Shown piece after piece: positions 1 to 64,000 of a DNA stretch of 64,000 bases. Source of the DNA: Octopus vulgaris. Taxonomy: Eukaryota. Each line of letters starts with the position of its first letter. Within the stretch, counting starts at the first letter, position 1. The notes beneath the pieces were generated by a model. That model was given only the letters and a program-made list of their open reading frames with translations. It ran no database searches and had not been told where the DNA came from. Location: assembly GCA_951406725.2 (NCBI GenBank), contig OX597832.1:16368001-16432000 (forward strand). The letters are read 5' to 3'. The position numbers were made by a program, and so were the translations under genes.

Positions 1-995
1 CCGATAACGAAAGTAGAACTATTTAAATTTCGAATTAGTTATTGAAATGTCAATAACTTTGATTGTGCAAAGATTTCTTTGTGCCGTTTATTATGCAACC
101 TATCTTAAGCATATACCATTCCTGTCATTTTTCTTCAGTAAATATTCAAATAATGTGTTCCACGCGGATTTTGTGTGTAACGTGGTACGCGTGATTTACA
201 ACAGCTAACTGACCAGCTTCCATCGAGGTGTAAAAATCATTGGCAGCCATTGTCAGCATAACGAAATATGTACGTTGCTTGAAAGCTGACATGTTTGCAT
301 TCGATTGTGTAGTGAGTATTTGTGTGTGTGTGTGTGTATGTGTGTGTGGGTATGTGTGTGTGTGTGTGTGTGTGTGTGTTTGAATATTTGTTCCTTTTAC
401 AATGAAACTGAATAATTTATATTTGTGAATACTATTTTATATGTGTGCCTAGTTTTATATATCAAACATGTTTCCAGAGTAACTACCTATGTTATGATAA
501 CTTAGTATACACTGAAATAACATTTTGTTATTCAGAGCTTTGTGTTACGAACGTTACTTCAGGTATTATTACTTGTGGTATTTGACTACGTTATGTTGTA
601 TAATGCAATAATTATATTTGTCTCGAGCCTGGATCTAAGAAAATATCCAGTCAGTATCACAAAGAATTCTGCTGAATATGAACAAATTACATCTAACAGC
701 TTGCAACGACAGCTATTTTGGTGAGTTGGTCTAAACTGTTACAAGTACCTCAGACTTTTTCTGAATGGATATTTACATTCCTATTACATAATATTATAAT
801 GAATACACCTAACGTCCACATATATACAAACATATGTCAGAATGTTTTACAATGAAAATATTTACTTTTCATTTATTCGACGTCCAGATATGTAAACGAA
901 AGTGAAAGTTAACAGCAAATAACTAGCATAGATAAACATTCACGCGGAATTATACGTACATACACACACACACACACACACACACTCACACACAT

Positions 996-1056
<61 letters not shown>

Positions 1057-1061
<5 letters not shown>

Positions 1062-1143
1062 TTTATTTAAAGCAGCAGAAAATTCAACAAAACCTTTTAC
1101 CGTTGCCGTTCATCGGACAGTTTTTGCTAGCAATGAACGGCAA
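1057..1143 (-). mobile_element. Deleted copy of the hammerhead-bearing Penelope-like terminus (same family as 32337-32566)
   Basis: TTTATTTAAAGCAGCAGAAAATTCAACAAAA is identical to the 32338 copy. The core reads CCGATGA on the minus strand and the GAAA/stem III segment is deleted. A short inverted copy (TTGCCGTTCAT/ATGAACGGCAA) follows the same TTTTTGCTAG turning point. Abuts (TA)n. Confidence 0.7.
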
Positions 1144-1631
1144 ATCAAATATGTATATATTCATTAAACCCTTGCCATACCTCAGTTCACATATCGTGAA
1201 CTCAGTACATCGCGGTTCACCTATCACGCACGCGGTACTCTGTGGTTTAGCTATTGCGCGCTCAGTACACTGCGGATTTTTCTGGTTAATATATATGAAT
1301 TCATATCGCGCACTCCTTAGTATATCACTGATTTCTGCTGCTGACATGTATTATTAGTCTTTAGATTATAATCTTTTGTGTGATGAAATATGCATTTACA
1401 CTCCTAAAATACAATATACTAATAAATATAAATAGAGTACAGTACTACACTGTATAACGCATTAATTAAAATAGGTTAGAAGGAAATGCATGGTATACCG
1501 TAGAAGAGTAAACAGAACATCGTACATACTGTATGGAAAACGAAACGCGGGAGGCGAGTGTGTTTTATTGTTTTTTATTTATAATAAAATAAATATATAC
1601 AAATTAAAAGAATGATAAAACAATATACATT

Positions 1632-1762
1632 GCGCAGGAGTGGCTGTGTGGTAAGTTGCTTGCTAACCAACCACATGGTTCTGGGTTCAGTCCTACTGCG
1701 TGGCATCTTGGACAAGATCTTGTGAGTGGATTTGGTAGACGTAAACGGAAAGAAGCTCGTCG

Positions 1763-1821
<59 letters not shown>

Positions 1822-2020
1822 GTGTCTGTGTTTGTCCCCCTAGCATTGCTTGTCAACCGATGCTGGTGTGTTTACGTCCCCGTCACTTAGCGGTTTTGCA
1901 AAAGAGACCGATAAAATAAGTACTGGGCTTACAAAGAATAAGTCCCGGGGTCGATTTGCTCGACTAAAGACGGTGCTCCAGCATGGCCGCAGTCAAATGA
2001 CTGAAACAAGTAAAAGAGCA
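1632..2020 (+). mobile_element. tRNA-derived SINE, family A (CORE-like, internal (TA)n(TG)n microsatellite)
   Basis: A-box TGGCTGTGTGG and B-box GGTTCAGTCC. 3' tail GACTGAAACAAGTAAAAGAG. Homologous to copies at 48093 and 63570. Confidence 0.9.
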
Positions 2021-2519
2021 AAGTTGTTTTTCTACTTCGCAGATTTTCAACTGCTCGTCATTCATATTCGTATTCTGCTTCATGGATATTCATACCGTAA
2101 GAATTACCCTCGCAAGAATGTTTTCCAATTAGCACAACAAACGTATAACGCTGCGATTATCAGAGGCATTCTTTCTCGATGAGCTTTAGTACAAATCCAT
2201 TATAGTTGCACATTTGAACTGTTGGTGAAGAGATCCAACTTTCCAGATTAAACTGATCAATTGCCGCAGCTCTCTTGCAAGATGTCAACCAACGTGCATG
2301 TAAACTTTAGAATACTGTCACGTCCAAGTATCTACCTTTGGTCACATTGGACAGATATGTAAGGAGAAAATGTGTCAGGCAAATTTTGAATATGAGGAAT
2401 TTCCGTTGAAATAATAGTACATATTTTTGCATAATGCAATAGTACTGGTTTCAAATTCCGATACACGGTCAGCATTTTCGGGGTACAGGTTACGCTGATT
2501 ACAACAAACTCTGTCCTCA

Positions 2520-2658
2520 ACAGGTACTTGTTTTATCAATATCGAAATAATGAACAGCAAAGTCGATCTCAGCTCCATTTGAACTCGAAACGTAAAGAGA
2601 CGGACGATATGCATTGAGCATCCTATCCTGCTCGGCATGCTATCGTTTCTGCCAGCTC
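2520..2658 (-). mobile_element. Degenerate tRNA-derived SINE, family B
   Basis: AAAGTCGATCTC...TTTGAACTC...CGTTTCTGCCAGCTC matches the family B copies at 22130 and 63400. Confidence 0.7.
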
Positions 2659-2716
2659 TGTTTATTTAATTGCTTTCGACACTTGTGACAGTGAAGCATT
2701 AATAATGTCTTATACA

Positions 2717-2830
2717 AAGGCAGCGAGCTGGCAGAATCGTTACTACGTCATGCAGAATTCTTAACGGCATTTCGTCTTAACCTTCCTCTATAACTGCTGG
2801 CTTTGGGCCGAAATATGGAACCGATAATTT
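2717..2830 (+). mobile_element. 5' head of SINE family B (degenerate)
   Basis: GGCAGCGAGCTGGCAGAATCGTTA...GGCATTTCGTC. Confidence 0.65.
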
Positions 2831-3061
2831 GATACTCTAAATTGTGATACACGCGAAAACTTACATACTTCATATGTCGAGTATGTGTCAATCATATCAT
2901 AACACCTATGTATACATACATATCTACATGAGCAAACCATTCTATATTTCCTTTGATTTCGCATAGAGGATTCACACCTTGTTCCAACGTTTGTGATCTC
3001 TTTCAAGTATCACACACAGACGCAGGCACATATTAATAGTCAGAAGGAGAGCGCGGGATCG

Positions 3062-3092
<31 letters not shown>

Positions 3093-4487
3093 GAGAGCAG
3101 CCTTAGAAACACTGGCGATAACTTCCTGAATGAGAAGTCTGCGACTTTGAAAGCAGTTGCTGAAAAGAGATAGGCAGACCTAAGCGAATAGCTATTTCAG
3201 GATATTTCCATAAACTGAACTAGACCTTAAAGTTATTATCTCGCATTGAATATCTCAAAAATCAATAGAGAATCTCTATAAATTCTGCAAACATTAATCT
3301 CCTACTCTGATATCTGCGTATTAGAATTCTGAAGCCACTCGAAAAAATCTATCAATGCTGCTAATGTCGTTTGTGCCCATTAATAATGACTCTTTAACCA
3401 TTGAATACACAGCACATCATTCTGTATTTTGTTATGTGTTTATTATAATTTCTGCTGCTATTACTGATCCCAAAATATGTATTCATGAATATATGATATA
3501 ATAAGCTCTATGGGAATATCCAGCAATAACGGTGCATTGCATTGTGCGTACATACTATAAAGCGAGGGAGAATGAGAGGTAGAGAGACAGAGAGAGAGAG
3601 GGGGGAAGATAATTCGCGTGTAATGGAGGCAGAATGATGCAAAGATAAATAGAAAGAACATAAAGAGGGGAAAGAAAGATACAAATAATATACAATGGCT
3701 ATTCAGATGTCTCAATGATTTATTTTTATGGTATGAAAAGGAATACATCTAGAAATGATAATAATGTATTTTAAAAGTTATTATCTCAGGTATAAAATTA
3801 TTTGAGCTAAAACTCTAATACTAACAGAAAATTGTATTAAAGCGATATTTTTCTTTTGCTAAACCTTGTCCTTTTGCTGTATTGATTTTAGTTGTTTCTC
3901 TTTCGCCTTCATCGTTTACATCATATTCCTTTTTCGATGTGTTTGTTTCTATTGAAAGAACTATAATACATTGAAATATTCTTGAAAAATACCACAATAA
4001 TACATTAAAGGATCTGTAATTCATTGCTTTCGCTTTATTTACTTCCTTGTTTGGTTATTTCTTTGCGTTTCATGATTTTAAATCTGATAACTGTCAAGAA
4101 CCGCATTTTTTTCCCTCTGAAATATATATAAATCTAATTGTTACTAGCGAATCCATCATAGTAGGTTTGAATTTAATGTACATGAAATGTTAATTTAAAT
4201 AACATCATTTAGGAGTGTGGTTTTTCAAGAGTTGCAGGACCGTATTGTAACAAAGAAGATCACTTCTTTCACAACCTTGCTGGTGGTGCTTTAAATAGTT
4301 CGATTCTCATTATTAACACAAATTATTTCAAATCGCAGTGCAACATATTTCACACAACGTGTTTACAATTTAATATTATAGGCAACCACACATGTGCTCA
4401 AAACATTATCTATTCGCGTATTGATAAATAATTACACATGCATCACACTCATATATAAACATATAATATATTTTGTTATCTATATAT

Positions 4488-4578
<91 letters not shown>

Positions 4579-5949
4579 ATACATAGATATGTATACGATA
4601 TTTGCTTCATTTGTTCCTTAAGAAACAAGTCAGATCACTGAACCTTTTTCTGTTCTTCTAGTTTCAACCAAAAAAACAAACATTATTATCGAGATATATA
4701 TTGTGATTAATAGTATTGCATATTGCATTTTGCATTTATTTTCTTTACCAAGCCTGATCTTAACGTTTAAGATTAACTAGGCTATTTTTTGGTGAAATCA
4801 ATAAAATCCACAACTACGAAAGATCAGGTTTCTTGCAATTCAAACCTACAATTCTACGTGAGGTTCACTCACCAAAAATATATGCAACTTTTTGCTGTTT
4901 TCACCAGTGTTTCCTCTAACGCATTTTCTTCAACGCTTATTTGATTCAATAGGATTCGAATTTTATTCGCGCCACATTAGGCAGATTTTATTTGCACTTA
5001 GAGTGTATACCACAAAAAGTTTGCTATACATCAAATTATTTGCGAGCATGTGATAATTCATGTGCATCCAGTTATCTACTTTACCTTATTTCTACTTACT
5101 CAGTATTGTCTGGATGCTCAAGACGTTGCTTCCATTTTAAAATTTATAGAGTACGATGACACATTGACATTCAGAAAACGATTTAATATATTACATATAT
5201 TACAGACGAATTTTTCTCAAACCTCTTTATGTACAGGTTATATCGCCTCTGAGTAAAATCACGTAGCGTATGCGAAGGAACCAAACAGCGTAATTTGTTG
5301 AGATGTCATTGCATCTTGTGACTGGACAGGACTCTCTACAACCATTGACGAATTAATTGCCCTCTGTAGCCTAACATATATGTTACAAACTTATGATCAA
5401 AGAGAGATATACGTGATGCCTGTGTAGTATAATGTGCCAACGATGTTCCATTGTTTCCGGAATTAAATTCAACGAATATCGTCACATTTACTTTTACTAA
5501 GACACACTTGCAACGTTCTTGGTCCTGATATCATTACTGGATACTAGAGTAGGCTGAAACGTGGATAGGTAGACTATGAAAGTCAGATGCTAGAGCTCTG
5601 AAATGTTCCATGCGTTAATTTCAACTCGTCTTACAAAAGTTTGCAAAATGAAAATATTGGAAGTTGTTTTGATATTTGTATGTTACTATATATATTTTTG
5701 CGGCGCTACTTCGAAATACCAGAACAGGTATTTCCCATTACCTACGGTTTTCTCAGAAGTTAATGATAAAATATACTCTCATTTGTATGTAAATCCACAT
5801 GTGACACTTCAGAATGAAACTAATAAAATGAATTGGATACTATATTTAGCAACATAAGAGGGCATAAATAAAACTGAAATGCGAGAAAATAGAATTTCTA
5901 TAAGTCTGCCATTAATTAATTTTTCTTTCTGCTGTTCTTTTTTGATTCA

Positions 5950-6610
5950 GCACCTGAAAACCTTTATGTTTGTAATTTATTTATTTTATTGTTTTTGGAA
6001 ATTACGTCTGAACTCTTTTCCGTGAGAGCATTTGATTAAAATTTAGATGAAGCATCCAACATTAGTCGGCCATCACATTGATATTTCATCATTCCTATAG
6101 CTCACCATTTAATCTTCCTGAGATCTTTCCTCTTGCTCCTCTCCCACATCTTCCAGATTTTTCGGAATGTAATCGATATGGGCATGGAGGAAATGAACAG
6201 TAATGCTCATTTTAAATAGTAAACTCTCGGAAATTTCCAGTATTACATCCTCCTGAGTAGACAAGAATTTCTTCATCATATCTTTAAAACTAATAAATAA
6301 ATCTTTATCCAAATACCTAGGAGGGTTTTCTAAATTGTTTTCCTTGTCGAGTTTTATTATATTTAGTCCTACAAATATACACTCTTCAGTCTTCACATCT
6401 GATAGATCAGTAATCTTGCTACGCATATACATGAATCCCTATCCATCCTGTGGCAAAGATTTTACAAATTGCTTCATGAAGCCAAGTTTTATATGTAGAG
6501 GGGGCAAAAGAATTTTGTTCGGTTACACGAATCTTTCTCGAAGAATATAGTCCCGGTATAAGGTTATACGTAATTGGCCCAAACTTTTTAGACCAATGGA
6601 GTTGGTGTCC
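5950..6610 (-). pseudogene. Decayed Chapaev3-like (CMC superfamily) DNA transposase
   Basis: Minus-strand translation across frameshifts gives KILLPPLHIKLGFMKQFVKSL, MSITVHFLHAHIDYIPKNLEDVGEEQEERSQED and NVMAD*CWML. These match the PLHIKLGLMK / HFLHSHLD..PENLG.VSDEQGERFHQD / MMADYCW motifs I associate with Chapaev3 transposases. Confidence 0.8.
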
Positions 6611-6929
6611 ACATTTTTAAAGCCTGCTTAAGAGTGAATGAGGTCACATCAGGGGAAAATCCGCCATCATTTGAGGTAGATCCAGATGGTTTGCTTCAAC
6701 ATTTTCAAGGCAGAGTGTGTGTTGTGCTCATAATTTTGAGCCGCTTACAAAGAGACAAAACATGCAGTAGAAGCATACTTTATCATTTAATCCAAAGTAA
6801 ATCAAGGCCAGTCGGGAAGGTGAAAATAAACATAATTTCCTCTCATTCCACAAGGCTTGCATTGATCAGCCTATGAACATTCCTGCCGGCTCGCGTGTGT
6901 TTATAAAAGGTAGTTAGCTTGAACACACG

Positions 6930-7120
6930 TTCTCACGCCGGGCATGATGCTTAGCGACTTTTCGACAGTCATTATTTTCTGAGTTCCAATGGGGGTGAGG
7001 TTGACATTACCTTTCCTGCTTCCAGGTCGATAAAATATATATATCATTTGAGCAATGGGGTGGATGTAATCCATTTACGCACCACCCGATATTGTTGGGT
7101 TTATATTGAAATTTCAAATC
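6930..7120 (+). mobile_element. Degenerate SINE family B
   Basis: CACGCCGGGC...TGCTTAGCG...TTCTGAGTTCCAAT...GAGGTTGAC...GGTCGATAAAAT. Confidence 0.65.
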
Positions 7121-7149
7121 ATTAATAAATATATTTAAGGATATATTTA

Positions 7150-7205
<56 letters not shown>

Positions 7206-7208
<3 letters not shown>

Positions 7209-7321
7209 AGTATTGTTTTATAGTTGAATATTATGACGCGAAATTATCTCCCTTTGCTTTGCCTTCCCCTCTCTCTTTCTGTCTCTCCCTCTTCCTCACC
7301 CTTCTCTCAACCGCGTGTCTT

Positions 7322-7357
<36 letters not shown>

Positions 7358-7890
7358 ACTCCTCCTTACTTTCGTCACTGCTAATCCTTTCGTACGTTGC
7401 TTTCAGGCCCTTAGGTCATGTTTCCCAGCACTCGCCAGTTACCTCTTCCGTCCCTGCCAGAACAAAGGCCTTTCGTTGGTTTTTTTCGTTTGTTCTCTTG
7501 TTTATTTTGATTTCTCGTATTGTAATTTATTTCTCGTTTTGTATTTTCTTGTACATGTATTTTTAATTTTGTATTTTTTCTTGTATTTTATTGTGCAGTT
7601 CTTTGTTACTTCCCTTTTTGTGTTTTTTCTTGCTTGTTTTACCCCTCTGCGAGGTTATTTTAATTTAATTCTCTCGTAGGAAGGCCTACATGGACAGACG
7701 TGTCCTGTCTTGCCTTCGAAACACGCTATGTCTGCTAGTGACAGCTGATGAAGGGGATTTTTCCTTGTGTAGCATGTCATGTACCTCTTTTTTCTGTTGT
7801 ACATATTGTTTTTCCCGTTTTCGTTCTCGTGTCCTTCTCTGGTAACAAAATGGCTTTTCCGTTTTCGTTTCTGTTACGTTTTACGTCTTT
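7206..7890 (+). mobile_element. Probable Penelope-like 3' terminal/UTR fragment between (TA)n tracts
   Basis: Pyrimidine-rich tract with hammerhead-like pieces: GAAGGC...GCCTTC-GAAACACG and CAGCTGATGAAGGGG. Lies between (TA)n tracts. Confidence 0.4.
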
Positions 7891-7993
7891 TTGTGGTGTC
7901 CTGTACATTTATATTTATATATGCATGTATATATACATGTAGATGTCGGTACGTACATATATGTTTGTTTGTATGCATATATTTTATTTATTA

Positions 7994-8041
<48 letters not shown>

Positions 8042-8069
8042 AGATAGATAGATAGATAGATAGATAGGC

Positions 8070-8180
8070 ATCGCTTAATAGTAAGAAGCTTGCCTTCCAA
8101 CCATATGTTTTTGGGTTCGTTTCTAAACGTGGCAATTTGGTAAAGTGCATTGTACTATGGTGTCGGGTCTACAAAAGCTA
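8070..8180 (+). mobile_element. Partial degenerate SINE family A head
   Basis: GTAAGAAGCTTGCCTTCCAACCATATG...GGGTTCG...CGTGGCAATTTGGTAAAGTG. Confidence 0.65.
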
Positions 8181-8703
8181 CACTTGAGCACATTCTGGGG
8201 TTATTAAAATTCGTTTTGTGTAAAATGCTTACTTATAGATGAGTAACCCATTTAAACTAAACTCTGCAAATGGAGATACCTACACATCTTGCTTATGTAA
8301 ATAGTCAAAGTACGTAAACATATAAACTCAACCGATGCCCGTAAACAATGTACATATATTAACTCAACATAATTAGTAGCAGAACATATCTCAATATAAA
8401 ACGAAATTTAGCACCACGAAGAACGGAAAGAGGAATTCAGAAACACAATAATAAATTATACAAAGAAAAGTAAACAGCTTGCAACGGTTGAATTCATTGA
8501 TTTACCATCATTCTTTTGCGTTGTAGATGAGTTTCTTCCTAAATGATATGAAATACACTACATATCAAAATCAAGAATACTAAAGCTATGAACGACAATG
8601 TTGGCTGAAGATGCTACACTAGATGTCCAAACGTGGACAGAGAGCAACGGCCTGTTTAAAATATATTCCAATACTACTGTAGACATATATGCATGAGTAC
8701 TGA

Positions 8704-8749
<46 letters not shown>

Positions 8750-8891
8750 ATATATAATATATGATATAATATATATATATATATATATTATATTATATTC
8801 TATATATACACTTATATATATAATATATAATATATATATATACATATATACATTTATATTTATACATATAATTTATGTGTATATATAAACT

Positions 8892-8952
<61 letters not shown>

Positions 8953-9699
8953 CATACTTTACACACATGCGCAATCACATAAATGTGTATATGTCTATAG
9001 AAAATTTTGTGTGAGTGAAAGTACTTACACAAGTTTGAGGCAAGACAGTCAAAAGTGATAGGAAGAATAGTACCATACTAAGATAGAGTTTTGTGAAATA
9101 GAAAAGAAAACAAATGAATGGTGATAGAGACAGAAATATTGAAATTGAAAGACGTCGTTAAAATCACGAGTAATATATTATAAGATTTAATACAATGAAA
9201 AGGGGCAGATACAGTGAAGGGGAAACTAAAGGCGACACAGAAGTAATTGTATGGTAGGACGTTAGGAAAAACGAGAAAAAATGATATATTTTTCTAAAAA
9301 TATAAATACATAGAATATATAACGAAACAAAGAACTAAAGGACACAAAAGACGAATGAAAAAAAAAAACAAATGGAGAACTACTTGTGTAAGAAGTATAG
9401 CAGTAATTTAACAAAAGAAATAGATATTTTTCTTTTCCACAACTAATGTATATTGTATGTTAATAGATGTCTGCTAAAACTCCATTATTTAGAAAATGAC
9501 GAGCAAAGGACAGCTGCAGCTGTTGAAAATGTAATGTAATGTTAACATTTTTCGTTCAGATTTCGCATTTTATTCGAGAACACATAATATAATATTCCGA
9601 GTGATACTAGTGTTAAAACTACAGCTACTTCACATACGAGCGTTTTGTTCGTGCAATTCATCCCTTTATTTTTCCTACTTATTCCGATTATAAAATCCT

Positions 9700-9800
9700 T
9701 TCTACTATAGGCACAAAGCCTCATTTTATTTTTGTCTGGGGACGGGACTGATCGATTATATTGACCCATGAGTTCAACTTCTAATTATTTTATCGTTCGT
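9700..9800 (-). mobile_element. 3' fragment of SINE family B
   Basis: TTTCTACTATAGGCACAAAGCC...GATCGATTATATTGACCC, as in the 22735 copy. Confidence 0.6.
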
Positions 9801-10303
9801 GATCTACCACTCAGGAGTATCGTTTCATGACTAAGCAGCAGATGAGGTCTTGCATACTCAAATATGTGCTTCAGGTGCGAACATCATAAGCAAGTACCAC
9901 ATTGCTCAACTCGATGCTAGATTATAAGCTCTAGACTTGCTTTCTAACATCTCTTTTCTAACATCGTCTTTCTGACTAGTTTCTTTTCCTAGACAGCTAC
10001 CAACAATGATTGTTCCCATCACTACTTCGTTATTTTCCCCCTGTAATAGCTGGTTAAATATCGTTCAAGCGATAATGAGCGTTATTCTTTCAAGTCCCTG
10101 CTTCTGTCTCTGGTTAATTCTGATTCTAGAAATTCTGAAGCCGTAAACTGCAGAACCACTACATCTAAAATGTAAGTAAATAACACTGTCCTAAAAAAGA
10201 AATTAAGTATATCTGAACAAAAACGTTAGCGAATTCGAAAATGCTACTTGATATCAACCACATGCTTGGAAGGATTTTGACCAGATATATTTGTGTCTGG
10301 ATC

Positions 10304-10417
10304 TCATCCTACAGGCGGCGGAGAAGCAGCTAGAGAGTTTGACGGAGACGGTGACGTTGAAAGAAATTGTGTTACGAGTGTGGGTGAATTTGTGCCACAG
10401 ACAGTGAAATTTGTGGC
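10304..10417 (-). CDS. Probable terminal coding exon of an unidentified minus-strand gene (phase 0: ATNFTVCGTNSPTLVTQFLSTSPSPSNSLAASPPPVG*)
   Basis: Strong acceptor on the minus strand (TTTTTCTTTTTCTTTTTGGTTTCAG|GCC), locally GC-richer unique sequence, and an open Ser/Pro/Thr-rich frame ending in TGA at 10304-10306. The reading frame is not certain. Confidence 0.55.
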   Translation of the reverse strand, partial: ATNFTVCGTNSPTLVTQFLSTSPSPSNSLAASPPPVG

Positions 10418-10483
10418 CTGAAACCAAAAAGAAAAAGAAAAATATGAATTATTCTATGTTACTTCGTCGAGTTGAAAGAGTGT

Positions 10484-10574
<91 letters not shown>

Positions 10575-11373
10575 TTAATTAACACTGCAAGTGTAGATGT
10601 TCGTCCTAAATCGAGTGCATATTGGTAAGTTTATATTTCGAAGAAATTCAAGGGTTCTTGCTCTCTGAACTGTATTATATCTCTGAACTGTGTTATGACC
10701 TTGTGCTAAATGCATTTGCACGCTTTAGAAAACCAAGATATTACTTGCAATCTGTCGGGTAGACATTGCGGTTGGTATGAACATCCTATTATTAAAATGA
10801 CACGCGATATTCAGTTGCACATACATACACATATCTATCTATCTAAAGCATTAGCGAAAAGTATAAACTTGACTGTTATATATAGACATATGGGAAAAAA
10901 CAAAACACACGCACACACTGATGCATAACGTGTTGTCTGTGTGTGTGTGTGTGTGTGTGTGTAGGTTTGTTTGTGTGCGTGTGTCTATATATATGTATAT
11001 AAATATACAGACTTGTATGCACGCGCACACACAGGCTCAGACACAGGCACAGTCGCACACACAAACATATATAGTTTGTATTTATGCATAAAAAAGAAAC
11101 AAACATTCAGAGACTGATGTAGATAAAATAAACAAGTTGTGTTGGTATCACGCCCAGCGAAAATAGAAGCTGTCTTTGAAAACCTCCAGCCTACTCCCTT
11201 CTACCAACAGAAAAGCACGAGGAGAGGAAATATGAAAGGAGAAAAAAATAAACGTTGACAAAAGAGACGTGTCTACATTAACAGTTGCATATACATGCAC
11301 CTATATATCTTTATCTCTATATAGATATACATATTTATACACACACATACATAAATATATATATATATATATA

Positions 11374-11413
<40 letters not shown>

Positions 11414-11429
11414 GCAAAAATTTGAATTC

Positions 11430-12090
11430 AAATGAATATGGTACTTAAGTTGAGGAACCAGAATTTAGTATGATGTTACCATACAATTTCAAAGCAAGGT
11501 GATTGAAGTCAAAATAAGCAACAAGAATATCCAGAGTTAATGCAGTACGATCGTTTCATGCAACTCTATTTACTTGAAGAATGCAATCATTACGTCACTT
11601 TACAATGCAGTGTAATCTTCAGCTGCACAAAGACATAGAATTTGATTAAATTAGAAAAGCTGGATACATTATTATAATTATACAAAAATTCTCCAAGAAC
11701 TTAAGGAGATGAAGAAAGAACATGCTGCGTTAACTCCATCATAGAAGCTACAAAGGTATCAAGAAGTTATACATTGTTACAGACTCTGCGTGTCACTGAT
11801 TTGTATTTATGGGTTTAGTTTTAATTTATAGACAAGTTTATCAAATCCTTGTTTTGAGAGAACAAAGGAGCAGTATCTGTTGGAGGTAGGGATGAGGGAG
11901 CCGACAGAAATTATAGTTGGTATAATCATAAAAATCAAGATTCATAAGAAGCGATATCATGAGGTTTGGTAAAGGAAACCTTAAAACAAGTGTTAGCTTA
12001 CAGCTAAATGAATGAATATTAGGTCTCAAGAATTAAAATTCCTGTCCTTGATTCGTTTGGCTCTAATTTTTGAAAACATTACACCAGCTC
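11430..12090 (-). mobile_element. Penelope-like retroelement 3' remnant (decayed end of ORF plus UTR with hammerhead)
   Basis: Minus strand gives RIKD...LRPNIH, similar to the C-terminal 'R.IKE..I..LRPNIN' of PLE GIY-YIG domains. It is followed in the same orientation by a hammerhead motif and is bounded by microsatellites. Confidence 0.55.
11541..11627 (-). ncRNA. Type I hammerhead ribozyme motif
   Basis: TGCAG-CTGAAGA-[stem II insert]-GAAA-CGATCG-TA-CTGCA. 5-bp stem I, palindromic stem III (ACGATCGT), GUA cleavage triplet, imperfect stem II. Confidence 0.75.
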
Positions 12091-12121
12091 AGCTATTGAG
12101 TGAATACGAAAAGAGACAATA

Positions 12122-12197
<76 letters not shown>

Positions 12198-13093
12198 TAT
12201 ATACATATGCCTGTTTGTATGTATGTGTATCTGTGGCAGTTAGTGTGTAAACTCTGTGCACGTTTACGTACTTTGATATGAGTTTTCGAAATGTATAAGC
12301 AAGTTTCTTTATACATGTTTACAGCCGGAAGAATACTTTACAATGATTCATACACAATACTATAAAATGTTTTGCAGCATTGTGTGAAAATGTAATTATT
12401 TATCTGGACAACAGATATTTCACTATGTCTTTTGTTATCCAATTTCCTACTCGGCTGTCAATTGATATTTAATAACCGCCTACCGTTGACTATTTTTGCT
12501 TGGAGATCTTGAGTAAATATTCGTACTGTATAATGTGAAATTCACATTGATGCGATCTCGGTCGGTTTCACTAATCGTAAGTATTACTTAATATTGTTTC
12601 AAAAGTACATCCGTAGGCATGAAACTATAGAATGAGTAAGCTCATTGAATGTAAATCCATATGTCCGGGTGTAAGAAGCTAAACGTGCTAAAATGACTTC
12701 GGATATACTTTCCTTTTCTTTCCGTCATTTTCTTCCGGACGCCAACGATGCTTGGGTATTAACTAGGCGCATTTTTCGTAATAAATAGCACCGAGACTGC
12801 CCTTTTTGTATTTCTCTCCTCTTGACATACGGTGGAAGGTACATCACATATTCAGAGATGCGGAGGCACTCGCACACATTTACATAGAAGTATACATACA
12901 TATGTACATACACATTTATATACATATATAAATATATATATAAAATATTAGATAAACACCTTTTATCAATTCAAAATGAATAATTAGATTACACCATCTA
13001 GAAAATTACATATAATTGAAAAGTTAAAATAAGAATTAAAAAGTAAAGATTAAGTAAATTACAAAAATGATATAATGTATATAATAGGTAGAA

Positions 13094-13180
13094 AACGACA
13101 CGTGTTTCGCTGCTATAGTTAAGAAATAATTATAGTAGTAGAAAAATCACTTGCATATAAATATAGTCGCTCATCAGGTT
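13094..13180 (-). ncRNA. Type I hammerhead ribozyme motif
   Basis: AAC-CTGATGA-GCGACTATA...TATAGCAGC-GAAA-CACGTG-TC-GTT. Intact core, palindromic stem III (ACACGTGT), GUC cleavage triplet. Confidence 0.8.
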
Positions 13181-13230
13181 AAAAATATAACAGAACAGTA
13201 AAATAATTAATTAATATATATATACTTTAA

Positions 13231-13315
<85 letters not shown>

Positions 13316-13387
13316 TTGTGCGTGCGTGTGTGTATGAAAATTTTAAATATGCTTAATTGAAAAATAAAATAATACTTCAATAAGGTG

Positions 13388-13426
<39 letters not shown>

Positions 13427-14249
13427 ACATTGTGTATATTTGATTTAGCATTTCTAAATTGAATTCTTTTCCCCTGTAAGTCTGGATTTTATTCCCTCAA
13501 ATAACAATTATAGAAATATATATATAAGCAGACATGTAAACATACTTACATGCATAAATACATACACACATATATACATACATACATACATACATACATA
13601 GACAGAAACAGAAAAGCACAAGCGACGTGAACCCCCAAAAAATCACTTTACCATACAATATTGATATTTGTAACTTTTCGTAAGTAAGTGTGATAAATGT
13701 TAAACATTGGTGGTTATATAAAAGCCGTGACAGACAGGTTGTCAATAAATGAACATAACGAAATTTCACTTTGTCTGTTGGAGGACTAAACGATCAGTTG
13801 CAATGAAATTTAATAGACTACAACCCGCATTTGGGGGTTGTTAAAAAATTTTAAACATAAAATATGTACATGAACGAGACCTTAGTAGTAGACCGAGAAG
13901 ACCAACAGTCGAATTAATCGCAACGTCTGCACCTACTAATATTAAATGGATACAAATAATATGAACCTAATTTATCAAGTGTCAAGTGGTCTGGTTTAAA
14001 TATAAAGAAGTTGTTTCTCTTGAAATGCAAACACAGTAAAAATCTCGTTCATCCTGGAATTTAATTTATTCTTCCAGTATTCTCAAGTCTCTTTTAAGAG
14101 ATGCGGTGTCTTGAACAGAACAGGCCGGACATTTTTGACCCGCTAATAAAGGTTTTGGTTTTAGATAGGATATTCCATTTCATGTCGAAAGCAGTTATTC
14201 GTTGTAAATTTCCAGATTAAACCCGAATGTGTGTGTGTGTGTGTGCGTC

Positions 14250-14452
14250 TGTGTGTTTGTGTATTTGCGTTTGCCGCCCATCACTTGACAACGGATGTTC
14301 GTGTGTTTACGTCTCTGTAAACTAGCGGTTCGGCAGAAGAAATCTATAGAATAAGTACGAAGCTTACAAAGAAAAATTCCTAGAGTCGATTTGTTCGACT
14401 AAAGATTGTGCTCCAACAGGTTCACTGTTAAATGACTGAAGCAAATACAAGA
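14250..14452 (+). mobile_element. 3' half of SINE family A
   Basis: CTTGACAACGGATG...GCGGTTCGGCA...GTCGATTTGTTCGACTAA...AATGACTGAAGCAA. Confidence 0.8.
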
Positions 14453-14460
14453 ATATATAC

Positions 14461-14506
<46 letters not shown>

Positions 14507-14748
14507 TAAGTAATTAAGGGTTTAGGAACGATTTGCCTCACCACACACCGAATTTAGAAATAGCAGTCAAAGAGTTATGGCTATTCTTTCTACTTAAAAG
14601 GGAGATCTCAGTAAAACCACAGCACTTAAAAGGCAAACAACGCCTGCGTATTACTTAAACCTTCCTCGAATGGGGTTTTACATGCCGAAATCTATTTGGT
14701 GAAATTAATGATTATTCCAAATTAGTTGATCTCACCCTATATTATTAT

Positions 14749-14796
<48 letters not shown>

Positions 14797-17360
14797 AGGA
14801 CGGAACTTGTAAAATGAATTACGTTAAAGGTCATGTTAAATACACCTTGTACTAAAACTGTCGAGAAAATATTAAGAAACATACAGACTAAAAAAGTTAT
14901 CTCGGTACACTTAATGTTAATCATTACTGGTTCTCTTACTGTAATTTTCATATTAGCCGATTGCGAATTTTTTGGTGTTTTCCTGTTCAGTTTCTGCACT
15001 GAATTTTTTGCTAATATTTGTGTTCTGAAATATATCCATTGTTTGCTAATACATTATGCTATTTTACTAGTTGAACTTTATGTAGAGTGTATCGTTTAGA
15101 ACCATTACTTAAATAATAAAAATATATCAGAGATGTATTATTGATATTTTATTTAAGTGTCTATTTATTTTCATCTCGTAATTCTTGCTTCTTGTTTAAA
15201 CTTAATGTGTTACAAATTTATCATACTTGAACACCGAATACATTAATACGTACAAATGAAAGAAGTGAGCATAGCTGTATGGTTATGTCGTTTGCTGGCA
15301 ACAACCTGCTTGTAGTTCGAACTTATTGCCAAGTGCTTTCGTCAATCGTTTACTGCTTTATATATACTTTGATTACTCCAAAAATGTCGGGAAAAATATT
15401 TATACGGCACCTGTAAACCTACACGCATTCACGTGTGTGTGGGTACATTTCTGACCTCTTCTGTCAGTCGCTGTTTCTCTTCTTGCGTAAATAAATATTA
15501 TACATAAATCTGATATACTTTTCTTTCGACTGGTGGTAAAATAATCCAACACTTCACCCTCCGGTCTACAACTTCTCGTAATTCACAAATTAGTGATCAT
15601 TAGTAGGGATATGTATATATAATGCCTGTTTCTTGGTCGCTATTGTAATGTAAGTACTATTTTCAGGGCGTTAGGTTCAAATAGCTGTCTTATACATAAG
15701 TTTACTAGTTCATACGTAGAGTATCACTCTTTCTAGGACTCTGTAATTTAGAAGGCTTTGCTAGCTCACAGACAGAGAACAAGTTTGCTATGGAAAAGAA
15801 TGATTTGGTTACCCCACGAAAGTTAATAGACAAACTAGCTTTCGAGAGAAAATATGTGTTGAAGGTTGAAGCATAACAAAATAAATAATGTTAACATTTT
15901 TTAAAAGTATATACTTCAATATATGCCCATATGTACTTTCGAACAAACGTCAGCAATAAAGCAAAGACATTTGCACTATCAAGGTCGCCTCTTCCATCGC
16001 ATTTGATCGAATTGACATCTGTACCAGTAGCTCCATTACTTGTTGCATATACATCATTAGCAAGGTCAATCTAAAGGATCACTAGAGAAATAAATGACAG
16101 CCTCTGTTCTTCCTAAGTAGTGGAACCGCCCCATACAAAGAATAAAATCATACTTTCTAAACAGTCTAAATACTCGAATTTTTCTACGAGATGGTGGTGT
16201 TCGTATTTTGCATTCAACGGATGATTGGGAATGCCCTCAGTGTCTCCTCAGTTTATTTTATTGCTCTACATGTACGTTAAACTTAACTTTCAAGTTGCTC
16301 AAATATGCATTTACTTAGCGCCTCTTCATTTGTAATGCTTATTGGATCTGGCCTCATTATGTTTTTACTGTCACACATCTGCTGCTGATGAATATCTCAG
16401 TCAATTCGCGCTGGAAATATATCTAATACAATTGTTGTCATATCTCTCGAAATGATTCTTTTAACGCCATATGTTTCTATTTAGATAATTCATCCAGCGA
16501 GAACACAGAAAGATAATGAAGTATGATTCCTGTAGCTACTAAAATTGAAATAACATACTCATTTTCTATATCACACAAAAATTCATTCTGAATGTGAGAT
16601 TGAGATCTCTACCAATGAAAATATTTAGAGAATCTAAGATAAGCAAATCCTTTAGGTGGCAGGCAGAAACCTAGGAATACCTGAGTAAATTCGAGAGGAT
16701 TTTACAATCATTCACTGTATTAAATATTCGTACCTCTCCTATCGCACTCTTATTACATTTTACCTCCAATTATAATTTTTGGGTCATTTTTCTAACCATC
16801 ATTCCCAGCTTCAAGAGTATCGCCCTGCAGTTACTAGGCAGGTAACATGCTGCAATACGAAATATGTTTCTACGTATCAGAATAAACAACGATTTGTTTA
16901 AGTACCTCAAATAAAGATACGGTAAACTTTTAAATGGCAATCATTTCATCAACAAGAAAGAGAACCCTAATACAAAAATGAACCTGCCAAACACGTGAAC
17001 AATTTAAGCAAAAAATTAACGAATAAGCTCCGAACTTGTGCAAACCTCTACTGAGGGAAACAATTCTTTTCGTGGACCTTTCATTCAGTGTTTAATTATT
17101 TTATGTTGCTTAATAAAAGGTCGCAGTATCAATTACAGAGTACTAACTAGGCCGCTAAAATGATGATTTGAACATTGAGGAAGAGGAATACTAAACCGGA
17201 AAAATTATTTCTTTTTCCACATAGTTTGTGAAACATTGCAAAACCCCGGTTTTTTAGTAAAAGAACAATATCTAGACTATCAATAATTTTGGTGTACATG
17301 CTAGAACAGAAATATAAAAATGGAGTTACGAATTTTCTCACTATAATTTATTCTTATATG

Positions 17361-17843
17361 ATGGCGTTGTTGATTATGATAAACATGTTGTAAAACTTTT
17401 ATATTAATAGCAAAATGTGATTCAAAAACAGATTAGTATTAGGTATCCATGGTTTAATTCTAAACGTAAAGAAGCATAAAACCTGGGCATAAGCTTCTAT
17501 GGTGGTGGAGTGTAACTGAGTGTAGAAATATCCGAGACAACAGGATTTATTAATAAAAACATACAAGAACTCCATATTCCTCAGAAAACTAACGATTTTA
17601 CACCTCGTTCAGTGACATATGACCTAACATCGTGAAGGTGATATGTCACATTGAGTTTTAAGCCAAAATATTAAAACGGATTTAAGAAATGTTGACACAT
17701 TTCTTCTGACATTATACCGTTGCTGATTATTATAAAGGTGAGGCAAACGGTTTATATTAATAGCTAAATGTGATTCAAAACAAATTGGGTATTAGGTACA
17801 AAAGGTAAGATCCAGACGTAAAGAAGGCGAAAGCATGTGCATA
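17361..17843 (+). repeat. Diverged ~130-bp direct duplication (17361-17492 and 17714-17843)
   Basis: Shared blocks TTTATATTAATAGC.AAATGTGATTCAAAA, GTATTAGGTA and ACGTAAAGAAG. Confidence 0.75.
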
Positions 17844-19392
17844 GTAATAACAATATTTATGGCTATCGAACTAACAAGAATATTCATAAAAACCTTTCTG
17901 ATTTTTACCGAGATTTTGATGATATGAATTGATAATATGTTGATATACAACAATCTTCGCAAATATCAATTCTGAGCAACAACATGTCTTACTCTTTCAG
18001 TTTTGACCACACGTGCTCTGGAAAAATATACAGCGACAGTTTATTAATCGCATTTCAAAGCTGATTTACTTATTCTGATAAACAGAATTTCAAGTGCTTC
18101 TAAACAATAAATAACCTCAAGCATTTATATTATCATAAATCTCTTTTAGAAATGGACAATATTTTATTTTAGCGTTGACACATACAGACACATATAACAA
18201 ACATCTGCACCATTTTTATTGACACAGTATCGTATTATTTAGCGATGCAGCCATACCAAGTGGCTATATTATGCAGTATGGAGTACGCGAAAAAGGAAAG
18301 AAATTGCAAAACCTAGGTAAAAGCATTCTGGCAATTAGTGAATCTATGCAGGATTCTGTTTCGTTTATAATTGGCACACCTTGAGTAAAACACAGCAATC
18401 AAATTTCAATATATTTCCAGTGTAGTCAGAGATAGTAGCATTGAGGTGAGGTTCTGATATATTAACCAAATATAGTTGCATCTCATTTGTTCAGCTCCAA
18501 TATTTTCCTGGACCTTAATCATTATGTTGTGAACTATAAATATAAGAAGATACGTAGATAACCTGGAGTACACCAGGATTGAATATCAGAGCATATACTA
18601 AGTTTGAGTCACGTAAAACTATCATATCAGCCTGCTAAATCTACCGTTATTTTTGGCTTCTTTTATACTAACCTGAGGGCGATCAAAGATAAAACAAATA
18701 TTAAAGGGGAATATCGTTATGGCTGAAATACGGAATATGCTTATGTTTTTGTTGTGTTTTGTTTCTTTATAACTCTGATTGTGATGCCTCCCACTCAATC
18801 ATTTCCATAAAAGCAAGCTAGCAGTAAAATTAAAATATGCGAACGGAGTTAGCATTCATGCCATCCTAACTAATATATAACAATATGCCAAACACCAAGT
18901 AAATCTTTAATGCAGAATCTAATGTAGATTTAATAAATTTATGCAATGCTGTTTGGTGACTGTTTGCACAGATTACATGGAAGAGAAATGTTGTTTTATC
19001 AGCAGAATACAATCATGAATATATATGAGATTTGGAAATAAGTTATAAACCACAAATATTTTTGTAGTAATATTGACTTTCAAATATGCATTCTCTCTAA
19101 GTGTCATTGTACGTCAATGACGTCTATATAGGTAAACGTGTACTACGTACATTTTTATGGAGACAGACGTGTATATACATGAAAAGCAGAAATATAAACT
19201 TAAATACATAACGGCACATAAACTTGCACATATTCGTGCATAAATATTGAGATAATTATGTGAATTTATACAATTCTTTTAAAATATATTCTCATATCCA
19301 TTCTGCACTGTGCACACGTTATTTCATCTCTGCCAAAGTAGAATATGTGTATCTTCGCATGTATGTCCATGTGAGTGTCTACGTGCGCATGT

Positions 19393-19494
<102 letters not shown>

Positions 19495-19879
19495 TTTATA
19501 TCTATTTCGGATATATGCGTTTCTTATATATCGGATATATGGTATATATATATATATATATATATGGGAGGGGGCGTGTATGCACACATGCGATCGAACT
19601 ATCGCAATAGTAATAGCCCGAACACCCCGAAATATTCATATATAACGTAAACAATATAATCCTGAATACGATACAAGAAAGAAACTTGTTACGAATACAA
19701 CATTGGTTTAACATTTCAGAATTTTAAAGGAAAAAGGAAAATCTTGGTTCGGATATTTGTGCTCATTCAGAAAGTAAAATTTAAAAAATAACACAAAAGT
19801 GTGTGAAAAAGAGTTATTCCGTGTTTAAAACGAAAATATAACACATGCATAAAAATGAATTCTCACTATTTCGAGATTC

Positions 19880-20810
19880 TGCTGACATGTTCATAGACAA
19901 ACCAAACTACTCACCTGGAATGTGCTAAAATGTGGTTTAATTTTCGAGATAGATCCCATTGCGAGCCACACCTTCTTTCCATCGGTGTTGCAGTTCTTGG
20001 ATAACGCTGGCAAAGAAGCTTTCAACTTGTTGGGGGGAAATCGCATCAACAGCCGATATGGCATCATCCTCACTGTGAGCCGGGTCCCTAGACATGCTGG
20101 TGAACAGATGATTATCATATGGGGCCAAACCAAGAATTAGGGTCATCAACCAGCTCAAAGCTACACTCACGAACAGTAGCCATGGAAACGAAATCCTTGT
20201 GTTCTGGAGAATTTGTACCAATGGAAGGTGTTCCATTTCAACTGTTTTCCTGAAGGTTTAATCTTGAGAGCTGTTTATAACTGTGTCAGCAAGTTGGCAT
20301 AGTTTTCTCCATCGATGTTGTGGTTCTTTTCAAGAGTGCCAGTAAACACTGCCTCTTGCAACCGCGAAAACCATTATCTTCCTTATAGTGGGTGCATCCA
20401 CGGGTACCACCGATTCTTGTCTATGGCTCAAAGTGTTTTTCTTTCCTTCCGTTGTTGCAGGAGTCCAGAACTTGGGTCATTTTAAGGCTCAACTTACCCT
20501 TCCTAAATTTAGCTGCCCACTTTTGCACAGTTGATAAATCTAGAGTGTCATTTCCTAATGTACCAGCCCTTTCAAAATAAATATCTTTGAGATGTGAACA
20601 CCTCTTCTGCAGGGACTTGTTAATATCACGTTGTCAAAATTTGACCATCTTCAAGAGAAGTTGCTACTAATTGCATTTCCTGTTTCTTGAGAACAGGAAT
20701 ATATCAGTTTGCCTTGGAGAAAACAATACGATTTTTAATAGCATCAGCTCTTCCAATGTCAGCCTACAAATTTTCAGCTACCAAGGAGAAATCAGTGTTT
20801 GTGTGTTGAG
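19880..20810 (-). pseudogene. Decayed, internally deleted mariner transposon
   Basis: C-terminus LAPYDNHLF...EDDAISAVD...QELQHRWKEGVARNGIYLE resembles SPDLAPSDYHLF...RW.KCV...G.Y.E. N-terminal HTH segment LSTVQKWAAKFRKG near 20500-20540. Confidence 0.85.
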
Positions 20811-21099
20811 TACAAGAAGTGACGAATATTTAGAAATGTTTGACATTTCTGGAGACATGCGTAAAGTACTATCTTTGGTTACGTAAATTAGCGTAGTGTA
20901 TATATATATGTATAGACGTACCAGCGTGTGGAAATATACATGATTTCGGTAGGTGCGATTGTTGAGAGTTGCTACGTGTGAGTATTTAATAAGTGATTGA
21001 AGTGAAAATGTGTATACGAATCAGTTAAAGCGTTCGTGATTTAATACACAGTACCAAAAACGGCATAAGATATTTGTGAGATGTTTCTTATAACCGATG

Positions 21100-21880
21100 C
21101 ATAAAAGAGCAGTAAGAAAAGCATAGGGAAGTTTTAAAGAATGTTTTCAGGAGATGGACCGTGAAACAAGGTGGGAATATGAAACTTTTCGAATGATTAC
21201 TATGAGATTACGTGAGAAAAATGTTTGCTACCAAATACTATGGAAAACAATATGAAAAGTTAGTGAAACTTCTTTGACACCTCGAAACTTTGGTAAAATA
21301 TAAGGAAAGATAATGAAAAGAAGAATCTGAGGTATGTTAGTGCAGGCTGGAAAAAACGTGACAGGGGAACGAGGAAAATTCGATTATGAAATTTATAAGG
21401 GTACATCGGAAAGAGAACCAAAGTACGAAGGCGAGGAGCGTATTCCATTGAAAGTAGTAATAATGGAAAGATGAAGGTAGGTGTGAGATTGACGGCAGAA
21501 TCGAAGAAGACCTTCAAAGAGGAAAGTGTGTGACGGAGAAAATATTTCTCATGTGCTTGTTATACAATTTACGAGGTGGAAGACAGGATATGTGACAAGA
21601 TCGAAATGCGGAAATCTCAAAAGTTGGAGGACAGTTCGATGCATGGGTAAAGTGACACGTTGGTTGCTTACAGAAACGGCGAGAAAATATCAAGCGTTAA
21701 CTCCAAGGGTGTAATTACTAAGTTACGAACGATGAAATTAACGCTAGAAAGAGCCGCTTATAATGAAATTGGTTTGTTAAACAGGTGACATAAATCGAAA
21801 GAACCGGAGCTGAACTCTCCTACAAAAATCCCTGCAGCAGAGATAATGGTGAGAGAGAAACTGAGAATAGAGTATCGTCT
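21100..21880 (-). mobile_element. Highly decayed CR1/L2-like LINE remnant
   Basis: Strongly purine-rich plus strand. Minus strand LLLSMEYAPRL resembles the post-RT 'RP.LEYA..VW' motif. Confidence 0.35.
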
Positions 21881-22129
21881 GCTATATATCAATTGTCCAT
21901 GAATATCAAACCTTCAAGTGTAATAGGTTTGTTAGCTTGAAGTGTTGGTTGCTTCGTGCTTCGGGAAGAATTAATCTATTGGAATAATTCTGGAGCCGTA
22001 ATTTACGCTTAGAGTGACACAAAATCGTATTATTTCAAAGGCTATAATGAGCAAGATATTTCTCTGTTCTATTTGTCATTATACAAACGTCTGTAGGTCA
22101 TGCTTTCGGTTAATTATGCCAGATATATA

Positions 22130-22362
22130 AAATTCTTTACTACACACAAGGGCTAAGCACAGAGAGTACAAACAAGAACAGACAAATGGATTAAGTCGAT
22201 TACATCGACCCCAGTTCGTAACTGGTACTTAATTTATCGACCCCGAAAGGATTAAAGGTAAAGTCGACCTCGGCGGAATTTGAACTCAGAACGTAACGGC
22301 AGACGAAATAGGGCTACACATTTCACCCGGCGTGCTAACGTTTCTGCCAGCTCACCGCCCTT
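22130..22362 (-). mobile_element. tRNA-derived SINE, family B (central domain resembling the Meta-SINE domain)
   Basis: Head GGCGGTGAGCTGGCAGAAACGTTAGCACGCCGGG, B-box GAGTTCAAATTCC, core GTCGACTTT.CCTTT.ATCCTTTCGGGGTCGATAAATTAAGTACCAG. Confidence 0.9.
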
Positions 22363-22734
22363 ATTATGCATATTTGCATTCGTATTGACTGATAAAAATG
22401 AATAATTATTTTGATATTATACTTATCTAATCGCGGTTTGAATATAATTGATATGCATAACGTAAAAATGCGTCCCGGATATTAACATTCTGTCCGTTTC
22501 TCTGGTATGGTGGCTCTAGTGCTCTATCATAACTTAAAAAGATAGTGGAGTTTAATGCATACAACATTTGGTTGCCGTTCATAGCAGTGTGCTATATTCT
22601 GAGATGGAAGCGTCGTCGTCAGCTTTTGTAAAGTTTACGATTACAGCAGCAGCTGTTCACTAAACTAACATAGTATTGCCCTTCCAAAACGAATGACAGT
22701 TATTCCAGTTAATTTGGAACAATTTCATATTTTG

Positions 22735-22937
22735 TTCTACTATAGGCACGTGGCCCGACATTTTGGTGGAGGGGGCCAGTAGATTAGATCAACCCCAGGA
22801 CACAACTCGTGCTTAATATATCGACCCCGAAAGGATGAAAGGCAAATTCGACCTCAGCGGAATTTTAACAAAGAAGGTAAAGACAGACGAAATACTGCGA
22901 AGCATTTCACCCAGCGTGCAAATGCTTCTGCCAGCTA
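22735..22937 (-). mobile_element. SINE family B, alternative 3' tail
   Basis: Same head and core. Tail ...CCCTCCACCAAAATGTCGGGCCACGTGCCTATAGTAGAAC. Confidence 0.85.
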
Positions 22938-24169
22938 AAGCTGTTTAGTAGTAAGCGGAGGGGGCATTTTATGTTATCTAAAAATGAATGTCCGTTTATT
23001 TCAAATTTGTTTCCAATTTTCAAACACCGTGAGACTACTCACAACATTTACTATTATTCACGTTCAACTAAAAATTAATATTGGGTAATCATTACATAAA
23101 CTTTCTGTTTTCGGAAAAATTGAGTGTGTATTGATACACCAAAAGCGATAAATTATAGGACTCAATAGAAAAGTAGATTTTTGTTTAATACATTACAACT
23201 GAGAAAATCCTATTCAGAGTTGCTCGATTCCGATCATAAGTAGATAAAATATGCCTGGTTGATTTCTGAATATTCACTGTAAGAATTTGTTTTGAAATAC
23301 GAAATTCTGTTTGAAGTAAAGGTTTATCTTTATATTCTGTCGGTTAAAAGTGCGGAAACGGCTACTTCAAGTTACCACTATTCATATCACCTCTGTTTCT
23401 CGTTGTACTATTATTATAAGACCATCTTCTCCAGAATAGCCGCAGTCAAGTGACTGAAACACGTATTGTTTAAGCAATATTCCAAAATGATACTTTTAAT
23501 TAATACTTTAAGTTAATTCAATTACTTATAATTAATGCTTTCAAAAACAATAACTGTGCATTTCTTAAGGCACCTGTTTTATTTTAAGTACATGTAAAGA
23601 TGCTATTTAATAATATATATATACTTTAGGTGTTCCCATTCGTATCTTCTTGGTATCACACTTGGCCAATAAATTTGTATTGTCAGAAAAAAATACAGCC
23701 GTAGTAAAATTTCCAGTGAAGTTGAAACAAAATCGGTTGAACAGTATATATATAGTCTTTTAATAATCTGCATCCTCTATTTAGTAGATTCTAAGTGCAT
23801 CGCTTTTTGCAGAAGAGTCACCACCCTAAATATAGTGCCTTGCATATTATATCCTCCATTTTTAAATTCTGAGCACACTTTTTTTTTACCAATAATCTGT
23901 ATATGTTGTCTAGTATTCATGAATAAAATCAAACATGACACATTTCCTGAGATCAATGTGACAGGATTTACATGATTGTTTCTCTGATAACAGCATCAAC
24001 TTTTAACTAATCTAAAGTTCGTTTATTCTTAGTCTCTCCTTAACGCTAAGGTGGCTTTATTTCTCTTGATCAGGCTGCTCAGTTGCACATCTCAATCGAT
24101 TAATTTTGGCAGTATTTTAGTTAAGGCTACGACTTTGAACCTTCCCGATGTCATTTCACATCGGTATTT

Positions 24170-24720
24170 TACATTGGCGAAAGGTCAAGTTCTAGAAACT
24201 TCTGGATATTTATAGTGGTTTTACACTTCTGTACCGGACAGGAGCATAATTTTTCCACAATACTGCAGCTGTTTTGCCTTTATCAGTTAAAATATGTCAC
24301 ATTGGATGGCATTTCAGTTCCTCTCCAGTTCGGTTCATTTACGGGATGTTGAAAATCCAACGAAATGGCGAAACATCGATATCCATTGCTCCTGAATGGG
24401 ATTTGAGGCGAACTGTCTCAACTTTATATGTCGTAACTACTTCCCAATCATTGTCCTGTGAACACTTTAAAGGAAGTAAGAATAGGTATAGACTGCTGTG
24501 GCTGAAAGTACAAACCTGTGTCCGCTGGACGGGGCATAGCACATTGTTCTGACTGTGTCTGCACGCCGGTGTTTAACCCAAACCCTTTAAACAAGAGATT
24601 ACACGTTGTTCACATGGTTATGTGAAGCTGCTAGGGATTGCAGTCAATAACGGCCTGGAGTGGAATGCTGCTGGAAGCTTTTATGTGTAACAGCAGGGTT
24701 TGAGTTTTTGCCGCCATTTT
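24170..24720 (-). mobile_element. Possible decayed LINE ORF1 fragment
   Basis: GC-richer island with broken frames. Minus-strand segment VLWKNYAPVRYRSVKPL*ISRS resembles a decayed 'VVVE..P.CYRC.K.GHI.R.C' zinc knuckle. Confidence 0.3.
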
Positions 24721-25422
24721 TCAAAGGATAGGAATAAATAATTTTTGGCGAATATCTACTATTTCACGGTATGTATGACTAATAACCTCTATGACTAATA
24801 CCCCGAAAGAACAATAAGTAAATACATGGTCAGTCCAAAGGTAACGCCTGTCCGCATTATTTTATGAAAATAAAGACATGTTCCCACCCAATTACTATCG
24901 GTTTAAATACTGGACTTTGTAACTTTGACTCGTCAAAATAAAATAATTAAATCCAATATTACCAAAAGTAAAAAATGCTGCGATCACTTTTCCCTACATA
25001 ACAAAGGAGAATAACCTACAGGCTCATTTACTAATTTCTACATGGAAGTATAAATTCTGAAGAATATCATAACCGCAAAATTAGTCAATAATTTTTTTTT
25101 TTTCCAAACGCCTTCCTGTAATAGCATAAAAAGCCCTACACCCGAAAATATGATTTTGACTCAAACGATACCCTAGAAACGCAAGACTAAAACTAATTCA
25201 TCGCAGGTCGAAGACACTTTAGCTAACGAAACTACGAAGTCACTGTCAGCAACATTCTTGTTTAAGAATGATATGTTAGTACTCTATAAATGTATAGACT
25301 AAACCATCAAATTAACCTAACATTTTATTTTTTGTATTATAATTGAACATATAAAATCACAATCATATATAAAATATAATAGTATATTAAAATCAAAAAT
25401 CAATATATATATATATATATAT

Positions 25423-25731
25423 ATCACCGTGATCACCGTGACCGACCAGGCTATCAGATGTTGCTACATATCGCTGGTCACAATGTGCTTCGCATTGTTT
25501 TAGCCGTCAAATGACGCAACCCCGCTGACTAAGCGAGCAGACCAACAGACGAAAGAGTGAGAGAAAGTTGTGGCGAAAGAGTACAGCAGGGATCGCCACC
25601 ACCCGCTGCCGGAGACTCGTGGAGCTTCAGGTGTTTTCGCTCAATAAACACTCACAACGCCCGGTCTGGGAATCGAAACCACCATCCTTCGACCGCGAGT
25701 CCGCTGCCCTAACCACTGGGACATTGCGCCT

Positions 25732-25733
<2 letters not shown>
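25423..25733 (-). mobile_element. tRNA-derived SINE, family C (CORE-type, resembles octopus OR-type SINEs)
   Basis: tRNA-like head GGAGGCGCAATGTCCCAGTGGTTAGGGCAGCGGACTCGCGGTCG...GGTTTCGATTCCC. Short repeated tail (CACGGTGAT). Between microsatellites. Confidence 0.9.
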
Positions 25734-25811
<78 letters not shown>

Positions 25812-26930
25812 CTCGTATATGGTGGGTTAGGCATGTGTGTGTATCTATGGATCGTGTTGTGTTATGAATTTATTCGTTTATTTTTTTTCCCTTTGAATAT
25901 TATCTGTTTGCCAGAATAACAAAACGTGTACTTTTGAATTGTGTTTGGTTAACCATACATCTGCATGTGAAAGATACGTTGTTGTGTCACTTATTACAGA
26001 AATAGTCTCTTCCATTTACACATCGGCTTGAATCTGCGAGGAAAATTCTGATACATGTCTTGCAATGTGTTGTTGTTGTTGTTGTGTGTGTATTTCTAAA
26101 TGTTTGAAATACGAATGTGTGAGGAAATATTATTTCGCTTCACTTCGTATTTCGTGAACTTTCCTTCGTTAAAGCTTATACTGACATTGCAGAATAATCA
26201 AATCCATTTTGGTTTTCTTTTTATGCATTATTGTTTCTGTTATCTTTCAATAAGGTTAGCTTATAACCCTGAAACTAAAACCTTCCTCGTTATTCATTAA
26301 TTAAGAACGGTAACTGACAACTTGCGCATTTAAATACCAGAAGCTACGCTGCATTTGCTAATTAAACATAAAACTAATTTCTACAGAAGCAATTCTAAGT
26401 TAACGAAGAATCATTAAAAAGTCATCTTGTACACACATGCCACATAAGCACATGGTATTTTAAAATCCTGCATCATGACGTCTCTCAATAGAGTTGGACG
26501 TGATGCGACTAGAGTAAAGAAAGATGATACGTTATCTATCGCAAGTTAAAAATATCATTGGCGGGATCGACATCTGAATTTTACAAGGAAATATATTCCT
26601 TGTTTTCACATGAACTGATATAGCGTAACTTATATGAGAAAGAACAATGCTCGCGAAGAAATACTCAGAGTTGTTTCCTATGTTGTTTAGCACCTGATCA
26701 ACGATGTTGCTTCGAGCACTTTATGAAAAATATATTCTATATATATAAACGCTATTCTTTTTATGTTGTGGTATTTTGTATGAACTTACTCAAATTTGGC
26801 TCTATGTATAATATTAATTATATGGCACTTGAAAGAAAAAAATTGTTATATTTGTTATAGATCACTACACCGTATAAAACCATGTTTCTTGGTCTTCAAT
26901 ACTCATACGATTTTGAGAATTATTAAGGGA

Positions 26931-27327
26931 CTAGCAGTATCGCCCGGCGTTGTTCGGGTTTGTAATGGAAATGACTATATAAGCATTTTTAGAGAGTTAT
27001 AGCAAAAAATAGCAAAAAATGCATTAAAAATGGAAAACAAAATTGATGGTAATTTCTGTTTTAAATCGTTGACTCATCGTAGACATTTTTGGAGAGTTAC
27101 TTCCCTTATATAATAGCGAAGAAAATGCATTAAAAGGGAAACAAATGATGGTAATTTTTTTTTAAATAGTAGACTCATCGTAGACGCGCGCTAATACCCA
27201 GAAGGGATCGATATAAATCACGACTATAAGATACCCGGTTTTGGTTAAACTGCACCGGAAAATATGGGAGTAGTTAAGAATCTAAATCGTAGGAGACAGA
27301 CACACAACTTGACTTTATATATAAAGA
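26931..27327 (-). mobile_element. Non-autonomous Helitron
   Basis: Minus strand starts TC(TTTATATATAAAG) and ends with subterminal hairpin CCCG-AACAACG-CCGGG then CTAG. Inserted between host A and T with no TSD. Carries an internal tandem duplication. Confidence 0.85.
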
Positions 27328-28080
27328 TATAGCATCGGCTTCTAGTGTCGAGCCTAACGTATATATGACCAAAAGGACTGCACATTTTGAGGGGTATTAA
27401 CAGGAAAATTAGAACTTTTCTATCCTTTATTTGTCTCTCTGGTCGCCACAAGTTAAAACTAGCAAGATTTTAACTCACAATATAGATAAGAAAGAAAACT
27501 ACCTAATCAAACCATAGAATAGTTCTACACCATCATCTCTACACATCCAGAAACACAATATATTATACTGAGGCACATTATATTTTCATGAATTTTATCA
27601 GTTGTAGTTTCTTCTATAATAATGTTATATTTTATTGCATTACGTATGGAAATTATTCAGACAAATATTTCGTTTCACAGTTGCTAATAATGTTCTGTAT
27701 ATGTGATTAAATCTTCCTACGATACGAGAAATCTTTTATCATATTCAGTATTTATACCTGTAAATATATATGGCTGTGTTGCATCCTGTGTATACAAACA
27801 CTAGTATATGCAAAAACGTGTGTTATTATGTTTATATACATATATGCATACACATGTGTCTGTGTGTATGTGTTAGCGTGTGCCTTTCATCAACGTGTCT
27901 CTGCCTGCATGTTTATCTATCTCTGCTTTACGCGTATATGTATCAATTTACCTATCAGGTGTATTGCATATGTAGTTTAATATTGTCGGATATTGACTAA
28001 AGTGATTGCAGATAAAATTTCTGCACATGAAACAATGAGTTACAGTGAAGTGAACCAGTTATTGTTTCCTGATTAAGATC

Positions 28081-28090
28081 ATGATGATGA

Positions 28091-28126
<36 letters not shown>

Positions 28127-28300
28127 CAGCATTAGTAGTAGTAGTAGCAGTTGTAGCAGTAGTAGTAGTAGTACTAGTAGTAGTAGTACTAGTAGTGGTA
28201 GTGGTGTTGTTGGTGGTGGTGTTGTTGTTGTTGTTGGTTGTGGTGGTAGTAGTACTAGTAGTACTAGTAGTAGTAGTTGTTGTATTATTATTATTATTAT

Positions 28301-28372
<72 letters not shown>
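28081..28372. repeat. Compound trinucleotide microsatellite (AGT)n/(GTT)n/(ATT)n
   Basis: Direct inspection. Confidence 0.95.
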
Positions 28373-29302
28373 ACATGTTAAATTCATAAGACAATCATCT
28401 CATTTTGCAATTGAAAATATAAAAGACACCTTGTGAATGTTGCCAATTTGAAGTACTGACTTCACATTTATTTTCTATTGTGTACGCGATATAATCACCT
28501 TTCATGCACACAACATACCCCCATATGCACTCAGAAAGACAGATACACGTATGCATTATGTACGGAGCTATATCTGTGTGTGAATTCATACGTGTATTTA
28601 TGTATGTATACGTGATTTGAGCTGAATGGGAAAGGAGAAGAAAGCATAAGTAACATCTAATTACACATGGCATCGACAATAAAATTTTGTGTGCGAGACA
28701 CAAGCTATACATTTAACGGACAGTTGTATAGGGGTTTATTTCATATATTTATAACCGAAAACGGAATTATATTCGTATTTCAGCGATCTATGAATCCGTG
28801 TGTGTGTGCGGTGTTATTCTCTTGTTGTTTAATGTGATCACAAATCGTTAATATCTTGACAGAAACTTGGAAGTTAATGTGGATTAGAAAACGAAACTCA
28901 ACTTTATTTTACTTCTTTACTATACCTTTTTCGTGATCTTTCTTTAATCATATCTGCATGAATATCACGTTTTATGATGTTTCTTCAGTTTTTTTTTTTC
29001 GTTGACGTAGTTACCAGAATATTTCGTGTATCAGGTTTGGTTTCCAAGTATTTCAGGAAACTATGAATAAAATCTTCTTAACGTGTTTCAATGACAATTG
29101 TTTATCATCTTTTCATTGCAGATTTTGGATATAGAATTTTCTTTAGTTGTTCTATTCTTCTGTGCTTTTATGTCGTGTCATGATCTGCCCCTAAAACCAT
29201 TGGGAGATTATAATCTTGTATGCAAGAAATATAAGTTGATTTTGTTTTCTATGCTATCATAGCTCTGAATACAAGTACCGTGGAACATATGATGGAGTAT
29301 TA

Positions 29303-29344
29303 TTACTCAATGTATTTCACTGTCTCGCTCTTGATAGTTACTGC
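29303..29344 (-). CDS. Candidate short (alternative terminal) exon, phase 0 AVTIKSETVKYIE*
   Basis: Minus-strand acceptor TTTATTTTATTTCAG|GCAGTAACT in unique sequence. Same strand and same GC start as the 10417 exon. Confidence 0.3.
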   Translation of the reverse strand, partial: AVTIKSETVKYIE

Positions 29345-29902
29345 CTGAAATAAAATAAATTATTAAAAGCTTTCTATTTTCACTTTTGTGGACATCAATA
29401 AAATAACGAAACGATTAAAACGATAGCTAGCATTCGCTCTATTTTTCATGCTTTAGCATATATCGAAATCAAATTACGATTCAGGTACAATAAGAATAAA
29501 CCAAACTTAAAATAACCCCATATAATGATGATGATACGGTTGAAAATAAGAGCAAGAACATAACTTTTCTAATGTTCATATTTCAGACATTAATATCCTT
29601 ATGCTTCAACTTTGTTTTTTTCCTCCTAGTACATTTGTAGATATTGTTGAGATATTATAATTTATTTCATCAATAGTACGATGGTAGTGAGGAGGCGATC
29701 TCCAGAAGGCATTTATAATTTGTTTGAATCGACAATAATCGGTGAATAATAGCAACATACTTCTGTCATTGTTCTGTTTTGCATATTGTTAAACTACATT
29801 TAACTGTAACAAGTTTTCTGAATAATAAACAAATATACGGTAATACTGACTTCAAATTTTTGGCGCTTTTGCGTGAGGAGTTATATCGATTATAGCTGAC
29901 AA

Positions 29903-30130
29903 AGGCGGTGAGCTGGCAGAATCGTTAGCACGCCGGGCGAAATGCGTAGCCCTTGTGGGCAATAAAGAAATATATATTGACCCTTGTGTTGAACTGGTAT
30001 TTATTTTCTCAACCTCGGAAAGGATGAAGAGCAAACTCGACCTCCGCAGAATTTATACTCAAACATGAAAACAGATGGAAAGCCGCACAGTATTTTGTCC
30101 GGTGTGATAAAATACTGGCTGCTCGCTGCA
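29903..30130. mobile_element. Two abutting SINE family B pieces (internally deleted + copy, degenerate - copy)
   Basis: GGCGGTGAGCTGGCAGAATCGTTAGCACGCCGGGCGAAATGCGTAG joined directly to tail CCCTTGTGGGCAATAAAGAAATA, followed by an inverted core. Confidence 0.75.
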
Positions 30131-32251
30131 CTAATATACACAGTAATACGAACCACAATAAAATATAACTATATGATGGTAGTGATGGTGCTCGATCTTC
30201 TAGTCAAAGCAAAGAAACTTTGCCTCGGTCTTTCGTGTTTTTTGTGTAGGCTGGTGATATCAGTGACACATAATTCCTAAGGAATATCTCACGAACTCGT
30301 ATTCTGCATATTTTATTATCCCTGCAATGATGAACGTATAGCATTTAAATAACATTAGCATTTGAACTGAAATTTGAAATAGTTGTAACTATCACTGGTA
30401 TGATTCTGCGAATCGTTTATGATGAAGACTTCCCATCCATTAAATTATACTATATTTAGGGATTTCATTAAATTTAATATGAAGTTATTCACTTAACCAA
30501 ATATTCCAGACGCTTCTTCGCGCGTTTACACGACATATTGTTATTGTGCTCGCCACTTGTAATAAACAAAATATTAGATAGTGCCCCTAGAGTTTACAGG
30601 TAGTGTACTGCATGCCCAGTCTAAGCCTCACACATAACTCTCCAAAAGAGTAATTAAACTGCTGCTTAAATAAAACTGAAGTTACACATTCTCAAATTGC
30701 TTTTCAATTAAATCGGAAATATGTCATTCAAGTAACATTCAACGGCAATAGACTGAAAAGTATAATAGGAAATAAGTCAATGCAGGCAAGGAACTTCGTA
30801 TGTCTTTTTTAGCTGTCTTTCATCGCCACAATCCTCAATTTGTTATCACGAATCGACATTTACATAATTTTCAATCGAAGACCATTTTATGCTTTTGGCA
30901 CATTAATTGAGCTTGTAATATTTGACAAATATTAAAATCACTAAAATCATACACATGAATATTAATATGTAGGCATTTTTATTTTACCGAAAGGAAGGAG
31001 ATTAGAAAGCGTTTGTTTTCTTTCTTTTTCACTATGGATGGGACTAATGGTAACAGTACATAGCAAGAGTAGATTCACTAAATATAATTTTTTTTTTTTA
31101 TTAATTTCTATAACATTTTGTAGTATTTGAATTTGCACCACAAAACAATGTGCTCCAAGCAGTGGAATACTAAATTAAACAAGTTGTGCTATTTATTATG
31201 TAATTAATGTGTAAATACGGAAACCTTAAGAATGAATTAATATTGAGCAATTAAAGCATACATATCAATATGTTACTCTCTAGCCTGTATTTGATGGTTG
31301 ACATTGACGAGTGAATGAGCTGTTGCCATGGACAATGGTATTCCTCTGCGTCTGGGGCAAGTATGCATTGGCTAAAACTGGACAACGGAAAGGAAATTTC
31401 GGACGACTGTACTCCACTAATCTTGCATGATTAAGATGTGGTAGTCATCAACTTATGATTCATTAGTGTAACTGACAAGTGTAATATACAAGTGTAATTG
31501 CTAAAATGAAACAATGCAAAACAAGTTCGCCATATTAGCATTGTCGTTGTGAACCAATTTTAACAGAAGCCACAAGCATATAATTTAGTGTTGTAATGGA
31601 CCAGGCTAATTTTACTATACAGTAATACACCAATCATCTTAGTGTGCAATAGTGAGCAAATAACGACTAAATTACTCTCTTGTTAAATGCAAGGAAACGT
31701 ATTGTATTAGGAGACCCCTTTAAAATTAGAAGATGATACTGTCTTAAGTGTTACTGGGAATATATTTTGATCTATCAGTACTGACAACGTGTAAAAAGTC
31801 CTTGCATGACTTTCGAAATGCAACACATCATTTTACACAGGAAACCACAGTAATACATCCGTATAAAAGCTGATACTAATTAGCAGAAAACTCAATAGGT
31901 TTCGAGTCATCATATTCAAAACTTAACAAATTGGTACGTCTATATTTTGTATGCCTATCTGTATGTATGTATATACATGTATACGTTCTTATGCACAAGT
32001 AATTATGGGGTACTTTAAAGCTGTAAGTGAATTTACCGTGTTATAGACTGTTAAACGCAAAATGAATTCACATGAAATTTCTCATCTCAAGTGACTATCA
32101 CCTACTTGATGAATAGTATCCTCTACTGGATAAATTTTAACCAATGTAGTAAAATATTCTCTGATTTGAGAATTCGTTACAACACTTGAATTTGGTTTCC
32201 GTTATATCATGCATCACGTGTGCCAAATCTATTCTGACACAGCCTCGAGGA

Positions 32252-32315
<64 letters not shown>

Positions 32316-32369
32316 ATATATATATATATATATATTCTTTATTTAAAGCAGCAGAAAATTCAACAAAAT

Positions 32370-32407
32370 CTGTTACTCTGAGTTTCTCGTTGCCATTCAT
32401 CAGACAG
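32370..32407 (-). ncRNA. Minimal type I hammerhead ribozyme (antisense twin)
   Basis: CTGT-CTGATGA-ATGGCAACGA-GAAA-CTCAGAG-TA-ACAG. Confidence 0.8.
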
Positions 32408-32423
32408 TTTTTGCTAGAAAAAA

Positions 32424-32461
32424 CTGTCTGATGAACGGCAACGAGAAACTCAGAGTAACAG
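32424..32461 (+). ncRNA. Minimal type I hammerhead ribozyme
   Basis: CTGT-CTGATGA-A-CG-GCAA-CG-A-GAAA-CTC-A-GAG-TA-ACAG. Stem I CTGT/ACAG, GNRA-capped mini stem II, near-palindromic stem III, predicted cleavage after GUA (32457). Confidence 0.85.
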
Positions 32462-32563
32462 ATTTTGTTGAATTTTCTGCTGCTTTAAATAAAGCATATT
32501 ACTCTACCACTGGTATTTGAGTACTCTTTTTTCCACCTTGTTTCACATTTATGTGTTTACTCC

Positions 32564-32665
<102 letters not shown>

Positions 32666-33511
32666 TATGTATGTATGTATGTATGCCTTTAATCCCTTGT
32701 TTTCAGTGAATATAAGAGGTATACATCTTTCTCGGATTAAATTTGGATGTAATTATGGCTTCGTTTTTGAAAGATTTTTCTCATGACCACCCTAACAATT
32801 TGCATCAACGATGCATTATAAGGTGTCTATTTTATATAAAATTACTCTATTTTTGAAGACCTTAATTTAGTTTATATATCATCTGGTCTTAAATCTCTTT
32901 CTAAATTTTAGAATGCTATTATTTATTATACAAAATATAGTACTATATGGATTTTGCTAAATTTGGATACACATTTTCCCCCTGTACACTTAATACGCAT
33001 TTAGTTCTCATTGTGATTTACTTTGTTTTCTATTTTAGGCCCCTTTTATCTTATAATAATAAAATAGTTTACGTCACCAGTACCCTTCGTATTTCTGGAC
33101 ATATACCATTATCTTCCTGACATCTTCTGACGCATGTTCCCTTATGCAATCATATCGAATTTATAGCCACAGTAAAATAGGGATAGGGAAGACTATCTGA
33201 CATTAATTAATTTATTACCAGCACAAGAACTTAATTGTCAATTCCCAGTGGTTTTAATTCTCAGTGGATATGGAATACTAGCTGCATTTCATCTTTTGAT
33301 TGAGATAAGGAGAAAGATAAATGTTGGTATCTTACCATCTCTTCACCTCATTTGTATTCTCTTCTGCCATTGCAAGTTATAGATAGGGTATTTTCATTTT
33401 GCTACAATAATAGCAACAACCATGCAATTGTTTTATTCTCTAGTTCTGATGAGAAGTTTGCTAGAATACGTAATTGTGCATCCAGTATGTTGAAAAACAA
33501 TATGGGCTTAT

Positions 33512-33596
33512 TCATCTGAGGAAGGCGCTGCATTTCAAGCTGATGCAATGCTTACATTGGTCGATTAAATGGAGTCGCCGGAAACGGCCGTAACGC
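33512..33596 (+). ncRNA. Type I hammerhead ribozyme motif (stem I degenerate)
   Basis: CTGAGGA-A-GGCG-CTGCATTT...AAATGGAG-T-CGCC-G-GAAA-CGGCCG-TA. Palindromic stem III ACGGCCGT. Confidence 0.7.
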
Positions 33597-33895
33597 ACTA
33601 TTCCCTAGATCTTGGTTATTTAGTTGCTTATTGTATACATACATAGACGCACACAGACACACACAGACACATACTCATACACACACACACAAGATTTATT
33701 TTCCCCCTTTATTTATTTCCTCGTTTACCTTTATGTTGAGGGTAGGCGCAAAATGTAACATATTTTCTAATTTTCCCTAGCGTCAAAATAATACACCTGT
33801 TTGTTTTTATACACTTGACTTTGTCTTTTGTTTTTCAGTATGTTTCAACTACATATATGCATATGTATATACATGCACACACACACACACACACA

Positions 33896-33938
<43 letters not shown>

Positions 33939-33984
33939 TTTAGTATATATATCTCCTTTAGTATATATATATTATTCTTTTACA

Positions 33985-34180
33985 TATTTCAGTCATTCCA
34001 CCGCAGGAATGTAGGAGAGACGACTGAAAGGGGATTCGTCGAGGAAAACGACTCCAGGTCTTATTATTAGTAGCCCATGTACTTATTCGACCGTCACTTT
34101 TGACGAACCGCTATCTTATAGGACGTAAATGTATCAGCAACAGTTGTAAATGATGAAAGTTGGACACACATAGACACAGG
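33985..34180 (-). mobile_element. Degenerate 3' half of SINE family A
   Basis: TTTCAGTCATT...GAACCGCTA...GGACGTAAA. Confidence 0.65.
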
Positions 34181-34242
34181 AATATATACCTACACTCACC
34201 TACCCCCTCCTACACGCATATATATATAAGATAAGAGGAAAA

Positions 34243-34448
34243 ATATATAAAAAAGGAAATGAAGAAAATGCTGACAAAATAATTTAAGTATTATATATAT
34301 AGATCAGAGGAAAAAATCTATCTTAAAAAAATATCTTTTGATAAGCATAACAAATGCGCAACCGGTAAAAAGAACTTTCACCTAATTAAATTACTTAAAT
34401 GACTTAAATTATTTTGTCAGCATTTTCTTCATTTCCTTTTTTATATAT
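34243..34448. repeat. Perfect 47-bp inverted repeat enclosing a decayed hammerhead (Penelope-like terminus)
   Basis: 34243-34289 is the reverse complement of 34402-34448. Spacer contains CTTT-TGATAA-GCAT-AACAA-ATGC-GCAA-CCGG-TA-AAAAG. Confidence 0.8.
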
Positions 34449-34473
34449 CACAACTCGTGTTCCACATCTCCTT

Positions 34474-34530
<57 letters not shown>

Positions 34531-34624
34531 AATAATGAGGGAGATAAATTAATATTAATTTTAATATCAATTTAAGACCAGTAGTCTAGCATACAAAAAC
34601 TATGAGAAATCAGAGAAAATTATA

Positions 34625-34838
<214 letters not shown>

Positions 34839-35512
34839 TTAATTAGAGATAAAACAACTATTAGGCAAATCCTAAATCTAGTCTTTCCCTGTGAGTTTGG
34901 ATTTACTCCCTAATATTATTATTATTATTATTATATATATATCTATACATATATATGTGGAAAATTATTTCAGTATGGCAAATTTGGAAGCGTTGATGTA
35001 ATTATAAAATCTCACGATATGTGACTGCAATCACGATATGTGACTACAATCCGCGCATCTCGGGAAGCCGTCGTCTGATTAATGTGAAACTTGTTTTATT
35101 CCGTTTGACCTCATATTTCAATAGTACCTTAGTTTATTTGTCTGTCTGGCTATTTATAAAGGGGTTCATGATAAAAGGCGATAACTCCTGGTTTCACTTC
35201 TTAAATTTCTGGGAACAATCCCACCAAAACCACGTAACTCGTGATTCGATTTACTCGAAAGTTGTTTTTATTCTGTTTGTATTCATATTTTAGAGTATTT
35301 TCCCATTATGCGTCGGTTTGGCTGTATCATATTACAGTCAAGCGGGCACGCAAGCAAGCAATCACAGAGTTTTAGTAGTATTTAGATAAACACCTGAGGA
35401 ATTTATATTAGAGAACGAATCCATTCAAAATCCAAGTACGATGTTACCTTACACTAAATGTTTATTCCCATGAATATTAAAGAAAGCTGCCTCAATATCC
35501 ATTCGCACCTCT

Positions 35513-35720
35513 GTATACGCAGGTATATGTGTGTGCCTATCTATGTGAGATTGGGAGTGACTGTTTGCTAATATGCGTGTATATATGTATACGTGTGTGT
35601 AAGAGATTGCTTGTAGGTATACGCAGGCATATGTGTGTGTCTATCTATGTGACATTGGGAGTGACTGTTTATATTCGTGTATAAATCTATATGTGTGTGT
35701 AAAAGAGTGCTTTTAGGTAT
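35513..35720 (+). repeat. Tandem duplication of a ~104-bp unit
   Basis: GTATACGCAGG.ATATGTGTGTG.CTATCTATGTGA.ATTGGGAGTGACTGTTT occurs twice. Confidence 0.85.
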
Positions 35721-36022
35721 GTATATACGGTTGTTTAACATGGCATGAAAATTACTATTGGTGTGTTTATATCCTTGTAATTTTGATGATTGTCTTAAAA
35801 TGTTAAACGAAAATTCGAGAATGCTGATAATCTGAGGTTGATTTCATAGCGTTCCCCAATCAACATGATACCATACAAAAGCGGCTGGCTAATAATTGCA
35901 CAAATAACAAATGAATACAACCAAACAAACTTGTTTGGTTTTCAATTATTTCTATATCTGTGACCTAGTGAGTATTATTGTGCGTACTAACAAACACTAT
36001 TTTGCACACACACACACACACG

Positions 36023-36067
<45 letters not shown>

Positions 36068-36074
36068 ACATATT

Positions 36075-36111
<37 letters not shown>

Positions 36112-36112
36112 G

Positions 36113-36189
<77 letters not shown>

Positions 36190-36319
36190 GCATATATATA
36201 TATATATATTTATATATAAATGAATGTATGCATATATATGTATATGCATTCGCATATACATATATACACATATATGTGTGAGTACGCAATTCTGCATGTA
36301 CGTATATGTATATTCTTTT

Positions 36320-36578
36320 AGTATTTTACTTCTTCCAGTCATTTAAATGCGGCCATGCTAGAGCGCACTGCCTTTTAGTCTAACAAATCGGTTCGGGACT
36401 TATTCTTTGTAAGCCTAGTACTAATTCTATGTTCTTTTTTTTCCAGAAACGCTAACGTACGTGGACAAAAACTTACCAACACCAGTTGCCAAGTGATGGT
36501 GTGATGACAAACACAGACACACAAATACATACTTACACACACACACACACACATACATATATATACATATAAATACAT

Positions 36579-36624
<46 letters not shown>

Positions 36625-36940
36625 GTATATATATATATACATACATACGTGTGTGTTTACGTGTGTATGCAACATATTGTATAATTATAAACCAGGCAAA
36701 TTTAAATCATTTCTCCGCACATTTGAAAAATTATGAACAATCTTTAAACGATTGTCGAACCTTAATATGCTCTCATCAGTGGGTACGGGCGTCATTCAGT
36801 TTCCGTCTGACAAATTTACTCACAAGGTATTGGTCGGTCCAAGGCTGTAGTAGAATTTTCTTACCCAAGATGTCGCGAAGAGGGACTGAACCCGGAAAAA
36901 TGTGACTGGAAAATAAGCGTCTTACCGAACAGCCAAACTT
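36320..36940 (-). mobile_element. SINE family A with expanded internal microsatellite
   Basis: 3' half at 36320-36520, 5' half at 36785-36940 (CCCAAGATGTCGCG...GGGACTGAACCCGG). Confidence 0.8.
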
Positions 36941-38399
36941 GCATACATATATCACGTAGATGCATATACACGTATGTATGTACGTATACATACATAAGAG
37001 TGTATATATGAGTATATATGTATTTATATGCGCGCATACATAGAGAGGGTAATTATAATGATAGACAGACAGACAGGCAGACATAAAGAAAGATATATAG
37101 GTAGATAGATAGATCCATATGTTGATTTTCACCTGTTGTTGTAGATCAGATGTGTGTCGAAATAAAGATTATTTTATCATCATCATCATTATCATCACCA
37201 TCGTCGTCGAGTTCGTCATCGTCATCGTCGTCATCATCATCATCATTATCATCGCCACATATCAGGGAATATATAAAATGACAGACGATTTTAACAGTCA
37301 CTTCCCAGCTACACTCTGAGTGGGATTTCAAACACTTTTTATCTTTCTATATGAGAATAGAAAGATATTTCAAAACAAATGATATCAGTAACTTCATCAC
37401 GATAAATCTTGTCTAAGAAAACTAAAGAACATTTTCTATTAACACTTCTGTGAAATGGCTATCCTGTCAAATTATACGAGCGATAATAATTTCTTTCATT
37501 AAGATATCAATATCGACTATCAGAGTAAGTGGTTGTTCGTGTTTTTATTCTTGGCAATGTTGTTATTTTGTTTTCTCTCTTTATTTTTGTTCTCTTTTTT
37601 TCTGTTTTATATTCCTCTTTGTTGAAGTGTATTTGCGTATCAGTAACCAAACTGCCAAAACAGCAGCTGCAAAAAATTATCCTTCTCTTTAACGATACAT
37701 CGCAATGTATTCGAAATTTGCATCTGTTTTCTCATAAACTAACAACGGAATAAATTATTAATAGTTTATAACTACTCCTCAAAAGTTTCTCTTCAATCTA
37801 GCTATTAATTAACACTATTTGATCTCGAGCAGAATCATTTACTGACAAACGCCGCGATGCTTAAATTTGAATATACAACTATAATCGAAGTAAGCTTCCT
37901 TTCGAATATGGTAATGTAATCAAGTATCCAAACAGTCTGAGAGAAATGAAAAAGACAAAATACAAATCCGCCAAACAACTAAAAACAGTGTAATGTATAT
38001 ATTTATATTGTGAAGAAGAAACAATTTAGATTGAAACGTTTCGGACTTTGGTTCTTTTTCCGCTTCATTAAAGGTGAGAAGCTGGACCTATGATATTATC
38101 AGTAATGATATTGTTATATTCAAAACTACATGGTGAAACAAAAATATAAATCGGTATAATAGGTTTGTATGAAACGGAATTTTCGAACGAAAATAAAAGT
38201 GCAGGATAGGTACGACGATTTTTTGTGTGTGCTTATATAATGAATCATCTATGTTACCTTCTGTTTTGGAATGTAGATATGCGTGCTGCAGATATGTAGT
38301 GCTTATAAATATACGTCATTGAAAATAGTAAAGCTGCGCATAAGAGGAGGTAACCGATCTTGGAAAGCAAATGAATAAGATAAAATGTATATGACATGT

Positions 38400-39400
38400 A
38401 TTATATAGGAAAAATGTATAATTTAGGAACCGTGGATAGACTCCCTTGCTCCGTTTACAAAATCCCTACTCACAGTACAAACAAGATTGTTTTTGTAGTA
38501 GAGTAAACATTGAGGCATAGATAAACCTTGCGCTATAGGGTAATGTACGTTACAAAGGAAGGTTTTTATGGTGTTACCTCGGACATCAAAAGCAATAGGG
38601 TAGTTACCGAATGTGTTGCCAATATACAACACACAGTAGCGTTAACTTTTGAGCTATAAATAATCTTCTCACTCTCCTCATGGATACGAATAGTGCGATA
38701 GAAAGATGAGTTTGTTCCTTTGAGCGTAAATAATTTTAGATGTTGTATTAGATTCAGCTAGGGAAAGGATACATCTATGATATCGAAATAGAATTTAGTA
38801 AGGGATGAATGATGCATGGGCTAAACGATCCGTAACTGTAGTTTATAACACAAGGAAAACACGTATTAGAGAAGATTTGAGAAGTGGCAAAATGTGATAA
38901 AAGGGAACTGAAGTTCCGGATGAGCATTCCCAGAAATAAAGCTATAGGATATCAGGCGATGGTAAAAAAATAAAAAGGAATATTGATAGAGCTTTGCATG
39001 TGAGCAGATCGATAGCCTAGTCAATAGTCAATGGGGCTTCGATATGCAGCTATGAAAGCTGTATATTGAACCAGATGGAATTATTGGTCTCCAACTCCTT
39101 TAACAATAGATTCTATTGTAGCATGTGGTAGATGAGTTTACGGCGATTATAGCAGATTGGGTGAGATTTGGAGCTTAGGAGATAAGAACGAAGAAAAAGA
39201 GTGCTCGAAATGATTTATATAGAAGAGAAGTGAGGTTACAGGAATCAATAGAATAAGCTGTGTTTCGAACTGTTAGATGGGAGAGTGATATTGTAATCTG
39301 GCGTCTAGGAAAGGATGGAATATGCTAGCCAAAATAATAAGGGCTTAAATGAATTCATCAAGGGAGGTGATCATGCTACATTTGATATAAAATCTCTATA
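38400..39400 (-). mobile_element. Highly decayed CR1/Jockey-like LINE ORF2 remnant
   Basis: Purine-rich plus strand. Minus strand PSPDI..FWECSS near 38920-38960 resembles the RT-proximal 'SPGPD.I...L.EC...L..PL' motif. Confidence 0.35.
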
Positions 39401-41416
39401 ATATCTGGATACAAAATGTAAATCAGAAAGTAAGGGGTTTCAAAATGCTTTACACTAATGTTCATCAATTGGTGAGCTACACTGAATACTGTTTTGCCTG
39501 TAGTAAGATGTTTGCTTTTTTCTTCTTTTTTTTTCTTTTTTAGAAGCAGAAGCATTAACAGATGAGATCCGTGTTATCTAGGCAAAAGGTAGCGGGGAAA
39601 GGTTTGAATGAATGTTATACGTCGGTGAAATAATTACTTAAAGGCTAAAATATTTTCATTGGAAATGATAAATTAAAAATGTTATATACAAATTAACAGA
39701 AAACAACCATCGCCATGTTACAGAAGGGAATATTTTTGGGTGTCTGTCTTGCTAGTTATGCGATGTCTACAATGAATGCTGCAGACCCCTGGTTAAACAC
39801 TGGAAATTAATACAGTTGGTCGGTAGTAGGAAGGAGAGTTATAAATATTAGGAAGGTGATTGGTGTTATAGGTTTATAGTAGATTGTCAATTATTGTATA
39901 AAGAAACGCCTCTTGCCTGGGATGTGTTTAGCGAAAAGGCAATTATCTGTATTAGAAACGTAGCTCTGATAGCGCAAATACTGAACAATGATAGCACCAT
40001 ATAGCACTTTTGACGAAACAGTTTCTATATTCTGGGATTTTGGAAGTACCAGATTGCATAGAAAAATACAAGGTAGAATCGGCTTCAAAAGATCGAAACG
40101 CAAAATTACCCATGCGAGTGAAATGACTACAAGCCTTCTGTTATATCAGAACACGTGATGGGTAGAATGACTATTAGCCTTAATCTTTGAAATCCTCTCA
40201 TTGGCTAAATGCAAGTAATCTTCATTGCCCGACTCTTTCCCCGTGCAGCGTGATCTATAATTTGTGAAGAGGTAGAGTGAAGGAACATGAATGAAATCAG
40301 TTAGCAAAGAGTAATGAAGCATACAAATATCATAAAAACTTGATTTGCTGTCGTATAATTGGCATCCCTTCAGCAGTGTTTGACATGAACGTATAAAAAA
40401 CAGGCAAGAGTGGTTTCTGGAAGTGAATCACGTTAAAAAGTGCATCAATAGAAGTGAATAAAGGTATATTTCTTCCAGGTAGGCAAGGGTATGTATTGAC
40501 ATCCACGTGAAATACAACTAGGAACTTATGAGATGTAGTTCTCAAGGACGGTTAATTCATATGTATATTATTTCAGCTTAAATTTTGATAGTTTTCGTTT
40601 CATTGATTTTTTCATTATCCTTTCCATAATAAACCAAACAATGATTAATAGGCCCGACTCGTAATTGTTTTTATAACCTACCACCACAAGTGTCTCGCGT
40701 CGCTTAAAATTGATTCGCAGTAACATATTTACACCAAATGTCAGACATGTATGTAATACACGTAACACAGATTTAAGATTGTGGGTATATTGATTTGAAG
40801 AATTATTATTAACAGAAACAAGGCATAATCAATTCTAAAAACAAAGGAATATTTAGTCTTGCTATAAAATAATATTTTGCTTTAAGCTTAAAGCCAACTG
40901 TATACGGTCGAAACGGCTGAAATGTATTTTGGCTCTTATTCAGTATCATTGTAACAATCAAGGAGCTGACAATTAAACCAGATTATTTCTTTTTGGTCTC
41001 ATCATTCGTGATAGAGCGGATATCAGATCAAAAGATGAAGTCCACTTCAATATCAGTTGCTTTAAGGTGTATTGTAACAAAGAATGCATAAAATAAAATA
41101 TATACGATAGCAATGTTTTATTGTAGGTAGAGTTAGCCTTTATTTATAAGCACGACACAAGTAAATTTCAAGATTCAGCACTAACTAGGTATTGTGATAT
41201 GATATACTATACATCAACAAACACAAACACACACACACGACCACACATGCACACACATACACACATAAATGCTCACACACATTATATATATATATATATG
41301 AATAGTAAGAAGAGACAATAAAATATGTATGAAATATAATATAGTACATACATTGATACGTGTGTAGTATACATGAATATATAAAGCCATATATAAATAT
41401 ATAAGTATATATAAGC

Positions 41417-41935
41417 AGTATACGCCAAAATTAGTCCCCCAAATTTATGTGTCCAAAATGTGTCTATTAGCTATTTAATTATGATTGCTAGATATCGTTG
41501 ATTATTCGACGTGTCGAATTTTATTCGAGATTGCTGGCAGAAGCCAGGGATTCCAGACTTTTTCAGCAATTCGTTTTCCCTGATGAGGCGACCTTCCTAT
41601 CTTCCGGTCACATCAACTGTCATAAGTGCTTCTATCAATTAGAAGATGACGCTGAAGTTGTTTTGGAAATGTACGATAAATCACCTTCTTTTGTCATTTG
41701 GGCGGTGATATCATCTTCAGGAATTTGTGCATTCTATGTTCAACGAGAGGCGATGAATGGTGATCGTTATCTGCCGTTGTGTGAAAACATCATCCGGTCG
41801 TATTTTCGATACCGTAATTCCAAAATTTCCGTGCAAGATGGATCACCTCCTAATTATGGCAATTTTCTTTCCTTTTCATAATATTTCACGTACTTTTCTG
41901 TCAAAAGCTCAAGTTGGGGCACTAATTTTGTGTGT
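41417..41935 (+). pseudogene. Internally deleted Tc1/mariner-superfamily (DD41D/rosa-like) transposon
   Basis: ORF 41498-41881: RRVEF...FPDEATF..SGHIN...SPSFVIWAVIS...MNGDRY...QDGSPPNY (first two catalytic D). TIR-like pair CAAAATTAGTCCCCCAA / TTGGGGCACTAATTTTG. Confidence 0.8.
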
Positions 41936-42400
41936 GTGCGTGCGGGGGTGGGGTGCGTGCCTGTGTGTGTAGATCCAGTCACACTTTTTGGAAGTGATGA
42001 TAGCAAGAATATGTTGCACATACGTGTCACAATGCCAAGAACAACTAATCTCAGGCTTCTTCTGCAGTGGATTATATCAACTAGACAAGCCGCTATAAAC
42101 AGGCTGGAGTTAGAGGTTGCTGATAGCACAGCACTGTTAAGAAGAGCCGCCGCAGTAAAAGACCTCGTTTTATATCAGAATTTCCCTATCCTAAACGGGA
42201 TGACTTCACCAGGGTAAAGGAATCCCATCTGCCCCTAATATATGTAACTAAATATATCAAGTGTAACATATAAACAACGTAGGATAAAACAGTATATACA
42301 TATACACATTCGACACTTAAATCAAATTCTATGTCGTACAAAGTATGCCGTCTCATACAAAATGTAGACTTCTCACAATCGATCAGGAAATTTGCTAGAC

Positions 42401-42783
42401 AGAAATACCAATTGGCGAGCTGGCAGAAACGTTAGCACGCCGGGTGAAATGCTTAGCGGTAATTCGTCTGCCGCTACGTTCTGAGTACCAGTTACGCACT
42501 GGGTTCGAGCTAATCGACTTTATCCGTTTGTCTGTCCATGTTTGTCTTCTCTGTGTTTAGCCCCTTGTAGGTAGTAAACAAATAGGTATTTCGTCTGCCG
42601 CTACGTTCTGAGTTCAAATTCCGCCGAGGTCGACTTCGCCTTTCCTCCTTTCGGGGTCGAATAAATAAGTACCATTTGCGCACTGGGGTTGACGTGATCA
42701 ACTTAATCCATTCCTCTGTCCTTGTTTGTCCCCTCTATGTTTCATCCCTTGTGGGCAATAAAGAAATAAGAAATACCAATTGG
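42401..42783 (+). mobile_element. Dimeric SINE family B insertion with 15-bp target-site duplication
   Basis: One head and two body/tail units. AGAAATACCAATTGG at 42401-42415 and at 42769-42783. Confidence 0.9.
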
Positions 42784-43379
42784 TATGGATAAGAATTTGA
42801 ACACGTGTCTCAAACGTAGATTTGGTTTAGCCTTGAATATTATCCAGAGGAATTTCCACATCCCCATTATATGCGCGATTCTGTGAATCAGCATGAACAT
42901 ATACACCTGCTATTCAATTTTAGAATGGTCGCATTTGAACAAGTTTTTATCACTACAAATCTGTATCTTTATGCAATAATTTTATTTCTTTCTGGGTTTC
43001 CATAAAAATAGTTTGCTAACGAATAAATTTACATCGGCATACTTAGAACCAGAGGCAATAAATTGGGAACAAACCTGATGGCAAATTGTATTATGTTTGT
43101 TCTGCTTACTTTGATGTAGCTGAAACCGTTTTTAAATGCAGATGTCATGCATATGCTACATCAAGTTCATAGTGAAATACGTATACACTGTGAAAATTAA
43201 ATTATATTGAAGCAGAGTGATATGCTCCATACTTTATAACACTTCAACTGGAAATGTATGTAAAAACGTGAAAACTAAACGCTCCGTTTCATACCACAAA
43301 TCGATTAACATCGAACCAGCCCCGAATATTTTACATACGCAAACACACACATATTCGGAAGTATGGAGGTGCATACATT

Positions 43380-43443
<64 letters not shown>

Positions 43444-43697
43444 TGGTATACACAGCAAGTGTAATATTTTAAACACACAATACCGTTGTGCAAATATGAC
43501 GGCAGGTAATTTGTGCAGCGTTTTATTGTTTTATCACTGCTTGTATTTCACATGAACACAAGTGTATATGTGTATGTGCGCATGAGTAGATTTCTAGTTG
43601 AACGTACAAAGAAACACGCACTCACAGAAGCATATATACATACATACAATTATACAGACGCACACACGCACATGCGGATACACATACATCTATATAC

Positions 43698-43756
<59 letters not shown>

Positions 43757-43800
43757 TGTATAGATATGAATATAAACACTCATACGCACACGCACACATA

Positions 43801-43860
<60 letters not shown>

Positions 43861-44988
43861 TATACATATACAAACACACGTATAAGGGGGAACAGCTCAA
43901 ATGCATACTTAAATGTTCAGCAGTGTAAACAGTGTATTTGAATAAGTTTAGAAAGAAATATAGCTGTGTATATACATGCAAAATCCTAAGAGTGATATAA
44001 CGTTTCAGATTTAACATATTTTTCAGCGTTGTTTTTTCTACAGATGACAATTGGAATTGATTTTATTTGTTTATATGTCGAGAGGCGAGGTTTCCAGATG
44101 ATTCTTGTACCATTATAATTATTCTATTTCCATATTTCCATTCACGGATATTATTTTCAACCGGAGAGTGTTACACAACAAACGCATTAGATATTTCAAT
44201 TTTCGCTGCAATGCATTTAACAAAAACTCTGCTAAACAGCGATTATTCCACATCATGCAATAAGATGTAGAAAAAACAATATATGATTCTTTTTTCGTAG
44301 TGATTTCTTGAATATATTCGTCAATTTACTGCAAGCAAATGTGAAAACACTGCAGACAGAATGACAGAATGCCCAACGGATATTATATGCTATATATATA
44401 TATATACACATAGATACATATACACATGTATATGTATATATACATAAATATATATATATACATATGCATATATATATATTTATGTATATATACATATATA
44501 TATAGCATATATATACACATATAGTATATACAACTTATATGCATATACATATGTATAATGAAACATATGCATATATATATATATATATATATAGTCTGCA
44601 GGGCTGGCAAAGGATCTTCCTATTAAGCTAATTATTTCCATATGCAACGTGGATTTTCATATGCAATTGGGAAATATTTACCTATAGAAGGCGGGTTGAA
44701 ATGAAGTGCCGTAACACTTCACATTTCTAGAGTACGTTGCATCATCAACTAACCACTCCCTTTATTTAGCAGAAAAATCTAAACAAATATAAAACAAAAT
44801 TTGTGAAGGGCCCGCACGCATATGAACCTAGATGCCTACAGCGACATGGATATATATCGTATGAATTGTATCAAGGAATCAAGTAATGTTGTGTAAAAGC
44901 TATGGGCAGACAATAGTTAAGCTCCAGGTTAAACAATCATGAAAAAATGAATGAGGATTTCAACGTAGGTCCTGTATTACCATATATA

Positions 44989-45312
44989 TACTCTTTTACT
45001 CTATTTTACTCTTTTACTTGTTTCAGTCATTTTGACTGCGGCCATGCAAGAGCACCGCCTTTAATCGAGCAACTCGACCCCGGGACTCATTCTTTGTAAG
45101 CCCAGTACTTATTCTATCAGTCTCTTTGCCGAACCGCTAAGTGATGGGGACATAAACACATCTGCATCGGTTGTCAAGCGATGTTGGGGGGGGGGACAAA
45201 CACAGACATACAAACAGATACACACACATATATATATACATATACATATTTACGACGGGTTTCTTTCAGTTTCCATCTAACAAATCCACTGACAAGGCTT
45301 TGGTCGGCCCGA
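44989..45312 (-). mobile_element. 5'-truncated SINE family A
   Basis: (CTCTTTTA)n tail, TTTCAGTCATTTTGACTGCGGCC, AAGGCTTTGGTCGGCCCGAG. Confidence 0.9.
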
Positions 45313-46791
45313 GAATGAAAAGAAATGTCATATACGTAAGGATATTGCATATACAGTTATATTATTCATGCGGAATGAGATATACATAAGGTAAGGGAAG
45401 GTATATACATGTACACCATTCTGCTTAAATACAGGAACTACAAATACGACATCCTTACGTATCTCACGTCTATTTTCATTCCTCCACAAGGTGGCGAGCT
45501 GACAGAATCGTTCTGCGTAATCTTCTTTGCAATCTTCATTAACCCTTTTTTATGCTTATATGTTAAACTTCACTTTCAAACAATATGCTAAGTCGGATCT
45601 TACACATGCTAGACCAAGATTTTGTTGGTATCACCGTTCTACAAACAACATCGGAATAATGTTGCTTCCAACAAAATTGTATCCGTTATATTTTATCCAT
45701 TTCGTCTCCCCTTATGTTTTCCATCTTACAACCTCTCCCATTCAGAGAATTTCTGTTTCTTTTAGAGTTGTCTTTCTTTTATTCTTTTGTTTTCCTTTCG
45801 TCTTAATTCATTTCCTCATTTTGTTTGAAACACTTTCGCATATTTCTTAATCGTTTACTTTCACTTTATTACACCTTTTGCAGAAAAGGTACTTGCGGGC
45901 AAAAAAAAAAAAACAAAAAACAAATCCTACTCTGATGTCCCTCGCATGTATCAGACCCAAAGTTTTAATATACTTGATATTTTCATATACATATATATAT
46001 ATTAAAGTACGAATAGTGAATTATTGAACAGTTCTGTATAGAGAACTGTAGCGTAGGTTTTAATACGAGTGAATATACGCAAAATATTTCACTTTGTTAC
46101 TGTTCCAAGAATTATTGTTTCAAGGGTAAAATTGTGTTGTTATATATATATATGATACTAATATTTTTTTTTTTTAAATGCAAAAGTAACGAGCACGCTG
46201 TGTGTGTATGTGTAAGTGTGCGTGAGTGCGTGCGTGAGTTTTGAAACACGTGTGATTGTCTGTCTGACAACATGTCTCAGCATTCTGTAGACGAAATATA
46301 GAAATCTCAGCAGAGTGTTTGAGTGTGACTTGTATTTCATATTCACTTAGAACAATGCGATAATTAAGCAAACATCTTTAATTGTCAATTGACACCAAAT
46401 ATTACAATAGGAAATGGTGCTGCGAGGAAAATTTAAAACTGTGTGCAAATAAGAAATATAAATACAATTCCATGATGCAATGTCTGTCATAGTACAATAA
46501 TTTAATAGATATTACCTCTCCATATTTCAATGGCTGCCGCACATTTACAAAACGTGGCTTCTCAATCTCATAATTCTAAATCTACAACAGTAATTGTAAT
46601 TAATGTGTCATTACAAATGCAACTTCATAGTTGCTTGTTGTTACAAGCTATGGCTTACGGCACTTATACTTATCTATGTCGCCATGAAATCGACATCTCA
46701 ATACGATCATTAGCTGCTGCTCTTATTCATTATGTATATATTTACATTTGTACATACACCCCCCCTTATATACATATACACACAGTATACG

Positions 46792-46878
<87 letters not shown>

Positions 46879-46982
46879 GAAGGCATTTGAATGTAACTGT
46901 GAATATGATCGGGCGTACAGTTCGCCTCTGTCCAACCTCGTGTGGATTTTGCCGTTCAGTTCGACAAATTATATTTTGATGT

Positions 46983-47059
46983 ACTTTACTGACGATTCGA
47001 AGATACTTATGTAAACTAAAATTATATAATTTATTGACGATGAAACAATCGTATAGAGT
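46983..47059 (+). ncRNA. Type I hammerhead ribozyme motif in a (TA)n-flanked Penelope-like terminus (46877-47220)
   Basis: ACTTTA-CTGACGA-TTCG...CGAT-GAAA-CAATCG-TA-TAGAGT. 6-bp stem I (one GU), near-palindromic stem III ACAATCGT. Confidence 0.75.
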
Positions 47060-47218
47060 TAATCTATTTTTTCGTTATATTTCATTTGTCCTGCTCGCTT
47101 ACGTTCTTGGTGTGTTAAATTAATTCTTGAGAACGATTCCTTGTGGTGGATTTCCCTTTGCGGATCTATATCTACCGTTAGAGTGTCCACATAGTGGATT
47201 CTCTCTTATTGTTTTGTA

Positions 47219-47276
<58 letters not shown>

Positions 47277-48035
47277 CCTATGCATATGCGAGGTGTTTTG
47301 CGTGTCTGCGAATATACCTGTTTAGAGTTTGATTGCGCTAACCACATGTATTATAAATAATTAAATATTATATTATCCTAGAAATGGTTTTAGGACAGCG
47401 GCGAGAATTTGCGTTTGAAATAGTATTTAAATGTAATCTGCCTCGCATGAATGTTTAGTTCATTTCGTTGCGAGATTCTTTATAAGTTAAGTTTTAAAAT
47501 GTCCAGAATAACTTTGAATTAATTTATTTCTACGATTTTCATTAAATTTGGGTGAAAAATTGTGTTTATCTTTATTAGTGAACATTTATCATTTATTGAG
47601 ATTTCCCGTACGCTACGTACTTTTAAGATTAAATATTGATAATAGGAAAGCTATTTTCACTCACTGATCTGTTATATATCTTGTTCAACGTATTCTTTAT
47701 TATTGCGGGACGTTATTGTTCTTAAGTTTCTTCTTTCGCAAATATTTTTATATCACATGAGGAAAAAAAAAACGTTTGTTAGAATGAAGTGTAGGGTGGC
47801 TTTAAAATAATTCTAGTGGTATTACACTTTCAGAATGCCAGTTGACGCTTTTATTAAATATGAATATTTTGATGCTGCTGAATAAAGGTTTGTGTACAGC
47901 GTATTATGTGGATTTCACACTTCAAGCTTTGAGTATTTTTTGGGGGGGTTTCCTTAAATCTATCTTTTTTTCTTGGTTATTCATGCTGTTTAGTACTGAT
48001 ATTTAGGAAGGATGTTATAAACTATATGTTTTTTG

Positions 48036-48556
<521 letters not shown>

Positions 48557-48590
48557 AATGAGTATAAATCGTCTGTGTATGCAGTTAAAT

Positions 48591-48838
48591 TAAAGGTAAA
48601 GTTATCTACTCGAGTTATGCTGTCGCATAAGGGGTGATTCCCCGGCGTATAAATTCCTCACCCAGACGAGACGCCGGTCTGTTACGGGATTACTAAATAT
48701 TACCAGATGAATGGAATGGAGCAACGTGAAACGAAGTGTTTTGCTTAAGAGTAAAGCGCGTCACCCGGTCCAGGAATCGAAACCGCCTTCTTAAGATCAT
48801 GGCTCCAACACACCTAACCATTAAGCAACATACTTCTA
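48591..48838 (-). mobile_element. Degenerate tRNA-derived CORE-type SINE related to family C
   Basis: CCCGGTCCAGGAATCGAAACC (B-box on the minus strand) and GGAGCAACGTGAAACGAAGTGTTTTGCT. Confidence 0.75.
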
Positions 48839-49138
48839 TTCTGTATATAAAGAGAAACACCTAAATGTAGTCTAACTCACATATTTTTGTTTATTAAATT
48901 TTGTTCGAATACGGAATTTGCTGTACAAATAATACATTTTTTCTACCCAGTATCAAAAATGTAATATCTAGGAGCTAATAGGATGTGTAATCTGGAGAAA
49001 AGAAAACACCTTTAGTTGGATTAAATATTCGTGACTGAGATAAGATAATTTAAAAATGGATGAATGTGTATTCAATTTTATTTCCTTTCATTTTATTTGT
49101 AGTTTTATTGGCACATCATACAAGTAAAAACTGTAAAA

Positions 49139-49359
49139 TACGAGAAGGTGCTGAAAAATTCTTGGCATTGAGTAAAAGAAAATACAGGAAGTTAAGTTTA
49201 TTATGATTTTATTTCACATATACCTCTCTCAGATTCGCACACTTATTGCAGCGGTCCTTTAGTTTTTCTAAGCTCTCTCAAAGGATTCAGAAGTTTGAGC
49301 CTCCAACTAGTCCCTATGCGATACCGTTAAAACAAGGGACTTTTGAGCAAACCCTCATA
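49139..49359. mobile_element. Mariner-derived MITE
   Basis: TA-flanked imperfect TIRs TACGAGAAGGTGCTGAAAAATTC / GACTTTTGAGCAAACCCTCATA, about 220 bp. Confidence 0.7.
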
Positions 49360-49634
49360 TAAGATTTCTTGTTTTATTATGGTAATAAGTTAATTAAAAA
49401 CTTACAGAATTAAGATGCAGGCGTGATTGTGTTGTAAGAAACAATCGTCCCATAACGCGGAATCTTACGTAAATGTCTTGTAATATAGTCGGGGACATTA
49501 TGAATAGATTGTTTAGACGAACACGGAAAGAAACACACACACATTCATATATATATATATATCTGTGTGTGTGTGTGTGTATTGTAGTTCGCTTGAAGCG
49601 GTGTGTATTGCTTGTAAATAATAAAAAGATTTTT

Positions 49635-50562
49635 GAATGGTACAACAATGCACTATAATACAAACAATGGACGATATACCTGTTGTAAGTTAGTCATCCA
49701 TACGCGGCGGTCAAGCTATTGATTAACTGCATAATAGCCTCCGACATCCAATGCTTCGGACTTACCGCAGGGTTAGACATACAACTAGTCCACTGCGGCC
49801 CCTCTCTGGGAGGGCAGCTCGCAAAGAAACGAACAAGGGACAACAATCAATGTACAATAACTAACTATTCCACCCGTAGCATAGATTTATGCCAACGGAT
49901 AAATTTTGCATATAGAATACAATGTAACAAATGCAACAAGTTCTATATGGGTAGCACAACAAGACCGTTACACGTCCGCACCATAGAACATCATAACGCG
50001 AGAGTATCCTCCTTCAGAAAACATCTAGACAGATGCCGGAACACCTACAAAACCATAACAGTCACAATTGAGGCCAATGCAAGAAATGTGGGTAATTTAA
50101 GAAATAAGGAAGTCGTACTAATACACAGACTAGGGCCCCAAATTAACAACATGCTAGAGGTTGGTAAGCATTATATTATTTAGCAACATCTGGATGCGTG
50201 TTGGTTCATTTTTGATAATATGCTCATCTGTAGTTTATAACAAAAAAAGAGAGAAAAAAAGGAGGTAAAAAGAGAATGCAGATATTATGCATAAATTAGT
50301 AGCAGCGCTACGGATGTACCAACACACACGAAATTGAATCATGGCCGACTCATGATGATTTCCGGAAGGAACTTCGTGAGACCACTGCTGAGACGCTTCC
50401 AAAGAAAAAAAGAAAAGCCGTTTGAAAAACGATTATAGCAGCGACTCCATCTAAGAATATCTCAAGAAAGAATTTTATTCCGAAATAAAAGATTATGGAT
50501 GACTAAATTATAACATTATATAGCACACATTCTTTGTATTATAGTGCATTGTTGTACCATTC
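49635..50562 (+). mobile_element. 5'-truncated Penelope-like retroelement with inverted terminal duplication
   Basis: Contains a GIY-YIG ORF and a decayed hammerhead at ~50384-50443. Inverted repeat 49635-49669 / 50528-50562. Confidence 0.85.
49719..50183 (+). pseudogene. Penelope GIY-YIG endonuclease domain fragment
   Basis: AYRIQCNKCNKFYMGSTTRPLHVRTIEHH...SSFRKHL...LRNKEVVLIHRLGPQIN, the PLE GIY-YIG signature with its zinc-binding C/H residues. Confidence 0.88.
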
Positions 50563-50569
50563 CAAGTGT

Positions 50570-50705
50570 CGGTTTGTGTCTGCCTCCACCTCTTGACAAC
50601 CGGTGCTGGTGAGTTGATGTCCCCGTAATTTAGCGGTTAAGATAGCGATACAATGAGTACTGGGCTTAAAAGGAATAAGTCCTGCGGTCGAATTGTTCTA
50701 CTAAA
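50570..50705 (+). mobile_element. Partial 3' half of SINE family A
   Basis: CTTGACAACCGGTGCTGGTG...CCCGTAATTTAGCGGTT...GAATAAGTCC. Confidence 0.7.
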
Positions 50706-52456
50706 TCCCATTATGGACACAGTCGATAAAAATGAGTTGAGGATAAATGATAAATGGTGAACGGTGCAACATTTAATGTTAGGGCTTTACTACGTTTTGT
50801 GATTGGAATATAAAGAAAGTTGCATTTTTACTATACAAATTAATCATTGCCTATTTCTGTACAGCTACAATTTAAAAATTTCCGGTTATTTTTTAACATA
50901 TAATCAATTTGGGGTCTAAGTAAATAGTCCCTAATATTTTTTTGATCTTCCGTTTTATCTATGATTTGTGAATTTGAATAACAAGAAAATGTGCTTAGCT
51001 ATTCGTAGAGTGTCCTTCCACATTTCAATCAAACTACAACCACATTCAAAGCTATGCATATATTCTAACGTGTGTCTCTATATGTGCATTGTGTATCATT
51101 AAATACATACATAAATGCGTTGTTGTGTGTATGCTTGTGTGTATGTAATTGTCTCTATTTGTATGTATGCATGCGTGTGTATGTGTGCCTCTGTGTGTGT
51201 GTGTGCACGAGTGTGTTTGTGCGTGAAGGTGTATGCGTGTATGTGTGTGTGTAGGTATGTGTGCATGTATTTATGTGCTCGTGTGTGAGTACGTAGTTTC
51301 GGAAGTGCATTAGTTGATGGAAAAAACAGAAATTTCGAACGATCACAAACGGGGCACTTTCATGTTGATATTTTTTTTCTGTTACAAGAATTTTCGTAAA
51401 CAGAATTGAAGATTGCTTTATTTCAAAAGAGAAATTTGCATAAAGTTCAAACCAACATTCTTTTGAAGTTTAACACTGCATTATAATAAACAACACAGTT
51501 CGGTAAATTAACAATTTTTTTGTTGTTCCTGTTTGTTTGTGTAATATAATATTAAAGCTTTACCCGATTAGCTACATCAGTAAAGTAATGTTTGGAACAA
51601 ACCCACAATTTAGGGCACCGTTTGTAGCTGATTTAACTAATGCCAATTTCTAAATGCATCATTATCGTTTCATATCGACCGACATAATGAAAGGTTCATC
51701 GAACTCGTTGACATGTTAGATATCACAACGCATATTTCCGTAAAAGAATAAACTAGTTATTTTTCATAAACTTATATAATATATTTTTCATAAACTTATA
51801 TAATAAAGATACTGGGAATAACTGATTTTATACTCCTCGTGTATTATATAATTATTGAAAATAAATGGAAAGAATTTTATCTATGATTACGCTTTGTACA
51901 CATAATAGAAAAAGTAGAACTGAAAGTGTGACATATTTTGCTGAGGTTATTCCATAATGTGTTACACTGCGTTATCCTAAATGTTAAAAATTGAATCATT
52001 GTAAAAATAATTTTAACTACGCATACATAACATGGTGTTTGATACTGGGTGGGGGGCATTAGTCGGTTACTGTGCTAAATAGCTAAGTATGAATCACAAT
52101 AGACACATCTCCGCGGTATTTGACATCAGAATGAAAAGAGAGATCGAACACTTTGTCGGGTGCCCTATTGATGCAACCCGTTCTTTGCTTTATGCTATAT
52201 ATAAATAACAATGCTCCATTTATGTTGCAAAATGCAAAACATACTTTGAAAATGGCTGTAATCGCCCGAAACGAGAATTCCTTAGACTGACTGCTCATTT
52301 TCGGCTATATCCGTTGTCATCTTCGTTCGGCTGATTCCGGGCTAACTCGCCTATGAGAGTATGTATATTCACTATGAAAATCTATGAACGAATTAGAAGA
52401 TCACTATTGTGCGTATAATATTAATAAAAAAAATGTTTGCAACGTTATACCATGAA

Positions 52457-52508
<52 letters not shown>

Positions 52509-52519
52509 TGTATGTATGC

Positions 52520-52571
<52 letters not shown>

Positions 52572-52677
52572 CTGTGTGTGTGTGTGTATATATATGTATA
52601 TATATGCATGTATGTATGTATATATATATATACATAAAATATATATATATATATGTATATATAAATATGTATATATG

Positions 52678-52746
<69 letters not shown>

Positions 52747-53875
52747 GGATATTTAACCATTTCCTGATGGTGACATATAAGTGGTTGAAGCCCATATTTT
52801 AATGCAATTACGCAAGATAAAATATCTGGTTTTGAGTGTATTCAATCTTTGTATATTCTTCTGAATTGTTAATTTCCTAAGTCAGGAAATTAAACCATAA
52901 TTTTTAAAAACATTGAAACTAAGTAAAAATAATTTATAGTGTTTGCTAATAATTTTTCTTCAATATTTTTGTTAATAATTTAGTGATATATTCCTAATTC
53001 ATGCGTGTTTGATATAAATATTTTTGATAATTATAATGTCGTACTATCTACAAGTTATTCACATCCCCGAAGTATTAATTATATATTTATAAATGAAGTA
53101 ATAACGTAAATCAAAGCGGTAAATACGTAAAGATACTGACTTATCTTAAGTCAACAGCTTGGTGATTTTTAATATGAAGATGAAAACACGAAGCTTAACA
53201 AAGGACAAACAATGTCTTCAACTTCTGTTCCAAGGCCGGCATATTTTGGGCAATGGTGGGATTCAGTGGCATAGAGCTAAGATGTTGCCTGCTTTATTGA
53301 CATGTAATGATAAAAGTAGAATTTGACGTCGGTGGAATGTAAAGGAAGCCTATATGATACCAGAGAAAATGGAAAAAGAAACTTTCAAAAACTCTATCGT
53401 ATCAGATCTACCGTTTTGATATAATTATCGTATCAGATCTACAGTTTTGATATAATTAAGAATGAAAAAAAAATACGAGGATACCTTTTTGCTGGCGGTT
53501 TCATTTAGATTCTCGGTCTCAGTGAAGGAAATTGATAACGAGTCTGATACACCACGGTTCTATAGAAGAGTATTGTAAACGCTTTCAATTCACATTTATA
53601 TTTAATCAAGGCATTCAAATTCAAAATTAACGAATGACATTCTTAAAAATTTACGATATGACCCAAATAAAAGCTGACAGAAAATAAACAAATATGTACA
53701 CTCATGGTACTCATTGACTATCAGAATTTAGGGAAAAATATACTATTGAAGGAATTTCATTACATTGTATGCAAAAGAGGAAGTCTATTGACAGATATAT
53801 ACAAAACAAAAAAACAGAAACGCTGAAAATACTGAATTGGTATCAATTCCAAAGTATTCCGAAGATATTCTCGTA

Positions 53876-54045
53876 TTCATTTATTTGTTTCAGTGATTTG
53901 ACTGCGGCCATGCTGGAGCACCGCCTTGTAGAAACCTGTTACTAGTTTTATCGGTTTCTTTTGGCGAACCGCTACGTTACAGGAACGCACCAACAAACAA
54001 TGGTGAGGGAGGGACAAAGACAGACAGAGACACATACACACACAA

Positions 54046-54082
<37 letters not shown>

Positions 54083-54271
54083 ACATATACAGATATAAAT
54101 ATAGATATGAGACGGGCTTCTTTCAGTTTCCATCAACGAAACGCACTCGCAAAATTTTGGTCTGTCGAAGATATAGTAAATGACATCTGCCTAAGATGCT
54201 ACGTACTGAGACTGAACCGGAAAATATGTGGTTGGGAAGCAATCGACTTAGCACACAGCCACGCTTGCGCC
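53876..54271 (-). mobile_element. SINE family A
   Basis: GTTTCAGTGATTTGACTGCGGCCATGCTGGAGCACCGCC...CACACAGCCACGCTTGCGCC. Confidence 0.85.
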
Positions 54272-56149
54272 TTTGTGCCCATTCATGAAATATCTAAAGA
54301 GATGTGTCAACTTATACAGCTTATGTAAGTTAGTACTTCTATTTATTAGGATACTATAATATCGTATAAATTGTCCATAGATATGCATATTCACCGCCAC
54401 GACATGGAATGGAATATTGTAAGTCTGTTGCCGAAGGGAAGAGTATCATATTTCCATTCATCGAGAAAAGCTTGTATTCAAACTTTTACTACTCAATCTC
54501 AAAAGACGTTTAAGGTTGCGCAAATGTTGGTTAAATTTACAGAATCAAAAGCAATATATACGATAAAATTCATTATTTTATATGACTCTGAGCGAAGCCT
54601 GGCAGCCTACTGAAGGAGTGTGTGACTCATTGTATCGCGAATAAGTTTCGGCATGTTAGGCCTAGACAAGCGTTCAATACGTTAGTTGATATGTAAGAGG
54701 AACATGAATGGACGAATTGTTACATTTTCAATGATATCACAAAACTAAAATTCGCTGAAGTTTGTTATGTCAAAGTGAAACAGCATATTAAAAGATCAAT
54801 GCGCTTTGATGTATACCTTAATTCTCGTGTGGGAATTTAGTGAAAAACGTTTTCAAATATTTTGCATTTCAAATTTAAAATATTTGCCTTATAGTAGAAC
54901 CGAAAACCATTAAATTTACACTGTTTAGCCTTTATGTGTAAGTGAATGTCATATTATTTTCGAAATGAAATTTAGTCACAAATACGTTGGATATGTTCTA
55001 ACCGCAAATAATTTACCGCATCCCATTAAAACCGCAAATAGTTATTGCAGTAAATTTTAACTGTAAGTCAAAACCCCAAATGGAATTGGCAATATGTTCT
55101 ATTACAGACTTAATGCAATAACCAAATAGATATTTGTGGAGAAACTTTGCATAATTTTTCGCTGTATTCAGTAACATCACATACATAAATAAATTTAATG
55201 TACAAGTTGATTTACGGTTATAAGCATCAACCATAATTCCAAAATATAAGATTTCCAATAACCAGAATCATGTTTGTGAAAACTACTAATTTAAAATGAT
55301 TTTGACATAAAGATGAAGCTTCCGAACCACACACTATCAAACAGAATACTAAGTAAATTAGAAGAAAAATATATTTTATGCTTTTTGTGGTGCGGTTATA
55401 GAAAATCTATTTTCATATAATTATTGCATCCTGGAATTATTCTCCAGGTATTTTATATTCCATAAATAACAACACAAATTCGTCTGATAAATTTTACGCT
55501 ATTGAATATCTACCTATACTCACGCATCATATGCATGTGGTTGTTAATATTTCGCCAGAGGTTAACGCTAATAACCACAATTTCTGGATAAAAAACAGTC
55601 CTCTAATTCAATCTCATAATTCACTCATTCTGCGATATTGTATCCCCATATCCACTATGCCAGTTGCTAGTTCACTCCCAAAAATGAAATTAATTGAGTT
55701 GCTATTTCTAGGAAATCCAGTAATATAGTAGAGACCCTACACGTTCGTTGTGTGAGAGTATATAACATGAACTATGTCCGTGCGCCATATCCGATTAATA
55801 AAATAAGTCTAAAATAGTATAAAACGATGAAGAATAAACACATTGCTAGGCCGATAATATATAAATTTTAATACGTGTTGCTATTCAAATTAAGGGTAGT
55901 TCACATTCATAACATAAAATATAGTTATAAAACAAAAGAATACGTACATATTCCAAAATAAACCTCAATTTGATAATGATTTATAATATGAACAAATAAC
56001 TACCTTATTTTTATAATATTAAACATGTCTACCTTGTTTTTAATAGGGATGAATGCACGTTCATACCTTTGTTGTTACACGTTTAGTATTTGTTTAATTA
56101 TTTTCGGAACGGAAAATGTGAAACTCATCCATGCAAATATGAGTTAGTT

Positions 56150-56998
56150 AAAAAAAAAACGGCCAGTAGGACAAGGGAAATATTATGGCAGGTTTCGTTC
56201 CTTCTTGTCTTTGAGGAGGCACCTTAGCTCTGGCAAAGCTACCATCGTATTTGATGTTGAAGGAGTGATCCAGGTCCAATTTCGCGGCGGGCTCGTCGGT
56301 TACAATGTCTTTCTAAGCTTCTAATATCCCTCAATTTAATCCCTTTTTATCATTGAACTGTTTCTTATCTAATTGTTGTTTTCAGGGCAAAACACAATTG
56401 GATGTTGACAATTGCCTCCGTCAATGACATCATAACAAATGCTTTCATCCAGTTTGTGTAAGCTTCGCAAGCCGGGAGTAAAGCTTTCAGCTTCTAGTAA
56501 CCGGGACCTTGCCTTCTAAACACACCTGGGTCGTATTTACAGATCCCAAATTCTGATCTGTGTAGCAGAACAGTTTGAAAAGTGGACAATATATGACCTG
56601 GTGCGATTCGTCGATTTCCATATTGGCACATCCGGGAAATCCAATCGTTACCTGTCACATAGGCTGGAAATGTCTGAGCAGTTTCGTGAGGATTTTACCA
56701 CCCCCTCTTCTATCCGCTTGCTCCACACACTGAAATATGACTATAACGGCGTTCCAGTTGTCCAATAATACTAAACGTCGGGACGTTCTTAGGCAAAACT
56801 CAAGATTTCTGAAAAAGTTCAATAGTCCTCCTTCTGTCACAGCATGAATAGCCATCAGTCTGACGGCGCCTATGTCAATACTGCTCAAATCCAAGACCGC
56901 GAACTCACCTTCTGGGTGACAGAAAATTGTTCTCATATTGAGATTCAGGCCTGTCCGGATCAATACCGCTGTTCCACATCCCACTCACAGGAGACAAG

Positions 56999-57029
<31 letters not shown>

Positions 57030-58050
57030 CCAATCCATCAAGGATAGGCATCAAAGCTTGTCGCTCGCAGTCTCGTTCAACAGATAGCCACAACATCGGC
57101 ACTTAGTGAGTTGAGGACGTTGTGTAGTTGGCCTTTTTCCAAGGCGACCTGAGCAGGATCACGTTAGATAAAAGTATACAAGCGGAAGAGACTACTTACT
57201 GTGATTTCGTTGGCGAGGAGGTCACTGATGTACAGTCCCCATAAGTACGTGTGGATGTTTCCACGTGCAGTTCATTATATATTCTTTTCTTTCTGTCTCT
57301 CTGGAAAGACCCGACTCCTTCACCGTATTTTGCTTTGATGGTGTTATATGTGTGTGTTGTGACGTTTTTATGGTGTTTGTAAAGTGTTGGAGTGTTTCTT
57401 AACTATGTGTGATAGCTTTATATGTAATCCATTAGTTTTTCAATGTTGGTGTCTATTTCTGTGTAGTCGAAAAATCTTTGATCTGTGTTGGTTTTCAGAT
57501 GTGCGATTTGGAAGATGAGAGTGTGAACTGGGTTGAGTTTGTGAAAGTAATGTTTGTGGTAGTGGTGTTTGTGATGGTAGTGATGGGGATGATTGTGTTG
57601 TTCACGGTGCTGGTGTGGCTGCTGTTGAGGAAATTATTTGAGAAATTGTTTTCGATGGTGTCTCCTCCTTTGATCATGCCCGCCATTTTGTTTGTTCTAC
57701 TGAGGTCCATGCTGGTTGTTTTGTTTGTCTTTTGTTTGGCCTCCGAATATTTTGGCAGTTTGGGTCTTCATGCTCCTCTTCACCGCGGGACATGTTTCAT
57801 TAATCCGAACCCGGAGGGCTTTATTCAGGTTTTCGCAGTACTATTTTCAGGTTTTTCTGTTCATAAAGATATTGCTGTGTTGTAAGTATTCTGAGGCTGT
57901 CGATTTTGCTGATGTTGGTGATTTCTCTGCTGTTTCCACTGTTGTTCCTGGTATTGCTGCTGCTATTGCTGTCGATGTTTCTGTGATTGCGGTTGCTGCT
58001 ACTAACCTTACTGTTGCTTTTGAATCTATAGTCACCTACATCTGCTAGTG
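56150..58050 (-). mobile_element. Decayed L1/Tx1-clade LINE (ORF1 remnant plus APE endonuclease of ORF2)
   Basis: Minus strand: LNSLSADVVAIC*TRL, GCGTAVL, HPEGEFAVLDL, VRLMAIHA, LVLLDNWNA and GPGY*KL, matching the APE motifs QETR, GDWN and GPGYWKLN. Upstream Thr/Asn-rich ORF1-like region. Confidence 0.8.
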
Positions 58051-58200
58051 ACGTTGTTGTTGTATTTTGCTGTTGTGTGGTTGTGGTGTTGGTGTTGTTG
58101 GTGTTGGTGGTGTTGGTGGTGGTGGTAGTGGCTGCGGTGGTGTTGGTGGTGGTAATAGTGGTGGCGGTGGTGATGGTGGTGGTGTTGTCGGTGGTGGTAG
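58050..58200. repeat. (GGT/GTT)n low-complexity tract
   Basis: Direct inspection. Confidence 0.9.
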
Positions 58201-58934
58201 CAAAATTGGGGAGCTCATATCTCTCTTTTGTATTGGGCAGTTAGCTTCGAGGTGGCTTGTGTCCTCTCAGAAATGAAATCTTTACTTTCTGCCACATGAT
58301 GCTTTTCCTACTCCGATAGGCTTATCCTTCCGGCTTCGATATGAAATATACCAACCTCAGGCTAGGAGTAAATGACTTCAGTATATAATTTATAGAACAA
58401 AATAATAAATACCACTTAGTTTCGACTATATCCGAGATACCTATGAATGTGATTAAAACTATATCAGATATATAACATGAACCACTCAGTCGACAAGAAA
58501 CCTCGTCACAGAATAGAAAATTTATGGCTTTCTGCCTGTAGTAGAAATCATAAAATTTGTTTCTTATCTTTGAAAAAGTAATATTTTTCTTCAACTCATC
58601 AAATAACAAAACTTTACATCATAGTTATTATATAGACTTCAGTATCTGTAAATCGATATATCAATGTTTTACAAGAGATCATACGATATCTTATTAGTTT
58701 CGCTAAGGTGACATCTTTGATATTTTCTTAATGTGATAGTCTTGTTGAAATTAAGTGCTTATACACCGATCACGTTGGTAGAATATATTTTCTTGAAATT
58801 TTCATAGATCAGTTTTCATCACAGAGTGAAACAAAGCAACACATCTTTAATAAGGTAGCGAATGTAATTACGTCGGTCTAACTACCTATGTACATGATGA
58901 TATATCTGCATTTATTTTTCGATCCAGCATTCTG

Positions 58935-58988
<54 letters not shown>

Positions 58989-59424
58989 GTATAGTTAATC
59001 CAAACATGAAAACAGTCAGAGAAAACACAACAACGTAAGGATGTGGAACAAGTATAGTGTTAATGGTGTCAGGAAAGGAAAGATGAATGATTTAACGTTT
59101 CGGTAAAAGGAGATGGGAACGCAATAATAAATCTCGAGAGAGGGATGACCTCCATTTGCAAACATTATAAGAATTAAAAAAAGGAATATTCCCATCATGC
59201 ATTTTTGAAGTTTCGTGAACTATGTTTTAGTATTTAGACTGTATGTTAATTGAATAATAGTTTAAAGTAGCAGTAAATAGGGTGTGAGTACGTCGCTGGA
59301 TTTTAGAGTGTTAGGCCATAACTAAGACGTTGTAGGTATAATGGACTTATTGGTGAATTGCATATCTTCCTTAATTTACCATCAAATTATATTTACTTTA
59401 TTTTATTTTACTGTGTAAATTTAC

Positions 59425-59718
59425 AAAAAAAGTTACCATTCGTATCACTTGAAATTTAAAATAAAAGTTACCATTCGTATCACTTCAAATTTAAAATAAA
59501 AGTTACCATTCGTATCACTTGAAATTAAAAGAAAAAAGTTACCATTCGTATCACTTGAATTTTTAAAAAAGAGTTACCATTCGTAATCACTTGAAATTTT
59601 AAAAAAAGCGTTACCATTCGTATCACTTGAAATTTTAAAAAAAAGCTACCATTCGTATCACTTAAAATTTTAAAAAAAATGACCATTCGTATCACTTGAG
59701 ATTTTAAAAAAAAGTTAC
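59425..59718 (+). repeat. Minisatellite, 8 units of ~35-37 bp (GTTACCATTCGTATCACTTGAAATTTTAAAAAAAA)
   Basis: Eight copies of ACCATTCGTATCACTT (one with an extra A) separated by A/T tracts of variable length. Confidence 0.95.
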
Positions 59719-60908
59719 ACGAAATTTAACAGTTCGTATTAGAACTATAGGTCTTTTATTCCAAATTATCTCTTCGTAATTGCCTACATGTTTATTAACA
59801 TTTATTCGTGTATATTTTCCTTGCTATCTTTATTTTTATATTGTTATTTTTATTTTTACTCGTATTTACTTCTATTCGTATTCCTTTCGTTTTTATTCAC
59901 ATTTGTATATATTATTAAAATAGAATTTGTAAATTTAATTTTATTTGGAACACAATATATATAGCTAACATGGTTTTTAGGTATTTAAAATAAAAATAAA
60001 AAATCTTTTTATTTGGTGGGACAGAGGGCTATACTATCTCTAAATTAAAATATATTTTTTGATTGAGAATAATTTGAACCTCTGTTATGCCGGAATTGTT
60101 ATTCCTTAAAAAATGATATATATTACTTTATATATATATATATATTACTTTATTATCATCTTATAATCATCTCATAATAATGACTCTTATGACTATCTCA
60201 ATCCATCTAAATGTATATATTTGTCGATACCTGTCGTAAAAAGCATTTTTTATTTGCAATGTGCATTTTCGTTGATTTTTCGTATTTTACCCTTACATTT
60301 CCACGTGTATTTTATATTTTCTTTTTGTAACATATTTCTACTATATATATATATATATATATATATGTTTGTGTGTGTGTGTGTATGTGTGTGTGCAGTA
60401 AAAGGGAGAAGGCAACGAAGGTGACGACAGATGGTTAGTTATATAGATCTCTTCTTAATGATACAGGCGACCATTTTGATACGTCATTTTGATACAGTAC
60501 CATGTATTGCTTGTAGTTGCTTTAAGCAAAACTTAAATTCATGTTTTCAGAGAGAATTCACCCTGAACAATTACGTCTAATATTTACTCGATAATGCATA
60601 CGATACATAATGTAGGTATTCATAAAAATGACATGTCAGGTATGAGTGATTTCGCTGGTCACACGTACTTTTAAACCTGTAGTTTTACCTGTTAAGAAAG
60701 GAACAACTATCTTGTTGGTTTCCATTAAGCTATCAGTGCAATAATATATCCATTAAATAAGCATATCTCTCACTATCTCTATAAGTCTTTTTCTCTACCA
60801 TCCCCTCCCTATTTGCACAAATATGTGTGGTTATGAGTGTATACACGCACACACACACATATATATACACACACACACACACATATATATATACAAACAC
60901 ACACAGAC

Positions 60909-60990
<82 letters not shown>

Positions 60991-61129
60991 CCTGCATATA
61001 TAAGTATAGGTATGTGTGTGCATGCTTGTATGTGTTCACAGAAGCTCTGATCACACCATTCGTTAAACATTGTATAAGTTTCATGTTAATATATATCACC
61101 ATCATTCAAGTGATGAGTACACATTGGGA

Positions 61130-61624
61130 CAACAGAGACATTATTTTGGGGTTTATCCTCGGTTATTCAACAGTTTAAGCTATCATTTTGTGAAAGAATA
61201 TTTATGTTCCTATAACTTGTCTTAATTATGTAACCCTTTAAATTAGAAGATAACAAACTTCATTTTCGGCGCTTAATGATTTGGGAACCAGACAAATATT
61301 GCTGGAGCTCCACTGGGGTGTGTTACCCCACTCTTCCTATTCACCAGATATTGCTCCTTCGGATTTCCACTTATTTAGGTCTCTGCAGAATAGTCTTAAT
61401 GGTAAACAATTCAATTCCTTAGATGACGTAAAAAGATACTTCGATGAATTCTTTGCCATGAAACCACCTTAATTCTGGGAAGAGGGTAATTTCATGTTAA
61501 AGGAGAATTGGAGACGCATTGTGCAAACAAAAGGTTCACATTTAGTTGATTAAAAATATAATGGAAAGTTCGTGCCCTTTTTTTTCCTTTAAAAATCGGC
61601 ACGAACTTTCCGGACAACCCAATA
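61130..61624 (+). pseudogene. Internally deleted mariner transposon
   Basis: LLELHWGVLPHSSYSPDIAPSDFHLFRSLQNSLNGKQF (YSPDLAPSD motif). Right TIR ...GGCACGAACTTTCCGGACAACCCAA-TA. Left boundary approximate. Confidence 0.88.
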
Positions 61625-62074
61625 CATCATTCGTTGCATATTCGAATACGAACGTAGTTGTTGTTGCTGTTATATTTATTTTCGTGTGCACTCTCATCCG
61701 TAACTTTTATGAACATTTTAGTTAATGCCAATTAAATGTTAGTGTATTTGGAATGCAAATATGTCCAGATATCAAATTAGTTCATACTTTCTTTCTTTCT
61801 AAAAATAAGGAATCCAACAAAATGGCATATTCCCCTCTAAATTCAGAGTTGTTAGTTTAGCTAATCTAAATGCTTTCCGTAGATAAAATGAAAAGCACGT
61901 GATATATAAAGCCGGGATTGAAATTGGCTGACGTCGAAAGTAGATGAAAGCTCTGCTGACATACAAGAATATAAAAGAAATTATTCATTAACGCATAAAT
62001 GAGCAGGAAATATAGTACATAAATTGTATTTTCAATTAATGAAATAGATTTCATAATTAAATAGATTTTGCGAA

Positions 62075-62543
<469 letters not shown>

Positions 62544-62583
62544 TAAAAAAAAAACCTTAGGAAGGAGCAGCCAGGATCGAAGA

Positions 62584-62660
62584 CTCCTGATGAAGTCTGG
62601 AGGGTATATCAGCCGAAACTTTGTGTTCACAGCAAACAAAATGTGAACAAATCCGTCGAA
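62584..62660 (+). ncRNA. Hammerhead-like motif with extended stem III
   Basis: CTC-CTGATGA-A-GTCTG...CAGCC-GAAA-C TTTGTGTTCACA-loop-TGTGAACAAA TCC-GTC-GAA. Stem I is weak. Confidence 0.55.
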
Positions 62661-62958
62661 TGTAAATAATGTAAATATTGTAAATTTACAAATTTAATCT
62701 GTGAGAAAACTTTCGTCACTTAGGACACTCTCCTTCCGCATACTTTTGCAGCATTTGTAACTTCTTACTTTCTTCTATTTGTCTTTGCACATGGTATTTA
62801 CTACTTGTTTATATCTAAACAAATAAAAATGATGTCTTAAAATCTGAATGAGTGAGAGTTCCATGATCTTGGTACTTGTCCTTTTGTTGCTGTAAATATA
62901 ACGAAAAGAGAATTTCCATAGAAGCAAGTTAATTTTCTCAAGTAAAATGTCGATAATG

Positions 62959-63540
62959 TTTCTGTTATAGGCACTAGGCCTGAACTTTTGGGGGAAGGTG
63001 ACTAGTCGATTACCTGGACGCCAGAATTTCGCTGGCACCTTATTTATCGACCCTGAAAGAATAAAGGGCAAAGTCGACCACGGTAGAATTTGAACAAAGA
63101 ACGTAGCGACAGAAGATATACCTATTTCTTTACTACCCACAAGGGGCGAAACACAGAAAGGACAAACAAGGATAGACTAACGGATTAAGTTGATTGCATC
63201 GATCCAGTGCGTAACTGATACTTATTTAATCGACCCCGAAAGGATGAAAGACAAAGTCGACCTCGGCGTAATTTGAACTCAGAACGTAGCGGCAGCCGAA
63301 ATACTTTTTTTTTTTTAATACCCACAAGGGGTTAAATACAGAGGGGACAAAGAAGGAGAGACAGACGGATTAAGTCGATTATATCGACTCCAGTGCGTAA
63401 CTGGTACTTAATTAATCGACTCCGAAAGAATGAAAGGCAAAGTCGACCTCGAGGGAATTTGAACTCAGAACGTAACGGCAGACAAAATACGGCTACGCAT
63501 GTTGCCCGGCGTGCTAACGTTTCTGCCAGTTCACCGCCTT
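62959..63540 (-). mobile_element. Trimeric SINE family B (one head, three ~185-bp body units)
   Basis: ATCGAC(C/T)C.GAAAG.AT.AA.G.CAAAGTCGACC recurs at ~63046, ~63229 and ~63415. Single head at 63490-63540. Confidence 0.9.
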
Positions 63541-63569
63541 AAGTACAATGTTAATAATAAAATAAATAT

Positions 63570-63989
63570 ACTCTTTTACTCTTTTACTCTTTTACTTGTT
63601 TCAGTCATTTGACTGTGACCGTGCTGGAGCACCGCCTTTAGTCGAGCAAATCGACCCCGGGACTTATTCTTTGTAAGCCCAGTACGTATTATATCGGTCT
63701 CTTTTACCGAACCGCTAAGTGACGGGGATGTAAACACACCAGCATCGATTGTCAAGCAATGCTAGGAGGACAAACACAGACGCACAAACATATACACACA
63801 CATACATATATATATATACATATATACGACAGGCTTCTTTCAGTTTCTGTCTACCAAATCCACTCACAAGGCATTGGTCGGCCCGAGGCTATAGCAGAAT
63901 ACACTTGCCCAAGATGCCACGCAGTGGGACCGAACCCGGAACCATGTGGTTGGTTAGCAAGCTACTTACCACACAGCTACTCCTGCGCC
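63570..63989 (-). mobile_element. Full-length SINE family A
   Basis: Head GGCGCAGGAGTAGCTGTGTGGTAAG...GGTTCGGTCCC, CORE-like ATCTTGGGCAAGTG, (GTAAAAGA)n tail. Confidence 0.92.
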
Positions 63990-64000
63990 TATAGCCACTC

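Follow-up and report, generated by a model that had tools for sequence, protein, structure and literature searches.

A palindrome in a 64-kb stretch of Octopus vulgaris DNA (hereafter the window, meaning the whole of the stretch that was analysed) carries two hammerhead-like motifs head to head, one on each strand. The locus raises the question of whether this layout is a regulatory switch, in which an antisense arm holds a ribozyme in check, or the trace left by the arrival of a mobile element. The locus is real and is well explained by a known class: with a probability of roughly 0.85, it derives from one insertion of a Penelope-like retroelement that left two head-to-head, hammerhead-bearing ends of an abundant repeat between (TA)n runs. 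The predicted locking of the two motifs by this head-to-head layout is likely a by-product of that insertion and not a regulatory switch, and the locus is new only as an example of its family with a slightly unusual motif.

The palindrome and its hammerhead-like motifs

The initial annotation had described two 76-nt arms (32337–32412 and 32419–32494) as reverse complements with one mismatch. Arm comparison confirmed this description, placed the mismatch at 32395/32436 and revealed a slightly larger structure. The 6 nt between these arms consist of the self-complementary CTAG (32414–32417) and a mismatched pair (32413/32418), and the arms extend outward to 32332 and 32499 across one further mismatch (32336/32495). 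Together the halves, 84 bp each with three mismatched pairs between them, make up a palindrome that is centred on CTAG and has no spacer; its RNA has a predicted folding energy of −125.1 kcal/mol (z = −27; equally stable shuffles, 0 of 200). No other complex palindrome of such size was found within the 64-kb window, where the sole other match was a 22-nt microsatellite-like arm. Two features were absent from the initial annotation: a 66-nt extension (32500–32565) on the right arm only, and (TA)n runs flanking the unit on both sides. A target-site duplication was not readable at the locus, the flanks being microsatellite that would hide it; the window is AT-rich (29–41% GC) and microsatellite-dense throughout. 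The features of the locus, the parts of its plus-strand motif and a second copy of the same family in the window are as follows.

32253–32331 (start approximate), no strand: left (TA)n microsatellite, the likely insertion target, from the sequence
32332–32415, minus strand: inverted arm, a tail-less element end whose outer end corresponds to 32499, from arm comparison and from the 32499 end in other family copies
32370–32407, minus strand: left-arm hammerhead-like motif, core C3 at 32403, with a U-G wobble in stem II at the single arm mismatch
32413–32418, no strand: inversion junction, CTAG (32414–32417) within one mismatched pair, 11–14 nt upstream of the hammerhead core, from family cover across the junction in three DNA runs
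32416–32499, plus strand: forward arm, comprising the element end as far as the inner end point
32424–32461, plus strand: candidate type I hammerhead-like motif, from descriptor scan and folding
32424–32427 and 32458–32461, plus strand: stem I of the motif
32428–32434, plus strand: core of the motif, followed by an extra A at 32435
32436–32437 and 32442–32443, plus strand: 2-bp stem II, followed by an unpaired A at 32444
32445–32448, plus strand: GAAA
32448–32456, plus strand: palindromic stem III, with the predicted cut after 32457
32500–32565, plus strand: one-sided 66-nt tail common to the family, family depth continuing through it
32566–32660 (end approximate), no strand: right (TA)n/(TG)n microsatellite
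1057–1143, minus strand: decayed, tail-less family copy adjoining (TA)n, core position 4 being C and GAAA/stem III being lost to an 11-nt deletion

When both strands of the 64 kb were scanned with a descriptor for type I hammerheads with a palindromic stem III, only two matches emerged, one per arm, with core C3 at 32428 on the plus strand and at 32403 on the minus strand. Shuffled windows gave 0.23 loose matches per window, and 0 of 100 held a match combining a stem I of at least 4 bp with a palindrome of at least 6 nt. On both strands the core elements CUGANGA, GAAA and UH stand in the correct order. Stem I is open-ended, with 4 bp and 4 more beyond a bulge, and the extra base after core position 9 is present as the A at 32435. 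Stem III is a 9-nt palindrome suited to dimer pairing (duplex, −7.4 kcal/mol), which supports the initial assignment to the dimer type. When the isolated 52-nt motif was folded, stems I and II formed with a probability of about 0.57–0.6, apart from one stem I pair at 0.24, and stem III formed with a probability of about 0.01, as expected for a dimer-dependent type.

Stem II departs from the standard form, having only 2 bp, a first pair that is C-G and not G-C, and an unpaired A (32444) before GAAA, so that the G10.1-C11.1 pair closing a stem II of at least 3 bp is missing. The Rfam covariance models, which had been proposed as a check, gave no match in the window at the gathering score; at E values up to 10 they matched no hammerhead family, the matches being limited to generic models of microRNA-type hairpins and to others below threshold. 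The original description of a complete 38-nt minimal hammerhead thus holds for the span 32424–32461, the GCAA loop, the palindromic stem III and the GUA site ending at 32457, but the word complete was an overstatement, given the 2-bp stem II beginning with C-G, the unpaired A before GAAA and the absence of an Rfam hammerhead match. We class the motif, from its sequence, as a hammerhead-like variant and a predicted ribozyme. Minimal hammerheads of Penelope-like elements are described as having an extra base after position 9, a short stem I and a palindromic stem III; their monomers are reported to be inactive and their dimers only weakly active (PMC4209133). Hammerheads lying close together on opposite strands have also been noted in that study, and weak stems II are reported in other natural hammerheads (PMC3088659).

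An abundant repeat family with a recurrent inversion point

Contigs of four out of 24 listed sequencing runs aligned to 32400–32570 at 80% likeness. X1 (a possible source of the window), X2 and X8 (which bears another organism label) are DNA runs, and X13 is labelled as RNA. Matching contigs numbered 6,901 (X1), 3,635 (X2), 5,448 (X8) and 542 (X13). Summed contig depth was not taken as copy number; the thousands of distinct contigs point to a repeat with at least thousands of copies. Both the tail and the arm belong to the family, and their depths are comparable, at about 1.0 million for the tail versus 1.0–1.2 million for the arm in X2, and 1.8–2.1 versus 1.7–2.1 million in X8. Copies ending behind 32499 in loose (AT)n were found in 35, 14, 41 and 3 contigs of X1, X2, X8 and X13, respectively. 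The end points of the family are 32499 and approximately 32565, and the left arm of the palindrome stops exactly at the former.

Family cover also crosses the palindrome centre. The depth of bin 32406–32411 was 40%, 7%, 11% and 0.5% of that of bin 32412–32417 in X1, X2, X8 and X13, the drop in X2 and X8 being about 9–14-fold. The same inversion point recurs in the family, yet most of the X2 and X8 depth is not continued as a palindrome, a comparison in which hairpin centres may be under-counted because these are short-read contigs. Half of the joints listed (5 of 10) connect opposite strands, and in all five one arm reaches 32420–32425 and the other starts at 32484–32529, so that the arms are often unequal. 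Three joints that appear to skip from 32423 were discounted as support, since a forward-strand stretch of a related subfamily resembles 32404–32413 and renders them ambiguous. Among the contigs listed, none spans 32400–32570 or connects this segment to unique flanks; 5, 9 and 9 contigs from the DNA runs align at two positions within it. The palindrome junction, measured against its neighbouring bin, was 13–75 times rarer in the RNA-labelled run (0.5%) than in the DNA runs (7–40%), a figure that refers to one run and to contigs only. Hairpins may be copied poorly, and silence, decay or editing could each account for the difference as well.

The second family copy in the window was also first noticed in the initial annotation, as inverted near the same point. 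It proved to be real, with its centre at 1126–1131 in common with the main palindrome. Past this centre it holds only 12 nt (1132–1143), which agree letter for letter with the other arm once 11 nt are left out. These 12 nt are probably an inversion remnant; the less probable reading, which we regard as unlikely, is that they represent the natural 5′ end of the element, and it draws on their resemblance, with two indels, to an 8-nt loose end of the family upstream of 32414 that is present in 13, 13 and 3 contigs of X1, X8 and X13. The suggestion that the inversion point is reproducible is accordingly upheld by the second copy together with the family cover across the centre.

Sequence variation within the family touches the motif itself. 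Core position 4 (32429) is polymorphic, with C in 16–49% of family depth, and the base before GAAA (32444) may be A, G or T, with G in 16–37% and T in 5–21% of depth; a T at this place would add a third pair to stem II. Variants were listed at seven of 171 places, and the remaining core positions are without a listed variant; with so few variable places overall, this invariance is not a sign of selection. Both arms of the palindrome carry identical letters at three family-variable sites (32429, 32444 and 32462). A related subfamily, recognized by loose ends before 32484, was represented by 56–60 contigs per DNA run and 10 in the RNA-labelled run. Its sequence past the cut site would pair perfectly with 32419–32427 to give a stem I of 9 bp, which, judged from sequence, would favour a real hammerhead fold in this lineage.

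The window contains several further repeats. The stretch 49689–50390 (plus strand) holds a remnant of a different Penelope-like element with a GIY-YIG-type frame whose identity to two Octopus bimaculoides proteins is 68–70%; a reverse transcriptase match is also present in one of the two. The nearest named relatives of the gene remnant at 49689–50183 are likewise Octopus bimaculoides proteins, and an apparent decayed hammerhead with an altered core, judged by eye, follows the frame at about 50340–50385. The presence of this different remnant in the same window indicates that such elements have inserted in this genome. The database protein P0002 (958 residues), in which a Penelope-type reverse transcriptase end and endonuclease are joined to a C-terminal part (PF05672) that is long, charged and host-like, is probably a gene-model chimera and possibly a case of exonisation. 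A 129-residue open frame at 41492–41881 (plus strand) had no Pfam match at E 0.1, and we take it to resemble a fragment of a Tc1/mariner transposase. Dispersed repeats in both orientations, presumably SINE-like, lie at 1779–2022, 14227–14478, 22155–22310, 42586–42769, 48092–48556 and 63307–63990, and a 15-nt motif from their 3′ part has 12 matches versus 1.4 expected. Long trinucleotide arrays at 61866–62560 switch strand near 62388 and form a low-complexity inverted pair.

Origin of the palindrome and alternative explanations

Insertions of Penelope-like elements are described as combining a terminal-repeat hammerhead, an adjacent inverted and 5′-truncated copy, a tail restricted to one end and a preference for (TA)n (PMC8557442), and head-to-head inverted repeats with palindromes at the junction are reported to be common and have been interpreted as self-priming (PMC3846280). 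At the present locus all of these published insertion marks (inverted truncated partner, palindromic junction, one-sided tail and (TA)n target) lie within approximately 230 bp, and both family copies in the window adjoin (TA)n. The Penelope-like origin proposed at the outset is thus supported by the insertion architecture, the family end points and the joints. For an element from the anole it has been shown in vitro that both target strands are nicked and extended, that copying starts at two sites bracketing the tail, and that hammerhead cleavage is dispensable (PMC11167929).

Following these published systems, the element would have copied only its last 85–150 bases, and the mirror arm would have been built on landing. 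An endonuclease would nick AT-rich DNA and reverse transcription would start at either of two RNA sites, yielding one tailed and one tail-less arm; copying would then end close to the 5′ margin of the repeat, with the self-complementary CTAG as the joining point, a last step proposed here from the locus itself. The mirror arm could have arisen by twin priming, with both target strands each priming a copy, or by one copy folding back and priming its own mirror image. The former is rated at slightly better than even, because the end of each arm coincides with one or other of the family's two end points, and the latter at a little under even. Any read-through RNA is predicted to form one long duplex that would keep both motifs from folding and leave the locus catalytically silent. 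The family could not be linked to any reverse transcriptase or endonuclease gene in a search by way of a 45-residue frame, which begins at an ATG within the core, is interrupted by a stop at codon 30 and gave no credible relative. Neither the longer proteins nor the relative of the neighbouring Penelope-like element aligned with it, and its three matches among representative proteins, all to repeat proteins, were rejected as spurious.

The strongest competitor to a single insertion, itself improbable, is that the whole palindrome is a mobile non-autonomous unit, with both arms copied from a palindromic master: a self-propagating, non-coding unit that lives as a parasite on a Penelope-like retrotransposon and moves as a ready-made hairpin while its antisense arm keeps the hammerhead locked. 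The shared centre of the two family copies in the 64-kb window would fit such a unit, as would the depth that crosses the centre in all three DNA runs, and hairpin centres may be under-represented in short-read contigs. However, the tail depth in X2 and X8 is of the same order as the arm depth and not half of it, and cover falls about 9–14-fold across the centre in these runs. Moreover, joints with unequal arms exist in the family, and in the RNA-labelled run the junction drops further, to 0.5%. Were this explanation true, the motif would be one of the smallest natural hammerhead variants, and an octopus-type genome would gain many perfect double-stranded substrates for A-to-I editing.

Still less probable is a two-step history independent of retrotransposition, in which a single truncated copy came first and the mirror arm was added later by fold-back repair at CTAG. 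The short palindrome at the junction suits such a repair, and the identical letters of the arms at the three family-variable sites fit one template, but a one-template origin is equally expected from self-priming at insertion. The mirror arm, furthermore, ends without a tail at 32499, the end point of other copies, where repair would have no reason to stop.

The initial annotation had gone further and proposed a selected, self-inhibited ribozyme cassette switched on by A-to-I editing or dicing, which we consider very unlikely. Its premise stands as a prediction: whichever strand is transcribed, the antisense arm comes first in the RNA and would bury the ribozyme, the hammerhead helices in the full RNA being some 74 kcal/mol costlier than the hairpin by modelled folding. 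This predicted lock follows from the geometry of the inverted arms alone. Six of the 13 core bases are adenosines within the duplex, so editing would more likely destroy than release the ribozyme; on this sequence and the general properties of hammerheads, it would amount to damage to the catalytic core. The low probability of stem III in the isolated motif (only about 0.01) and the loss of the core in the decayed second copy, in which GAAA is gone, also argue against a functional cassette, and the layout is that of the published insertion pattern. The poor activity reported in PMC4209133 for minimal hammerheads of this kind, absent in monomers and weak in dimers, points the same way. Hyper-editing is very high in octopus and palindromic repeats are strong editing targets in the frog, according to PMC5625713, so that passive editing of such hairpins would, by analogy, be unsurprising. 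The A-to-G edits named as a check showed no excess in the RNA-labelled run at the two listed sites (15.5% and 49.6% versus 21–37% and 49–65% in the DNA runs), a weak test because contigs lose rare variants and pool all family copies. No RNA run was listed as carrying the left flank (31700–32240), a blank that bears on expression in neither direction. Of the idea that the palindrome yields a long double-stranded RNA that is a good ADAR or Dicer substrate, the predicted duplex remains, and the locus could serve editing or small-RNA enzymes only as a generic substrate, if at all; the notion of ribozymes controlled by editing gains nothing from it.

That the palindrome is a fold-back artefact of the library or of the assembly is equally improbable. 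Inverted structures beside microsatellites are difficult to assemble, and none of the contigs listed bridges the unique flanks, but the arms differ at three positions and the outer flanks are unlike. Two samples besides the possible source cover 32400–32411 (depth 3,326–6,286 in X2 and 5,798–13,872 in X8) and the contigs of the DNA runs that fit two places (5, 9 and 9) agree with a genuine palindrome, both being evidence at the level of the family and not of the locus.

Two other classes of element were rejected. A MITE or other DNA transposon with terminal inverted repeats is ruled out by the one-sided tail, the variable ends and the unequal arms, and a non-LTR retrozyme, defined by head-to-tail tandem units with a hammerhead in each (10.64898/2026.07.22.740005), by the presence of only an inverted pair at the locus. 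A 27-nt arm pattern had no match in metagenome and viral contigs. A gapped core-plus-tail pattern matched nine viral loci, none with the stems or with flank similarity, and a 22-nt core pattern matched three metagenome and two prokaryotic loci, all GC-rich with unrelated flanks; both sets were attributed to chance.

Relation to known systems

Published papers on octopus hammerhead ribozymes were found, none of them on this repeat family as judged by title or the start of the abstract, and Repbase or Dfam may already catalogue it. In Octopus vulgaris, 31 recently active Penelope-like families have been reported, and ends with hammerhead palindromes are not described in the portion of that report available to us (PMC13282606). 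With thousands of copies, two sharp ends and a favoured inversion point, the family is good material for the question of twin versus fold-back priming.

As a self-folding editing substrate that needs no partner, the palindrome resembles the palindromic Harbinger repeat of Xenopus tropicalis; the latter, as presented in PMC5625713, is a DNA-transposon family with a palindromic consensus, whereas most copies here appear not to be palindromic across the centre. The motif is closest to the metazoan Penelope-like minimal type I hammerheads, with which it shares the CUGANGA and GAAA core together with the extra base after position 9, the short stem I and the palindromic stem III; some examples listed in that set cut after A or begin stem II with A-U, and opposite-strand pairs are reported (PMC4209133). 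It differs from them in its C-G first pair of stem II, in the unpaired base before GAAA and in the C at core position 4 in 16–49% of family depth. Its stem II has 2 bp, compared with a smallest value of 3 bp among the 56 rows of the supplementary alignment as its text reads, and this variant would, if cutting occurs, lower the known size limit of Penelope-like hammerheads.

At the level of the insertion, the locus matches those of Penelope/Poseidon, Neptune and Nematis, as far as these are described in PMC3846280 and PMC8557442, in its hammerhead terminal repeat, head-to-head truncated partner, junction palindrome, tail at one end and (TA)n. Unlike them, it has no coding sequence between the arms, so that its clade is not assignable without a gene, and its 66-nt tail is longer than the 30–40 bp quoted for described Penelope-like elements in the literature available to us. 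Green anole Poseidon differs in sequence family and tail length; it shares with the octopus repeat two end points that define the tail and an AT-rich target (PMC11167929, in the part available to us).
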